A stretch of DNA of 64,000 bases from an uncultured Solirubrobacteraceae bacterium. GTDB taxonomy: Bacteria; Actinomycetota; Thermoleophilia; Solirubrobacterales; Solirubrobacteraceae. The stretch covers positions 3,197,327 through 3,261,326 of the forward strand of contig OY970301.1 in the NCBI GenBank assembly GCA_963716315.1, written 5' to 3'. Shown piece after piece: positions 1 to 64,000 of the stretch. Under the pieces are notes generated by a model, which made no database searches, was not told the origin of the DNA, and saw nothing but the letters and a program-made list of their open reading frames with translations. Made by a program: the position numbers and the translations under genes. Every line of letters starts with the position of its first letter. Position 1 is the first letter of the stretch.

Positions 1-410
1 CACCAAGCGGCCCGGAGCTGGTCTGCCGCAAGCTCGGGCGACGAAAAATTCATGTCGGGATCAGGAAATCGTGCAACGGTGTCGACTTCAACGTCGGCAA
101 TCAGTCGTTGTACGACGAGCCTGGCAAGGTTCAGGCGCGCCCGGACGTGCGCCTCCAGTCGTGCGGAACGAAGGGACCGGCTGCGATACATCACGGCCGC
201 CGGTCGTGCTTCGGCATCCTCGAAGAAGCCCGGTGAAAAGCCTAGGGCGTTGCCCAACGCGGCGACCTGAGATGGACTCGGCTGCTGTAGGCCCTTCTCG
301 TACTTGGAGATACTGCCTTGCGCGATGCCGGACCGCTCCGAGAGCTTCGCTTGAGGCCAGCCCTCGGCCTCTCGGGCGAGCTTGAGCAGGCTTCCATAGA
401 ACTCGGGCAT
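1..410 (-). CDS. XRE-family HTH regulator, probably HTH + ImmA/IrrE (peptidase M78) fusion; runs off the window edge
   Basis: Not in the ORF track; manual translation from ATG at 410: MPEFYGSLLKLAREAEGWPQAKLSERSGIAQGSISKYEKGLQQPSPSQVAALGNALGFSPGFF...MYRS...AADQLRAAW. This is the typical N-terminal half of HTH-ImmA proteins; the peptidase part is outside the window. Confidence 0.75.
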   Translation of the reverse strand, partial: MPEFYGSLLKLAREAEGWPQAKLSERSGIAQGSISKYEKGLQQPSPSQVAALGNALGFSPGFFEDAEARPAAVMYRSRSLRSARLEAHVRARLNLARLVVQRLIADVEVDTVARFPDPDMNFSSPELAADQLRAAW

Positions 411-420
411 GGCCAGCAGA

Positions 421-1020
421 CTAGCTCTGGGCGCTAGTTTGGCTTACGCCCTCTTCGGACGCCTGCTTTGATCGCACCACAACTCGTGGCCGGGGCGTCG
501 GAACGACCAGCGGTGGGGCTGCAGCGGCCATAAGCTCGGCGAGCGTGATAGTCCAGGCCGGCTGATCGAGGGTAGCGAAGCAAACGTTGCGGATCGTGTG
601 CTCCGGAGCGGTATCCCACGTCAGGAAGACCACGACTGGGTCCTCCTGTGGAGCTAGCGAGAAAAGCGTGGCTGTACCGGGATCAACGACATCCTCCAGA
701 TCATGCTTGACCCTCAGTACGTACCGATCATCCAGCAGCCACAGATAGATGTTCTGGGCTTCCTGAGTGTCGCTGCATATCCGAGGCGCCAAGCCACTCT
801 CCAGGGCGCCACCCCACTCGCGCACGGTGTAGGCATGTCGACTCATGCCAAGAAGGGCACTGCGCTGGGACGGATGGAAGTCCGTCCTAAGAAGAGATGT
901 CCGCCGATGCTCGTCGTCGAGTGCGTCTTGAACGCGCGCGAGCGCATCCTGCGTCTTTATGGCGATGGGGAGCAGGGCGTCAAAGGCCTGCTCGCGCTCG
1001 TCGGAGTTGAGAGAGATCAT
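421..1020 (-). CDS. Hypothetical protein, co-oriented directly upstream of the XRE gene
   Basis: 199-aa ORF with natural composition, stop 10 nt before the XRE start. Confidence 0.7.
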   Translation of the reverse strand: MISLNSDEREQAFDALLPIAIKTQDALARVQDALDDEHRRTSLLRTDFHPSQRSALLGMSRHAYTVREWGGALESGLAPRICSDTQEAQNIYLWLLDDRYVLRVKHDLEDVVDPGTATLFSLAPQEDPVVVFLTWDTAPEHTIRNVCFATLDQPAWTITLAELMAAAAPPLVVPTPRPRVVVRSKQASEEGVSQTSAQS

Positions 1021-1246
1021 GAACGAGCACCTTAGGGTCTCCTCCGGCGGAAACTATTCCAGCAAAATATTCCAGCCACCAGAGGGAAGAGCCGCAGATC
1101 GACGGGCTCGAGCGGCGACTCAACTTTGTCCGAGCATGGCGGGTGCAACGTACCGATCTCCGAGTATGAGCTCATTTGCTAGTTCAAAGTCGGTCCGTCG
1201 TTGGCTTCTGTGATCGTGTCGGTGAGAGCTAGCGAGGAGAGCCAGG

Positions 1247-3199
1247 TTGGGCGTTGAGCTGATCCGTTGTGTTGCTTACGCGGCCAAGAGCACTCAAGAC
1301 CTTCGCGGCTCGATCCCAGCTCAACTGCTCGACTGCCAAGATGCGCTCGATAGGGCGGGCGACCGCTTGCTCGTCGCCGAGTATTCAGACGAGGCCGCCT
1401 CTGCATTTCATGGAGATCGGGGGCCGGGCCTAGCAGATGCCATGCACCAAGCCGAGCTGCTTGCGCGGCAGTACGGAACCGTCGAGCTGTGGGCACAGCA
1501 TTCCGATCGCCTAGCCCGCGGGGATGGCCGCACCGCCCGCCACGCGGTCGAGATCGCGCTGTGGGCGCTCAAGCGTGGCATCCGCGTTAGAACGATCCAA
1601 GACCCCGACACATTCAGGGATCTTCTGTACGCCGTCGTGACGGGGCAGCGCAACCACGAGGACTCCCGCCGCAAAGGCCTGGCGAGCGCCGCCGGGCGCC
1701 GCCGCGCCACCGAGCGCGGTGAATACACCGGGTACAAGGCCGACGGATATCGACTGGCCGTCGAAGTCGACGAGGATGGCAAGGTCGTCAAGCGGCTGGA
1801 GATTGACCCCAAGCGCCAGCCGGTGATCGAAATGCTGTTTCGTCTCGCGCTGCGCGGCAGGACAAGCGGACAGATCGCTCGCTCGCTCAACAATGCCGGC
1901 TGGCGCACGAATCCCCGCAAAAAGGACAGCCAGCCGCAGTCTTGGCGGTCCTGTGGCGTACTCGTCGTCCTGCACAATCCGCGCTACGCGGGACTGGCTG
2001 CCACGAAGGGCGAGATCGTCGGGACCGGCCACTGGCCGGCCTACATCACGCCCCGCCAGCACGAACGCCTCCAGAGAATGATCGCCGAGCGCTGGCGCAG
2101 GCGCCGGAAGTATCGGGAAACCGAAACCTTCCTGCTCTCGCGCATCGCCAAGTGCGGCCGCTGCGGGCAGTCGCTGTTGTGCCACACGGGCTGCCTTCGC
2201 GAAGACGGCACGTTCAGCCGCCGCTACATCTGCACCAGCCACTGGCACGATCGAAGCAAGGGGCGCTGCGATGCCGTGCCGCTCGACGCGGACATCATCG
2301 AGACGATGTTCGCGTGGTCTCTCCCTCATCTACTCCACGAGACGACGGGCGCCGTCGAGCTCGACCTCGGCGAGCCCTTCGACGGTCACTGGAGCGAAGC
2401 GCCCGAGCGCGAGCAGATCCGCGAAGCCGTGATCCGGGCAGACGACGCCCAGCTCGATCGCTCGATCGAACGCATGGTGGCTCGGTTGGCCCCGGAGCTG
2501 GCACTGCAACGCCGGGCCGCCGCAGCGAGGGCAAAGGCTCGGCAGCTCGAGCTCGAGCAGCGGTTTGCGGTGTGGGTGGAGACGCGCGGGCGGCCCTTCT
2601 CCGTTCAAACGCGCGCCGAGACGGCCGAGCTTAATCTAATGCTGCGCGAGTGGTTCGGTCTCGTCCGCATCCACGACACGCTCCCGGAGACGGTGATCAC
2701 GGCATGGCGGCGCTCGCCGCTCTCGGCGAGCAAGGCTCCGGCTCCGAACACGGTCCGCCTGCCGCGTCGAGAGTGGGCACGCGCATCCTGCGCCGTCGGC
2801 CGGCGCTACCGCCGCCCTGCGGCATGGTCCGATCAGGAGATCATCGCCGCACTGCAGGAGTGGGCCGCCGAGCACGGGCGTGCTCCAAACTCGTCCGAGT
2901 GGCTTGCCGGCAGCCCAGGTAGACCGGGCTCCCTCTGTGTACGCCGGCGGTTTGGCAGCTGGGAGAAGGCGCTGAAACGCGCTGGCCTCAAGCCCAACGC
3001 CAGGCGCCAGCATCGCTACTGGACCGAGCAAGAAATCCTCGATGCACTGAAAGCTTGGACGCTGCAGAAGGGCCGGCCACCGAGGTGTAAGGACTGGGTC
3101 CAGGCCAGAGATCATCATCCCTGCTCTCGAAGCGTCTATGTGCGGTTCGGCTCGTTCGGTGCCGCGGTGGCTGCCGCTGAGCGCTCGACCTCTGCGTGA
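1247..3199 (+). CDS. Large serine recombinase (resolvase + recombinase + Zn ribbon) with two C-terminal HNH-associated helical repeats
   Basis: YAAKST and DRLARG catalytic-domain motifs, GYKADGY/NPRYAG recombinase domain, CGRCG..YIC..C zinc ribbon; tail has two W(S/T)xxEIxxALxxW...GRxP..W......P(G/C)S...V..RFGS repeats. Confidence 0.9.
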   Translation: MGVELIRCVAYAAKSTQDLRGSIPAQLLDCQDALDRAGDRLLVAEYSDEAASAFHGDRGPGLADAMHQAELLARQYGTVELWAQHSDRLARGDGRTARHAVEIALWALKRGIRVRTIQDPDTFRDLLYAVVTGQRNHEDSRRKGLASAAGRRRATERGEYTGYKADGYRLAVEVDEDGKVVKRLEIDPKRQPVIEMLFRLALRGRTSGQIARSLNNAGWRTNPRKKDSQPQSWRSCGVLVVLHNPRYAGLAATKGEIVGTGHWPAYITPRQHERLQRMIAERWRRRRKYRETETFLLSRIAKCGRCGQSLLCHTGCLREDGTFSRRYICTSHWHDRSKGRCDAVPLDADIIETMFAWSLPHLLHETTGAVELDLGEPFDGHWSEAPEREQIREAVIRADDAQLDRSIERMVARLAPELALQRRAAAARAKARQLELEQRFAVWVETRGRPFSVQTRAETAELNLMLREWFGLVRIHDTLPETVITAWRRSPLSASKAPAPNTVRLPRREWARASCAVGRRYRRPAAWSDQEIIAALQEWAAEHGRAPNSSEWLAGSPGRPGSLCVRRRFGSWEKALKRAGLKPNARRQHRYWTEQEILDALKAWTLQKGRPPRCKDWVQARDHHPCSRSVYVRFGSFGAAVAAAERSTSA

Positions 3200-3674
3200 T
3201 GGGATGTAGAACTTAGGTGGGTATGGCGCGACCCAACCCGCCGACTTATAAAAAGGCGCGGCCCCGACGGATGTGGCTCCGAGCTTCAAGGCTCCTAGGG
3301 CGACGTTTGCTTGGCATCGATTGCGCCCCTCGCGGGCAGTGGAGAAGATTGAGGACTATCGCACGCGCGTCCGAGCTCCTCGCAGAGGCTGCGTACTGCT
3401 CGACGATGACCGAGCCGATTCGCTGACGTGGTGGGCGCCATTAAGCGCCTGTAGGATCGCGCCGAGCTGCTCAGCTTGGCTATCTGCTGCCTGCCTGGGC
3501 GAAGTGGTCCGGGCAACCGATAAGCCCGCACCGAAAAGAGACAAACAGTGCTTTCGGGGCGTACCGGGTGTGGGTAGAGTTCGACTATCGTGAATCGACG
3601 ATACCTCCGCTTGGGCCTCGATTATGAGACAGACGGGGAACAATGTCAGCTAAGCGCCCTCCTAAGGTCTGCTC

Positions 3675-4292
3675 TTGCAAAAGTCCGCTTCCCGCAATCA
3701 GCTCGGCAACCTCGGAGAGGGTGGGGGCGGGCGCGCCTCGGTTGATGCCAGTGCGGTAGCCGCGCGGCGAGAGCGCCGCCGGCTCGCGCTTGGCTGGGAG
3801 CCGCCGACGAACCTAGACCGTGCCTCGTGGCTGGCTGCCGGGGTGAGTCTCGCCGAATTCGGTCGTGTCAACAATTGGTGGGTTGGCGACTGGATCCGCT
3901 ACGGCAACGCCAGATGGGGCGAGAAGTATGTCGAGGTCGCGCGGATCACGGGTCTCGACGGAAAGACGCTGAGGAACATTGCCTATGTCGCCTCGCGCTT
4001 CGATTTGTCCCGTCGCCGGGACAATCTGACCTGGACTCACCATGCAGAGGTTGCCGCGATTCCGCCTGAGCGGCAGGAAGAGTGGCTTGATCGCGCGCTC
4101 ACCTTGGGACTCTCCGTGGGCGATCTGCGCGTCGAGCTGCGATCGGCGCAGCGGGCACTGCGCGCCACAGGGGATGCTCCGGACGGCGAGGATGCGACGG
4201 TCGGCACAGAAACCGTCACGTGCCCGAAGTGCGGCGGCTCGATCCCACTCGCCACGATCCAGACGCAGCACGCGCCGGGCGGCGCGGATTGA
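3675..4292 (+). CDS. LmbU-family transcriptional regulator
   Basis: WWVGDWIRYG..WGEKY..ITGLD.KTLRN.AYVA.RF..SRRRD.LTWTHHAEVA signature; C-terminal CPKCG. Confidence 0.85.
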   Translation: MQKSASRNQLGNLGEGGGGRASVDASAVAARRERRRLALGWEPPTNLDRASWLAAGVSLAEFGRVNNWWVGDWIRYGNARWGEKYVEVARITGLDGKTLRNIAYVASRFDLSRRRDNLTWTHHAEVAAIPPERQEEWLDRALTLGLSVGDLRVELRSAQRALRATGDAPDGEDATVGTETVTCPKCGGSIPLATIQTQHAPGGAD

Positions 4293-4309
4293 GCGATTGC
4301 GGATGTGAA

Positions 4310-6913
4310 GTGAGCGAGGTCACGGTCAACCCGCGGATCGTCTCGATCGCGCTCGCGTTCGCGTGCGCGCTGGCCCTTGCCTCGATGGCGACGCCCGTTG
4401 GCGCGGCGCTGCCCGATGCGCGTGGGTACGAGCTCGTCTCGCGCGTCGACGAAGCAGGCGGCGAAAGCCTGCTCAGCGGCGCGGCTCCGTCGTTCCTCGC
4501 AAGCGACGCCGCCGGTGACACCGTCGACTGGGAGGCACTCGGCGCCTGCTGCGGGGCGACGACGGGCGGCGTGAATGCCTACCAGGCCCGCCGTGCCCCG
4601 ACTGGGTGGCACAGCGAATCGATCACGCCGACGCCGAGCACCCCAATCAGCGGCTTCGAAGAGCTGCAGGAAGCCGAGGCGTGGAGCTCAGACCTGCAGC
4701 AGACGCTGTTCTCCACGCCGGCGTCCTATGCGCCTGGGAACGAACGCCCGGAAGCCTCGGGAGCCGATGACCTGTACCTGCGCCTAGCGAGCGGAGTGCT
4801 CGAATGGATCTCGCAGGGACCGGCCGGGACCGGCAAGAGCTCCAACGGCGCGAGCTTCGACGGCGCCACACCAGGACTCGGCGAGGTCGCCTTCAATAGC
4901 GCCGAACAGCTGACCGCAAACGCGACGGGTCTCGCGCCGATCGGCGGTGCGCGCTACCTCTACCTGCGCGACCGCGCCACCGAATCGACGAGCCTGATCG
5001 ACGTCGACGATGAAAGCCACCTGATCTCACCGTACGGCGCTGCACTGGGCGACAAGGTCCCTCCGGCGAACCCGCTGTTCTCGTTCGGGCTAAAGCGCGG
5101 GACCTCGACGCACGCGATCTCCGAAGACGGCTCGAAGGTGTTCTTTGAGACGCGTCCCGAACGGCTCGGAGAACTGCCGTTCGGCGTCGAGCCGCATCTA
5201 TATATGCGCGACCTCGCGAATTCGAAGACCACCCCGCTCGACAATCCGGAAGCGAGCGGTTCGGCGCGCTACGAAGGCGCATCGGCGAACGGATCGCTGG
5301 TGTTCTTCACGAGCGATGAGGGGCTCGGCGGTGCCTCGACCGCGACGGAACTCTATGAGTTCGACACAACCCCCGATCAGATCGGCGTGGCGCCGCCGAT
5401 GACGGCCGTCCCGCTAGGCGGCGGTAGTGGTGTCGTCGGTGTCGTCGCGATCGCGAACGACGGCTCGCGCGTGTACTTCGTGGCCGATGACGTTCTTGCG
5501 ACCAACGTCGCTGATGGCCGCTCGGCGATCGCCGGCGAACCGAACCTCTACTCGTACGACACCGGTACCGGCGACACGACGTTCGTGGCTACGGTCGCGC
5601 TGCCCGATGTGAGCAAGTGCGACCCGACGTGCGCCGAAGGCGAACCGGCCCAGCTGGTGGGATTCCCCGACGTATTCCGGCCGGCCTACACGACGGACAC
5701 CGGCTCAGTGCTCGTGTTCGCCTCCGGCGGTGACCTCACCGGCGAAGAGCACTCGCCGACGACGCACCTCGAATTCGAAGCCTTCCCCGAACAGCATTTC
5801 CTCACCGTTGAAAGCACCGCCGGCTTCCAGGTTGGGCGCGAGATCGCGATCGACGCGGGCGGCCAAGAGGAGCTCGAGACGATCGAAAAGATCGACAGCC
5901 CGACCGAAATGACGGTCAGCGAATACGGGCCGGCGCTCCGGTACGGTCTCGTCGACGCTCACCCGATCGGCACGACCGTGCACCAGATCGATCCGCAGAT
6001 CTATCGCTACGCGGCCGCGAGCGGCTCGGTCCTGTGCCTGTCGTGCACGCCGCTCGGCGTGCTGGCCACGCAGGGAGCGACGCTCGGCAATGCCGGTGGC
6101 GGCAGCTACGCGCCGGAAGGCTTCGCCCCAGGGATGAGCGCGGACGGCGCGAAAGTCTTCTTCCAATCCCCGGACCCGCTCGTCCCGGTCGCCGGCGAAC
6201 CAGTCTCGGCCCGCGCGACCGAGCCGACGAACGTCTACGAGTGGGACGAAGGTACGGTGCACTTGATCGCGGGCGCGTCCGACGGCGGCGCGACCTTCCT
6301 CGGCACGACGCCGAGCGGCGGGGACGCGTTCTTTAGCACCGAGACGGCGCTCGTGCCGGAAGCGAGCACTGGCTACGGGCACCTCTACGACGCGCGCGTC
6401 GGCGGCGGCTTTGCAACGCCTGTCTCGCCGCCGCCAGCCTGCTCCGCCGAAGCATGCCGCGGTCCCGGCAGCCCCTCACTGTTCCTCCCGACACCGGCGT
6501 CACAGACGCTCGACGCCCCCGGTTCGCCTCTCCCGGCCGCCAGGGGCCAACGTGCGATGTTCCTTGTCGCGAAGGTCACGGCGGCTAAGCGTGCACAGTT
6601 CGCACGTCGCGGGAAGCTGACACTAAGCGTCACCGCGACGGCGCCGAGCGCACTGATCGCGACGGCGACCGCGAAGCTGCGCGGCAGGACGGTGACCGTC
6701 GCGAGCGCGCATGCGACGCTGGCACACGCGGGGCGAACGACGCTCGCACTTGCGCTGAGTCGCACGGCGCGTGCCACGTTGGCCATGCGCGGCAGCCTTA
6801 TGCTGCGAGTGGAGGTGACCTACCGGCTGACCGGCGCGAGCTTCGCGACGCAACTGCGACTGAAGGCCTCGGGCTCGAAGGCGGCCACCGGACAGGGGCG
6901 GCGCCATGCGTGA
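4310..6913 (+). CDS. Large secreted/surface protein, probably TolB-like beta-propeller
   Basis: Signal peptide then LPDARGYELVS, repeated (S/A)xDGSxVFF blades, basic C-terminal tail; GTG at 4310 preferred over 4220. Confidence 0.8.
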   Translation: MSEVTVNPRIVSIALAFACALALASMATPVGAALPDARGYELVSRVDEAGGESLLSGAAPSFLASDAAGDTVDWEALGACCGATTGGVNAYQARRAPTGWHSESITPTPSTPISGFEELQEAEAWSSDLQQTLFSTPASYAPGNERPEASGADDLYLRLASGVLEWISQGPAGTGKSSNGASFDGATPGLGEVAFNSAEQLTANATGLAPIGGARYLYLRDRATESTSLIDVDDESHLISPYGAALGDKVPPANPLFSFGLKRGTSTHAISEDGSKVFFETRPERLGELPFGVEPHLYMRDLANSKTTPLDNPEASGSARYEGASANGSLVFFTSDEGLGGASTATELYEFDTTPDQIGVAPPMTAVPLGGGSGVVGVVAIANDGSRVYFVADDVLATNVADGRSAIAGEPNLYSYDTGTGDTTFVATVALPDVSKCDPTCAEGEPAQLVGFPDVFRPAYTTDTGSVLVFASGGDLTGEEHSPTTHLEFEAFPEQHFLTVESTAGFQVGREIAIDAGGQEELETIEKIDSPTEMTVSEYGPALRYGLVDAHPIGTTVHQIDPQIYRYAAASGSVLCLSCTPLGVLATQGATLGNAGGGSYAPEGFAPGMSADGAKVFFQSPDPLVPVAGEPVSARATEPTNVYEWDEGTVHLIAGASDGGATFLGTTPSGGDAFFSTETALVPEASTGYGHLYDARVGGGFATPVSPPPACSAEACRGPGSPSLFLPTPASQTLDAPGSPLPAARGQRAMFLVAKVTAAKRAQFARRGKLTLSVTATAPSALIATATAKLRGRTVTVASAHATLAHAGRTTLALALSRTARATLAMRGSLMLRVEVTYRLTGASFATQLRLKASGSKAATGQGRRHA

Positions 6914-9900
6914 GCTCACCCTGCATCGGATCGTGCTCACTCCGCGCGCGCTACTGATCGTCCTCCTCGCATCCGTCGCCTGGATGCTCGTTGCACTCCC
7001 CGGCAACGCCTTGGCGCAGTTCGGCACCTCTTCGTTCAGCGCCGCGCTGTCGAGCACGCAGGCCGGGGCACACGGCGACTTCTCGACCACGATCTCACTG
7101 AACACCGACTCGCTGGGAAACCCCGAGGGCCAGCTAAAGGACGTGACGGTCACGTTGCCTGAAGGGCTGATCGGCAACCCGCTGGCGATCGAACACTGCT
7201 CACTGCAGGCGCTTGATCGCTTCGCGTGCCCGAGGACCTCGCAGGTCGGCGAGCTCGGCCTCTCGATCATCGCTTGCAAAGGCGTCGTCTCGCAGCTGAG
7301 CGAAGCGGTCGAAGCCGGTGCGACGACAATCAACGTCCCAAATGCGAAACCGTTCTGCTTCGACGGCACGTTCGAACACAACAACGTCATCACGATCGGC
7401 GAAGGCACCGAAGCCGAGACGGTGAAGATCGCCTACGTCCCCGACGCGAGCACGATCGAACTGCAGGCGCCGCTCGAACGGGCGCATCCCGCCGGCGCGG
7501 CGGTGAGCCACACGGCGACGCCGAACACGGGAGGGATCCCGCTGTTCAATGTGCAGCCGAGCCCCGGACACGTCGCAACGTTCGCCGCGTCGGTGCTGCT
7601 CGCCAACGTGTTCGTCGAGATCGGGGTCAAGCCCGACGGCAAGCTCGTCGCGACGATCAAAGGGATCTCGACGCTGCTGGCGCTGCAGTCGACGACGCTG
7701 ACGCTGTGGGGAGTTCCGGCGGCCTCGAGCCACGACGCGCAACGCTGCAACGAGCTCGGCTTCGAATGCGGGCCGCTGATCGGCGCGGAACCGGTGCCGT
7801 TCCTGATGAACCCGTCGGCGTGCGCCGGCCCGCTGCCGACACAGCTGAGCGTCGACTCGTGGCAGGGCCAGACGGACTCGAGCGCCGCCAGCCTGCCGCC
7901 GATGAGCGGCTGCAGCGAGCTCACCACCGCTCCGACGATCGGCGTCACGCCGAGCACGACGCGCCGCGACTCGCCAGCCGGCTACGAAGTCGAACTGACC
8001 GTTCCTCAGGTCGCGCGCGTCGCCGCGCTCGGGACGCCTCCGATCGAAGGCATCTCCCTGACGCTGCCGTCCGGCACGTCGCTGTCGCCGGGGCTCGCGA
8101 ACGGGCTGAGCGCCTGCTCGGACGCCGAGCTCGAAGGCGGAGGATGCCCGGACGCGTCGAAGGTCGGCGGGGCCGAAATCGTCTCGCCGCTTCTCGAAGA
8201 ACCGCTGCGTGGATCGGTCTACATCGGCACGCCGACGGCGAGCGCGAGGTATCGCCTGTTCGTGCGCGTCAGCGCCGGCGCGACCGTGATCGAGCTGCGC
8301 GGCGATGCCAAGGTCGACGAAGCGACCGGAATGCTCACGGCGACGTTCGAACGGACCCCCGCGCTTCCGTTCTCGAAGCTGAAGCTGAGCTTCTTCGGCG
8401 GCCCCGGCGCGGCGCTCGCGAATCCGCCCAGCTGCGGCCCGGCGACCACGACAGCCGCAGTCCACTCCTACTCCGGACAGGTCGCCGATCTCTCCTCGTC
8501 GTTCTCGATCGACGAAGACAGCGGTGGCGGTGCGTGCCCGTCCTTCTCACCGTTCGTACCGGCGATCAGCGCCGGTACGACCAATGCAGTGGCCGCGCAA
8601 TCGACTCCGTTCGTGCTCACGATCTCGCGCAATGACGGTGAACAGGACCTCTCGAGCTTCAGCGCGCACCTACCACCCGGCCTGATCGGTATGGTCGGCA
8701 GCGTCCCGCGCTGCGAAGAACCGCAGGCCGCGACCGGGGCGTGCCCGCAGTCCTCGCAGATCGGTGCCGCGACGGTCGCGGCCGGGGCCGGACCGCTGCC
8801 CTACGACGTCTCTGGCCCGGTCTATCTCACCGGGCCGTACGGGGGTGCTCCCTTTGGGCTGGACATCGTGATCCGGGCGCTCGCCGGACCATTCGACCTC
8901 GGTACAGCGCTCGTGCGCTCGCGGGTTTCGGTCGATCCCTCAAGCCTCGCGCTCACGATCGCCTCCGATCCGTTTCCGCAGACGCTAGGCGGGATCCCGC
9001 TGCGCCTGCGTCGCATCGGCGTGAACCTCGATCGCGCTGGCTTCCTACTGAATCCGAGCGGCTGTGCGCCGCAGACGATCGGCGCGACGATCGTCTCGGC
9101 GCAGGGTGCCACTGTCGAACGGGTAGTGCCCTTCCAGGTCGCTGGCTGCATGAGCCTGCCGTTCACGCCCCGTCTGACGGCCTCGACGCAGTCTGGCACG
9201 AGTGAACATGGCAACGGTGTGGGGCTCGATATCGAAGTCGTCAACCCCTCCCGTAGCGGCTCGGCACTGAGCGCAGTCACGGTGCAGATGCCGAGCCAGC
9301 TGCGACCTCGGCTGACAACGATCCGGCACGCCTGCTTGACCGGCTCACATCCGGCCTCGACCGCTGCCTGCCCGGGCGAGTCGATCGTTGGGCAGGCGAC
9401 GGTGCGAAGCCCTGTCACAGCCGCCCCGCTGTCCGGGCCGATCTACCTGCTCTCCCATGGTGGCAGGGCGCTTCCCGCGCTGTTCACACGGCTTCGCGGC
9501 GAAGGGCTCGAAGTGGACCTCGAAGGCCAACTGAAGATCTCGTCGAAGAACGTGATCACCGCGTCGTTCACCGAATTGCCGGACGTTCCGCTCTCCTCGT
9601 TCGACCTCGCGCTGCCGCGCGGGCCACATTCGATGCTGGGTGCGACCACGAACCTCTGCGGCAAGCGGCTAGCGTTGTCCTATCGATTTGCTGGTCATAG
9701 CGGCGCGATGCAGGGCGGTGCAGCCCGCCTCGCAGTCGCTGGCTGTCCGCATCCGGGCAAGCGCGTTCGCCCTAAGCGTCGGCGACATCTGCCGCGCTCG
9801 GCTGGGCAGGCGAGAGGCAAAAAGGAGTCGCTGATGACGCGCGCGATCACCGCTGTTGTATGCCTAGCCCCTGAGGGCAATCAGGTCGGCATAGCGCGAG

Positions 9901-10070
9901 ATCTGACGGAGGGCGATGCCCAGACACTCATCGATCAGAGAGGAGCCCAAGTGAGGGGTTGGACAGATGTAGCGGTCAGTGGCTGTCGCGAGCCTGTGAT
10001 CAGGCGTGCCGAGATACTCGATCGTTCCCAGCACCACGCCGGCAACGACGCATGGAGCGCTTATGCGTGA
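6906..10070 (+). CDS. Large secreted Cys-paired beta-rich surface protein; last ~78 aa appear to be a fused gene relic
   Basis: Signal peptide, repeated LPxGL..CPxxS.(V/I)G and NPxxC motifs, basic tail KRVRPKRRRH; start overlaps previous stop. Confidence 0.8.
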   Translation: MRELTLHRIVLTPRALLIVLLASVAWMLVALPGNALAQFGTSSFSAALSSTQAGAHGDFSTTISLNTDSLGNPEGQLKDVTVTLPEGLIGNPLAIEHCSLQALDRFACPRTSQVGELGLSIIACKGVVSQLSEAVEAGATTINVPNAKPFCFDGTFEHNNVITIGEGTEAETVKIAYVPDASTIELQAPLERAHPAGAAVSHTATPNTGGIPLFNVQPSPGHVATFAASVLLANVFVEIGVKPDGKLVATIKGISTLLALQSTTLTLWGVPAASSHDAQRCNELGFECGPLIGAEPVPFLMNPSACAGPLPTQLSVDSWQGQTDSSAASLPPMSGCSELTTAPTIGVTPSTTRRDSPAGYEVELTVPQVARVAALGTPPIEGISLTLPSGTSLSPGLANGLSACSDAELEGGGCPDASKVGGAEIVSPLLEEPLRGSVYIGTPTASARYRLFVRVSAGATVIELRGDAKVDEATGMLTATFERTPALPFSKLKLSFFGGPGAALANPPSCGPATTTAAVHSYSGQVADLSSSFSIDEDSGGGACPSFSPFVPAISAGTTNAVAAQSTPFVLTISRNDGEQDLSSFSAHLPPGLIGMVGSVPRCEEPQAATGACPQSSQIGAATVAAGAGPLPYDVSGPVYLTGPYGGAPFGLDIVIRALAGPFDLGTALVRSRVSVDPSSLALTIASDPFPQTLGGIPLRLRRIGVNLDRAGFLLNPSGCAPQTIGATIVSAQGATVERVVPFQVAGCMSLPFTPRLTASTQSGTSEHGNGVGLDIEVVNPSRSGSALSAVTVQMPSQLRPRLTTIRHACLTGSHPASTAACPGESIVGQATVRSPVTAAPLSGPIYLLSHGGRALPALFTRLRGEGLEVDLEGQLKISSKNVITASFTELPDVPLSSFDLALPRGPHSMLGATTNLCGKRLALSYRFAGHSGAMQGGAARLAVAGCPHPGKRVRPKRRRHLPRSAGQARGKKESLMTRAITAVVCLAPEGNQVGIARDLTEGDAQTLIDQRGAQVRGWTDVAVSGCREPVIRRAEILDRSQHHAGNDAWSAYA
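9834..10070 (+). pseudogene. Collapsed beta-ketoacyl synthase (FabF/KS-like) relic, in frame with the upstream gene
   Basis: SD AAAAGGAG then MTRAITAVVCLAPEGNQV (cf. VITGxGxVxPxGN.V) and GDAQTLI..TDVAVSGCRE (cf. GDAxxLI..G.ADVxxAGGxE). Confidence 0.4.
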
Positions 10071-10362
10071 GGTCGAGGTGCGTGAAAGCGTGCGCCGGTA
10101 CATAGCCGAGCTTGTGGATAAGGACCCTGCCGCGATCGATCCTGCGATGACTTTGATGGGAAACCTCGCATTCGATTCCCTGCAGCTTTACGAGTTGGCG
10201 GCTCGGCTCGAGGACGAGCTGGGGATGCCAGCCCTTCCCGAAGAGGACGTCGCAAGCATCGAGACGGTCGGTGATGTCGAAGGCTGCGTGGTGGCGCTGC
10301 TGGCCAGAGATAGCGCGGCGGAGTCAGCCGATGGCGGCGCTGCTCACCGAGAATCTGTGTAG
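10063..10362 (+). CDS. Acyl carrier protein
   Basis: LAFDSLQLYEL phosphopantetheine motif, ETVGDV; GGAG SD before ATG 10063. Confidence 0.9.
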   Translation: MREVEVRESVRRYIAELVDKDPAAIDPAMTLMGNLAFDSLQLYELAARLEDELGMPALPEEDVASIETVGDVEGCVVALLARDSAAESADGGAAHRESV

Positions 10363-10508
10363 AGACGCTTCATCAACGCTTCGTCCAGCATCTAGACGTG
10401 TCCGCTCTTGCTAGGGCCACTTAGTCACGTTCGCGTTCATGGCAAGTCCTTTGACGGTTAACCGGGTTCTTGTAAGCGGGCCACCGTTGCGCCTAGCCTG
10501 ACGCCACG

Positions 10509-12254
10509 ATGAGCATGATCGACACACCAACGCAGACCTTTGGGGCGGTGTTGGCTCGCCGGGCCTCTGACGAACCAGACAAGCCGGTCTTCGTCTACCT
10601 CGACGACGGCGAGTCCGAAGAGGAAAAACTCAGCTACCTGCAGCTTCACCGTCGCGCCCAGCAGGTCGTCGCAGCGCTGCTCGACGTGTGTGCGCCGGGC
10701 GCCCGCGCTCTGATGCTGTTCGCCCCTGGCCTGGACTACGTGAGCGCCGTATACGGCGCCTTCCAGGCGGGTGTAGTCGGCGTCTCCGCACTACCACCAC
10801 AACCCAACCGGCTCAGCCGCACGCTTCCACGACTGATCGCGATAGCCGAGGACGCCGAAGTCGAGGTGGTGCTCACGACCGCCGCGATCCGCGAGGGCGT
10901 GCGCGGGCTTTTCGAGGACGGGCCCCTGGCCAGGGCGGCCTGGATCGCCGTGGACGACCTCCCAGAGCCCGCCAGCGAAGTTGGCGTGGTGCCACGCTCA
11001 ATGTCCGACCTCGCCTTCATGCAATACACCTCGGGCTCCACTCGCATGCCGCGAGGCGTGATGCTGACGCATGGCAACCTCGTCGACAACACGCTTTTCA
11101 TAGGCGAGGCGTTCGGCCACCAGCCCTCCAGCCTCGGGTTCAACTGGCTTCCGCCCTACCACGATATGGGCTTGATTGGCGGGGTCCTGCAGCCAGTTTT
11201 CTACGGGGGCGGACGTCCATCGGTGCTGATCTCGCCGCTGGCCTTCATCAAGCGCCCAGCGCGCTGGCTGCAAGGCATATCGCGCTACCGAGCGACGATC
11301 AGCGGCGGCCCGAACTTCGCATACGACCTGTGCGTCCAGCGGATCGATGAGAAGACTCGGGAGGAACTCGACCTGTCCTGCTGGGAGGTGGCGTTCAACG
11401 GGGCTGAGCCCATCCGCGCCGAGACGCTCGATGCTTTCACCAGAATGTTCGCCCCGTGTGGCTTTCGCCGCTCGGCGTTCCTAACTTGTTATGGGTTGGC
11501 CGAGGCCACGCTGATGGTCACAGGCATCGAGAAGCACTCAGAGCCAACCCACACCAGCTTCGATGCCGACGCCTTGGCCGAGGGCCGCGCGGAGCCCCCT
11601 CGCCCTGGGATGCGTGCCGTGACGCTGGTCGGCTGTGGCGAGCCAAACGATCGCCACGACGTCGCGATCGTAGATCCAGAAACGATGCGCCGTTGCCCGC
11701 CGGCACACGTAGGCGAGATCTGGGTATCCGGACCAAGCGTGGCAGGCGGCTATTGGCACCAACAGGAGGACGAGGACTGCTTCGACCAGCGCATTGTGGA
11801 TGAGGAGGAGCGCGAGGGGCCGGGTTACCTCCGGACAGGCGACTTCGGCGTGCTCCAGGATGGCCAGCTCTATGTGGTTGGTCGTCTGCGTGACCTGATC
11901 ATCGTCAACGGACGCAACCACCATCCCCATGACGTCGAGTTCAGCGGCGAGTCCGCACATGCGGCGCTGCGCCCCCATTGCAGCGCGGCCTTTGAACTCA
12001 CGCAGGGCGATCGACTGGCCCCAGGTCTGCTGATGGAGGTCGAACCCGACGGTGTGGAGGACTTCGATCAGCTGATGGCTGCGGTACGGGCTCAGGTGAT
12101 GGCGGACACCGGTCTGCAACTGCACTGGATCGGGCTGTGCGAGCCCCGCGTGGTCCCGAAGACGACGAGCGGAAAGGTGCAGCGCAGAGCCTCGGCCTCA
12201 ATGATCGAGCAGGGCGAGGTGACGCTGCTAGCCGAATCGTATCTGCATGGCTAA
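10509..12254 (+). CDS. Fatty acyl-AMP ligase (FAAL)
   Basis: FMQYTSGST, WLPPYHDMGLIG, NGAEPI, CYGLAEATL with FAAL insertion, RTGD, PKTTSGKVQR. Confidence 0.92.
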   Translation: MSMIDTPTQTFGAVLARRASDEPDKPVFVYLDDGESEEEKLSYLQLHRRAQQVVAALLDVCAPGARALMLFAPGLDYVSAVYGAFQAGVVGVSALPPQPNRLSRTLPRLIAIAEDAEVEVVLTTAAIREGVRGLFEDGPLARAAWIAVDDLPEPASEVGVVPRSMSDLAFMQYTSGSTRMPRGVMLTHGNLVDNTLFIGEAFGHQPSSLGFNWLPPYHDMGLIGGVLQPVFYGGGRPSVLISPLAFIKRPARWLQGISRYRATISGGPNFAYDLCVQRIDEKTREELDLSCWEVAFNGAEPIRAETLDAFTRMFAPCGFRRSAFLTCYGLAEATLMVTGIEKHSEPTHTSFDADALAEGRAEPPRPGMRAVTLVGCGEPNDRHDVAIVDPETMRRCPPAHVGEIWVSGPSVAGGYWHQQEDEDCFDQRIVDEEEREGPGYLRTGDFGVLQDGQLYVVGRLRDLIIVNGRNHHPHDVEFSGESAHAALRPHCSAAFELTQGDRLAPGLLMEVEPDGVEDFDQLMAAVRAQVMADTGLQLHWIGLCEPRVVPKTTSGKVQRRASASMIEQGEVTLLAESYLHG

Positions 12255-13065
12255 ACGTGCTCTTGGAAACATCCGCGCGCGACAGCGCTCCCGCCTGTGG
12301 CGAGTGCTGCCACTCGGCGCTGTGACACTCCTGGCAGCCCTCAGCTGGGTCGCTGCGGCCAGCGCCACGCCTACGGCCCGCTTCACCGCAAGGTTCACGC
12401 CCAACCACCTGGGCGCAGGCACGACGATCACATTGACGCTCCACGTCGGCGTGCGCGGGGGCGAAGAACGACAGCCGTTGAGGAGTCTCGACATCAAGTT
12501 TCCCGAGCATCTGGGCCTCGCATCTACGACACTTGGTCTGGTCAGTTGCGATCACAGCGCCCTGCTGGCGAGTGGACCGACGGCATGTCCCGCGAACTCG
12601 CGAGTGGGGGATGGCAGGATCGAACTGCAGGCGCCGCTTGGCTCAGAGCTCGTGCACGAGGACGTCGCGATCTCGATCTTCATGGGCGCGGCGGTCGACC
12701 GCCACAACGTATTCGAGTTCTACGCCAGCGGCTCCAACCCGATAATCGCTGACTTCCTTTTTGAAGGTGCGCTGCTCTCCACGGGCGCTCCCTTCGGATC
12801 CGACATGCAGACCCTCGTCCCCTCGACCGAACTCTTGCCTGGAGGCAACCCAGCCGCCATCGTGAGCATGCGGCTGGTCATCGGGCCGAAAAACCTCACT
12901 TACTACCGCACCGTCCACGGCAGGCGCGTGGGCTATCGGCCCGTCGGCATATCGGTGCCGGATATTTGTCCGCGCCGACGCCACAGCTTTCCGTTCCTGG
13001 CGCGACTCGCATTCGTCGACGGTAGCCATCTCGACGCCCCCGCCAATGTCCCGTGTAGGCGATAG
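12247..13065 (+). CDS. Secreted hypothetical protein
   Basis: Signal peptide, CPANSRVG motif like those of the large surface protein. Confidence 0.75.
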   Translation: MAKRALGNIRARQRSRLWRVLPLGAVTLLAALSWVAAASATPTARFTARFTPNHLGAGTTITLTLHVGVRGGEERQPLRSLDIKFPEHLGLASTTLGLVSCDHSALLASGPTACPANSRVGDGRIELQAPLGSELVHEDVAISIFMGAAVDRHNVFEFYASGSNPIIADFLFEGALLSTGAPFGSDMQTLVPSTELLPGGNPAAIVSMRLVIGPKNLTYYRTVHGRRVGYRPVGISVPDICPRRRHSFPFLARLAFVDGSHLDAPANVPCRR

Positions 13066-13119
13066 ACACATCTCATACAAAGCATTTGGATCGAGTTCGT
13101 AATCTGGGATGATCCCAGC

Positions 13120-13635
13120 ATGGCTAAATACAACATCCCTACACGCAAGGCCGTGGCCGCACGGCCCACCGCTCGAGGCAGGCGCAGCAGCAGATTGCCC
13201 ATCAGGCTGGGCTGCCTTTCATTGGCGGCAGCGGCGCTGCTGTTGTCATCGGTAACCGTCGCACAGGCGCGCACGGTCGCGGTGTCCTCCAGCGGCACCC
13301 TGAAATTCACTAAAACGCACGGGAGCCTGATCGAAGCGGCTGGTTCGATCTCGGGAACGCTTGCGGGGTCGCTGAGCGTTCACATCTCCTTCAACTCCAA
13401 CTCCCGCATGACAGCGACGTTCAGCGGAAGCCTGCATGGAGGCAAGCTCTCCGGCCGAGTAAGTGGCGAATACTATCCGTCAGGTAGTACGACGATCTAC
13501 GAAGGCTCCGCGACTGTATCGAGCGGCAGCGGATCCTACGCTCACGCGCGTGCGGTCGGCGTTCGCGTGACTGGCACGGTGAACCGCTCGCGGCGCATCG
13601 TCACGATCCGTCTCACTGGCCACTTGGACGAGTGA
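13120..13635 (+). CDS. Secreted small beta-rich protein
   Basis: Signal peptide ending AQA, Gly/Ser-rich strands, GSGSYAHA motif. Confidence 0.7.
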   Translation: MAKYNIPTRKAVAARPTARGRRSSRLPIRLGCLSLAAAALLLSSVTVAQARTVAVSSSGTLKFTKTHGSLIEAAGSISGTLAGSLSVHISFNSNSRMTATFSGSLHGGKLSGRVSGEYYPSGSTTIYEGSATVSSGSGSYAHARAVGVRVTGTVNRSRRIVTIRLTGHLDE

Positions 13636-13939
13636 GCGACCAGCAGATCTACCCGTGGCGCAACAGCTTTGGTCCAGGCGAGGACCACGAGCTGATCAAC
13701 GCGAACCAGTTCGGCGCGAAGATGCGCACGCCCAAGCAGCGTCAGCGACACGCGGACTTGATGATCATGTTGAGCTGGTCGAGCCGGGAGCGCTGGTCTT
13801 GCCCTATCTGGGCGCGCAAACACGGTGCGTCTCCTGCCGCCGATCGCTCACGACCGATGAGCAGCTCGACCAGGCCTTCGACTTCGCCCTCCTGAAAGTG
13901 GGCGAATACTTGCCAGAGCGACTCCTGGGTGGGGCATGA
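13632..13939 (+). pseudogene. Decayed class III aminotransferase relic
   Basis: Across three frames: RGL..LMI..VELVE, NTVRLLPP, LTTDEQLDQAFD, matching the C-terminal signature; start and stop overlap the neighbouring genes. Confidence 0.5.
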
Positions 13940-16083
13940 GCGCGGCAATTGAGTTCATTTTGGGCCGCCCGCGTCTGGTGGTGGCCGCCTGGCTGGTACT
14001 GCTGGTGGCCGCTGCGATCCCTGCAAGCGGCTTGGGCCAGCGGGTCGGCAACGGCGGCTACGAAGTTCCAGGCTCACAATCTCAGCGAACTGCGCAGCTT
14101 GTATCTGGCAGCTTCCCAGCGCAGAGCGGACAGCCGTTCGGTGCGGTCTTCACGAGCTCGAGCCCAGACGCTGCGGGTCTTCGCGCTCGTGCCCGGGCGC
14201 TTGTCAGCATGCTGAGGCACAAGCACGAAATCGGATCGGTCGGCTCCTTTTACGTCAGTGCCAAGCGCAGGATGGCCGTGCAGACCTTCTACTTCTCTGG
14301 CAGCTTCGCCGACGCTCAGAAGGCGGTTCCCTCACTTGAGCGCTGGCTGCACAAGACGGCGGGCGCAGATGTCCAGCTGGTGGGCAACGCCGCGACATGG
14401 CACGAGTCCAGCTCGCTGGCAAGACGAAATCTCTCACGGGCCGAGCACCTGACGATCCCGATCACGCTCGTGATCCTGCTCGTTGCATTCCTGTCGATCG
14501 GCGCGGCGTTGGTCCCGGTTGGCTTGGCTGTCGTCGTGTTGGTGATCGCTTTCGCGGGCCTTGGATTGCTCTCCTACCTGATGAACATGAGCGTGTATGT
14601 AACGAACACGGCGCAGCTGCTCGGCCTCGGCCTGTCGATCGACTACTCGCTCTTCATCGTTACGCGCTACCGGGAGAATCGTCGTCGCGGATTGGATGTC
14701 GAGGCTGCGCTGAGGCGCACGCTGCACACAACTGGCAGAGCGATACTGATCTCAGGGATCACCGTCAGCCTGGGGCTGGCGAGCATCGCGGTGCTTGGCG
14801 TCGGGGTGTTCACCTCGATGGCGTTCGGCGCGATCTTCGCAGCGGCGCTTGCGGCGCTTGGGGCTCTGACTCTGGTTCCCGCGGTGCTGATGATGCTCGG
14901 CGCTCGCATCGACCGCTTTGCACTCAAGCCGGCGATGAAGGCCTCTCAGCGCGGCACGCTGTGGGGGTGGATGGGCGTGCTCGTCACGCGGTGGCGCTGG
15001 CTGGTGCTCGCGACCACGACACTTCTACTCATAGCCTGCGCGCTACCGCTGCTTGGCAACCGGCTGATGTTCCCTGGAGTGGACGGGCTTCTGCCGCCCT
15101 CCGATGCTCAACGTCAGGCTAGCGACGCTGTGATGAGGGAATTCGGCAATGGCGTGATCGCGCCAATCGTCGTCATGACGCGCACGACGCAGGCGCAGCG
15201 CATTGAAGAAGCCGCACTAAGCGTGCATGGCGTCATAAACGTGGCCCCCGCGGAAGCGGGTCGGCATGGTTGGTCGCGCCTGTTCGTTGTGTCCGGGGCG
15301 CCGGCTGGCAGTCAGGCGGCTAACGAGACAGTGCGACGACTGCGCCGCTTGCTCGCCCCCTCGGTCGCGCGTGGGAGCGCCTACGTCGGTGGCGAAGCTG
15401 CGCTGGGGGTAGATTTGATCGCGCGCGTACGAGAACGCTTCCTAGTGATGGTGGGGGTTGCCGCGCTACTTGCATTCGTGCTGCTGCTGATCACGCTGCG
15501 CTCGCTCGTTGTTCCATTGAAGGCGGTGCTCACCAATCTGTTGTCAGTCGCCGCGACGCTTGGCCTTGTGACCGTCATTTTCGAGCGTCTTGGCGGCGAC
15601 CCCGGACTGTCCTGGTTCGTGCCGCCGTTCTTGTTCGCGGTGGTCTTTGGAATCTCGATGGACTACGAGATCTTCCTGCTCTCCCGGGTGCGCGAGGAGT
15701 ATGAGCGCTGCCGTACTGTGAACGAGTCGGGCGGACCCGCACCCAACGATCTTGCTGTGACGCGGGCGCTCGAGCTGAGCGGACGCTCGATCACACTTGC
15801 GGCGCTGCTGATAATGCTGGTCTTCCTGACCTCGGCGAATACCTCGCAAGTGAGTTTTCGGCAGCTTGGCGTCGGCATGGCAATCGCCGTGTTCCTCGAC
15901 GCGACGATTGTGCGTTGCGGCCTCGTGCCAGCAGCGCTGGCAGTGCTGGGCGAGCGCAACTGGTGGCTACCACATTGGCTATCGGCACGGCTTTCCTGGA
16001 CGGCGGCGGCGCGGGCCAGCGAGGAGCCGAGCGCACCCGGCCGACCGGGCGAGCCTCACGGAGATTTGACCATGGTCCCTTAG
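13936..16083 (+). CDS. MMPL-family (RND) lipid transporter
   Basis: GLGLSIDYSLFIVTRYRE, FGISMDYEIFLLSRVREE, LDATIVR...PA, NWWLP. Confidence 0.92.
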   Translation: MSAAIEFILGRPRLVVAAWLVLLVAAAIPASGLGQRVGNGGYEVPGSQSQRTAQLVSGSFPAQSGQPFGAVFTSSSPDAAGLRARARALVSMLRHKHEIGSVGSFYVSAKRRMAVQTFYFSGSFADAQKAVPSLERWLHKTAGADVQLVGNAATWHESSSLARRNLSRAEHLTIPITLVILLVAFLSIGAALVPVGLAVVVLVIAFAGLGLLSYLMNMSVYVTNTAQLLGLGLSIDYSLFIVTRYRENRRRGLDVEAALRRTLHTTGRAILISGITVSLGLASIAVLGVGVFTSMAFGAIFAAALAALGALTLVPAVLMMLGARIDRFALKPAMKASQRGTLWGWMGVLVTRWRWLVLATTTLLLIACALPLLGNRLMFPGVDGLLPPSDAQRQASDAVMREFGNGVIAPIVVMTRTTQAQRIEEAALSVHGVINVAPAEAGRHGWSRLFVVSGAPAGSQAANETVRRLRRLLAPSVARGSAYVGGEAALGVDLIARVRERFLVMVGVAALLAFVLLLITLRSLVVPLKAVLTNLLSVAATLGLVTVIFERLGGDPGLSWFVPPFLFAVVFGISMDYEIFLLSRVREEYERCRTVNESGGPAPNDLAVTRALELSGRSITLAALLIMLVFLTSANTSQVSFRQLGVGMAIAVFLDATIVRCGLVPAALAVLGERNWWLPHWLSARLSWTAAARASEEPSAPGRPGEPHGDLTMVP

Positions 16084-16166
16084 CCGCTTAGCCTGCAACT
16101 GCAAGCTCGGACCACCTCTCAGGTTGGCAGAAGACCCAAGTCGGAAGGCTGAGCAGCAGGGACACC

Positions 16167-17483
16167 ATGGCGGGGCACGCTCAAACACCTGATACCAGGA
16201 CTCTGCCACTCTCGATTTATCAGCGCCCTTATTGGCTGAAATCGACCGAAAACCCGACCAGCAGTGCGTTCAGTGCGTCGGTCGTCTTCGAGATCTCAGG
16301 GCCGCTGGATAGAGAGGCCCTTAAGCAGGCGTTTCACTTCGTCACTCAAAAGCACGACATCACGCACGCGACATTCAATGCGGATGGGTCAGCGCAATAC
16401 TACACCGCGTTCGACATAGATGACTTCATGGTAGAGCGCGCCTGTGCGACAGGGGTCGACATCCAAGCTGAACTGAGCACTATTCTCAATGAGCCATTTG
16501 ATCTGGCGGTCGGCCCACTGCTGAGAGTCTGCCTACTGACCACCTCTGAGGACACGGCCTATCTGATCGTCACGACCCACCACGTCATCGCCGATGGGCC
16601 CACTGCAAGGATCATGACCGCTGACGTGGCTTTGGCCTATCTAGCAATCTGTAGCGACCCGAGCACTCTAGAGCCACAGCATTACTCATACTCGGCGTGC
16701 ATCGATGCGCTGCGCGCCTTGCGGACTCCGGAAAAGCAACGCGCCGCTCAAGAGTTCTGGAGAGCCTTTCTGAGAGGCACTCCCCCTGCCATTGCCTTTC
16801 CACAAAAAAGAGACGCTGTGGCTCGCGGCCATTCTGTGGAGTCGGTGTTCTTTGAGCTCGACGAGGCCACAACGCAATCCCTGCGCGCATTCGCTCATGA
16901 AAACAGGACGACACTATTCATTGTCCTGTTTGCCCTCTATGGCTTGCTGCTATCGCGCTATGCACGCCAGGACGAAGTAGTAATCAGCTATCCGGTGGAC
17001 ATGCGTCCAGCGGACCATGCGCATGTGTTTGGCTGCTTTACAAATCGCATACTACTCAAGGTAGTAATCGACAGAGATACCACTTTTAGGACTCTCGTCG
17101 CACAGGTGACACGACAAAGGCGGGAAGTAAGACCACATCAGCCCTACTCGCTCCAGGCCGAGCTAGGTCTGGATGTCAAGAGCTATTTTGATGTGTTCTT
17201 CGGTGAGACTCATCTGAGGGGTGGTGGGTCGCTGGAGGTTAATGGCGTCAGCATCAAGCCGCTCGACATTCCCTGGAGCGAGGAGTCCGATCGGATTCTA
17301 CGACTCCTTTATGAGGCCGGTGGCCACGCGACAGTCAAGCTGCGCATGGATTTCCGCTCAGGACTATACGATCCTGCAGTGATCGCGCGTTTTATCGATG
17401 ACTTCAAAGCATGCTCGAGCACGCTCGCTCCTGATCAGTGCCTGCTCTCTGAGAGTGGCGAAGCTTCCGCTCGCCACGGGTGA
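16167..17483 (+). CDS. Stand-alone NRPS condensation domain
   Basis: HHVIADG active site, PFDLAVGPLLR, FGCFTN; no A or T domain. Confidence 0.88.
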   Translation: MAGHAQTPDTRTLPLSIYQRPYWLKSTENPTSSAFSASVVFEISGPLDREALKQAFHFVTQKHDITHATFNADGSAQYYTAFDIDDFMVERACATGVDIQAELSTILNEPFDLAVGPLLRVCLLTTSEDTAYLIVTTHHVIADGPTARIMTADVALAYLAICSDPSTLEPQHYSYSACIDALRALRTPEKQRAAQEFWRAFLRGTPPAIAFPQKRDAVARGHSVESVFFELDEATTQSLRAFAHENRTTLFIVLFALYGLLLSRYARQDEVVISYPVDMRPADHAHVFGCFTNRILLKVVIDRDTTFRTLVAQVTRQRREVRPHQPYSLQAELGLDVKSYFDVFFGETHLRGGGSLEVNGVSIKPLDIPWSEESDRILRLLYEAGGHATVKLRMDFRSGLYDPAVIARFIDDFKACSSTLAPDQCLLSESGEASARHG

Positions 17484-17713
17484 TCCTCGGTCGTGACCGC
17501 CGGTTCGTGGCGCTGCGTGGAGCGGTGCTGACCGACATATCGGCTGACCGATGACGGGCCACCAATTTTCGCTGGCATGAGAACGCGTGCGGTCTTCGAG
17601 TGTCTGGTGCTGCGCCGTACGTCGATGTCAGGTCGCCTTCGGCGTCGCCGGCGGCCATTGTCTCTCCCCGGCGAGTTCTGCCTGAGGACGAGCAGGGCAC
17701 CGTCCTGCATGAT

Positions 17714-18697
17714 CTAGCCATTGACCACGCCATAGCGATCGGGCAGAAGGTGATCCTCGAATGGCTCCAGCGAATAGAGCGTGTGCGTCTTCATCAGCCA
17801 CCGTTGCCGCATCGAGTCCATATCGTGGATCTCATGCACCTCTCTACCGTGAATGAGGTGATCGTTGGAGAACGCCACCATCTCGCCGGGCCGCGGGACA
17901 TAGACAATCTTGTGGTCGTGTAGCGCTTGAACACTCCGTGCGAGCGCCTCCTGTGCCTCAGCATCGAGGCCGACCGTGCGCCCCTCGTACACACGTACAT
18001 CCGAGTCCCCGCCCACAACGGCGTGATTCGGTGCGACTCCATGTGTGTCGCCCGAGTGTCTAGAGATGTCGTCGAAGGGAGTGCGGAACCGCTCTTCACG
18101 CAAGACATCGAGCGTCGCCTCATCGAGGCCACGGATAACGTCACGATTTACGGCGTAAGTCGAATACACCGCGTTCTTTGGTGTGTCGCGAAGCACTATT
18201 GTGTTCACGAAGTCCGGGGAGACGAGGTGGCTCGAGAAGTCGCGATGGAAGCGGAGCGTCTTGAGCGTCTTCTGCGACTGGCTGTCGAACATCGACTCCT
18301 TCGGATAGATATCGTGGAAGAAGTCGCCGCCGTTCACACTTGCGTACGCGAAGGTCTCGGTCCCCGAGAGAATCGCATGGCAAGTAAGGAACGCCTCCGT
18401 GGCGAACGTGCGCTTGCTGGCATGCTTGGAGGCCACGGGATCGGCGTTATCGAATACCGGCAACTCCCGGTCGATTGGGCAGTTCCTGACCAAGATGATC
18501 GGGTTTTCAGCCCAATCGCGCTCTTTCAGCTCGTCGCAGAAGGCGGCATAACGCCAGTCGTCACGATGGGCCCCCACCAGCCGTCGAAGCCACTCCAAGA
18601 AGCTCGGGTAGTCATCATACGGGCTCACGGGCGCGTGCAAGAAGCCTTCGTAGAGTTGATCTCTCTCGCTATCGGTGAATACGAAATCAGGACGCAT
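17714..18697 (-). CDS. TauD/clavaminate-synthase-like Fe(II)/2-oxoglutarate dioxygenase
   Basis: LRFHRDF (HxD), FSNDHLIHGR, RWLMK; TAGGAG SD upstream. Confidence 0.88.
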   Translation of the reverse strand: MRPDFVFTDSERDQLYEGFLHAPVSPYDDYPSFLEWLRRLVGAHRDDWRYAAFCDELKERDWAENPIILVRNCPIDRELPVFDNADPVASKHASKRTFATEAFLTCHAILSGTETFAYASVNGGDFFHDIYPKESMFDSQSQKTLKTLRFHRDFSSHLVSPDFVNTIVLRDTPKNAVYSTYAVNRDVIRGLDEATLDVLREERFRTPFDDISRHSGDTHGVAPNHAVVGGDSDVRVYEGRTVGLDAEAQEALARSVQALHDHKIVYVPRPGEMVAFSNDHLIHGREVHEIHDMDSMRQRWLMKTHTLYSLEPFEDHLLPDRYGVVNG

Positions 18698-19114
18698 CGC
18701 TCGGTCTCCTATGTAGGGTCACTCGGGGCTGACAGGCTTTGTCAGACTGCTTGCTTCTGCTTGACTCCGCGTGACGATGAAGGAGGCGGGCACATGTCGC
18801 AAAACCACCACAACGGCGCCTAGCGATACGGATGGTCGACCGGCCGCTACGAGCGTCCCGAGGAGTCTTACGGGTTCGAGCTGTCTGGGTGCATACCAAG
18901 CGGGGCACGATGAGCGCCCGACCAGCTTCTGTTACAAGCGTCTGCATCAGCTGGCGTACTTCGAGGGTCAAGACGCGGGCGGGGGACGAGACGGCATTCG
19001 TTCCCTACAACGCCGCTCTTGGCGCGACCCGCAGAGCCGCTGTCCTCCGAGGTGCCTCGCGCGCAGGCAGCGAGCGCAAGCCCTGGCCGCAGCGATAGCG
19101 CGCTGCGAGCTGTG

Positions 19115-19912
19115 ATGAGCAGCGAGCCCGGGTGGGCCGTGGTGCGTACTGCCGCCGCAGCGGCGCGCCATCTGGTGGGCGAACCCATGAGGTCCGCCTA
19201 CGCGATTGGGAGTCTCGCCCACGGCGGTTTCGCTCCAGCGGTCAGCGACGTCGACCTCGCGCTGTTGACTGAGGGTCCGCTCGACGCCGAGGCGGTCAGT
19301 CGCATCGCCGGGGCCACTGAGGGCGAGCTGCAAATGGAGCTGTCGCGCAGGCTCTCGATCTTCCATGTGCCCTGGCAAGCGTTCGCGGCGCCACCCTGCG
19401 GATCGCGCTTCCCTGCAATCGACCGGCTCGACTTGCTCCGCTTCGGCGTGCTGGTCGACGGCCCCGAGATCCGGGCAACGCTGCCCGTACCACCGCGCGC
19501 GGAGGTGGTCGAGGAGGCTGTGCGGTTCGCGGCCGAACAACTGAGAGCTGAGACGACCGAAGCGGCGATGTGTGACACGGATCCCGGAGTGGGGCGACTG
19601 CGCAAGACCACGAAGCTGGCTCTCCTCCCAGTCAGGCTGTTGTTCGTCGCCGAGACCGGGGAGATCGGCGGCAATGACGATGCAGTCGGCCACTACCGGC
19701 GGGTCATGGGAGCGTCACGGCTTGAACTTGTCGATCAAGCGCTCCAATGGCGAAAAGACGGATCGATCACCGACTGGGATTCAGCACAGAGGCTCCTGAG
19801 CTCCGAGTTGCTGGTGCTGCGTCGGCAGGTTCTCGGACGGCTGTGCTCAATGTCTGAGCTCCCCGCTCGCCATGTGCTGGAGTCGCTCGCCAGAGATTTT
19901 GGGCGCCTGTGA
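19115..19912 (+). CDS. Nucleotidyltransferase (pol-beta fold) domain protein
   Basis: GSLAHGGF...SDVDL motif; ATG 19115 preferred start. Confidence 0.75.
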   Translation: MSSEPGWAVVRTAAAAARHLVGEPMRSAYAIGSLAHGGFAPAVSDVDLALLTEGPLDAEAVSRIAGATEGELQMELSRRLSIFHVPWQAFAAPPCGSRFPAIDRLDLLRFGVLVDGPEIRATLPVPPRAEVVEEAVRFAAEQLRAETTEAAMCDTDPGVGRLRKTTKLALLPVRLLFVAETGEIGGNDDAVGHYRRVMGASRLELVDQALQWRKDGSITDWDSAQRLLSSELLVLRRQVLGRLCSMSELPARHVLESLARDFGRL

Positions 19913-19972
19913 CGCGCTTGTTACTGTCGCTGGCCTGAGTGTCCCTGGCCCTTTAGAGAGGCTGCTTTCATC

Positions 19973-21520
19973 GTGAGAACGAGTCAGAAAAGTCGAGTCG
20001 TTAATCAATCACGACTGGAGGGCGATCGTCGTGTTGTCGGGGCATCGTCGGTGGCGGAGATGGTCATCGCCTGGGCACAGCGCGCTCCGGACGCTCCCGC
20101 TATCCGCCACGGCGAGGCACTGATCAGCTTCCGTGATCTCTGCGCGCGGGCGCTGCGCGTTGCCGCGCAGCTCGAGCAGCTCGGGCTCGGGCCCGGTGAT
20201 TGCGTCGCGTTGTGGGCCCAACGTACGCCAGCGATGGTCGGCGCGGCGTTGGGGACCTGGTTGGCGGGTGGCGCATACGTTCCGATCGACCCTACCTACC
20301 CACAAGACCGTGTGCTCACGATCCTGCGCCTCGCGCAGCCGGGAGCACTGGCCTACGACGGCAAGGCCGGCGGGCCCACTCCGCCGGACACGAGCGCGTT
20401 GCTGGACGTGTCGCACGAACACGCGACGGGCGCGCCACGGCGCCACGTCCCGGGCGCAGCGGATGTGGCCTACGTCATGTTCACCTCTGGCTCGACCGGG
20501 ATGCCACGCGGCGTTGTGGTCGAGCATCAGTCGCTGGCCAACTACGTTGCATGGTGCGGGGCGATCGTGGCCGGCAGCGGCAGCGGAGCGCCGCTGTTCG
20601 GCAGCATGGGATTCGATCACACGGTGACGTCTTGGTGGGTTCCGCTTGCGCATGGCAAGCCGGTCGAGCTGGTCGCCGGCACATGGGATCAGGCAGCGCT
20701 GTTCGCACCACGCTCAAAGCGCTGGTCGTTTATGAAGGTGACGCCGTCGCACGCGCGTCTGTTCGAGCGGCTTTCGCAGGGCAACTACGGGGCGGTCACC
20801 GAGCGTCTGCTGTTTGGCGGGGAGATGCTGCGAGAGAACCTCCTCGAGCAGCTGCGCGAGCGCCTTGCAAATGTGAGGCTGGTCAACCACTACGGACCGA
20901 CCGAGGCGACGGTCGGCTGCTGCTGGAAGGAGTTTGGACTCCACGACCTGCACGGTCGAGTCAGCGTGCCGATCGGCCGCCCGGTATGGAACACCCGAGC
21001 GTACGTCCTCGACAAGGAGCTGCGAGCGGTTGCCGTCGGCGAGTCCGGACAGCTCGTGGTCGCTGGCGCCGCGGTCGCGCGCGGTTACCTCGATGGAGAT
21101 GGCGGGCGCTTCCTCGAGGAGTCGGAACTTGAGGGCGGCGAGCCGGGCAACCGCGCGTACCGCACCGGCGACCTGGTCGAGTTGCTACCGGACGGGGATC
21201 TCGTGTTCCTCGGACGCCTGGACGATCAGCTGAACGTCGGCGGCTATCGGATCGAGCGCGAGGAGCTGCGTCGTCACGCGCTGGCGGTGCCGGGCATCGC
21301 CGAGGCGACATTCCATGTAGTCGAGGGGGACGTCGACGCGGTGCATGCGACCGTCGTTGCCGAGCCGGACACCGACGCGGACAAGGTGACACGTGCGCTG
21401 AGGCGCGCGCTGCGCGAGGCGCTTCCATCCGCGGTCGTCCCGAAGACCGTCGCGGTTGTGGACCATCTCGCGCTCAACACCCACGGCAAGCTCGACCTCA
21501 GCGGGGCGTCTAATGCTTGA
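19973..21520 (+). CDS. Stand-alone amino-acid adenylation domain, Asp-like specificity code
   Basis: YVPIDP, YVMFTSGSTG, GGE, NHYGPTE, YRTGD, GKLD. Confidence 0.92.
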   Translation: MRTSQKSRVVNQSRLEGDRRVVGASSVAEMVIAWAQRAPDAPAIRHGEALISFRDLCARALRVAAQLEQLGLGPGDCVALWAQRTPAMVGAALGTWLAGGAYVPIDPTYPQDRVLTILRLAQPGALAYDGKAGGPTPPDTSALLDVSHEHATGAPRRHVPGAADVAYVMFTSGSTGMPRGVVVEHQSLANYVAWCGAIVAGSGSGAPLFGSMGFDHTVTSWWVPLAHGKPVELVAGTWDQAALFAPRSKRWSFMKVTPSHARLFERLSQGNYGAVTERLLFGGEMLRENLLEQLRERLANVRLVNHYGPTEATVGCCWKEFGLHDLHGRVSVPIGRPVWNTRAYVLDKELRAVAVGESGQLVVAGAAVARGYLDGDGGRFLEESELEGGEPGNRAYRTGDLVELLPDGDLVFLGRLDDQLNVGGYRIEREELRRHALAVPGIAEATFHVVEGDVDAVHATVVAEPDTDADKVTRALRRALREALPSAVVPKTVAVVDHLALNTHGKLDLSGASNA

Positions 21521-22643
21521 ACGCGACGTGCTTGTGGTCGGCGGGGGTCTCGCCGGCCTCAGCGCCGCTGTGATGCTCCAGGAGCGGGGCTTCAACGTCG
21601 AGCTGATCGAGCGCGCCGAGTCACTGCAGACCGACGGCGCAGGGATCACGCTGCACCCGAACGCGCGCTCGGCGCTCGGCAGGCTTGACCTCGAGCTGGC
21701 CCCGCACGGGGCCGAGATTCGCCGGCAAGTGGTGGAGGACCATGCTGGGGTGCGCTCGCAGCTCTCGTGGGACGCGGTCTGGGAGGGCGGGCGCATGCCA
21801 CTCGGAATCGCGCGCGGTGTGCTGGCCAAGCGGCTCTTCCGGGAGCTGGCTCCCGGCACGGTTGCCTTCTCGACCCGTCCGCTCGCCCTCACCCAAAGCG
21901 ACGACGCCGTCCATGTGAGGCTGTCCGACGGCAGGGCGATGCGCTGCAGGCTCGTGCTCGGCGCCGACGGGATCCACTCGTGGGTGCGTCGCCAAGTCGT
22001 CGATCCGTGCGCGCAGCCGCGCTACCTCGGACAGGTCTATTGGCGCACGATCGCTCCGGCGTCGGGGCCGTTGGCGTTTGCTGACTGGCATGTCTGGCGC
22101 AACGGGTCTCACTACGCCGGCGGCCTGCCCGTCGGCGGCGGGTACGCCCACTTCTTCCTGCAGATGGCGAGCGCCGAGGCGCTAGCGCCAGGCGCAGCGG
22201 GATCGCGTGAGCTGTTCGAGCGTACGGCAGCGGGTTTCCCGCCACGGATCCGCCAGATCGTCGAGCACCTGGGCAGCGAGCCGCTGCACTTCACCGCCGC
22301 GTCAACGGTGAGCGGTGAGCGATGGGCCGTTGGGCGTGTCGGCTTGGCCGGTGACTCAGTTCACGCACTTTCGCCCGCCTCGACGCAAGGCGGGGCGATG
22401 GCGATCGAGGATGCCAGGGTCCTCAGCGAGGAGCTCTGTGCCGGCGGGCTCACGCCAGAAGCCCTGGGTGCGTATGCGCTAAGACGCCAACCCCGCGTCG
22501 CCTACGTCCAACGCTTGACTCGGATGCACCTGATGCTGCTGGAGTCCGAGATGCCGAAGGGCGCACGCCGTGGGAGGCATGAGTCGGACGGGCCGGTGGC
22601 CTGGTATCGCAAGCTCTACGGGCCTCTGGCGGCGGCGGCGTGA
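21513..22643 (+). CDS. FAD-dependent monooxygenase
   Basis: VVGGGLAGL, GADGIHSWVR, GDSVHALSP..QG..MAIEDA. Confidence 0.9.
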   Translation: MLERDVLVVGGGLAGLSAAVMLQERGFNVELIERAESLQTDGAGITLHPNARSALGRLDLELAPHGAEIRRQVVEDHAGVRSQLSWDAVWEGGRMPLGIARGVLAKRLFRELAPGTVAFSTRPLALTQSDDAVHVRLSDGRAMRCRLVLGADGIHSWVRRQVVDPCAQPRYLGQVYWRTIAPASGPLAFADWHVWRNGSHYAGGLPVGGGYAHFFLQMASAEALAPGAAGSRELFERTAAGFPPRIRQIVEHLGSEPLHFTAASTVSGERWAVGRVGLAGDSVHALSPASTQGGAMAIEDARVLSEELCAGGLTPEALGAYALRRQPRVAYVQRLTRMHLMLLESEMPKGARRGRHESDGPVAWYRKLYGPLAAAA

Positions 22644-22918
22644 CCGGTGAAGATCGCATGAGCAGTGCCGAGTTCTTTCAGAAGTTCAAGCAGTTTCTGG
22701 CAGAGCTCGACCCCGATCTCCAACTCGATGCGCTGACGCCTGATACCCACCTCTGGGAAGCGGGGTATCTCGACTCGTTCGCGATGCTGAACGTGGTGGT
22801 GTTCATCGAGGATGAGATCGGGCGCGAGGTGGTGCTGAACACCGATGCGCTGCCGTCCTTCTTCACGGTCGAGCGGATGTACCGCGCCTACATAGCGCCG
22901 CCCGAGGCAAAGCGATGA
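22640..22918 (+). CDS. Carrier protein (ACP/PCP)
   Basis: GYLDSFAML phosphopantetheine motif. Confidence 0.88.
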   Translation: MTGEDRMSSAEFFQKFKQFLAELDPDLQLDALTPDTHLWEAGYLDSFAMLNVVVFIEDEIGREVVLNTDALPSFFTVERMYRAYIAPPEAKR

Positions 22919-23283
22919 GACGGCGCAGCCGAGGGGCGATCGTGCGACATGGATGTCACGGTCGTGATCGTCGTCGCCGGCTTTCCGGCATTAAGGTGTG
23001 ATGATGATCGGGTCGCACTCGCCGTGCCCCGTGTCACGGTGGCCCGGCACGAGTTGCGCGCGCGATCCAGCGCTGAGGACGGTGCCGGTGGGAACCAAGA
23101 CCACTGAGCCGGCGCTGCCCGCGACGCGGCTGTCGCGTCGGAGGAACCCAATCTCGCGATTCCCGAGAACCTGCGGCGAATGGCCGCCGTGGTGAGTGGC
23201 TTCGCCGGTCAGTCGAGGACTCTCCCGAGCCGCTCGCCGACTCGCAGTTAGGTCTTTCAAGACGCGGGAGTTACGCTCGGCCG

Positions 23284-24297
23284 ATGAGATCTGACACAAA
23301 CGAGACTGCCACACCGAGGATGTTCCTAAAGGCTCTGTGCTACGAGCTTGGTGAGAACGAGCACGACCTCGATGAGCTGACACAGATCGACGCGGAGGTC
23401 AGGCAGACGCTCCGCAACGGAGGACTCAGCACCTATCGCACGACCGAGCGCTCCGTCATCGAGCTGGCGAGCGGGTCGGTGCGGCGTACGGTCGAATCGC
23501 TCAGTCAGGAGGAGCGCGGCACGATTCGACGGCTGATTTTCGCTAGCAGCAGCGCATGGGACGAGTCGCTTCACACAACTGCCGCGCTTAGCGGCCTGCT
23601 GCAAGATCTCGCCATCCCCGACGTAGTGCCGATGTGGGCGTCGCTGTTCTGGTGCGCGAACTTCCATGTCGCGCTGGAGCTGGCACGGCTGTTTATCCAG
23701 GATGGTGATGAGAGCGTGCTCGTGATCTGTGCCGACCTGTGCCCGCCGGCCAGGGGCGACCGTCTGGTCGCCCCGCAGATCTCGGTCAACAGTGACGCCG
23801 CGGCGAGCTTCGTCATCTCCACCTCCGATGGGCCGTTCCGGGTCGGGCGGACCTCCATTCGCCTCGACGCGGCGCTGGGTTCGTTGGATCGCAACGAGCA
23901 ACTGATCGACTACACGGAGGGAGTGCGGCGCGGCGTGATAGGCACGGTGAGCGACGTGATGGGTACGAGTCTGGTCCCTGATCAGATCGCGCGAGTCGTG
24001 CCCAACAACTACAACCGCTGGACATGCCGGGCCATCTGCAAGCTGGCGGGGTTCGATGAGTCCAAGCTCTACCTCGACAACGTGCCCCGCTTCGGGCACG
24101 CGCTGTGTGCGGATAACCCGATCAACCTGCGCGATATGACCGACAGCGACGGAATCGGCGAGGGTGATCGAATTCTTCTGCTCGGTACCGGACCGTACCA
24201 GTGGGCGGCCTCCGTGCTGGAAGCGACGCGCACGATCGCTACGGTGGCGTCCTTCGCGGAGGGCGCTGGCACAATGAGTTACCCCGTGCTCTCCTGA
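23284..24297 (+). CDS. KAS III (FabH)-like condensing/acyl-transfer enzyme
   Basis: FWCANF catalytic Cys, SDAAAS, FGHALCAD, LLLGTG. Confidence 0.8.
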   Translation: MRSDTNETATPRMFLKALCYELGENEHDLDELTQIDAEVRQTLRNGGLSTYRTTERSVIELASGSVRRTVESLSQEERGTIRRLIFASSSAWDESLHTTAALSGLLQDLAIPDVVPMWASLFWCANFHVALELARLFIQDGDESVLVICADLCPPARGDRLVAPQISVNSDAAASFVISTSDGPFRVGRTSIRLDAALGSLDRNEQLIDYTEGVRRGVIGTVSDVMGTSLVPDQIARVVPNNYNRWTCRAICKLAGFDESKLYLDNVPRFGHALCADNPINLRDMTDSDGIGEGDRILLLGTGPYQWAASVLEATRTIATVASFAEGAGTMSYPVLS

Positions 24298-24320
24298 TCG
24301 TCTCCTAGGACAGAGCAACC

Positions 24321-25295
24321 ATGGGACATGCAGGGATCGAATGCCATGAATTGCGTAAGGCATATGGCGAGGTTCAGGCGCTGGACGGTGTCTCATTTGA
24401 GATAGAGGCTGGCGAGATACTCGCGCTACTGGGTGCCAACGGATCCGGCAAGACGACCACGGTTCGGACCCTTGCGACGCTGTCCACGCTCGACTCTGGC
24501 TCGGCGCGCGTCGCGGGCAGAGACGTTGCCCGCGAGGCGCGGCACGTCCGCGAGGTGATCGGGTTGACTTCGCAGGAGACCGTGCTCGATGGGTTCCTCA
24601 CCGGCCGCGAGTCGCTGGAACTCGTGGCACGCATGCGCCACATACCCCGTGCGTCTCGGAAGCACGAAGCGGCAGTGCTTCTAACAGAGTTCGAGCTCCA
24701 GGATCGGGCTGGCAGCAGGGTTAGCGGCTACTCGGGTGGCATGCGTCGCCGCCTCGACATCGCGAGCAGCCTCGTCGGTGGCCCGGAGGTGCTGTTCCTC
24801 GATGAGCCCTCCACTGGCCTTGACCCGCACAGTCGCAGTCGCATGTGGGATGCGATCCGCCGACGCGCTGCCGAAGGCACGACAGTGCTGCTCACCACGC
24901 AGTACATGGAGGAGGCCGACGCGCTCGCCGACTCAATCGTCGTCTTGGCTCGAGGGCGGGTAATCGAGCGTGGCACGCCCGATGCACTCAAGGACAACAT
25001 CGGCGGCCGTGCTGTCGAGTTGACACTCGCGGATCCATCCCAGCGCGACAGCGCCACGGCGGTTCTCGCCAAATCAGACGTCCCTTCGCTTCCCGGCGGC
25101 TCAGATGAGGTCATCGGGTTCGTTCTGCTCAAGTCGAGTCCCCCGCTGTTGACGATCCTGCAGCGCTTGGACACGGACGGTGTCGAGGTGAGCGATGTGA
25201 TCGTGCGGCGCCCGACGCTCGACGAGGCCTTTCTACAACTCACGCGCAAGGTCGACGTGCACCACGAGCGCGGACTGGCGAAGGGAACAAGATGA
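24321..25295 (+). CDS. ABC exporter ATP-binding subunit (DrrA-like)
   Basis: GANGSGKT, YSGGMRRRLD, FLDEP, TTQYMEEAD. Confidence 0.93.
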   Translation: MGHAGIECHELRKAYGEVQALDGVSFEIEAGEILALLGANGSGKTTTVRTLATLSTLDSGSARVAGRDVAREARHVREVIGLTSQETVLDGFLTGRESLELVARMRHIPRASRKHEAAVLLTEFELQDRAGSRVSGYSGGMRRRLDIASSLVGGPEVLFLDEPSTGLDPHSRSRMWDAIRRRAAEGTTVLLTTQYMEEADALADSIVVLARGRVIERGTPDALKDNIGGRAVELTLADPSQRDSATAVLAKSDVPSLPGGSDEVIGFVLLKSSPPLLTILQRLDTDGVEVSDVIVRRPTLDEAFLQLTRKVDVHHERGLAKGTR

Positions 25296-26074
25296 TGTCC
25301 ATCTACTTGCGTCGGGGCATTGGCGATACGGCGTCCTTGGTGCTCCGCAACCTGGTTCGCTATCAGCGACGGCCGGATGCGGTCCTGCTGGTGCTAGTCC
25401 AGCCGCTGATACTGGTGCTGCTGTTCCGCTACACGATCGGCGGGGCGATCCGAATCCCTGGCACGAGCTATGTCAACTACCTGATGCCGGCGGCGTTTGC
25501 GGTTGCGATCGTGAACGCATCAGCGACACTCGGCATCGGCGTCGCCGAAGATCTGACCTCAGGCATGGTCGATCGATTGCGCGCTCTGCCGATTGCGCGC
25601 TCGAGCTTTCTGTTGGGGCGAGTGATGACGGACGTCGTCAGGAACCTGATCCTGATCCCGCTCGTCGGAGCACTCGGAATCGCCGTTGGGTTTCATTTTC
25701 ATGGAACACTCCCGAACCTCGCGCTGGCCGGAGTGCTGCTGCTCGGCCTCGGTTTCACGTTCGCGTGGATCTCGATACTGATCGCGCTGTGGAGCGGATC
25801 CGTCGAAGCCACACTTGGGCTGTCTATCCTTCTGTTCGTTCTGGCGGGCTTCGTTTCCTCCGGCTTCGCGCCAGTTGCGACGATGCCGTCGTCGCTACGC
25901 GGGATTGCCGGCGCGAGCCCGGTGTCACACGTCGACAACGCGCTACGCATCCTCACATCGAATGCCAGCGGCGCAGTTACGCATGAAGTGCTGATAGCGC
26001 TCATCTGGATGGTCGCGATCCTGGCCATCACAGTGCCACTTGCCGTTTGGCGATACTCCTACTACACACAATAG
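25292..26074 (+). CDS. ABC-2 exporter permease (DrrB-like)
   Basis: About six hydrophobic segments, DRLRALPI motif, coupled to the ATPase gene. Confidence 0.9.
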   Translation: MMSIYLRRGIGDTASLVLRNLVRYQRRPDAVLLVLVQPLILVLLFRYTIGGAIRIPGTSYVNYLMPAAFAVAIVNASATLGIGVAEDLTSGMVDRLRALPIARSSFLLGRVMTDVVRNLILIPLVGALGIAVGFHFHGTLPNLALAGVLLLGLGFTFAWISILIALWSGSVEATLGLSILLFVLAGFVSSGFAPVATMPSSLRGIAGASPVSHVDNALRILTSNASGAVTHEVLIALIWMVAILAITVPLAVWRYSYYTQ

Positions 26075-26184
26075 GTTGGGACGCGCAGACCTCACCCGTA
26101 GTGTGACTCTGTGTCTGGGATAACGCTCGACTGTGCGCTCCAACCGACGGGCCTCGCAAATGCCTACTTAGAGCGCGTAACAGA

Positions 26185-26409
26185 ATGAGTGTTGTAGGTG
26201 TTTGTGGCAGCGAGCGAGGAGCGTTGCTGCTCACGGTGGACGACGTGCATAGGAGCGATGAGGCTTCTGGGTGGCTGTCATGCGCGGCACCTCGCTTGGA
26301 GGGCTTGCCGGTGCGCGTCGTGTTGAGCTCGCGACCGTCAGAGACGAGTACGGAGGCAACGGACTCGATCGCGGAACCGACTCGGCTCGGGTCTTCGGAG
26401 TCGAGCTAG
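26185..26409 (+). pseudogene. Fragment of a LuxR-family large ATP-binding (LAL) regulator
   Basis: LLLTVDDVHRSDEAS..WL...PRLEGLPVRVVLSSRP matches the Walker B region; no Walker A or HTH. Confidence 0.6.
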
Positions 26410-26447
26410 GGGCGGCGGGCCTCGGCGACGGGCCGTGCTGACCGCTG

Positions 26448-27614
26448 TTAGTGCGGCAGGGGAGCGCCTGCCACTGACGCGAACAGGCCCACGGCGCCGG
26501 CAACGAGCAGTGTTTGTACGACCCCGCGCCGCAGAAGCAGCAGCGATACCGCGGCGGCGGCCAGCACGGCGTACTGCCATCCCTCCTGTAGAGCACTCGT
26601 CAGCGGGATCGCGGCACCGAGAATCGCGCCTATCCTGGCGGGTCCGGCGCCGTCGAGGAACGCGAGTGCGGCGGCATTCTGGCGTAGTCGCTCAAAGCGC
26701 TGGCCGCCGAGCAGAATGAACGAGAACGACGGCGTGAAGGCTACGACGGCGGCGAGCACGCCGCCAGCGATGCCGTGCGCAGCATAGCCAACGGCGGCGA
26801 CGGTAGTGACGATGGGGCCCGGAGTGACCTGCCCCAACACCACGGCGTTCAGGAACTGGCCGCCCGTCATCCAGTGGTAGACGTGTACCGCGTCAGCCTG
26901 CATCAGCGGCACGGTTACGAACCCGCCGCCGTAGGAGAGCGCGCCCACCTTGAACGCGGTCCACACAAGCGCGCCGGATCCGCCGACGCCGCCCGCGACC
27001 GCGGCGAGCATTAGCGGATTGAATGACAGCGCAGCTACCGTGCGCCGCCGCCAAGCCAGCTCGAACGCTCCGCACGCCAGCAGGACCAGGACGAGGTAGC
27101 TGCCGATCGTTGCCGCTGCCACCGCAGCCGCGAGCAAATACGCCAACCAGCGCAGCCCGCGCCCGCGCGCAGCCCGCACCCGCTCGAAGCTCGGCGCAAG
27201 CAGACGCAGCGCGGCGTGAACGGCGACGGCCGCGACCGCCGCGCCCGCACCCGCTCCAACGCCGATCACCCATTTTGGCGGCGCGCTGGCGAGGAACAGG
27301 ACCGACAGCGCCAGCACCATCGCGACGGCGGGCACCGCGAACCCGAGGCCGCCGACGATCGCGCCCCATGGCCCGGCAACGCGATAGGCGCAGAAGATCG
27401 CAAGCTGCGTTGACGCGGGACCGGGCAACAGGCCGCACGCGGCATTGGCGTGCTCGAACGAACGGGCGTCCATCCATTCGTAGCGGTCGATGACCAGCCG
27501 ACGCAACATCGCAATGTGCGCGGCCGGCCCACCAAACCCCGTCACGCCAATCCGTGTCCACTCCTTTGCGACGACCCTCAGCGGGACTGGACCCGCCGGG
27601 TGCTTGCTGCTCAT
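26448..27614 (-). CDS. chrA: Chromate efflux transporter
   Basis: GFGGPAAHIAML, PGPASTQL, SYGGG, TPGP duplicated-half signatures. Confidence 0.9.
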   Translation of the reverse strand: MSSKHPAGPVPLRVVAKEWTRIGVTGFGGPAAHIAMLRRLVIDRYEWMDARSFEHANAACGLLPGPASTQLAIFCAYRVAGPWGAIVGGLGFAVPAVAMVLALSVLFLASAPPKWVIGVGAGAGAAVAAVAVHAALRLLAPSFERVRAARGRGLRWLAYLLAAAVAAATIGSYLVLVLLACGAFELAWRRRTVAALSFNPLMLAAVAGGVGGSGALVWTAFKVGALSYGGGFVTVPLMQADAVHVYHWMTGGQFLNAVVLGQVTPGPIVTTVAAVGYAAHGIAGGVLAAVVAFTPSFSFILLGGQRFERLRQNAAALAFLDGAGPARIGAILGAAIPLTSALQEGWQYAVLAAAAVSLLLLRRGVVQTLLVAGAVGLFASVAGAPLPH

Positions 27615-27955
27615 GACGCGGGGCGTCTGTGTGTTCTAGTTCGCCGGGCGAGGTCGTCGTCCGGGGTGACCGAGCGACCTCGTTGCGCCAACAGTCGCGG
27701 GCCGCAGCCCGCTTCGCCCAGAGTAGACGTCGCGTAGACGATGCCGGCCGGGAAGTGCAAGCTGACGCTGACTAGGGGAGAGGGAGGTCCGCTCTCGTCT
27801 GCCGTCAGCGTGAAGCCGAACGCAAGAGTTGCACTCGTGCCCGGCCGGTTCGGCTCAAAGCCGCGCTTAAGCTTCGCGGCCTGTAAGCCAGACGCGGCGC
27901 TTGAGAAGCAGGCGAATGTCAACAATCCAAGGACGACAGCGCGGAGAGTTCGCAT
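27611..27955 (-). pseudogene. Truncated secreted protein, paralog of 12247-13065
   Basis: Signal peptide, FEPNRPGTSATL...HFPAG..TSTLG..C aligns with FTPNHLGAGTTI...KFPEH..STTLG..C, then breaks off. Confidence 0.6.
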
Positions 27956-28497
27956 GGCAATCAGGCAATTGCCGCGTCACACGTGGACTTTGCCAGAGGT
28001 TTTTCCGACAGGACCTCGGGAGGAGCGAATGACCTCAATGCAAGGCATCCTACCTGGAGTCCGAGAGAGTCGGTCAAATAGCGATGTTGGAATCATCGTC
28101 GGTGCCGGGAGGCGCTCAGCAGTTCGGGACGAAAGCGCAGCACGTAGCCGGCCGGTAGCCGCAGCCGATGGATCTAGTGGGCGCTCGACGGCCGTTCTAG
28201 ACGCAGGGCCGGGCAGCCCGTCGAGCCAATCGACGCCGCCATCCGCCGTCCAATACTCGTGCGACTCGGTGAACTAGTCGGCACCTAGACGTGCATTCTC
28301 AGCGGCCGCCGCGCTGAGCGCCCCGTACGTGCAGGTGGCGGTGCGCTTGTGTTCCGGTTGATGACGCAATATCATTGCTTGTGTCTCCATCCCTCCAGAA
28401 GCAAACGCCGCGTCCGGGCTTCCTTTCTCCCCCTGACGCGGTAGTCGATTTGCCCTGTCGCCTGATCAGCGGCAGGGCGTTCGACGTTGCGGCTCTC

Positions 28498-28989
28498 TCA
28501 GCACGTTCCCGGTGGCGGCCACGAGACCCCACCAACCACAAGTCGGGTGATCGACGACGAGATCCCGTTGAGAGCGTCGACTTCCCGGTCGTAATTCGCC
28601 CGGGACACGAGTTTGAGTATCACGGCGGGATGCCGTGACGCGCCGTAAGGCGGAGGCTCTAGAACCAGTCGCCGGCCCGTAACTCGCGCCGCGAAGTCCA
28701 AACGAAGCTCCCCCGGCGCCAAGTTCGCGGAAAGTAGAAGATGAGGTCCCTGCACGATCCCATACACCGGGTAGACCCCGCGGCGGTCACTCCCTCCCCC
28801 CGACGGTTCGAGGATCTGCATACAGCCCGACACTCGCGGACCGCGTTCCGTTAGGCGGAGCAGGGTGACGTTGCTCCCGGAGCGTCCTACGTAAGCTCGC
28901 TGCCGGTCGATCCCGCCGCCACAGCCACTCAGGAACACAGTCGCCGCCGCCAGAACAACCGCGCAGCGCATAGCGTCCGTTCGTCTCAT
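28498..28989 (-). CDS. Putative lipoprotein
   Basis: Lipobox FLSGC after a hydrophobic stretch; ATG 28989 overlaps the upstream stop (ATGA). Confidence 0.6.
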   Translation of the reverse strand: MRRTDAMRCAVVLAAATVFLSGCGGGIDRQRAYVGRSGSNVTLLRLTERGPRVSGCMQILEPSGGGSDRRGVYPVYGIVQGPHLLLSANLAPGELRLDFAARVTGRRLVLEPPPYGASRHPAVILKLVSRANYDREVDALNGISSSITRLVVGGVSWPPPGTC

Positions 28990-30083
28990 CCGCCGCTGTT
29001 CAGAGTGACGGCCAGCTGGCCAAGCGCGCCCCTCCAGCCGAGTTGAGGGTCCTGGCCACACTGCCGCGGGGCCGCAACGAATCTGCGCCAGGCATGCTGC
29101 AGGGCAGTGGCTTCTTCCAGCGAAGCGGTGCGGACGTAGGTCGCCGGCCCCCGGCACGGGACAGGCGTCAGCACGCCCAGGTCCCTGGAGATTCGCCAGG
29201 CACGCAAGAGATACACGGCCGGCGCAGGGGACCCATGGCTTTCTTCCACGCACGAGTTCGCTCTACGCTGTGCCTCACACTGAGTACGCTGCGAGCCGCC
29301 TTCAGTTCGCTGAGCCACTACATAGCCTGCCAGCAGAAACTCCCCGCCCGCGTACTCTTCAAGCACGAAACCGCCGGCGCCGCCCTCCCGGAATGGTCCG
29401 GTGAAGCCAGTCGCGTCTGTGAATTGCGCGGCAGGAAGCTTGTTCATGTGAGCTACAAGCTCGCGATCTTCAGAGGTCGCCTGGGGCGGCGCGACAAGCC
29501 TCAACGGTTCGGGCAGTGGTGCTGTGATCCTGTAGCCAGTAGTCAGTTCGTGACTGAGAATTATCGGGTAGCGGGCGTAATCATCCGCGCCGCTGAGAAC
29601 GAAAAGGACATTCGGGTCCCCGTGGGAAAGGATGTCCGCCGTACCTTCGTACTTGATGTCATACCGTTGGTCGGGCATGCTCAGATCACCAACACCCAGT
29701 AGGTGAGATTCAAGATCAGCGCTTGACGGGCCTCGAGCGCCTACGAACGGTGGAGAACTGTGGTATGCGGTGTATAGATCGCGCCGGAAGCTGCATGACG
29801 GAGTACCCCTCGAAACCCGGTCGAGCGTGGCGGGAACCGGCTCAAAACAGAACGCTGCGTGCAACTGTCCACCCTGATGATCGAAGACAACGAGCTTGTC
29901 CGACAGAACCTTGTAACGGTCCCGGAATACAAGGATCTGCGCTGGGTCGGCCCCGGTGAAATTCACATGTACATCGGCCACGACTTGGAGTCCCGCACGT
30001 TCCTGCGCAGCAACGTAATGGTCGAGGCGTTCGGTATCGGACTCTCCTTTCAGGATGAGCGCAAGTAGCAGCCCTACGAGCAA
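28986..30083 (-). CDS. Membrane-anchored hypothetical protein
   Basis: 365-aa ORF with N-terminal hydrophobic segment; start uncertain. Confidence 0.6.
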   Translation of the reverse strand: MLVGLLLALILKGESDTERLDHYVAAQERAGLQVVADVHVNFTGADPAQILVFRDRYKVLSDKLVVFDHQGGQLHAAFCFEPVPATLDRVSRGTPSCSFRRDLYTAYHSSPPFVGARGPSSADLESHLLGVGDLSMPDQRYDIKYEGTADILSHGDPNVLFVLSGADDYARYPIILSHELTTGYRITAPLPEPLRLVAPPQATSEDRELVAHMNKLPAAQFTDATGFTGPFREGGAGGFVLEEYAGGEFLLAGYVVAQRTEGGSQRTQCEAQRRANSCVEESHGSPAPAVYLLRAWRISRDLGVLTPVPCRGPATYVRTASLEEATALQHAWRRFVAAPRQCGQDPQLGWRGALGQLAVTLNSGG

Positions 30084-30742
30084 GGGGAGCAGAACAGAGG
30101 CGAGCGTCGTAGCGGCCGTGCGTCGCGCGCCAGAGAACAGGAACCGTCTGGCGCGGGCTGCCGGTCCAAGCGGGCTCGGCGCCGTCCACCGAGAGCTATA
30201 GCTCCAGTGCGTCGATGTGGCGCTGCTCGAGGGCTCCTGATCTTGACGCTCTTCCGGGCTGATGTCGTGATCGTAAGAGGTCGGCGCCCGTTCGCGAGCA
30301 AATCGCGCGAACGGCCGTCCCGGCGCACACCACGGAGTCTCGGACCGAGCTGGTGGTTAGGTTCTGCACTCTGGTGCTGTGTCCTCTGGACACGGCCGCC
30401 GCCTGTCGCATTGTGCCCTTGGTATCCAGCTTGGATCGGGCGTCCGGGTGCAGATGCTCCGTTTGGGCCCGAGTTGAGTGGCACGCTTGGCAAGATAGAG
30501 AGGAGGCGTACCGCGCGTGAACAGGTACGCGGCACGAATACCGCGATCACTGAGCGTCGCGATCATGTTGCTAGCGAAATCAAGGTCCGCTGTCGCGACG
30601 ATCAACCCTCGCTCCTCCAGATGGCTTCGATGCTTCTCGAACTCCTGGAGGATGCTCCCAGTGACCCATCAATTCCAGGGCAAGAACGACATCAAAGAAC
30701 CGCCATCGAGTGACTAGTCTCATCGAATCGGGTGCATGAGCG

Positions 30743-31765
30743 TCAGGCCAGGGAATCAGGGCGCGAAACTACGCCACTCAGTAGGCGCTCGAGGTCGTAG
30801 AAGTCATGAAGCGCCAGTCGAAACGGATACTTCGCGTAGAAGTCCTGGGCGCCGCTCGAAAAGAAAGAGGTCGTAGCAAGTACACCGGCGCTGGCACCCT
30901 TGTCGACAACGGTGCCTAGCAGCTCACGGACCATGCCCACCCCAATGTGCCGGTCGCGCCGATACCGCTTGCAGTCGACGATTGTCAGAGTGCGTCCGAG
31001 CGCTGAATGGTGGACTACGTAGAGGTCGACGCCACCGTCGCGCGTCGCCGGCGTTAGCTCGACATCGAACCCATGCAGTCCGTATATCTCCGCCATCACC
31101 TCCTCAAAACGTCGCGAGCTGAGGCCGTAAAGCAGCTCGGGGTTCTTGGCGAGCCGCGACAGTAGCTCGCGACTCACCTCCGCGATGCGCGCGTCTAGTT
31201 GCTGCTTTGCTGCGTCTCGTATGACCCAGAGATCGGTAGTTCCGACGGTTAGCCGGTCACCGTCGGTGAGCTCCCGAGCGACGCGGTGCGGGACGCTGAC
31301 GCCATTTGCTCGAAGTCCGTTCGTGCTTTTCAGATCCTCGACGTAGAGGCCTCCAGCCTCGGTCCGCCGCACGACAGCGTGTCTGTGCGACGCCCGTGGG
31401 TCTCGAAGGCGAACGTCAGCGGTCAGAGACCGCCCAATGATCGTGTTCACCGAGAGCGATATGGCACATGTAGCGCCCTCGGCACGAAAAACAAGATAGT
31501 CGGCAGAGTCGGCCGCAGCTTGGCTTTGCAGGTCGTGCCGTGCGGATTCCAGCCAATCAGGACCCGTGGGGGCGACCGTGAGGACTCTAGAAGGCGAGCC
31601 TCCGCCTATGGCAAAGACCTCAACAAATGCCGTCGTATCGCAGACAGGACACGGTTCCAGGCGCTGCGTCGCTACTAGGGCGGCGACGTGGCCGCAGTCT
31701 GCGCACCGAAACGCGCCGCCTCCGGGCGCCGTACCCGCCGTGACAATCCGCTCCACGAGGGTCAT
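30743..31765 (-). CDS. Zn-ribbon + FHA + Mrr-type restriction endonuclease fusion
   Basis: CADCG/CPVC; IGRS..SHRHA..DLKSTNG (FHA); FEE..DGGVD..DCKRY..ATTSFFS (Mrr catalytic domain); ATG 31765 preferred start. Confidence 0.85.
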   Translation of the reverse strand: MTLVERIVTAGTAPGGGAFRCADCGHVAALVATQRLEPCPVCDTTAFVEVFAIGGGSPSRVLTVAPTGPDWLESARHDLQSQAAADSADYLVFRAEGATCAISLSVNTIIGRSLTADVRLRDPRASHRHAVVRRTEAGGLYVEDLKSTNGLRANGVSVPHRVARELTDGDRLTVGTTDLWVIRDAAKQQLDARIAEVSRELLSRLAKNPELLYGLSSRRFEEVMAEIYGLHGFDVELTPATRDGGVDLYVVHHSALGRTLTIVDCKRYRRDRHIGVGMVRELLGTVVDKGASAGVLATTSFFSSGAQDFYAKYPFRLALHDFYDLERLLSGVVSRPDSLA

Positions 31766-31904
31766 CCTAAGCGTCACATCAGTTCCGTCGTATTGACCTG
31801 CGGCGCCGCCCCAATGTGGCGAGTGCGAGCTGTGATGGGCGGCCCCACTGAAGGCGTTCGAGTCGCCTCGATGACGTATGAGCGGCGAGAGGTAGGCTGC
31901 GCCG

Positions 31905-32363
31905 ATGGCGCTGCGAGGAAAGGCCCTGCGACAAGAGATCGTGCTACCGGGCACGCCAGACGATCTCGTGGAGGTCGTCGCGGAAGCGCTTCGCTCGGGT
32001 GGGTTCACGAAGATCGAAGCCGACGCAGAGGCCGCCGTCTGCAAAGGCAGCTACCACAAGGGAACAGTCTGGGGCGAGCTGCGGATCGAGCTGGACGACG
32101 ACGCGCCCGGTCACACTCGCCTTCGCCTTCAGGCCTCGGCCGCGAAGGACAACATCTGGACAGTGCTCAAAGGCGACCCGAACGAGCGCATCATCGACCG
32201 CTTCACACGCTGCCTACCGCCGCCTTCGCCAGGCGGTCCGACTACACCCGTGCAGCGCGAGTCCGTCGCGTCCGAGCTTGAACGTCTCGTGGGGTTGCGT
32301 GACCGGGGCATCCTGTCGGCGGACGAGTTCGAGGCGGCGAAGGCGAAGGTGCTGGGCTCGTAA
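31905..32363 (+). CDS. SHOCT-domain protein
   Basis: C-terminal ELERLVGLRDRGILSADEFEAAKAKVL. Confidence 0.8.
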   Translation: MALRGKALRQEIVLPGTPDDLVEVVAEALRSGGFTKIEADAEAAVCKGSYHKGTVWGELRIELDDDAPGHTRLRLQASAAKDNIWTVLKGDPNERIIDRFTRCLPPPSPGGPTTPVQRESVASELERLVGLRDRGILSADEFEAAKAKVLGS

Positions 32364-32462
32364 GGGGGGTGCGCCAACCTAAGACTTGTCGGCTGCCCGT
32401 ATCCTCGACGCCCATCGAGTGACCTTCCTCTAGTAGATGACGCGGACTCGGCGCATGAGGCA

Positions 32463-32572
32463 AGACATACACACGTACTCGATGGCATACGCGCGGATTT
32501 GGGACCGCAAAAAGACGGCAGAGGGACTGAAAACGGCTTAGCAAAGCCAACTTGAACCTTACTCCCCGATAG
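32463..32572 (+). repeat. att-like dispersed direct repeat, copy 1
   Basis: GATGGCAT..GACCGCAAA..GGCTTAGCAAAGCCAAC..CTCCCCGATAG, collinear with 52615-52725. Confidence 0.85.
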
Positions 32573-32583
32573 GTTCATTTTCC

Positions 32584-32667
32584 GGGAACAGCCGGGAATA
32601 CGCGGGAATACCCGCGAAGACATGGGGGCTCGCGGAAGGCCGCTCTCGCATGTTCCCGGCTGTTCCC
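32584..32667. repeat. Perfect 15-bp inverted repeat
   Basis: GGGAACAGCCGGGAA (32584-32598) and TTCCCGGCTGTTCCC (32653-32667). Confidence 0.8.
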
Positions 32668-33041
32668 AGCACGAGGGACCGCAAAAGGACCGCAGGAAAG
32701 GCGCTGCGGTCCTTAATGCCCCTGCCGACGGCAAGCTGAACGGGTACATTGCACGGTGGATCTCAGCGGCACGTACCGATTCGTTCCCAGGATCGAGCTC
32801 GCGTTGCGGTTTTGGAGACCGCCTGCTTTGGGGCGTTAGGGCTGTGTTACTAGGGTTGGCTCAGCCAGGGGATAGCCCTAGGGATAGAACCGACGGCGGC
32901 GACCGGGATTCTGGCGGACTTCAGTCGTTGCGCGAGTCAGCGCCCTGCACACGCTGGGCGCCGACCACAACCGAGTAATCAGCCGCAGATTCGTATGAGT
33001 CGAATACAACGGCTCCAAGACGTTATGGTCCCGCATGACCA

Positions 33042-34283
33042 ATGCTCAGATTTCTCCACCTCTCCGACATCCATTTCTGCCCTTTCCCGGGAGACCCCGA
33101 TCACGACGTCGACGGAGCCGTGCGTGCTGATCTACTCGAGGACCTACGCTCTCAAGGCGAGCGGACGGCACCTACGGATGCGGTGCTCGTAGTTGGTGAC
33201 CTCTCCGCCCGGGGACGGCGCGAGGAGTTTGACCTCGCCCGCACATTCCTCGATGAGGTCTGCGAGATCGTTCAATGCGATCCAAAACGGGTGGCGTGTG
33301 TGCCTGGAAACCACGACATCGACCGCAGCGCGCATGAAGTCCTTCACGACGGTCTACGGCGCCTGCTACGGAGCGAGCCGGCTGGAGAGATATCTGCGCG
33401 TGTCGCCGAGATTTTCGCTCATCCCAAGGCCGCCGAGGTCCTCCACCGGCCATTGGAGGAGTACAACCGCTTTGCGCTCCCCCTGGCCTGGGCCTTTACT
33501 CACACGGCCCCCATCGCGCCGGGCTGGGACATGGAGCTCGATGGCATGACCGTCCGAATCCGCGGAGTCAACTCCGCGCTCATCTGCGACAAGACCGACG
33601 ATCACGCCGGCGAGGCGACCCGTATCGCACTCGGCACGCCTCAGCTTGCGCAGCTGAAGGATGATCGAGACAAGGTGACAATCCTTATGTGTCACCATCC
33701 GCGGCGCTGGATGCGAGATGGCGATTACGTCGAGCCATGGCTCGCACGTCCGCATATCCTGCTTACCGGCCACGAGCATGAGGCCGGAGTTTCGGTACAC
33801 GCGGACGGACTCTCTGTGACACTCGAATCGGGCGCAGTCAACCCGGAGCGAAACTATGCGAACTGGCAGCCCGCGTACAACACCTTGGAGCTGGACGTTG
33901 ACGGCCCTGATCTGCTGATCAAAGTGTTTCCACGGTGCTACGGGCCAAGCCGCGCGGGTTTCGCCGCTGACGAGCGTTGGCCCACTGGTAGAACACTACG
34001 GATACCGATCTCTCGTGACCCGCACATGCCTGAGGAGGCCCCGAGACCCTACGATGCCTCGCCGCCACCACCAGTGCCGCGGCCGGTGGGGTCCGACGAG
34101 CGCGCGATGATCTACTCCATCTTGTCTGCGTCACCCGACGACCGCGAACAGGCGGCTCGCAAGATCGGCTTGCTCGGAGCCGATGACGAGCTGCGCACGT
34201 CGGCCGATGAGGCCGCGCTTCTGGAGCGCGCCCGATCCACGCAGCTGCTCGCTCAGCTAGCCCGCGCCCTAGGTCATGCCTGA
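33042..34283 (+). CDS. Calcineurin-like metallophosphoesterase with C-terminal GAAD-like adaptor
   Basis: DIH, GD, GNHD, HHP, GHEH motifs; Pro-rich linker and helical tail. Confidence 0.85.
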   Translation: MLRFLHLSDIHFCPFPGDPDHDVDGAVRADLLEDLRSQGERTAPTDAVLVVGDLSARGRREEFDLARTFLDEVCEIVQCDPKRVACVPGNHDIDRSAHEVLHDGLRRLLRSEPAGEISARVAEIFAHPKAAEVLHRPLEEYNRFALPLAWAFTHTAPIAPGWDMELDGMTVRIRGVNSALICDKTDDHAGEATRIALGTPQLAQLKDDRDKVTILMCHHPRRWMRDGDYVEPWLARPHILLTGHEHEAGVSVHADGLSVTLESGAVNPERNYANWQPAYNTLELDVDGPDLLIKVFPRCYGPSRAGFAADERWPTGRTLRIPISRDPHMPEEAPRPYDASPPPPVPRPVGSDERAMIYSILSASPDDREQAARKIGLLGADDELRTSADEAALLERARSTQLLAQLARALGHA

Positions 34284-35259
34284 ACTTGCAGACGACCTCC
34301 TTGATGCATGGCTAACGCCGGCCTCGAGTGGTGACCCCACCCGTGCCGGCGCGGTAAGGGAGGGAGCCGCCGCTCTTGCCGAAAGCAGCGCGTCGGACGT
34401 GGTCGACATGGTTCTGCTCGCACACGCCGTTGAGCAGCCAGCTCCGGCTGAGCGCCTACGTGCTTCGATCTCTGCGCACGATCCAACGTTTGAGGGCCGA
34501 GCCGACCACCTACAGACACAGATCGCCGCCGCCTGGACGCTCGCACAGACGCTCCAGCTCAACTCGGACGCGGCTGTTACGGCCGCACTAGCGATCTGCT
34601 CAGCGCGGTTCTGCGATCTCGTCGCGCAGGGGCCAGAGCTTTATGCGATGGCGGTGGAGACGTTGCGTGAGCGCCAAATTTCGGCCCGCCGCCGTCCGGC
34701 GCTCGCTCGCGCCAAAGGCCACAAGTCGGTGGTGGGCGAGGAACTCGCCGCTGCACCGGGAATTAGTGGGGCCCAGATCAAGGCGGTTGCAGACGCCCTC
34801 AGTAAACAGATCACAACGCTAGCGGGGGTGCAAAACGGCATGGCGGATGCGGTGGAGCAGCACCTGACCGCGGCCGAGGAAGAGATCAATGCGCTCTGGT
34901 GGACGATCGGCGGACGTCGGGAAGGCGATGGGCCCACGTGGGGGGAACTCGGGTGCGCTGCCGGAATCCTCGCCGGCCGAGATCTGGCGACCATGACAAG
35001 CTTCTCTACTCCTCCTCCCTGGGCCGATGGCTTGCTCGCCCGGGCACTGGTCGGTATCAAAGACTGCACCCTCGAAGCAGCGATTTCAGCGCTCGACGGC
35101 CGGTTGGCACCGGGCGACGCAGCAACGAGTCCGTTGCTTCCCATCACCTCGGGCGCTGCGGGACACCCGCTACCGTTTGGGATCGGGGCCAGGCTGTTTC
35201 CTGCTTCCGCGCTCGCAAGGCAGACGCTGATTGAGGGCTTGCTGGAGCGCAGACTGTGA
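34276..35259 (+). CDS. GASH-like all-helical protein of a GTPase-associated conflict system
   Basis: Helical protein with EEINALWW motif; operon position. Confidence 0.7.
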   Translation: MPELADDLLDAWLTPASSGDPTRAGAVREGAAALAESSASDVVDMVLLAHAVEQPAPAERLRASISAHDPTFEGRADHLQTQIAAAWTLAQTLQLNSDAAVTAALAICSARFCDLVAQGPELYAMAVETLRERQISARRRPALARAKGHKSVVGEELAAAPGISGAQIKAVADALSKQITTLAGVQNGMADAVEQHLTAAEEEINALWWTIGGRREGDGPTWGELGCAAGILAGRDLATMTSFSTPPPWADGLLARALVGIKDCTLEAAISALDGRLAPGDAATSPLLPITSGAAGHPLPFGIGARLFPASALARQTLIEGLLERRL

Positions 35260-36164
35260 GCGACGCACAGCCGCCCAGCGATGAGGAGCTCCCCGGCGAG
35301 GAGCTCTCCGATGATGAGGAGCCGGTTGAGCAGGCGGCAGACGACTCCGCAGAGGATTCTGCTCGGGCGCTCGTAACCAACGACCGCTCCGTACTGCTGA
35401 GCGAGACCGAGGATCTCGCGGCACGTCACGGGTTGACTGTTGTGCTCGTCGCTGGCGAGGTCGATTGCGGGAAGACCACTCTGCTTGTCTCGATCTGGAA
35501 TGCGCTGCTGCAGCATGGGATGATCGGCCAAGCAAGCTTCGCGGGATCCCGCACAGCGCTCGGTTTCGAGCGCAGGGCATGGCTTTCACGCTGGGCATCA
35601 GGTGGGGCCGAGCCCGACACCGAGCGCACAAGAGAGAAGGACAACGGCTTTCTTCACCTCAGTCTTGCCAGTGATGGACGACTAAAAGAGGTTCTCTTCA
35701 GCGACGTAGCCGGCGAGACATTCAAAAAGATCAGGCAAGGAACCCCCATCGTGCAGGCCATCGACTGGGTTAGGCGCACAAATCACGCACTCTTCCTCGT
35801 CGACGGCGAGGCGATTGCCGACAAAGCCCGCAAGTCAACTGCGCTCTCAAATACGCGCCGGCTGATCGCCCAGTTTGGAAAGGCCAACGCAGCGGCGAGC
35901 GTGGCCGTCGTACTCGCAAAGTCCGACTACGTCGATGAGGAGGTACGGGCCGCGTGGGAGCCTGAGGCGAAGGTGCTGCTCAATCTGGCAAGAAAGGTCG
36001 ATGAGCACGCCATCCTTCTTGAGACAGCTGCACGTCCTGCGGACGCCGGTTCTCCCCGAGGCGTCGGAGACCTCGTTGATCGGGTCCTCTCAACGCCGTC
36101 GAGGCCAGCCACGGAACCCGGCGAAGCCTCCCGCGCAGAGCGAATGATCGGACGGGTGAAATGA
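35256..36164 (+). CDS. TRAFAC-like GTPase (double-GTPase system, first)
   Basis: GEVDCGKTT, FAGSRT..GFE, ERT, DVAGE, AKSD. Confidence 0.82.
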   Translation: MSDAQPPSDEELPGEELSDDEEPVEQAADDSAEDSARALVTNDRSVLLSETEDLAARHGLTVVLVAGEVDCGKTTLLVSIWNALLQHGMIGQASFAGSRTALGFERRAWLSRWASGGAEPDTERTREKDNGFLHLSLASDGRLKEVLFSDVAGETFKKIRQGTPIVQAIDWVRRTNHALFLVDGEAIADKARKSTALSNTRRLIAQFGKANAAASVAVVLAKSDYVDEEVRAAWEPEAKVLLNLARKVDEHAILLETAARPADAGSPRGVGDLVDRVLSTPSRPATEPGEASRAERMIGRVK

Positions 36165-36955
36165 CAGACGCTCGAGTTGCGATGCTTGGTCTCCCCCGAA
36201 CTGGGAAGTCCTCTTATCTTGGGACGTTGTGGCACTTCGCCGAGGAGCCGGCAGTCGTGGAGATCAACGAGATAGACATTGAGGGTGATCGCAAACACGT
36301 CCAAGTGCTCTCCGAACATATGCGGGCACTGACGGAAATCGAGCGTACTAACTTCGCTGAGGACGAGGGCTTCGATGTAGACGTCGAATTCGCCGATGCC
36401 GGGAAAGTGAAGCTCGTGATTCCTGACCACTCAGGCGAGCAGCTTCAGAGCTTGGTCGAGCGTCGCTCGTGGCCCCAGTTGCTCGGTGACGAGCTTGACG
36501 CCGCGACGGGCGTGATGCTGTTCGTGAACCCCGACGAGCACCACGCCCCTATCGATCTGCACGTCGCGCCTGGTGGCGGAACGCCGGAGGAGTTCAAGAA
36601 CAAGGACGCCTGCACCGCGGCTCAGCTAGTCGACGGCTTGGAAAACGTGATCGAAGCAATGAAGGACCGCTGGCCACTCAGGCTGTCGCTCGTCATATCG
36701 GCCTTTGATCGCGTCGTCGAGCTGTCGCCGGACGAATGGATCGACAAGCGGATTCCGGCGGTTGGTTCGATGCTCTCGAGCGACCCAGCCCGCGTCAGGG
36801 CGGCCGTGTTCGGCGTCAGCGCTCAGGGGGGCAGACGAGAGGATCTTGATGCCGTCCTCGCAGCCGGGGCGCTCCATGAGCGAGCTTGGGCGCGCGGTGG
36901 CGACGGAGGGAGCGTTCGCTTTTCCGATCCCGTGCGATGGGCTCTCGGGTGGTGA
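36161..36955 (+). CDS. TRAFAC-like GTPase (double-GTPase system, second)
   Basis: GLPRTGKSSY, ERT, DHSGE, SAFD, GVSAQG. Confidence 0.82.
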   Translation: MTDARVAMLGLPRTGKSSYLGTLWHFAEEPAVVEINEIDIEGDRKHVQVLSEHMRALTEIERTNFAEDEGFDVDVEFADAGKVKLVIPDHSGEQLQSLVERRSWPQLLGDELDAATGVMLFVNPDEHHAPIDLHVAPGGGTPEEFKNKDACTAAQLVDGLENVIEAMKDRWPLRLSLVISAFDRVVELSPDEWIDKRIPAVGSMLSSDPARVRAAVFGVSAQGGRREDLDAVLAAGALHERAWARGGDGGSVRFSDPVRWALGW

Positions 36956-38760
36956 TCGACCAAGCACTGCTGGGATACGATCAAGGACACCGACTCCTTA
37001 CGTCCTCGATCAAGCTCCCGGGCGACGCGCTTAGTGTCTTGGTCAGCGTGAGTGACACGAGTGTTCGCACCGGGCGGCGTCTAACCGGGCTGCCGCTGCC
37101 AGATTCCGAGCTCTACGCGCTACTCGGGACGTGGGCGGCGCCCGAGGCGAAGCGACCGGGTGCCGTGTGGGCGCACGCATTGCTGCTCGGACGGGACGCC
37201 TTCGAAGAATTTGAAGTGGCTTCGCTAGCGCGACTGCTGCATCCACCTGATTCGCAGAGATCACTCTCGGCGTACAGCACGCCGCTGACCCGCCCGAGGA
37301 CGGTCCGTGAGAGACCTAGACCCCCACGCGAGGCAATACTCGCTTGTGCGTATGCGCTCTATGCGTCGAAAGACCGCGTCGCGCACGTGACGGACGTCGG
37401 CGATGCCGAGGCTGCCGTGCTTTCGCTCTGGTCGGCACAATGGCCAGCCCTTCAGGCTCGCTATTCGTTCGCGGTGCGCTCCGAGCGACACCGGTCGCTC
37501 GCACCCTTCGATCTCGTCGTCTTGACGACGAGTCCGCCCTCTGAACCACGCCGCACCAGCGATGCCCGCTGGTTGCGGCAACTGGCCGATGAGCTAGCAG
37601 GCGAGAACAGTCCCGAGGTCACTGAGTGGCTTACTAGGTTCGGGCCCGACGAGCCTCCCCGCCCAGCATCGGTACGCGCACTCGGTCGCCTCTGGTCGAG
37701 CGTGGCATCGGGCGAGGTCCTAGACGTGGTTCAGCGCCTCGCGGACCGTTACCCATCGGCCGATGATCACGGCGACCTAAAGGTCGAGCTGTTTGGCCGG
37801 AATCGACGATGGTGGAAAGTCACAGAGTCTCGCCGCCTCATCGGCCTCCTTGGCTGTCCCGCCGACGTCTGGGACGTCGCGGGGCTAGATCTTGAAGAAC
37901 GCGTTAGCCGCGAGTCCGCAGCTGGTCGCTACCGCCCCCTGATCCGCGCGCTTTCCCCGGAGGCTCCCGGCGACGTGCGCGACGCGTTTATTGCTGGACT
38001 TGCCCAGTCGGTCAAGCCGGACATGCTGGGTGCCCTCGTGAGTCGCGATCCCCAGCTAGCGCTCGACCTACTGGCCGAGTCCGAGGTAGGCACAGACCCC
38101 GCGGCTTGGCGTGGCCTCGATGAGACCGCCACAGTCACACTGCTCCGCGGCGGGCGAACGGACCTGAACCCACCCGAACTCGCGGCTGCAATAACCGCCG
38201 GCCATCACACCGAGGTTCTAAAGACGGTGGGGGTGAGGGCAACGCTGAGAGCGGTCAAGCACGTCGACTCGAAAACGCTGGCGGGCATTGCAAAGAGTCC
38301 GATCTCACAACGGCTTTTGGACGGCGCGGACCCTCAAGAGGTTCTTCAGCTCGCGCTTGCTGGCTCGAAGGTGCCGGTGGACCAACGTCTCGCGGCTCTC
38401 GCCGCGCTGCGAAACGACGTTGATCCCTCATGGCTCGAGCTAGCAGCCAAGACGCTCGCTGAGCACCCTGATGCTGTTGACGTTGTGTTCGGCCCCTTGC
38501 ACGGGGCGGCAGTGCGCCATGAGCTCAGTGCGAAGACCGAGAGACTCCTTGCAAAGTCCCTTCCCAAAGGAAAGGACGTGCCACAGCAGTTGCGAGCGCT
38601 TCTTCTTCAGCGGGCGCGAAAGGAGCGATGGAGCCGCACGAAGCTCGCCGCAGCGACGCGGGGGGCCGGACCCGAGGCCGAACGGCTGTTGAAGGAGCTT
38701 GGCCCCAAGGATCCATTGGGCAAGACGATCAAATGGCTTCTGTCGAGGACGGGCTTGTAG
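36952..38760 (+). CDS. GAP1-N1-domain protein
   Basis: IDQALLGYDQGHRLL..TGLPL..TWAAPE..RPGAVWAH..LWSAQWP; GTG overlaps the previous stop. Confidence 0.78.
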   Translation: MIDQALLGYDQGHRLLTSSIKLPGDALSVLVSVSDTSVRTGRRLTGLPLPDSELYALLGTWAAPEAKRPGAVWAHALLLGRDAFEEFEVASLARLLHPPDSQRSLSAYSTPLTRPRTVRERPRPPREAILACAYALYASKDRVAHVTDVGDAEAAVLSLWSAQWPALQARYSFAVRSERHRSLAPFDLVVLTTSPPSEPRRTSDARWLRQLADELAGENSPEVTEWLTRFGPDEPPRPASVRALGRLWSSVASGEVLDVVQRLADRYPSADDHGDLKVELFGRNRRWWKVTESRRLIGLLGCPADVWDVAGLDLEERVSRESAAGRYRPLIRALSPEAPGDVRDAFIAGLAQSVKPDMLGALVSRDPQLALDLLAESEVGTDPAAWRGLDETATVTLLRGGRTDLNPPELAAAITAGHHTEVLKTVGVRATLRAVKHVDSKTLAGIAKSPISQRLLDGADPQEVLQLALAGSKVPVDQRLAALAALRNDVDPSWLELAAKTLAEHPDAVDVVFGPLHGAAVRHELSAKTERLLAKSLPKGKDVPQQLRALLLQRARKERWSRTKLAAATRGAGPEAERLLKELGPKDPLGKTIKWLLSRTGL

Positions 38761-38914
38761 GGCGCACGGCTGGCTGTTCCGTGGGCGTTGGGCGAGCGCT
38801 CGTGGCGGTGGGGTGACTGAACGTCTGGCTTCGTCGATCGGGCGAACTGCTCGATAAGCGCTCTTCTGCGTCCACCCTCGCCTGGACGTTACTGTAAGTC
38901 GTCTGAAGACTAAG

Positions 38915-40528
38915 CCTGGATCCACCGCATGATGGCCTGGTCGGGGGTGATTGATGTTGTTGGCGTGTTTCTCGGGCGCGTTGCTGGTGTTGGTCGGCGT
39001 GTGGGAGCGGTGGCGTTCTTTCGGAGGCTCTTGGCGACGTGTTTTCGGGCAGCGCTGAGCTGTCGGTGTTGACGGGTGGCTCGGCTGGTCCTCTGCTCGC
39101 GGCGGTTTGCGTTCAGGCGAGTTCTGGGAGTCCGCGGATGCGGGCGAGCGCGCTGGTGAAGTCGTGTTGCCATGGCCAGCGAGCGGGAAGGTGAAGCGTC
39201 CACTGCCGGCCGGTGCGGGTCAGCCGGCCGGGGATCTGGAGCAGTCGGCGGCGCATGGTGCGCGCGACGCGCACGGTCTCGCCGGAGAGCCCGATCGCGC
39301 TGGTCCAGCGCAGCAGGTTGTGCGCGATGCAGGCGATCACTGTCCAGGCGCTGTTCGCGTTGAACTGGCCAGAGGGAAAGTGCGCGAGCGCCTGGTCTTT
39401 GAGGTCGCGGATCGTGAGCTCCACGACGGCGTGCTGGCGGTGCTCTGCCTCGACGACCTCCAGAGGGTCGGTGCGGTTGGTGATGAACGGGAAATACCGC
39501 CAGTCCGGCCACAGCTTTGCTTGCGGGCCGATCAGTCGGGTGCGACGCACGATCAGCCGTCGTCCGCCGGCGGTCGTCTCGGCGATCTGCGCCTCCCCGT
39601 CTTGGGAGTAGTCCTTCAAGGGCCGCCACGCCGACTCGGGGATCTGTTTGATCGCGGCGGGAACCCAGAACTGCAGGCGGACACTGATCGAGTAGAGCCA
39701 GCCGGCGCTCTCGAGCCTCGCGATCAGCTTTCGGTTCCAGAACCCCGAGTCGGCCCTGAAAAGCTTCTCGCTCCTCGCGCCTGCTCGTTTGACGCGAGCG
39801 ATCAGCTCCTCGGCGAAACGCACGACACCGCGCTGGGTGTTCGCCTGTCCCTTGCGCAGGCGAACGTGCAGAACCTCGCCGCTGCCCGCGCGACTCGCGA
39901 GCAGCGGGTGATACCCGCGCTGTTTGGTGTATCCGAAACCGACACCCTCCTTGTGGTAGCCGTAGGTCTGGCCGATGAAGCTGTCCACGTCAACGATCAG
40001 CCGCTCATCACCCGGGCCGGCGCCCGCCCGCCACGCGCGTGTCAACGACTCTGCGAGGACCCGGTCGAGCTGGCGCACATGCCCGAAGGTGAAAGCCCGA
40101 AGAAACGTTCCGAGTGTCGAGGGCGCCGGCAGCCAGCCACCCAAGAGACGACGCGTACGCCCAGCCCGCAGCACATCACAATCATCGATCGAATCCGCGC
40201 CAAGCAGCATCGCGAACACGAGCGCCATCACCTTCCTGCCCGCGTTCGCTGCGCCCGGCCGGTCACGACGAAGTGCCACGAACCGGCCCACGAGAGCCTC
40301 GATCCCGAGCCGCCCCGCGAGCGTCGCGACCAACGCGATCCCCGCGTCCGAAACCACGCGATCATCGTCAAAGACGACACGCACCCCGTCCAGTCCGACC
40401 CGCTCGTCATCCTGCACCATACGAGTGACCTCCTGACCCCGGGCCGCGACAGCCGCAATCTGTCGCTACCAAGCCCGATTCAGGAGGTCATTCTTTGCTC
40501 ACCACCGGACAACACCGGTGGATCCAGG
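38915..40528 (-). mobile_element. IS1380-family insertion sequence
   Basis: 13-bp terminal IRs CCTGGATCCACCG; 5-bp target duplication CTAAG (38910-38914, 40529-40533). Confidence 0.92.
39113..40420 (-). CDS. IS1380-family transposase
   Basis: SDAG, DVDS, GYHPL, RADSGF, HAVVE..IRDLK. Confidence 0.93.
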   Translation of the reverse strand: MVQDDERVGLDGVRVVFDDDRVVSDAGIALVATLAGRLGIEALVGRFVALRRDRPGAANAGRKVMALVFAMLLGADSIDDCDVLRAGRTRRLLGGWLPAPSTLGTFLRAFTFGHVRQLDRVLAESLTRAWRAGAGPGDERLIVDVDSFIGQTYGYHKEGVGFGYTKQRGYHPLLASRAGSGEVLHVRLRKGQANTQRGVVRFAEELIARVKRAGARSEKLFRADSGFWNRKLIARLESAGWLYSISVRLQFWVPAAIKQIPESAWRPLKDYSQDGEAQIAETTAGGRRLIVRRTRLIGPQAKLWPDWRYFPFITNRTDPLEVVEAEHRQHAVVELTIRDLKDQALAHFPSGQFNANSAWTVIACIAHNLLRWTSAIGLSGETVRVARTMRRRLLQIPGRLTRTGRQWTLHLPARWPWQHDFTSALARIRGLPELA

Positions 40529-40532
40529 CTAA

Positions 40533-41426
40533 GAGCCTCTAACACAATGCGTCCGCCCGGACGAGTGCCTTGAAGCAGATCAGCCCGCAGCCAATGGCGA
40601 GGAACGCTTCGTGGATGTCCTCGCGGCGCTCGTAGCGAATTCGCAGCCGCCGGTACTGGTGCAGCCAGGAGAAGGTCCGCTCGATCACCCAGCGCTCGCG
40701 CCCGAGCCCCGAGCCGTGTCGACTCTTGGGTTTGGCGATCCTCGGCTGGATGCCACGGGCGCGTAACGCCAGCCGGTCGCGGCGGGAGTGATAGGCGCCG
40801 TCGCCCAGCAGTCGTGAGGGGCGCCGGCGCGGTCGCCCGCGCTTGCCGTGCACGGGCGGAATCCGATCGACCAGGCCGATCGTCTGGGTGACGTCGTTGA
40901 CGTTGGCGGCGGTCGTCAGGGCCGCGAGCGGGTTGCCGGCCCCGCAGGTGATCAGGTGGTGCTTTGAGCCACGGCGGCCCCGATCCACGGGGCTCGGGCC
41001 CGTTTTCGCGCCCCCCCGACAGCGCGGACGTGCGAGGAGTCGATCGCGGCTCTTGACCAGTCGATCAAGTCGGCCTGGTGGAGCTTGGCGAGCAGCACCT
41101 CGTGCAGGCGCTCCCACACGCCCGCCTCCTGCCACTCGTGCAGCCGCCGCCAGCAGGTCATGCCCGAACCGCAGCCCATCTCCTGTGGCAGGTACTCCCA
41201 CGGGATCCCCGTCTGCAGAACGAACAGGATGCCCGTGAGCACCTGGCGGTCGGGGATTCGCTTGCGACCCGGGTGCTTGAAGCGACGCGGCACCTTCGGG
41301 ATCAACGGCTCGACGATCTCCCACAGCTCGTCACTGACCAACTGCCTGGCCATGCGCGCCCCCTTCAGTCGAGGTCGCACACGGATTCGACGCCGGGTTA
41401 CATAACCCTCTTTACGTTAGGGGCTC
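40533..41426 (-). mobile_element. IS5-family insertion sequence (two ORFs)
   Basis: IRs GAGCC(T/C)CTAAC at 40533-40543 and 41416-41426; TAA duplication on both sides. Confidence 0.88.
40539..41353 (-). CDS. IS5-family transposase, OrfA/OrfB joined by a -1 shift at a G7 run (41011-41017)
   Basis: OrfA SDELW..TGIPW..IDSS; OrfB GSKHH..GDGAY..RWVIERTFSWL..RYER. Confidence 0.85.
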
Positions 41427-41450
41427 TAAACGGTGGGCGGCGCGTAACTA

Positions 41451-41543
41451 GGGACCGCAAGAGGACCGCGGTAGCGCTGAAGCCGCATAGCAACGCCAAC
41501 TTGAGGACCGCAAAGACAAGCGAAGGGGACCGCAGACGGCGTC
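41451..41543 (+). repeat. att-like dispersed repeat, degenerate copy 2
   Basis: GGGACCGCAAGAGGACCGC..CTGAA..TAGCAACGCCAACTTGA, with four GGACCGC boxes in total. Confidence 0.65.
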
Positions 41544-41604
41544 TCGCGGTCTGGCGAGGCGCCGCATGATGCTCACGCGGCGCGCGCAAGTGTAGGATGC
41601 GAAC

Positions 41605-42199
41605 ATGCGGAATGGGCGCGAAACCCTGGATCTCGTTGTCCGCGGGGAGGAGGGCCTGTCACTGACGCTCGGAGCCGCGTCCCTCGACGGCGAGCGGATG
41701 CTCCTCGTCGGCGCGCTGCTTGACCGGGAGGTGCCGATGCACATCGGCCTTACGATCGGGGTCGTAGCGAGTGAGGAGCTGGCAGGGAGCCCACATCCCG
41801 CGCGAGACCGAGGTCGTGCTCGAGCTCGACGGCGAGGAGACGCGCTTCTCGTGGTCCGTAGGCGCCCACGACCTCGGCGACGGCTTCGCGCTCCAAGACG
41901 CCCGGATCGAGAGCGAGGCCGGACCGCTGCGCGCGTTCGCGATCGAGGATCTCGCGTTGCTCGCGGGCGCTGGGCTGGCAGTCGCGGCCGGCGCGGGGCT
42001 CTGGTGGGACAAACGGAAGCGCGAAGGCCGCATACGGGAGGACTTTGAAGCGAAATGGCGGGACTGTCTCGAGCGCGGCTGGCAACCCAAGCTCGACTGC
42101 GCGATCGAGGACGCGATCAAGCTCGACGCGAACGGGACGCCACGCATCAGGTCCGGCGCCAGCTACAGCATGAGCTGTGCGCCGCCCGGTCGTGGGTAG
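41605..42199 (+). CDS. Hypothetical membrane protein, probably one gene split by a frameshift near 41770
   Basis: Two overlapping protein-like frames; hydrophobic LALLAGAGLAVAAGAGLWW. Confidence 0.4.
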
Positions 42200-42309
42200 C
42201 GCGCAGTCGGCGGGCATCATGAGGTACTCGAACGTGTCGCGGCGCCGCGCACATGCGATCCGGCCGGCGGCGTGGCGCTAGCACACCCCGAGAGCGGTGC
42301 AAGACTCTA

Positions 42310-43362
42310 ATGACCGACGATCGGATGAGCGTCGTGCTGATCATTAACTCGGGTAATGGCACGGGGTTGAATTTCATACGCTGCCTTCAGGATGCCGGTG
42401 GCTGGCGCACGGTTGGACTCGACCCGACGCTTGAGGGCTACCACAGTAGTGAAGCTGACGTTCGGCACCTCGTTCCGTGGACCGACAGCGACGAACTGGT
42501 AGCGGCTATCAACCAGATTTGCGCCGACGAGGGAGCAGGACTCGTATATAGCGCTGATACCAGCGCTGAGCTCTTGGTTGTCTCCGAACACCGGGATCAG
42601 ATCGAAGCAGCGACCTTGCTACCACGGCTGGACGACCACCTTCGTATGGAGGACAAGTGGCTCACGTGGGAGGCGCTCACGACAGCAAAACGGGCCGTCC
42701 CCGACACAGTCCTTGTCCGCGAACTCGCCGACCTTGAGCGTATCTTCAATCGCCACGCAAGAGTCTGGCTCAGGCGGCGTCGCGGCAGTGCTGGCGCGGG
42801 CTCTGTCTCGACCTCCTCGCGCGCGTTCGCCGCAGCCTGGCTGGATGAGTACCAAGGCTGGGGTGATTTCACTGCGGCAGAGTGCCTATCGAGACGTACG
42901 GCAACGTTCAGTGGTCTCTGGTTCGATGGCGAGTTGCTTCGCTCGCAGTTGCGGGAGCGCCTTGGCTGGCGCTATGGTGAGTCGTCTGTTTCGGGCGTAA
43001 CCGGTATCACTGGCTGCCAACGGACCATCTCCGATCCCGAATTGCACGCGGAAGCTGAGGCCTGCATACGGGCGCTCAGCTCGACGCCGCATGGCATTAT
43101 CGGTGCCGATTTCACGTTTAGCGATGACGGCTCACCATTGCTGACCGAGATCCAGCCTGCACGCTTTTACTCGTCAATCTACTTCATCGCACGCGCTGGT
43201 TTGAACCTTGCAGAGGCATACTGCATGCTCGCGCGCGACGGGCGCGATGCGCTCGGTCCGGCGCGGGTTAATCCATGCGCTCCGAACCTTTACTGGGTGA
43301 AGGGCGTTGATATGCTGCCGCGACTGCTTAGCGAGAGCAACTATCTGGTCTCTGAGGGCTGA
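42310..43362 (+). CDS. ATP-grasp carboxylate-amine ligase
   Basis: GTGLNFIRCL, EDKWLT, GSAGAG loop, ADF..LLTEIQPARF. Confidence 0.8.
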   Translation: MTDDRMSVVLIINSGNGTGLNFIRCLQDAGGWRTVGLDPTLEGYHSSEADVRHLVPWTDSDELVAAINQICADEGAGLVYSADTSAELLVVSEHRDQIEAATLLPRLDDHLRMEDKWLTWEALTTAKRAVPDTVLVRELADLERIFNRHARVWLRRRRGSAGAGSVSTSSRAFAAAWLDEYQGWGDFTAAECLSRRTATFSGLWFDGELLRSQLRERLGWRYGESSVSGVTGITGCQRTISDPELHAEAEACIRALSSTPHGIIGADFTFSDDGSPLLTEIQPARFYSSIYFIARAGLNLAEAYCMLARDGRDALGPARVNPCAPNLYWVKGVDMLPRLLSESNYLVSEG

Positions 43363-43646
43363 GTCGTGGTGTAGTGTCGGCCGAAGGTTTGGGGTTGTTG
43401 CCTGTTGTGCGTTTGAAAGTAAAACCGCGCGGCGCCTGCAAGCTGACGCCCGGCTCCGCGGAGATCGCCGTGCCAAAGATCGAGGGGCGGGGCGTTAGAT
43501 GGAATGGTAGACGATTAGAAACAGCGGTGTCTAAAGGCGCATAGGTCCTCTGCCGATCCTGACCAACATGATCATGGTGGGTCGACTTCATGTACCGCTA
43601 TATCAGCAGGCATGGCAGGCGATCCGCAGGACAGAGCGAGGCGCTG

Positions 43647-44591
43647 ATGAACGTCTGCCAAGCACGCGAACGGTACGTCCGTTGGCTTATCGTGACAAAG
43701 GATCTATCGCCGCATACGATTCGCGCCTACGACAGCGACATAGCCGCGTTCGAGCGGTATCTAGGCAAGCCAGCAGTTGTCGGTGAGATCAATCAGGACC
43801 GCATCGTCGGTTTCATGGAGTCGCTGCGAGCTGGCGGGCTGTCCCCGAGGTCGATTAGACGTCGGGTTTCTGGTCTACGCGGCTTCTGTAGATGGTTGTG
43901 CTCGCAGGGTCTTTTGGATTCGGATCACTCAGCGGGTATTCCCGTCCTCGCTGGGAGATCGCGTGCGCTCCCCCACGTTCTCCCACAGCACGAACTCGAT
44001 CTCTTGCTCCAAGCGCTTCGCTCCACGGCTGGTCTTGGAGATGAGCCTGCCCCAACTCAGGTGCTGAGCCGACCCTACGAGTCCACGACGTTACTTGCGG
44101 TAGCGTTGATGGTCGCCACCGGCGCGCGGGTGCATGAGATCGTCGGCCTTAGCTGCGACGATATTGACCTACCAGGGCGAAGCCTGCGAATTACAGGTAA
44201 GGGACGTCGCCAGCGCCAGGTATTCCTCACGAACGATTGGATCGCGACTCTCACGCACGCATATCTCAATGCGCGCACCGTGCTCAATCTTTCACATCAA
44301 CAACTGCTCTTCAACTCGAACTACAATGTTCTCACAGCCCCGGCGCTCCGATTGCGGCTCGTCAAGGCGGCGGAAGATGCAGGGTTAGTCATCCGGGTAA
44401 CTCCACACATGCTGCGCCACACCGCGGCGACGCAACTGATTGAAGCTGGTGTGGACATTCGCTTCATCCAACGCCTGCTCGGACATGCGAGCCTGACTAC
44501 GACTGAAATCTACACGCACGTTTCGGACAAGGCGCTTAGCCGGGTGGTCTCGGACGCAGACGTCCTCGGAAGGTTGCTGCGGATGCGATAA
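43647..44591 (+). CDS. Tyrosine recombinase (XerC/D-like, no arm-binding N-domain)
   Basis: LSPHTIRAY N-domain; TGARVHE, GKG, HMLRH, LLGH, IYTH catalytic R-K-H-R-H-Y. Confidence 0.95.
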   Translation: MNVCQARERYVRWLIVTKDLSPHTIRAYDSDIAAFERYLGKPAVVGEINQDRIVGFMESLRAGGLSPRSIRRRVSGLRGFCRWLCSQGLLDSDHSAGIPVLAGRSRALPHVLPQHELDLLLQALRSTAGLGDEPAPTQVLSRPYESTTLLAVALMVATGARVHEIVGLSCDDIDLPGRSLRITGKGRRQRQVFLTNDWIATLTHAYLNARTVLNLSHQQLLFNSNYNVLTAPALRLRLVKAAEDAGLVIRVTPHMLRHTAATQLIEAGVDIRFIQRLLGHASLTTTEIYTHVSDKALSRVVSDADVLGRLLRMR

Positions 44592-44604
44592 CTAGGAATT
44601 ATAG
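44586..44604 (+). other. Putative recombination site (left), containing the recombinase stop codon and the SD of the next gene
   Basis: CGATAA-CTAGGAA-TTATAG immediately followed by ATG 44605. Confidence 0.8.
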
Positions 44605-45718
44605 ATGCCAGTCGGACACGAGGAGTTCGCTACACAACGACTGGTAGACCTTGAGCTGCTTCTGGTTCAACACGCAAGCGACCTAGCACTGTTTCTGGCG
44701 TACGATCGGCCCGGACGGCTCGCCGAACGGCCCGGTCTGGCTCGTGCATTCTTCGCGCAGCGGTGCGTCTCGGATGCCCAGCTGAACCAGACGATCGAGG
44801 CTTTCCGCTCCGTTGGAGCCTACGTGGAGGTCTTCGAGGGAGAGTTTCCTTTCATACAAGCTCTGGCTGCGGGTCGCCTCCAGGAGATCCCGAGGCCTCT
44901 GAAGGTCGTTTACAACGGACTCGAGGGTGGCGTGGTGCCTGATGGGTTTGAGCCCGGCCGCAAGGCGCTCATACCAGCGATCGCCGACTCCTATGGCATG
45001 GTGTGCTCGACTTCAAACGCCTACGTCTGTGCGCTCTGCAGGCACAAGTTTCACTACCTAACGTTGCTCCGTGCGCTTGGGGTCGCGACACGACCGACCT
45101 GGCAATATCAACCCACCAGTGGGTGGGCTGGCGCGAAACGACCCGCGAACGGGACGAAGGTTATTGTTAAGTCGACCTATGAGTCGTGGTCGGTCGGTGT
45201 CACCGAGCGGTCGGTCTTCGAGGTTGATGACATTCTGTGAGAAGAGGGTGACCGCCATCGCCGAGGAGATCGGTCAGCCTGTGACGGTCCAGGAATTCGT
45301 GGCGGGCCGCGAGGTCTGCGTCCCGATCTTCTGCTGTCCGGACCCGGTCGCGGCCCCGCCTGTCGAAGTGGTGTTGGATCGGGCTCCAGAAGACCCAAAC
45401 GCGGTCGTTACGATCCATGACGGACTTCGTAACGGCGGTGTGACCTACCGGCCGATGGATGTGCCGAGTAACATTGAGGGCCGGCTGCGGAGCATTGCTG
45501 TGGACGTCTTCGGCCTGCTAGGGCTGCAGTCCTTCGGCCGCATCGACTTCCGCGTTGACGCCGACGGCAACGGCTGGCTCACAGACGTCGCCGTGTCGCC
45601 AGGACTCAGCGACGAGAGCTCCGCCTTTAATTCGATCAAAGGGCTCGGCTTTGACCATGCAAGCTACCTTCGCCTCGTCATCGCTGGCACCCTCGCGTGC
45701 CGGGGCCTGCTCAGCTAG
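44605..45718 (+). CDS. D-Ala-D-Ala-ligase-like ATP-grasp protein (one extra base near 45232)
   Basis: VYNGLEGG, CRHKF, IVKSTYE..S.GV, VQEFVAGREV, GRIDFRVD..WLTDVAVSPGL. Confidence 0.8.
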
Positions 45719-48207
45719 TTATCACGCCAGAACTCGACCTCGGGCATCCTGAATCCATGGCCGAAGTTCTGCCACACCGGCCCGAATTCGGCTGGGCGAT
45801 CGGCGCTGACAAGGCACTCGTCGAACGACCGTGGTGACATCGTCTCTCCGGTCTCGATGATTTCGCCGAGGAGCTCGTGGCGTCTCACGAGTAGCGGACG
45901 AATTGCATAGGCGATTTTGTCGACGATGGGGGTTAGCTGCGTCCACTCAGCCTTGCATGTCGCCTTATCGCTCGAAACGTACAAGGCTGCTGCTCTGTTG
46001 GCCCGGAGCAGGTAGATCATGCTGGGCTCTGGGTCACTCCTGCTCGCAATAAGCTGGGCGTAGAGACGGTCGAAGACGGCGAGTGCTTCCTCGTAGCGCT
46101 CGGCGAGAGTGAGATAGACAGCTAGCGCGTTCTCGGCATAGTAGGGATCGTTGGCGAATTTGATCGAAGTCGCGATCTTTCGCTGCAGATCAGATGCCTG
46201 CTCGGCGTTGATTATTCCCATTCGGTACTTCACCAGCAGCCCGTTCGTGCGGGGGAAATCCGGTCTCGGGAACACGTCTGGTGGGTAATTGGCGATCAAG
46301 CTCTCGATTTCTTCATGGACTTGGGCGGCTTCGGGATAAAGAGAGAGGCAAATCAGGTTCGCGCCATAATTCGCGAGCGAGCGGTAGTACTCAAGCGGCC
46401 GACGAAGCACAGTCTGGCCCTCACGCGGAGCGAAGTACGTGGCGGCCTCCTTCGCGCGAATGCAAGCGACATCCGGCTGGTAGAGCCAGCCGCAGCAGCG
46501 GTCCATGGTGTACATGGCGTCCTTCGCGGCGACGTCGAAGCTAACACGGTCTAGCAGCGTGGCCTTAATGCGCCGCTCAAGCGCACGGCCGGCCTGCTTA
46601 TCGGTCATGTGCGTCAGGCCGAACAGCAGCAGTTGCATCAGACGCATACCGAGCTCGGGCTCCTGCACGGTGTAGTCCTCCCAGACTTCGAGGATCGCGC
46701 GGCCCTCTGCGCGGTCATCCTCGCTTCGCGTCGACATGAGACACATTGCCCGCAGATAATCGGCCTCCGCATGAAGGCTCTTCGACAGGTCCCGCGGAAG
46801 TCCGTCAAGTGTCGCCAAGCACTCTGCGTAGCGGTAGTGATTGACGTGGGCAAGAGCTGCCGCGAAGGCGTCGAGCACACCCTCGAGTTCGCAATCTTCA
46901 ATTGTCCGACGCACCGCGGGCTCAACCTGACGCCAGGCTTGTCCCTCCCGTTGAAGCTGGAGCCCAGCCTGTGCCGCCAAGGTGCTCGCGTCGCGATTCA
47001 TCTCTGCGCGGAGGGCATTCAGACAACGAAGCACGTACTCCGCAGGGCGCAGCATTCGCAGACAATCCGACCACCGTTCATGGATTCCGATCCTGTCCGC
47101 CGGGTTGAGCCCAAGAAAGTACCGACGGAATCGGTCATGTACGAAGACCCAGCGTTCGTCCGTCAGTTCGAGCATCTTCTCGTCACGACAGAAACGCAAC
47201 AGCCGCGCCGTCTCTGCTTCCTCGACTTCAGACGCGCACATGACTTCATCGCGGTCAAACGCCAAGCCCAACACCGCAGCAACCTGCAATAGAATCACGG
47301 CCTGCGCGCCAAGGGCTCCGAGATTCCGTATACGCTCGGAGAGCAGGCGGCGAATGAACTCCTCCGGGTCAGACGAAGAGAGCAGGGACTCGGCTTCGCC
47401 TGCCTCGATTCGCTCCGTGCACTTCTTCGCGAGCGCGAGGTGCCCGCCTGTTAGTTTGTACACCGCATCGGCGATGTCGGACGGCGGCTCCTCCATCTCC
47501 TCCAGCGAAGCGAGCACCTCCTCGAACCCATCCCTGGGGATCGGCTGCAACTTGAAGTAATGGGTCGTCATGGGTGCAAGCAGCAGGTCGCGAGCGCGCG
47601 GGTTCGCTACCTCCTGGTAGCGCTCCATGGTCTGCACTGCAAGCACACGCATCGCCGTCAGGAAGGGGAAGGACTGACACATACGTTCGTCCCGCAAGCT
47701 TCTCAGCAGCTCAAGCGACCTGACATCCCACCAGTGGAGGTTGTCAGCGATGAGTAGTAGCGGTCCCTTGCGGCTGAAGCGCTCAAGGTCGGCAAGAATG
47801 TCCCGCTCTGCATCGCCGAGGAGAATGGATGGATTCTGCTGCGTCCTAGCCCGGACCTTCGCCAAGGCTTCGATTGTGGTGGTGATGAGCCCGCCCGTGC
47901 CGACGAGCATCTCTCCTGTCTTGGCGAACGTCGTAAGCGCCGGAACTAGCGCTCCGGACCACTTCGGTAGCCCGATCATGGCCGACTTGAAAGGGTAGAG
48001 GGCGACTTCCTTTTTCCCCTCATCACCTTCCACTACAACTGCGCTACCGCCGCCCGCCTCCCAGAGCGCGCCGACGCCCTTCGCGAGCCATGACTTGCCC
48101 GAGCCTGGTGGCCCTTCTATGACGTCGATGTCGGCGCTTTCGCTGAGAGCCTTCGCTGCGTCCGCGGCGATCTCGTCGTAGCCGAGTACTGCCCAGAGTT
48201 CCGCCAC
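45715..48207 (-). CDS. P-loop ATPase (AAA_16/STAND-like) with long helical/TPR-like C-terminus
   Basis: GPPGSGKS Walker A, LLIADNLHWWD Walker B, TGGHL, FVHD; no LuxR HTH. Confidence 0.82.
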   Translation of the reverse strand: MAELWAVLGYDEIAADAAKALSESADIDVIEGPPGSGKSWLAKGVGALWEAGGGSAVVVEGDEGKKEVALYPFKSAMIGLPKWSGALVPALTTFAKTGEMLVGTGGLITTTIEALAKVRARTQQNPSILLGDAERDILADLERFSRKGPLLLIADNLHWWDVRSLELLRSLRDERMCQSFPFLTAMRVLAVQTMERYQEVANPRARDLLLAPMTTHYFKLQPIPRDGFEEVLASLEEMEEPPSDIADAVYKLTGGHLALAKKCTERIEAGEAESLLSSSDPEEFIRRLLSERIRNLGALGAQAVILLQVAAVLGLAFDRDEVMCASEVEEAETARLLRFCRDEKMLELTDERWVFVHDRFRRYFLGLNPADRIGIHERWSDCLRMLRPAEYVLRCLNALRAEMNRDASTLAAQAGLQLQREGQAWRQVEPAVRRTIEDCELEGVLDAFAAALAHVNHYRYAECLATLDGLPRDLSKSLHAEADYLRAMCLMSTRSEDDRAEGRAILEVWEDYTVQEPELGMRLMQLLLFGLTHMTDKQAGRALERRIKATLLDRVSFDVAAKDAMYTMDRCCGWLYQPDVACIRAKEAATYFAPREGQTVLRRPLEYYRSLANYGANLICLSLYPEAAQVHEEIESLIANYPPDVFPRPDFPRTNGLLVKYRMGIINAEQASDLQRKIATSIKFANDPYYAENALAVYLTLAERYEEALAVFDRLYAQLIASRSDPEPSMIYLLRANRAAALYVSSDKATCKAEWTQLTPIVDKIAYAIRPLLVRRHELLGEIIETGETMSPRSFDECLVSADRPAEFGPVWQNFGHGFRMPEVEFWRDN

Positions 48208-48226
48208 CGATAATTCCTAGTTATCG
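48208..48226 (-). other. Putative recombination site (right, inverted), containing the SD of the ATPase gene
   Basis: Minus strand CGATAA-CTAGGAA-TTATCG then GTG 48207; first 17 bp identical to the left site. Confidence 0.8.
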
Positions 48227-48367
48227 AACGAGGTGGCCATCAGCGCGAACTATATTGGATATGCGATCGGCGTGGAGATCGGCTTCGAGGGTCGAGATGC
48301 CCTCGACAGGCGGTGGTCGCATGGAGGATCCGTGATGGAGCACGGGGACGGTCCGCGCGGGCAGCAG

Positions 48368-49516
48368 ATGTCTGATGCAAGTCGCGGGGAGGCGCACTTC
48401 GAGTATCCATACGGGCCGGCGTTGCTCCCTGCGGACACTGCGACGCTGGCCGACATGTGGCGATACCTGCCGTTGCTGCCGTTGGATCCTGGGCCGATTG
48501 GGTTTCCTCTGGCTGTTGGTGGATCCCCGCTTCTTTCAGCGCCGGAGTTGCGGATGGAGTTGGCGATGCCCGCTCTCTGGCTAAAGGATGAGACGCGTGG
48601 GCCGAGCGGATCAAGTAAGGATCGCGCAACTGCGCTAGTTCTTGAGGACGGACGCCGTCGCGGGAGAGATACGGTGACGACCGCGTCTACCGGTAACGCC
48701 GCCGTCTCGGCATGTATTGGCGCTGCTGCTCTGGGGATGCGAGCTGTGGTGTTCGTGCCGAATAGGTGCGACGCCGGCAAGATGGCGAAGATGGGAGCAT
48801 GTGGTGCACAAGTGTTCACGGTGGATGCCGGGTACGCGGCAGCGCTCAGCTTGTCACGAGAGGCAGCATGTGCGTTCGGCTGGATAGACCGAAACGACTT
48901 GAATGCATTGACGCTCGAGGGCACGAAGACGGTGGCATTCGAGATCTGGGAGCAATTGGCACGTCGTGTTCCGGATGTGGTAGTCGTGTCAGTGGGCGAC
49001 GGCGCTACGTTGTCGGCGCTCGCTAAAGGCTTTCGGGAGATCCGTGCTTGCGGGGGAGCAACGCGCTTGCCGCGACTGGTCGGAATCCAGGCGGCGGCGT
49101 GTTCACCGCTCGTGCGAGCCTGGGCTGGCGAACTTCCAAAACCCGGTGACCTAGACCCAGCAGGAACCGCGGCCGAAGGGCTTGCGGTGACTGAGCCCTG
49201 CATGGCGGACGCAGTCATGAGAGACCTGGCGGATACCAATGGATGCCTTCTCGCTGTAACTGAGGCTGAGATTGAATCCGGAGTCATGTCGTTGGCGTGC
49301 CGGGCCGGCGTTCTGGCTGAGCCTGCCGCTGCTGCCGCGCTCGCCGGACTCAAGATTGCGTATACCCGCGGTATTATCGAGCGAGGGGACGAGACGGTGG
49401 TTCTCATCACGGGTCGCAGCACAACAATTGGTGAGTGCGGCCTGCGGGGTAACTTGGCGCGAGCGACTGTCGGGGAACTCGAAGCCCATATGACAGAAGT
49501 CAGGCCACCGTACTGA
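48368..49516 (+). CDS. Threonine synthase-like PLP enzyme (start uncertain)
   Basis: MWRYLPLLP, KDE...PSGSSKDR, ASTGNAA, EGTKT, EPAAA, LITG. Confidence 0.85.
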   Translation: MSDASRGEAHFEYPYGPALLPADTATLADMWRYLPLLPLDPGPIGFPLAVGGSPLLSAPELRMELAMPALWLKDETRGPSGSSKDRATALVLEDGRRRGRDTVTTASTGNAAVSACIGAAALGMRAVVFVPNRCDAGKMAKMGACGAQVFTVDAGYAAALSLSREAACAFGWIDRNDLNALTLEGTKTVAFEIWEQLARRVPDVVVVSVGDGATLSALAKGFREIRACGGATRLPRLVGIQAAACSPLVRAWAGELPKPGDLDPAGTAAEGLAVTEPCMADAVMRDLADTNGCLLAVTEAEIESGVMSLACRAGVLAEPAAAAALAGLKIAYTRGIIERGDETVVLITGRSTTIGECGLRGNLARATVGELEAHMTEVRPPY

Positions 49517-49524
49517 AAGTACCG

Positions 49525-50967
49525 GTGCCCCGATCTCGAGTACCGGCAGGTGATCAAGGCGAGGAGCGCTTTGAGCGGCTCCATTTCGCTCCCGCGCCGG
49601 CGGTGTCCGGGGCAGTACCTGGGCCGGGTTCGCAGCGGATGTTGGCCGAACAGGCGACCCTGGAGAGTCGCGCACGCTCCTATCCACGCGCCGTGCCGGT
49701 TGCTTTCGAGGAGGGACGAGGGGCAACTCTGCGCGACGTGGACGGCAACACCTACGTGGATTTCTTCAGCGGAGCGGGCGCGCTCAACCTCGGCCACGGG
49801 CACCCGGCCGTTGCGCGCGCAGCGAGCGAACAGCAGGCGCGGCTGGTTCACGCGCTGGACTTCCCAACGCCTCCTAGGCTCGCGCTGATGCGCCGCCTCA
49901 AGCGGATCTTGCCGGGTACCCTGCGACGCACGGCGCGCTTTCACTTTGGCGGGCCCACGGGCTCGGATGCGGTGGAGGCGTCGCTGAAGCTCTTGCGTTC
50001 CCACACTGGCCGACGGCCGATAGTGGCGTTCCAGGGCTCCTACCACGGGATGACGGCGGATGCGTTGACGGTCACCAGCGATGTGGGTTGCGGGGGACCG
50101 CAGGATACGGCTGTGCACTTCGTGCCATTTCCGTATTGCTACCGATGCCCCCTGGGACTGCGTCCGCAGTCGTGCGGGACGGCGTGCGCGAAGCTGCTGG
50201 AGACCTCCCTGCAGGATCCCTTTAGTGGGCTGCCGAAGCCCGCGGCAGTGATCGTGGAGCCGATCCAGGGGGAGGGCGGCACAATCGTCCCGCCGACGGG
50301 GTGGCTCGCGGAGATACGGGCGATCACGCGCAGGCACGATGTGCCGCTGATCATGGACGAGATCCAGACGGGGTTCGGTAGGACGGGGATGATGTTCGCG
50401 TGTGAACACGACGGGGTCACCCCCGAGGCGATTGTGCTCTCAAAGGCGCTCGGGGGGATCGGCTACCCGCTGTCGGGGATCGCGTATGACGAGTCGCTGG
50501 ATACATGGGAGCCCGGGGCGCACATCGGAACATTCCGTGGACACCAGGTTGGGATGGCGGCGGGGGCGGCGGCGATCGAGCTGATGCTGGGGCTCGACCT
50601 GCCTGGACGCGCACGCGAGCTGGGTAAGCTCACGCTGGGGCTGCTCGGCGAAGCGGCGGCGGCGGAGGATCTGATTGCTGTCGGGGAGGTGCGCGGGCGC
50701 GGGCTAATGATCGGCGTAGAGATGGTGCATGACCGCGAGAGCAGGGAGCCGTGGCCTGAGTTGGCGGCGGCAGTGCGCAAGGCATGCTGCGAAAAAGGGC
50801 TGATCATCGAGCTCGGAGGCCACTACGGCAACGTGGCGCGCTTTCTGCCGTCGCTTGTGATCTCCCGTGAACTCCTAGTAAGGGGGATCGAGATTTTTGT
50901 AGACGCACTGCGGGACAGCGAACGGAAATTCCACCAAGAACCGGGATGCGCTTGGGCGCAGCCTTGA
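49525..50967 (+). CDS. Class III aminotransferase, diaminobutyrate-2-oxoglutarate transaminase-like
   Basis: ESRARSYPR, GALNLGH, PTGSDAVE, EPIQGEGG, DEIQTGFGRTG, SKALGG, GTFRG. Confidence 0.9.
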   Translation: MPRSRVPAGDQGEERFERLHFAPAPAVSGAVPGPGSQRMLAEQATLESRARSYPRAVPVAFEEGRGATLRDVDGNTYVDFFSGAGALNLGHGHPAVARAASEQQARLVHALDFPTPPRLALMRRLKRILPGTLRRTARFHFGGPTGSDAVEASLKLLRSHTGRRPIVAFQGSYHGMTADALTVTSDVGCGGPQDTAVHFVPFPYCYRCPLGLRPQSCGTACAKLLETSLQDPFSGLPKPAAVIVEPIQGEGGTIVPPTGWLAEIRAITRRHDVPLIMDEIQTGFGRTGMMFACEHDGVTPEAIVLSKALGGIGYPLSGIAYDESLDTWEPGAHIGTFRGHQVGMAAGAAAIELMLGLDLPGRARELGKLTLGLLGEAAAAEDLIAVGEVRGRGLMIGVEMVHDRESREPWPELAAAVRKACCEKGLIIELGGHYGNVARFLPSLVISRELLVRGIEIFVDALRDSERKFHQEPGCAWAQP

Positions 50968-51184
50968 GCTGGGCAGGGTGTGGCGGAGGGCTGCAACCCC
51001 CGGAACATGCGCGGCTGGCGCACCAGCGATTTGGGCGACCTCCGCACGGTGTGAGCCATCTTGGGTTGACAGAGACTTCGACGCCAACCGTCGCTGGACA
51101 TACCCCAAGCGATGCCTATCTGCGCGTCGGCGAGGAGCACGGCACGATAGGTGTGCTGTAGGGAGGCCAACGCCGGGGTCTAGG

Positions 51185-51585
51185 TGGGCAGCCTCCGAGA
51201 TGTGCCGACAGCCGCGGCTCACTTGGCCTCCATCTTTCGGGCACCGTAGACGATGTCTGCGGGGATGCGTCCCCGCGTGAGTCGTCCGTGGTGGACACGG
51301 TCGTTGTTGTAGAAGCGTAGGTAGGTCTCGAGCTCTCTCTTCAGCCCGGTGTAGCTCGGGTAGATGTAGCGAGCAAAGGCGGGTCGCCAGCACTCGTCGA
51401 GGACCGTCCTCTGAAGCGCCTCGACGTTGCCGGGCGTCCTGCGTGGATGCGGCTGTGGCGGGCGCTGAGCTTTGCGGGTCTCGGTGAAGTCGTGGCCGCG
51501 GAACTCGTTTCCATTGTCCGAGAGCATCCGCTCCAAGTGCCAGCCGGCTGCCTTCAGCTCGGAGGCGACTCGCTGAGCGTGTGCT
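51185..51585 (-). mobile_element. IS481-family transposase remnant (3' part)
   Basis: LSDNGNEF..NVEALQRT..DECW..YLRFYNNDRVH; IR-like TGTCGGCACATCTCGG after the stop. Confidence 0.75.
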
Positions 51586-51725
51586 TTCTTGTGTTTCTGC
51601 CGTTTGCGCTCCCCTTGAGAGTCATCCCAACCAGCGCCGACGTGGCGCGATCGGTTGCTTACCCAGACCTGATCGAGACCCATGCGCTCGCCGTAATCAC
51701 GCCTTCGCGTGGGCGATCACCGACC

Positions 51726-52238
51726 TTAGTTCTGGAGAAGGAACCACTCGTCGTCGCGGAATGGTCTACCGCCGAAGCGTTCAAGGATCGTGGACTGCAT
51801 AACTTGGGCATAGTCCAGGACGTACTCGAACCGGGTGAGCATGTCGGACAGGCCCGGCTCAAAGCTCCACGATAGGGCTCTACCCCAAACGATTTCCTCG
51901 ACGACCACGAGCGCGAACTCGTCTCCGTAGCCCATGAAGGCACGCCCGGCCATGATTTGCTTGTTCTCGCATGCGACGTAGTAAGCCAGTTCCTCGCTGC
52001 GCGGAATTTCGATCGCTGCGCCTGCCCGCACTGAGATGATTGTTTGCTGCTCGATGTCGGGCACTCGCAGCAGGCTGAAGCCGCCCTCATGCTTGAGTAC
52101 CCATGCTCCCCCCGGCAATAGCGGCTCGTCGGTCAGCACCTGCCAACTGGATGCGGGATACCTCTCCTCGACGAAGCTCCGGAGAAGATTTCTTGCCTCG
52201 TCAGGCTCGGCCAGGGTGGCTGATCTAGACGACTCCAT
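51726..52238 (-). CDS. YbjN-like (T3SS-chaperone fold) protein
   Basis: 170-aa ORF with ELAYYVACEN..MAGRAF and terminal FGGRPF pattern; AGAGG SD. Confidence 0.55.
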   Translation of the reverse strand: MESSRSATLAEPDEARNLLRSFVEERYPASSWQVLTDEPLLPGGAWVLKHEGGFSLLRVPDIEQQTIISVRAGAAIEIPRSEELAYYVACENKQIMAGRAFMGYGDEFALVVVEEIVWGRALSWSFEPGLSDMLTRFEYVLDYAQVMQSTILERFGGRPFRDDEWFLLQN

Positions 52239-52614
52239 CGACGTGCCTCTCTTTCGCTCTGCCAGTCATAGGTAGCTGAAGACGAGCTACAGCGCGTCCG
52301 CGATCCCGCGTCCTCCGCAGCCTCGTGGACGGGCTTGGACTCTATACATTGCCGTCGAAAGAAAGTCCCGGCTTGCCAGAACTTGATGCTCAATCGGTAC
52401 TTGGCGAGGCAGCCTTCGCGGGAGCTCGTCTGGGGGTGTTACTGATGAACCTCAGGATCTCACGTGCCGGCGCGGTTTCTGAGCTGAGGATGGCTGATGA
52501 CCTGGACGGGACTCAGGTGCTCGCTGGTTGAGGGACAGAACGTGGACCAGGTCGCGGCACCGGTGCTCGTTCGAGGCGAGCTGGCTGAGCTGCGATCAAG
52601 TGCATCGGCAGCCT

Positions 52615-52725
52615 AGACATCCCAAATTTGCGGGATGGCATGCACCGGGGGTCGAGACCGCAAACGGACCGCAGAACGCCGAGAAATGGCTTAGCAAAGC
52701 CAACCTGAGCCCTCCTCCCCGATAG
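52615..52725 (+). repeat. att-like dispersed direct repeat, copy 3
   Basis: Same motifs and the same 54-bp and 27-bp spacings as 32463-32572. Confidence 0.85.
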
Positions 52726-52844
52726 AAATGCTAGTGGGTGTGGGAGGGGATGGGACGTCCGAGGGGGAAGGATTTGGCTCTGAGGAGGCGGGTCGCTTGC
52801 GAGAGGTCCGATGCCGCGGAGCAGTCCGGCTGAACAGGGCTAAT

Positions 52845-54584
52845 TCACAAGCAGTTAGGCACCGCTTGATCGGTGTTGACCGGTTCGCCCGATTCCCCGG
52901 GCGGTATGCCGTTCCAGAAGGTGTTGGCGACGGCATAGAAGCGGTCGTTCCACGGCGGCGAGTGGATGCGATACCAATAGCCGTCTGGTTCGGCCGATTC
53001 GATTTGCGGCGCGTATAGCTTGCAGCCGACTTCGACGAAGGCGAGGTCGCCAATACGGGGTCCTTCTCCGGAGGCGGAGCCGGGGTTTTCGAAAGTGGGG
53101 GCGCCAAGGAAACCGGCCTGCTCGGGGTAGAGAGCGGGCCCACGACCGGCGGTACGGTCATAGCCGCGCGTAAACGCCTGCAGCAAGCGGGATTCTTCGA
53201 TGTGCGGCCCCTGCCCGAGCCAGAAGCTGACCCAGCTCTGGCCTTCGAGCTTTTTCGGCGATTGCCAGTAGACGAAGTAGGTGGCGCCGGGGGTGACAGG
53301 GATGTCGCCGATGTCGGCTTCGGTGGGGCCATAGTTGACGATATAGGAGGTGGCGCTAGCGAGCACGCCGCTCGAGCAGTCGAAGGAACTGCATAGGCGC
53401 AGCGTGAGGGTTTCCGGTCCGGTTGCGCCGCGCGCGAGCGCAGGGTTGCCGACGATCACACCGAGCTTGGTGATCGTGTCAGAGGCGGCCGTGAAGTTCT
53501 GGTAGCCGTACAGGAATGGTCCCGAGTAGGGGGCGGGCGGTGGCTGAGCGCCGGCGTAGTCGATTGTGGAGCGCGGGCCGGGTGCGGGCCCGCTTTCGGG
53601 CTGGGCGTAGCCGCGCACTACAGCCTCCATTTCGTGGCTAGCGACGATTGTGGGTCCGCCGCCATGCCAGAAGGCGAGCCAGTGGCTGCCGTGGTCGTTC
53701 GTGGGCGGCTGCCACACCAGGTAATAGGTGTGCCCCACCACGACGGCGGCGTTGACTTCCACGGTGGTCATGCCGTAGTTGTTGACGGCGCCGCCGGCCG
53801 AGGCGAGCGCGCCGCCAGAGCAGTCGGGGGATTCGCATAGGCGCAGCGTGAGCGTGTCGCCCGGGTCGTGCCCAACTGGCACGTTGGGGTTGCCGATCGT
53901 GGTGCCGAGGTAGGTGACGCGGTTGGCCACCGCGGTGAAGGACTGGTTGGCGATCGTAAATTCGCCGGCGTAGGGAGCGCGGTCCCCGCGGGTCCCATCG
54001 ACGGAGGTGATCGCTTCGCGATCGGCGGGCGGTGGTGGCGGTGGTGGTGGCGGACTCGTCGGCGTGCTGGTGGTCGGGGGAACGGTGGTCGTCGTCGGTG
54101 ATTTGGACGGCACTGGGCACGCGCTCGGGTGCGTGTGTCTCGGCGGGAGGCACAGGACGTATTCCGAGCCGCTGGCGCTGCCGGCATCTTTCAGGCGGAT
54201 CCACAGCCCGACCCAGTCGCGCTTGGTAACGGTGATGATCAGGGTTGCGTGTACCGGGATCGTTTCGCCGCGGAGCCGGGCCTGCGCGAAGGCGCGCCCG
54301 GAGCGGAGCAGCCGGCCGCGACAGCCACGGCAGCGGACCTGGATCCGTAGGCCTCGCGGCGGCTTGACCCCGCGCTGCCAGGTGAGTTGCAGCCCCTGAA
54401 AGGAGACTCCGAGCCGCTGGCGACCGCGTTTCAGGTTCGGTCCGTTGACGCCCACGGGCCCGGTGTAGGGCAGCAGGCGCGCCGTGCTGGCGCCGACGGA
54501 GACGACGGTGCCGACACTGGCGCCGGCGGCGAGCACAAGTGCGGCGGCGAGCACGATACGTGTCCTATTCGCGGTGGGCGACAT
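52845..54584 (-). CDS. Secreted protein with Pro/Thr linker, two tandem ~140-aa domains and an SH3-like C-terminus
   Basis: Signal peptide; PYxG.F...Q.FTA...LG..(I/V)GNP..TLTLRLC...CS twice; C..DGYWYRI..VPNC. Confidence 0.75.
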   Translation of the reverse strand: MSPTANRTRIVLAAALVLAAGASVGTVVSVGASTARLLPYTGPVGVNGPNLKRGRQRLGVSFQGLQLTWQRGVKPPRGLRIQVRCRGCRGRLLRSGRAFAQARLRGETIPVHATLIITVTKRDWVGLWIRLKDAGSASGSEYVLCLPPRHTHPSACPVPSKSPTTTTVPPTTSTPTSPPPPPPPPPADREAITSVDGTRGDRAPYAGEFTIANQSFTAVANRVTYLGTTIGNPNVPVGHDPGDTLTLRLCESPDCSGGALASAGGAVNNYGMTTVEVNAAVVVGHTYYLVWQPPTNDHGSHWLAFWHGGGPTIVASHEMEAVVRGYAQPESGPAPGPRSTIDYAGAQPPPAPYSGPFLYGYQNFTAASDTITKLGVIVGNPALARGATGPETLTLRLCSSFDCSSGVLASATSYIVNYGPTEADIGDIPVTPGATYFVYWQSPKKLEGQSWVSFWLGQGPHIEESRLLQAFTRGYDRTAGRGPALYPEQAGFLGAPTFENPGSASGEGPRIGDLAFVEVGCKLYAPQIESAEPDGYWYRIHSPPWNDRFYAVANTFWNGIPPGESGEPVNTDQAVPNCL

Positions 54585-55674
54585 GGGTCCGTTCTTCAGG
54601 GCCCGTGGTCACGGGCTGTTCGGTGTGCGTGGTCGGGACCGTGCGGACTTTCTCGGGCTTGCTCGGCGGCGGGCTCGCGATGCTCTCGCCGGGTACTTCC
54701 GGCGTCGCGGGCGCCCCCGGCGTGGGCGCGATGGTTTCTTGTTTCGGCCGTGGCGGGCGCGGCGGCGGTGGATTCTTGAGGAACACGCCGTAGCGGCTGC
54801 GCCGGCAGATGTCCTGAGCCGCAGCCGCCGAATCCTCGTTACCCACCCGCTGTAGCTCGGGGCTCTCGTGAGCGAGCGGTTTCAGGTCGATCACCGGTGC
54901 GCCTGGGTCGGTCGGCGTGGCGGGCCCGGCAGGGCCCCAGCAGGCGACGGCGAGCGCCTCGACAACGTGTTTGCGGGTGCGAAGCGCCACACGGACCGGA
55001 GGTTGGTCGGCGCGCAGCAGCGCTGCGGCATGCCAGTGTGCGTCCGGGAGCACGAGCAACTCAAAGCCAAGTGCGACCGCTTCCTTCGTGTCCGCGGTCA
55101 ACAGCAGCCACCTGTGGCGGGCGTGTGCGGAGAGCGTCACGCGGCGTGGGCCGCCGACCTTGTCGTGCGCGCGGGCGCAGCCGCGCAGCGACGGTACGCG
55201 GCCTTCGCCGCTGGCGTCCGGGTATGGGAGCAACAGCCCGCTGCGCAGCACCCACCAGCGCTGGTCGAGCTCCTCGGTCGCAGGGTCGACGGTCGGCGCG
55301 CCGACGCAGAAGCCGATCGCGTGTACGGCGCGACCGGCTTCGAAGCTGTGCCCGGCAGGAGCGGTGAGGCGCGCTTCCACTCGCGCCTTCACATCCGAGT
55401 AGTTGGCCTTCGCTGCGTACACCTTCGGCGGGGAGTCGCCAAAGTGCGGGTACCAGTTATTCGCCCCGGCCACGCCACCGAGCGCGACGCTGAATACGGT
55501 CAGCGCCACTGCTCCGGCGGTTTTCTTCAGCGTCGACCCTGAGGCGGCCGCGGGCGCTGCGTCGACAGCCTGCTCCTGTGCCCCCATCGCAGGGATTCTG
55601 CCAGACACACGGATTCTGGTTTTGGGAACCATCTCGACGCCAGCCTCATTCTGGGTATCTCCGATTGAACCCAT
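54565..55674 (-). CDS. Secreted/membrane-anchored Pro-rich hypothetical protein
   Basis: Hydrophobic segment, GFCVG..DQRWW motif, Pro-rich tail; overlaps the next gene start. Confidence 0.65.
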   Translation of the reverse strand: MGSIGDTQNEAGVEMVPKTRIRVSGRIPAMGAQEQAVDAAPAAASGSTLKKTAGAVALTVFSVALGGVAGANNWYPHFGDSPPKVYAAKANYSDVKARVEARLTAPAGHSFEAGRAVHAIGFCVGAPTVDPATEELDQRWWVLRSGLLLPYPDASGEGRVPSLRGCARAHDKVGGPRRVTLSAHARHRWLLLTADTKEAVALGFELLVLPDAHWHAAALLRADQPPVRVALRTRKHVVEALAVACWGPAGPATPTDPGAPVIDLKPLAHESPELQRVGNEDSAAAAQDICRRSRYGVFLKNPPPPRPPRPKQETIAPTPGAPATPEVPGESIASPPPSKPEKVRTVPTTHTEQPVTTGPEERTHVAHRE

Positions 55675-55864
55675 CGCTTGTGCTGGCGGGGGCTGAGGGA
55701 AGGAAGGACCGTGCCAGTACCAGGCGAGGACTACGGCCTAGGTGCAAACCCTGCCCCGATCGCTCGGGGTTGAGGTCTCGTCGTCCAACCGGTAGGTTGA
55801 TGCGGCTATCTGGGATTTAGCGTAAGGCTGGCGCAGGCGCCGGCTTGGACAAGGGGGCAAGCTG

Positions 55865-57439
55865 GTGGGACGAAATCGAATTGGCGCGTTCACCATGACG
55901 CTCGCCGCCGTGACCTTGGGGATCTGGGTTGCGCCGGCGCTCCCGTCTGCTCTGGCGGCTCCGAAGCGTCCTCGCCATCACGTCCGGAACCCTCGCTGCA
56001 CGCCAGAGCCCCACGTCAACCTCGCTGCGCATAAGCATCGCCATGGCAAACAGTCGCACGCCCGCCGCGTCTGTCTACCGAAGGGCAATAAGGCAGTCAG
56101 GCTCGCCGCCCCTCAGCTTGGCGGGGGGTACCCGAACTCCCGGATCGCCGAAGTGGGGCTCTCAAGACTTGGCCAGCACGGCGGCCAATGCAAGGAAGCC
56201 GTGAACATCTGGGTCGCGATCGCCTCCAATGGGGCTCAGCACCTCGGCGGCGACTACTTGGCCAATTATCGAGTCGAGGGAGGTGTAGAAGTTGGGCGCG
56301 ATCAGGCCGTGGAGGGAGACGTCATCCAGCTCAACGGACCGGACGGCCGCTACTACTACGAAGGCATGCACACGGCCGTAGTCGTCTCGCACGCGCCAGG
56401 ATCGAACGGCTTCGTCGTGGTCGACTCCAACTCAAACTGGCACGAAACCGTCATGAAACACGAATGGAACCCGTATGCATCTGCGGCTGCGCATGGGCTG
56501 AGCGTCCACATTTGGCGGATGGGCAGCGCTGGCCCTCCCTCGACCGAAGGACAGCCAGGCCCTCAAGGGCCGGGGGTCGGGCCCGCCTTTGGGCTCACCG
56601 ATCTCGACTTCATCAAGACCACCAACACCGCCGGAACGGTCGAGGTCCACTGGGCCACCGCCGCCTCGAAGTACCAGCAGAGGGGCGGTGACTACACCTC
56701 CGACTTCGCGGTCCCTGGCCCCAACGATGGGACCTGGGACCTGTTCGGCTCCGCCAACGGCGCTCCAGAGCTCGGCTTCATCGATATGGCTAACACCGGC
56801 ACTGGCACCGTTGAGCCCCACTGGGACGCGCTTAGCGGCGGCAGCTACAAGCGCGCTGGAGACTTCGGATCCGACTTCAGCCTGGGAGACAAGGGCAACG
56901 GCACGTGGCAACTGTTCGGGTCGGCCGGCGGCGCACCCGAGCTTGGGTTCATCAAGACGACGAACACCGGCAGCGGCACCGTCGAGGTGCACTGGGACAC
57001 GCTCCAGGGCAGCACCTACAAGCGAGCCGGCGACTTCATCTCGGACTTCAGCACGGCAGACGCGGGTAACGGCACGTGGCAGCTGTTCGGGTCGGCCGGC
57101 GGCGCACCCGAGCTTGGGTTCATCAAGACGACGAACACCGGCAGCGGCACCGTCGAGGTGCACTGGGACACGCTCCAGGGCAGCATCTACAAGCGAGCCG
57201 GCGACTCCACCTCGGACTTCAGCCCGTCGGATGGCCCCAACGGTGCCTGGAAGCTATTCGGAGTCGAAGGAGCGTCGCCCGAGCTGGGCTTCGTCAAGCT
57301 CCGAAACACTCAGAGCGGGACGGTCGAGCCACATTGGGACGTGCTCGGACAGTCATCCTACGTTCGCGCAGGAGACTCCACATCAGACTTCAATCCAGTC
57401 GACGCAAACAACGGCAGCTGGCAACTTGGAACGTCCTGA
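55865..57439 (+). CDS. Secreted CHAP-like peptidoglycan hydrolase with five ~57-aa repeats
   Basis: GQCKEAV..GDVIQ..HTAVV..VVDSN; repeats ELGFIKTTNTGSGTVEVHW..AGD..SDF. Confidence 0.8.
   Translation: MGRNRIGAFTMTLAAVTLGIWVAPALPSALAAPKRPRHHVRNPRCTPEPHVNLAAHKHRHGKQSHARRVCLPKGNKAVRLAAPQLGGGYPNSRIAEVGLSRLGQHGGQCKEAVNIWVAIASNGAQHLGGDYLANYRVEGGVEVGRDQAVEGDVIQLNGPDGRYYYEGMHTAVVVSHAPGSNGFVVVDSNSNWHETVMKHEWNPYASAAAHGLSVHIWRMGSAGPPSTEGQPGPQGPGVGPAFGLTDLDFIKTTNTAGTVEVHWATAASKYQQRGGDYTSDFAVPGPNDGTWDLFGSANGAPELGFIDMANTGTGTVEPHWDALSGGSYKRAGDFGSDFSLGDKGNGTWQLFGSAGGAPELGFIKTTNTGSGTVEVHWDTLQGSTYKRAGDFISDFSTADAGNGTWQLFGSAGGAPELGFIKTTNTGSGTVEVHWDTLQGSIYKRAGDSTSDFSPSDGPNGAWKLFGVEGASPELGFVKLRNTQSGTVEPHWDVLGQSSYVRAGDSTSDFNPVDANNGSWQLGTS
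56897..57223 (+). repeat. Near-perfect intragenic tandem duplication, 171-bp period
   Basis: 56897-57052 repeated at 57068-57223 with few substitutions. Confidence 0.9.
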
Positions 57440-57531
57440 GCCGACGTTCTGAGCTGCCCTGCACCGTGGGGGGACATTTGTGACTCTCCGGATTGGGCAA
57501 ATCCGCCGTATCTCTGTGGGCAGGCTGGCAG

Positions 57532-59051
57532 TTATCGCCGTTCCTCTACAGCCTGCGTCGCAGCAGGCGATCCGAACCAGATACTCAGCGCGTCAATGAG
57601 CCCGGGATCGGCTGACTCTCCGACCCAAGCAACATATCCGTCGGGCCTGATCAGCGCGGCAGCAGGAGCAGTGACCACCCCGAGCACCGGAAGCTTCCAC
57701 GGGCCCAGATATTCAGCGTCGACCAGCTGAACCAGATCCGCCCATGCCGTGATGTCAAATCCGCCGGGCTCACTAAGATTGAGCAGTACGGGCCGGGCGC
57801 CGTGCAGCAACTCGAAAACCCGCACCGCCCCGTCCGCGGTCACAACATCCAAATCAGGCATTCGCCGCCCAACCAACGGATGCCCCTCACCAAACTCGTA
57901 CCGAATATCCAAGCCAGAACCGAGCCCAGCAAGCCACTTCCGAGGCTCGTCCATCCCCGCCAACTCCGACACCACATCGACCAGCGCCTCCATGCGCTCG
58001 TCCCGCCGCTGCAGCGCCGCCTGAGCCATCGTGTGCCAAAGCGCGCGAGCAGCCACCGGGTGCCGCTCCGCGTGGTAGGTATCGAACAGGCTCTCCGGCG
58101 AGACCCCGTGCACCACCTGAGCTAGCTTCCACCCCAGATTCACCGCATCCTGCACGCCGAGGCTGAGGCCCTGTCCACCGGCCGGGTAGTGCACGTGAGC
58201 GGAGTCGCCGGCGAGTAGGACTCGCCCGGCGCGGTAGGCCGCGGCCTGACGCGTCGCGTCGGTGAACCTCGAGATGGATGTGGGATCGTGGACCCGAAGT
58301 CGGTGCCGTAGACGGCAACGAGCGCCTCGCTGAGATCGCGCAGGGTGGGCTCGCTGCTGGGCCCCAGCTGCTGCTCGGTCAACATGACCCGCACCGGCCC
58401 CCCATCTCCGTAGACGACCTCGCCGTCGCGGATCTCGTACTCCAACCTGCCGATGCCGTGGATGCCTACGGCATCCTTGCGCACGCCCAGCTCCGGCTCC
58501 TCGGTCATCTCGACCTCGGCGATCAGGTTGCTCCTCGTCGCATCCCACCCGGGAAACTCGATGCCGGCTGCTTTGCGGATCACGCTGCGCCCTCCGTCGC
58601 ACCCGACGAGATACTGCGCCCGCAGCGGCTCGCCGTCGGTCAGCTCGACGTCGACGCCGGAGTCGTCTTGGGCGAAGCCGGTCACCTCGCGCCCGTAGTA
58701 GATCCGCACCGGCAGTTCGGCGATCCAGTCGGCCATGATCCGCTCGATCTTGCTCTGCCAGATCCCGAGCGAGTACGGATGACGCGTCGGGAAGTCGCTC
58801 ATGTCCAAGACGGTCGTGCCGATCATCGAGGCCTGGGCGACCTGACCCTCCTCGAGGAAGCGATCGGCGACCCCACGCTGGTCGAGCACCTCGATCGTGC
58901 GCGAGTGAAAGCCGCCGGCTCGCGAGCCGGCGAGCACGTGATCGGGACGCCGCTCGACGATCGCCACATCGACCTTCGCCAGCGCCAGCTCAGCCGCCAG
59001 CATCATCCCCGCCGGACCGCCTCCGGCGATCAGCACTTCATGCTCGCTCAT
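57532..59051 (-). CDS. FAD-dependent monooxygenase (aromatic hydroxylase type), frameshift near 58290
   Basis: GGGPAGMML, GCDGGRS in one frame; LAGDSAHVH..GGQG..QDAVNLGWKL, LIRPDGYVAW in the other. Confidence 0.85.
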
Positions 59052-59262
59052 TCACCGCTCCCTTCTCCGTAGTTCCGGCTTGCGGCGGGCGATTATGGGG
59101 CACGGCTCGGGCTTGAAACAAGCCCCCCACCCGGGTATAAATTGGAAGCGGAAAGGGTGAGTTGGCCCCTTTCACTGGGCGCTGTAGCGAGGCGCGCGCG
59201 GTATGCGGAGCTGGGCGAGTACGTTCCGTGTGTACCCGTACACCTCGACGGAAAGGCACCAG

Positions 59263-59886
59263 ATGAACCCCGACGCGCCGTACCCAGTCCAGTACTCGGT
59301 CGACTACCCCGACCGGCCGCTCAACCGCATGACGAGCTTCTTTCGCCTGGTGATGGTGATCCCGATCGGGATCGTGCTCTCGCTACTCGAGGGCGGCGGC
59401 TATGCGTCCGGGAGCAGCGAGAAGTTCGCCGGAGCCGTCGGCCTGGTCGTGCTGCCCACGCTGCTGTTGATCCTGTTCCGGCAGAAGTACCCGCGCTGGT
59501 GGTTCGACTGGAACATCGAACTGATGCGCTTCTCAGCCCGCGTCGGCGTCTACCTCGCGCTGATGGACGACAACTATCCCTCCACCGACGAGCACCAGGC
59601 GGTGCACCTCGACTTTCCCTACCCCGACGTGCCCGCCGAGCTCAACCGCTGGATGCCGCTGGTCAAGTGGCTGCTCGCGATCCCGCACTACGTGGTGCTG
59701 TTCTTCCTCTACATCGCCGCGTTCTTCGTCGTGATCGCCGCCTGGTTCGCGATCCTCTTCACCGGTCGCTTCCCGCGCGGGATGTTCGACTTCCTCGTCG
59801 GCGTCGGGCGCTGGACCAACCGCGTGATCGCCTACGCCCACGTGATGGTGACCGATCGCTACCCGCCGTTCAGCCTCGCGCCATAG
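59263..59886 (+). CDS. DUF4389-like membrane protein
   Basis: KWLLAIPHY, LFTGRFPRGMFDF, TDRYPPFSL; AAGG SD before ATG 59263. Confidence 0.8.
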   Translation: MNPDAPYPVQYSVDYPDRPLNRMTSFFRLVMVIPIGIVLSLLEGGGYASGSSEKFAGAVGLVVLPTLLLILFRQKYPRWWFDWNIELMRFSARVGVYLALMDDNYPSTDEHQAVHLDFPYPDVPAELNRWMPLVKWLLAIPHYVVLFFLYIAAFFVVIAAWFAILFTGRFPRGMFDFLVGVGRWTNRVIAYAHVMVTDRYPPFSLAP

Positions 59887-59965
59887 GTTCCGCGGGCGGC
59901 TGCGGGAAGGCGACGGCCGTGATCAAGCCGAATGGGGGCTGATCACGGCTCTCGCAGCGCAAATA

Positions 59966-60487
59966 TCAGGTCACCAGTCCTGTGGGCGGCGGGGGCGGCT
60001 CGAGAATCTGACGTGGGGGAGGGCTTGGCTTGGCGCCGCCCACGTCGTGCTGGTCTCGGAACAGGCAGAGGATCTTGCCGGCCGGGCGTGCTGCGCTCGG
60101 CGCGAGCAACCCAAGCCAACGCTCAGCCGATATCTGCTCACCGACGAGCTGGTAGGCACTCCATCCGCTACCGGGAGTGGGTGGCTCGAGCCCGACGGCC
60201 GCGAGCTTCTCGTCCGTGGAGAGGTCGGCAACCTCGACGTCAACCTGCCATCTCCACAGCTCACGCGGCATCTGTGCGAGGGGCGGAATGGCACGCTCTG
60301 CAAGATGTCGATACCACTCGGCCCAAGCGGTCTCCTCGCTATCGGCCAGGTAGAGGGCGTCCACCACTCCGCCGCGCTGCCAGCGATTGTCCGGCGGCGG
60401 GTCGCGCTCGGGCAGCGGCGGCGATCCTGGGTATGTGTGCTTGACCCAGCGTCCGCGCACCGCGATCGCTGTGACGTCGAGCGGCAC
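59966..60487 (-). CDS. RES-domain toxin
   Basis: NRW..ALYLA..TAWAE..VADL..GLLAPSAA. Confidence 0.82.
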   Translation of the reverse strand: MPLDVTAIAVRGRWVKHTYPGSPPLPERDPPPDNRWQRGGVVDALYLADSEETAWAEWYRHLAERAIPPLAQMPRELWRWQVDVEVADLSTDEKLAAVGLEPPTPGSGWSAYQLVGEQISAERWLGLLAPSAARPAGKILCLFRDQHDVGGAKPSPPPRQILEPPPPPTGLVT

Positions 60488-60488
60488 G

Positions 60489-60827
60489 TCAGCTTGCGCC
60501 TGGGTCCTCGATGCCTGAGATCAGGCGCGCCACCGCGCGATAGTCGCCTTGTGCGATGCGGTCGATTGGCTTGTCGTCATCGAGCGCGGAAATGGGCTTG
60601 CTAAGCCAGACGGGAATGTAGGCAGGGCGAATAACTCGCGCGAGACGTTCGACCAACGATGAGAGCTCGGCTAGTCGCTCTGCGCGCACTCCGCTCGGCG
60701 CGCTCCTGCGCGCGAGCCATTCGCGCACCGTGCTTGGGGCCGCGCCGGTCGCTCGCGCGATCTCACGGTCGGACAGATGACCGGTGTCGTGGACGTGGAT
60801 CGCCTCTTCGGCATAAGCGAGTGTCAT
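60489..60827 (-). CDS. Xre/MbcA/ParS-type antitoxin
   Basis: HTH (IARATGAAPSTVREW) plus WLSKPISALDDDKPID. Confidence 0.82.
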   Translation of the reverse strand: MTLAYAEEAIHVHDTGHLSDREIARATGAAPSTVREWLARRSAPSGVRAERLAELSSLVERLARVIRPAYIPVWLSKPISALDDDKPIDRIAQGDYRAVARLISGIEDPGAS

Positions 60828-60913
60828 GATTCGAGGATAACATATCGGCGCTAAACCGACAAGATATCGGCACCTAGGCGGAACAGACGATTGTCACCCT
60901 CAGCAGGTCTCGG

Positions 60914-61153
60914 TCAAAGCGCAGCCTCGAACAGCTCGACCAGCCGCGCGCGGCTGTAGCTCCACTGCTTGCGGTTGCGGCTGTCGCCGGGGTGCAGCGT
61001 GTCGAGCAGCGCCTGCCCGCGGATCGTCGAGATGGCCAGCTCGATCAGCCGATCGAAGTCGGGCTGCTCGGCGACCGCCGGGAACAGCTGTCTGGTGATC
61101 GCGAGCGTCTGGCGGTCGAGTCGTCGCTCGACCGGCACCAGGCGCTCGCGCAC
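60914..61153 (-). pseudogene. C-terminal fragment of a TetR-family regulator
   Basis: RERLVPVERRL..STIRGQALL helical tail; in-frame stop just upstream, no HTH. Confidence 0.55.
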
Positions 61154-61232
61154 TGCTAGCGTCCGCGCCGAGTTTCATCCGGACCCGCGCGCTCAGGCCT
61201 GAGGTTCGACGACGACACAGGAGGACTCACCG

Positions 61233-62451
61233 ATGGCAGCGACCGACGCACTGGTCTTCGATGCGATTCGCACGCCGCGCGGCAAGGGCAAGGTCAACGG
61301 CTCGCTGCACGGCACCAAGCCGGTCGACCTGGTCGTCGGCCTGATGCACGAGACGCTCGTGCGCAACGAGAAACTCGACCCCTCGCGCGTCGACGACGTC
61401 GTGCTCGGCTGCGTCTCGCCGGTCGGTGACCAGGGCGCCGACATCGCCAAGACCGCGGCGATCAAGGCCGGCCTGCCCGACACGGTCGCCGGCGTGCAGG
61501 TCAACCGCTTCTGCGCGTCGGGCCTCGAGGCCGTCAACATCGCCGCGCAGAAGGTCGCCTCCGGCTGGGAGGACCTCGTCTTCGCCGGCGGCGTCGAGTC
61601 GATGTCGCGCGTGCCGATGGGCTCCGACGGCGGCGCCTGGGCGATGGACCCGGAGACCAACTACGACACCTCGTTCGTGCCCCAGGGCGTCAGCGCCGAC
61701 CTGATCGCGACGATCGAGGAGTTCAGCCGCGAGGACGTCGACACGTACGCCGCCCGCTCGCAGGAGCGCGCCTGGAACGCCCAGGCAGGAGGGCCGCTTC
61801 GCGAACACTGTGATCCCCGTCAAGGACATCAACGACAACGTCGTGCTCGACCACGACGAGTTCATCCGCCCGGGCACGACCGTCGAGACGCTCGGCGGCC
61901 TGAAGCCCTCGTTCGCCGCGATGGGCGAGATGGGCGGCTTCGACGCGGTCGCGCTGCAGAAGTACCACTGGGTCGAGAAGATCGAGCACGTCCACACGCC
62001 GGGCAACTCCTCGGGGATCGTCGACGGCGCCTCGCTGCTGACGATCGGCAACGAGCAGACCGGCGAGGAGCTGGGCATGAAGCCGAAGGCCCGCATCCTC
62101 GCGACGGCCCTGTCCGGGGCGGACCCGACGATCATGCTGACCGGCCCGGCGCCGGCCAGCAAGAAGGCGCTGGCGAAGGCCGGCCTGACGGTCGAGGACC
62201 TCGACCTGGTCGAGATCAACGAGGCGTTCGCGGCCGTCGTGCTGCGCTTCGTGCGCGACATGGGCCTCGACATGGAGAAGGTCAACGTCAACGGCGGCGC
62301 GATCGCGATGGGTCACCCGCTCGGCGCGACCGGGGGCATGATCCTCGGCACGCTGATCGAGGAGCTGCACCGCACCGGCGGCCGCTACGGCCTGGCCACG
62401 CTGTGCGTCGGCGGCGGCATGGGAATCGCGACCGTCGTGGAGGCGATCTGA
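61233..62451 (+). CDS. Acetyl-CoA C-acyltransferase (thiolase), frameshift near 61785
   Basis: [33 protein letters not shown]; AGGAGG SD. Confidence 0.93.
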
Positions 62452-62452
62452 G

Positions 62453-64000
62453 ATGGCTGAGAGCACAACGATTCGCTGGGAGAAGGACGAGGACGGAATC
62501 GTCCTGCTGACGCTCGACGACCCGAACCAGTCGGCCAACACGATGAACCGCGCCTACGCAGAATCGATGGCGGCGACGATCGACCGCCTCGAGGCCGAGA
62601 AGGACGAGATCACGGGCGTCGTGATCACCTCTGCGAAGAAGACCTTCTTCGCCGGCGGCGACCTCAACGACCTGAAGACGGCGACGAAGGACGACGCGCC
62701 GCAGATCGCGGAGATGATCCGCGCGGGCAAGGCGCAGCTGCGCCGCCTGGAGACGCTCGGCAAGCCGGTCGTGCGCGGCGATCAACGGCGCCGCGCTCGG
62801 CGGCGGCCTCGAGATCTGCCTGGCCACCCACCACCGCATCGCGGTCGACGACCCCAAGCGTGCAGCTGGGCTTCCCCGAGGTCCAGCTCGGCCTGCTGCC
62901 CGGCGCCGGCGGCGTCGTGCGCACGGTGCGCATGATCGGCATCGTCGACGCGCTGATGAAGCTGCTGATGCAGGGCCAGCGGCTGCGCCCGGCGCAAGGC
63001 CAAGCGAGGTCGGCATCCTCGACGAGGTCGTCGCCACGCGGGAGGAGCTCGTGCCGGCCGCGAAGGCCTGGATCAAGGCCCAGCCGAGCGAGGAGCCGAC
63101 GGTCCAGCCGTGGGACGTGAAGGGCTACAAGATCCCGGGCGGCACGCCGTCGAACCCGAAGCTCGCGCAGAACCTGCCGGCCTTCCCGGCGAACCTGCGC
63201 AAGCAGCTGAAGGGCGCCAACTACCCGGCGCCGCACCACATCATGGCCGCCGCGGTCGAGGGCGCCCAGGTCGACTTCGACACGGCGATCGAGATCGAGG
63301 GCCGCTACTTCGTCGACCTGCTCACCGGGCAGGTCTCGAAGAACATGATCCAGGCGTTCTTCTTCGACCTGCAGCAGGTCAACGGCGACCGCAACCGGCC
63401 GGAGGGCATCGAGCCGTTCAAGGCGCACGAAGGTCGTCGTGCTCGGCGCGGGCATGATGGGCGCGGCGATCTCCTACGTGTGCGCGAAAGCGGGCATCGA
63501 GGTCGTGCTCAAGGACGTCTCGCTGGAGGCGGCCGAGAAGGGCAAGGCCTACTCGCAGGGGCTGCTCGAGAAGGCGATCTCGCGCGGGCGCTCCACGCAG
63601 GAGAAGGCCGACGAGCTGCTCGCGCGGATCACGCCGACCGACGACCCGGCGGCCGCGGCGGGCGCCGACCTCGTGATCGAGGCCGTGTTCGAGGACCCGG
63701 CGGTCAAGGCGCAGGTCTTCGCCGAGATCGAGCCGCACCTCGCCGAGGGCGCGCTGCTCGGCTCGAACACCTCGACGCTGCCGATCACCGATCTGGCCGA
63801 GGGCGTCTCCCGGCCCGAGGAATTCATCGGCCTGCACTTCTTCAGCCCGGTGGACAAGATGCCGCTGCTGGAGATCATCAAGGGCGAGAAGACGAGCGAG
63901 GAGACGCTCTACCGCGCGCTCGACGTCGCCAAGCAGATCAAGAAGACGCCGATCGTCGTCAACGACAGCCGCGGCTTCTTCACGAGCCGCGTGATCGGCA
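62453..64000 (+). CDS. fadB: FadB-like enoyl-CoA hydratase/3-hydroxyacyl-CoA dehydrogenase; several indels, runs off the edge
   Basis: [50 protein letters not shown] across shifted frames. Confidence 0.88.

What the first reader, a model, noticed from the sequence alone, without database searches (positions are those of the whole stretch)
43647..48226. Tyrosine-recombinase inversion switch whose site carries both the stop codon and the ribosome-binding site
Seen: CGATAA-CTAGGAA-TTATAG (44586-44604) and, on the minus strand, CGATAA-CTAGGAA-TTATCG (48226-48208): palindromic 6-bp arms, an identical asymmetric 7-bp spacer, inverted orientation, and AT-rich in GC-rich DNA. The left arm contains the recombinase TAA; the spacer supplies AGGA exactly 7 nt before the start of each of two convergent genes that fill the 3.6 kb between the sites. 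Known: tyrosine recombinases act on arm-spacer-arm sites, and inverted sites give inversion. Inference: flipping swaps which whole gene (ATP-grasp or ATPase) is read behind the recombinase. This differs from promoter invertons and C-terminal shufflons, and I know of no described system with this cargo.
Basis: partly seen in the sequence, partly recalled or inferred. Interest (0 to 1): 0.92.

Follow-up and report, generated by a model that had tools for sequence, protein, structure and literature searches.

The report
Flippable, swappable two-promoter gene cassette
A soil bacterium carries two head-on genes, an immune-sensor-like ATPase and a ligase-like enzyme, between two short mirror-image DNA sites beside a recombinase gene; relatives hold such blocks in both orientations and with many different gene pairs, and a flip would likely swap which of two promoters drives each gene.

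Summary
The two inverted 19-bp sites are the only copies in the genome. In 80 related loci, mostly Solirubrobacterales, the recombinase stop lies in the site in 68 of 80 cases, and 57 of 81 sequences have an inverted partner site with an identical spacer (57 of 57). Flipping is real in relatives: one assembly holds both orientations, and a 98%-identical cassette lies reversed exactly from site to site. No flipped junction was seen for this window. Two corrections: the outer site has its own predicted promoter (-10 box in 57 of 69 loci) and a 7-codon mini-ORF ending at a stop in the spacer (54 of 69), so a flip likely swaps promoters, not just the gene behind the recombinase; and cargo is exchangeable, since near-identical flanks hold unrelated pairs. 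Cargo is a modifying enzyme facing a STAND-TPR or membrane protein. The layout also occurs on Methylobacterium and Paenibacillus plasmids. The window's ATP-grasp gene is frameshifted. The scan found this family before on other DNA; ten literature searches did not find it. An immune role is inferred, not shown.

The parts
43647..44591 (+). Xer-like tyrosine recombinase, 314 aa, with R161, K185, H254, R257, H280, Y289
   Evidence: Pfam Phage_integrase and SAM_1; below XerC, XerD, IntI and Fim-type cut-offs; motif positions; R161, K185, H280, Y289 invariant in 76 of 76 aligned homologs
44586..44604 (+). Inner recombination site: arm, 7-bp spacer, arm; holds the recombinase stop, a second stop in the spacer and the SD-like AGGA
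44605..45718 (+). D-Ala-D-Ala-ligase-like ATP-grasp gene, about 370 aa in relatives; frameshifted near 45233 in this assembly
   Evidence: relatives lack one base there
45715..48207 (-). STAND NTPase with helical TPR-like repeats, 830 aa, no N-terminal effector domain
   Evidence: Pfam AAA_16 below cut-off; model pLDDT 84; best fold matches 6mfv STAND-TPR, Avs3, Apaf-1, MalT; no PADLOC hit
48208..48226 (-). Outer recombination site, inverted, same spacer
48217..48240 (-). Predicted leaderless mini-ORF (MATSFDN) ending at the TAG in the outer spacer
   Evidence: same arrangement in 54 of 69 loci
48249..48254 (-). Predicted -10 box (TATAGT) pointing into the cassette
   Evidence: positioned TANNNT in 57 of 69 loci, shuffles mean 16, max 29

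Best explanation
This is a cassette that occurs in both orientations between two inverted sites and is likely flipped by the adjacent tyrosine recombinase, and a flip would likely exchange which of two inward-pointing expression units drives each of its two genes. Shown in sequence: paired inverted sites with matched spacers, both orientations in relatives, breakpoints at the sites. Inferred from tyrosine-recombinase chemistry: the enzyme binds the two arms and exchanges strands across the 7-bp spacer, which must match; inverted matching sites give inversion. Inferred: one end is the recombinase transcript, whose ORF stops in the site; the other end is a predicted promoter with a leaderless mini-ORF that stops in the spacer. 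Either way ribosomes would end at the site and restart on the cargo gene 0 or 3 nt behind it. The outer promoter has the fixed -10 box, so it is likely the main driver; in the window's state that would be the STAND gene. Inferred: the same sites let whole cassettes be replaced. Function, least certain (about 0.45): bet-hedging in defence, between a sensor state (STAND-TPR or membrane protein) and a state in which its cognate enzyme makes a ligand or modification. Confidence by step: inversion 0.95, promoter exchange 0.7, site-specific cassette replacement 0.55.
For: Recombinase stop inside the site in 68 of 80. Inverted partner 1.5-7.2 kb away in 57 of 81 sequences. Spacers identical within a locus in 57 of 57, including 23 of 23 non-modal spacers; permuted mean 22, max 31. 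Enzyme first in 30, partner first in 27 of 57; orientation changes 8 times on a 27-row SHMT-like tree and 4 times on a 14-row STAND tree. L025 and L068 are two contigs of one genome, G597, sharing 2,561 nt upstream at 99.96% and then entering opposite cassette ends at the site. L130 and L053: 4,714 nt at 98.4%, reversed exactly site to site, flanks colinear. In G007 both flanks run into the same cassette end. The cassette is a contig of its own, from site to site, in G001, G003 and G008. 33 of 120 listed ATP-grasp homologs lie on contigs of 3,570-3,745 nt; 17 of 18 such cassettes measure 3,610-3,641 nt. Outer -10 in 57 of 69 and in-frame start in 54 of 69, other frames 3 and 4; 7 held-out flanks: 7 of 7 and 6 of 7. 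A stop at spacer positions 2-4 in 135 of 135 sites of the first locus set. Cargo exchange: L012/L013 are 97% identical in the 60 nt outside site 1 and 23% inside, and match again from site 2; L021/L047 likewise. SHMT-like enzymes form four clades, each with one partner family.
Against: No flipped junction for this window: eight runs laid, all low-depth contigs, no joints. No RNA data, so both promoters and the mini-ORF are predictions; the window scan did not list the outer promoter because it has no matching -35. The spacer stop is not universal: distant members have CTCGGAA, CTGCGAA, CTGGGAA, TCGGGGA or CTATGAA. 12 of 69 outer flanks lack the positioned -10. Loci are kin, so the shuffle tests overstate. 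Homologous recombination in the flanks would give the same picture as site-specific exchange. The cargo proteins of the window have no PADLOC match; 17 of 148 flanking ORFs have one, without a baseline. The window's STAND has no effector domain, and four or more cassette types have no STAND at all. L056 and L064 have 8 kb after site 1 without a partner, L041 has no site.
Confidence: 0.7

Rival explanations
1. The sites serve mainly to insert and exchange cassettes, as pdif sites are thought to; both genes are always read from the two promoters and inversion is a by-product with little effect.
For: Near-identical recombinases carry unrelated cargo. L049 and L066 are empty, with a single reversed site. 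L033 and L052 have extra DNA at site 1 behind a repeated recombinase 3' end. Both ends have expression signals.
Against: Both orientations coexist inside single assemblies and are near 1:1 across loci, so flipping is frequent. The two ends are unlike: a fixed -10 box at the outer end, none at a fixed place before the recombinase. Empty loci may be assembly errors.
Confidence: 0.17
2. One reading: only the gene behind the recombinase is expressed; the other is silent.
For: The recombinase stop sits in the site in 68 of 80. 12 of 69 outer flanks lack the -10 box. Single-promoter inversion loci are known (PMC3047005).
Against: Positioned outer -10 and in-frame mini-ORF far above shuffles and in held-out flanks. 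A spacer stop is kept in 135 of 135 sites although 62 of the 68 recombinases stop earlier, in the arm. The Methylobacterium and Paenibacillus outer sites also have ATG-codon-TAA.
Confidence: 0.1
3. The palindromes are operator sites of a regulator that controls both genes, and orientation differences are old rearrangements or assembly errors.
For: Short AT-rich palindromes next to start codons look like operators (general knowledge).
Against: Spacers co-vary within loci, which an operator would not need. Reversal and loss of homology occur exactly at the sites.
Confidence: 0.03

Closest known systems
Mycoplasma agalactiae vpma and M. bovis vsp loci; Ureaplasma mba and UU172 elements (PMC3047005: abstract and first part of the Discussion read)
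   Same: Site-specific inversion links an ORF to a promoter; alternative genes; mixed populations.
   Different: There one active promoter and surface antigens, often chimeric. Here whole unrelated genes, predicted expression units at both ends, stop codons and SD-like sequence inside the site, enzyme versus STAND-TPR cargo, exchangeable cassettes.
Hin flagellar switch and phage Mu G / P1 C segments (PMC8987985, passage read; layout of G and C recalled)
   Same: Adjacent invertase; alternative genes on an invertible segment.
   Different: Serine recombinases; flagellin or tail-fibre cargo of one kind; no cassette repertoire.
pdif (XerC/D-dif) modules of Acinetobacter plasmids (PMC9771954, section 13 and passages read)
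   Same: Xer-type sites, inversely oriented around cargo modules that appear to be shuffled.
   Different: pdif modules use host XerC and XerD with two different arms; here one dedicated recombinase beside a near-symmetric site, two convergent modules, and sites built into translation signals.
Integrons (PMC9771954, figure legend and passage; attC details recalled)
   Same: Tyrosine recombinase platform with promoter and replaceable cargo; several neighbours are defence genes.
   Different: Recombinase scores 103 bits against a 265 cut-off for integron integrases; two inverted sites hold one slot, not a tandem array.
Avs (AVAST) and other STAND-TPR sensors (PDB 8dgc, 6mfv)
   Same: STAND NTPase followed by helical repeats.
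   Different: No N-terminal effector in the window's protein; no PADLOC match; paired with an enzyme on an invertible segment. One cassette type does carry a SIR2-NB-ARC protein.

Membership tests
Tyrosine recombinase superfamily | Catalytic R-K-H-R-H-Y set and SAM-like N-terminal domain | tested here: met
XerC / XerD | Score above the equivalog cut-off | tested here: not met
   205 against 335 bits (XerC), 196 against 330 (XerD)
Integron | Integron integrase score | tested here: not met
   TIGR02249 103 against 265 bits
Integron | Tandem cassettes with attC hairpins | not tested
   No attC search was run; loci show two inverted sites, not direct arrays
FimB/FimE-type invertase | Score for tyrosine-type DNA invertase; short promoter-only segment | tested here: not met
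   52 against 221 bits; segments are 1.5-7.2 kb and filled with genes
Programmed DNA inversion (works like) | Inverted sites with matching spacer, both orientations in one population, breakpoints at the sites | tested here: met
   met in relatives, not observed for the window itself
Programmed DNA inversion (works like) | Dependence on the adjacent recombinase | not testable with these tools
   needs a mutant
vpma/vsp-type loci | One active promoter and a family of surface-antigen genes | tested here: not met
   Cargo is enzyme versus STAND or membrane protein; predicted second promoter
pdif modules | Distinct XerC and XerD arms acted on by host XerCD, no dedicated recombinase | tested here: not met
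   Near-symmetric arms; site overlaps the stop of its own recombinase. Action of host XerCD was not tested.
pdif modules (works like) | Modules exchanged at the sites | tested here: inconclusive
   Homology ends and resumes at the sites, but recombination in the flanks is not excluded
STAND NTPase | P-loop NTPase with helical domains and C-terminal repeats | tested here: met
   (best E 1.7e-10; whole-chain TM-scores are low, 0.2-0.3)
Avs anti-phage proteins | N-terminal effector and match to Avs models | tested here: not met
   Walker A starts at residue 33; no PADLOC hit
D-Ala-D-Ala ligase | Equivalog cut-off | tested here: inconclusive
   Only the C-terminal piece of the frameshifted gene scored (40 against 243 bits); intact relatives were scanned with Pfam and PDB only and match Ddl distantly

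The most novel reading that the evidence does not exclude
A widespread natural cassette-exchange platform: one recombinase both flips and replaces whole sensor/enzyme cassettes in a single slot between two promoters, with the site itself supplying stop codon and ribosome-binding signal for any incoming gene, giving bacteria phase-variable, reprogrammable NLR-like immunity in which each STAND sensor is tied to a chemical made by its partner enzyme.
Probability: 0.3. Interest if true: 0.93.

Novelty: new variant of a known kind. Interest (0 to 1): 0.8.

Why it matters
It would be a compact switch in which the recombination site doubles as a translation signal, and possibly a natural form of recombinase-mediated cassette exchange. 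It ties many uncharacterised STAND-TPR proteins to cognate enzymes (ATP-grasp, SHMT-like, glycosyltransferase, carbamoyltransferase), which gives testable pairs for what bacterial NLR-like proteins sense. Cultured carriers with named records (Methylobacterium radiotolerans JCM 2831, Paenibacillus sp. IHBB 10380, Solirubrobacter phytolaccae KCTC 29190) make direct tests possible, and several spacer variants could give orthogonal recombination sites.

Tried and rejected
Reads: no RNA holder listed. Eight runs laid on the window gave no joints; all were low-depth contigs, and contigs spanning site 1 (X2, X3, X4, X6, X7) and site 2 (X2) show the window's orientation. The one run at 99+% identity does not cover the frameshift. 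The protein database search with the STAND protein timed out and was not repeated. Sequence search of PDB with the STAND alignment gave only Walker A matches. No tRNA in the window. Promoter/terminator scan: 3 terminator-like sites against 3.6 expected, none at the gene junction. One viral contig matched the site, with no recombinase hit and no cargo homolog, so it was set aside. G009 was not counted as evidence of mixed orientation because its cassette ends share a longer repeat that could break an assembly alone. L187's site match was judged spurious and dropped (28 of 80 metagenome loci remain). The upstream ATP-grasp and the downstream threonine-synthase-like and aminotransferase genes were not seen beside other loci and are not counted as parts. 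L012 is labelled Chloroflexota but sits among Solirubrobacterales recombinases; it is not used as a cross-phylum case. The recombinase tree left out L013 and L056. No complex prediction was sent.
Full report
Observation. Their shared 17-mer occurs twice in the window with up to 3 mismatches, against 0.01 expected, and nowhere else in the 3.44-Mb genome. The recombinase (43647-44591) is a Xer-like tyrosine recombinase with a full catalytic set but below the XerC, XerD, integron and Fim-type cut-offs. Between the sites lie a Ddl-like ATP-grasp gene and, head-on, an 830-aa protein whose model best matches STAND-TPR structures, including Avs3, and has no N-terminal effector. The ATP-grasp gene changes frame near 45233; relatives in four runs have one base fewer.

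Conservation. A genome scan with the recombinase found 376 relatives and returned the best 80, nearly all Thermoleophilia/Solirubrobacterales by record title. The recombinase stop lies inside the site in 68 of 80 sequences with a stop (56 in the arm TAA, 6 as an overlapping TGA, 6 in the spacer). 57 of 81 sequences (80 loci plus the window) have an inverted partner 1.5-7.2 kb downstream. Of the other 24, 11 contigs end within 14-150 nt of the stop, 7 end 0.8-6.3 kb on, one ends inside the gene, two are empty, two have 8 kb without a partner and one has no site. Spacers vary between loci but are identical within all 57, including 23 of 23 non-modal ones (permuted mean 22, max 31), as strand exchange by tyrosine recombinases requires (established knowledge).

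Inversion. The enzyme comes first in 30 and its partner first in 27 of 57 loci, scattered over cargo trees. L025 and L068 are contigs of one genome that share 2,561 nt and then enter opposite cassette ends at the site. L130 and L053 share 4,714 nt at 98.4%, reversed exactly from site to site, with colinear flanks. In G007 both flanks continue into the same cassette end. In G001 (L028, a cultured strain by its title), G003 and G008 the cassette is a contig of its own from site to site; a 19-bp repeat should not break those assemblies unless both junction types were present (inference). 33 of 120 listed ATP-grasp homologs lie on contigs of cassette length (counted by me from the list; their DNA was not seen). 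For the window itself no flipped junction was found in eight low-depth runs.

The outer end is an expression unit. In 57 of 69 outer flanks a TANNNT box pointing into the cassette ends 18-34 nt before the site, mostly 23-26; the opposite strand gives 13 and shuffles a mean of 16, max 29. In 54 of 69 an ATG or GTG, mostly 6-11 nt behind the box, opens a short ORF in frame with a stop at spacer positions 2-4; the other frames give 3 and 4, shuffles 14, max 29. All 135 sites of the first locus set keep TAA, TAG or TGA there. Seven flanks held out from these counts give 7 of 7 and 6 of 7. In the window these are TATAGT at 48254-48249 and MATSFDN from 48240. Cargo starts 0 or 3 nt behind the site in 71 of 105 cases. 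No -10 box stands at a fixed place before the recombinase by inspection. I infer that ribosomes arriving from either side stop in the site and restart on the cargo, and that a flip exchanges promoters, with the outer one likely dominant. Against: loci are kin, there is no RNA evidence, and distant members lack the spacer stop, though the Methylobacterium and Paenibacillus outer sites have ATG-codon-TAA.

Cargo and exchange. Cassette types: ATP-grasp (sometimes with an OTCase-like gene), SHMT-like enzyme (with ADH, methyltransferase, CDP-alcohol transferase or GNAT), GT2 (with DegT), or carbamoyltransferase (with TauD), each facing a STAND protein, one type with SIR2; and methyltransferase, CDP-alcohol transferase or UbiA facing a protein of unknown family. 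SHMT-like enzymes form four clades, each with one partner family (3 changes, the minimum), so pairs travel as units. Near-identical recombinases carry unrelated cassettes. L012/L013 match at 94% up to the last base of site 1 and at 96% for 3.2 kb from site 2, with unrelated cargo between; L021/L047 at 98% and 91%. This fits replacement at the sites, but homologous recombination in the flanks is not excluded.

Range. The exact site pattern occurs in 4 of 201 genomes of the order and 1 of 401 of the phylum, the window's genome included: a rare accessory element. The same three-gene layout with paired inverted sites is on Methylobacterium radiotolerans pMRAD01 (recombinase 40% identical) and a Paenibacillus plasmid (28%, other orientation). 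28 of 80 metagenome loci have the site at the stop, 15 of them with recombinases 32-48% identical to the window's. 17 of 148 flanking ORFs match PADLOC models, among them AbiE, Mokosh, Tiamat, PifA and SIR2; there is no baseline and many ORFs are mechanical calls.

Comparison and novelty. It works like programmed inversions that link a gene to a promoter (PMC8987985 passage; PMC3047005 abstract and part of the Discussion) and, for exchange, like pdif modules (PMC9771954 section 13), but fails membership tests for each. Ten full-text searches listed no paper on this system; I saw listings and abstract starts only, apart from the papers named and passages of 10.1101/542381 and PMC5903667. The library lacks most subscription papers, and no supplements were read; classification tables there could hold this recombinase family. 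Verdict: a real, apparently undescribed variant of programmed inversion; switch mechanism well supported, regulation predicted, function open with defence most likely.

Noticed in passing
window 35256-38760 (+): Double-GTPase 2, Double-GTPase 1 and GAP1-N1 genes in a row, a known conflict-system type (recalled), 5 kb upstream of the recombinase.
   Followed up: no
window 39113-41380: A DDE transposase and a second transposase-like pair of overlapping ORFs (family not tested).
   Followed up: no
window 42253-43362 (+) and 48332-50967 (+): PylC-like ATP-grasp gene upstream; threonine-synthase-like and diaminobutyrate aminotransferase-like genes downstream. They could form a small biosynthetic set with the cassette enzyme; relatives at 90-95% keep them linked.
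   Followed up: partly
25-90 nt upstream of the recombinase in about 20 of the loci (e.g. L012, L057, L074): Conserved motifs GATAAAC-N-GGTT and GTTGTCCCG, possibly an operator or alternative promoter; not seen in the window.
   Followed up: no
cargo starts in L001-L080: 76 of 105 cargo genes are in frame with the spacer stop, more than spacing alone would suggest; read-through or coupling geometry, unexplained.
   Followed up: partly
L049 and L066, at the recombinase end: Empty loci with one site whose spacer is reversed, as if the cassette was deleted between the left arms; real loss or assembly error.
   Followed up: partly
L033, L052, L069, L032: 0.8-2 kb of extra DNA between the recombinase and site 1; in L033 and L052 a copy of the recombinase 3' end precedes the site.
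   Followed up: partly
L118 4707 and 11660 (Sulfitobacter plasmid NZ_CP072616.1): SHMT-like and methyltransferase genes facing a large gene, with two site-like palindromes of unequal spacer and no adjacent recombinase annotated.
   Followed up: no
L080 outer flank: A 313-codon ORF, not a mini-ORF, ends at the outer spacer stop.
   Followed up: no
G003 (C55, C74, C78, C122): Six sites with two spacer variants in one genome, suggesting two systems side by side.
   Followed up: partly
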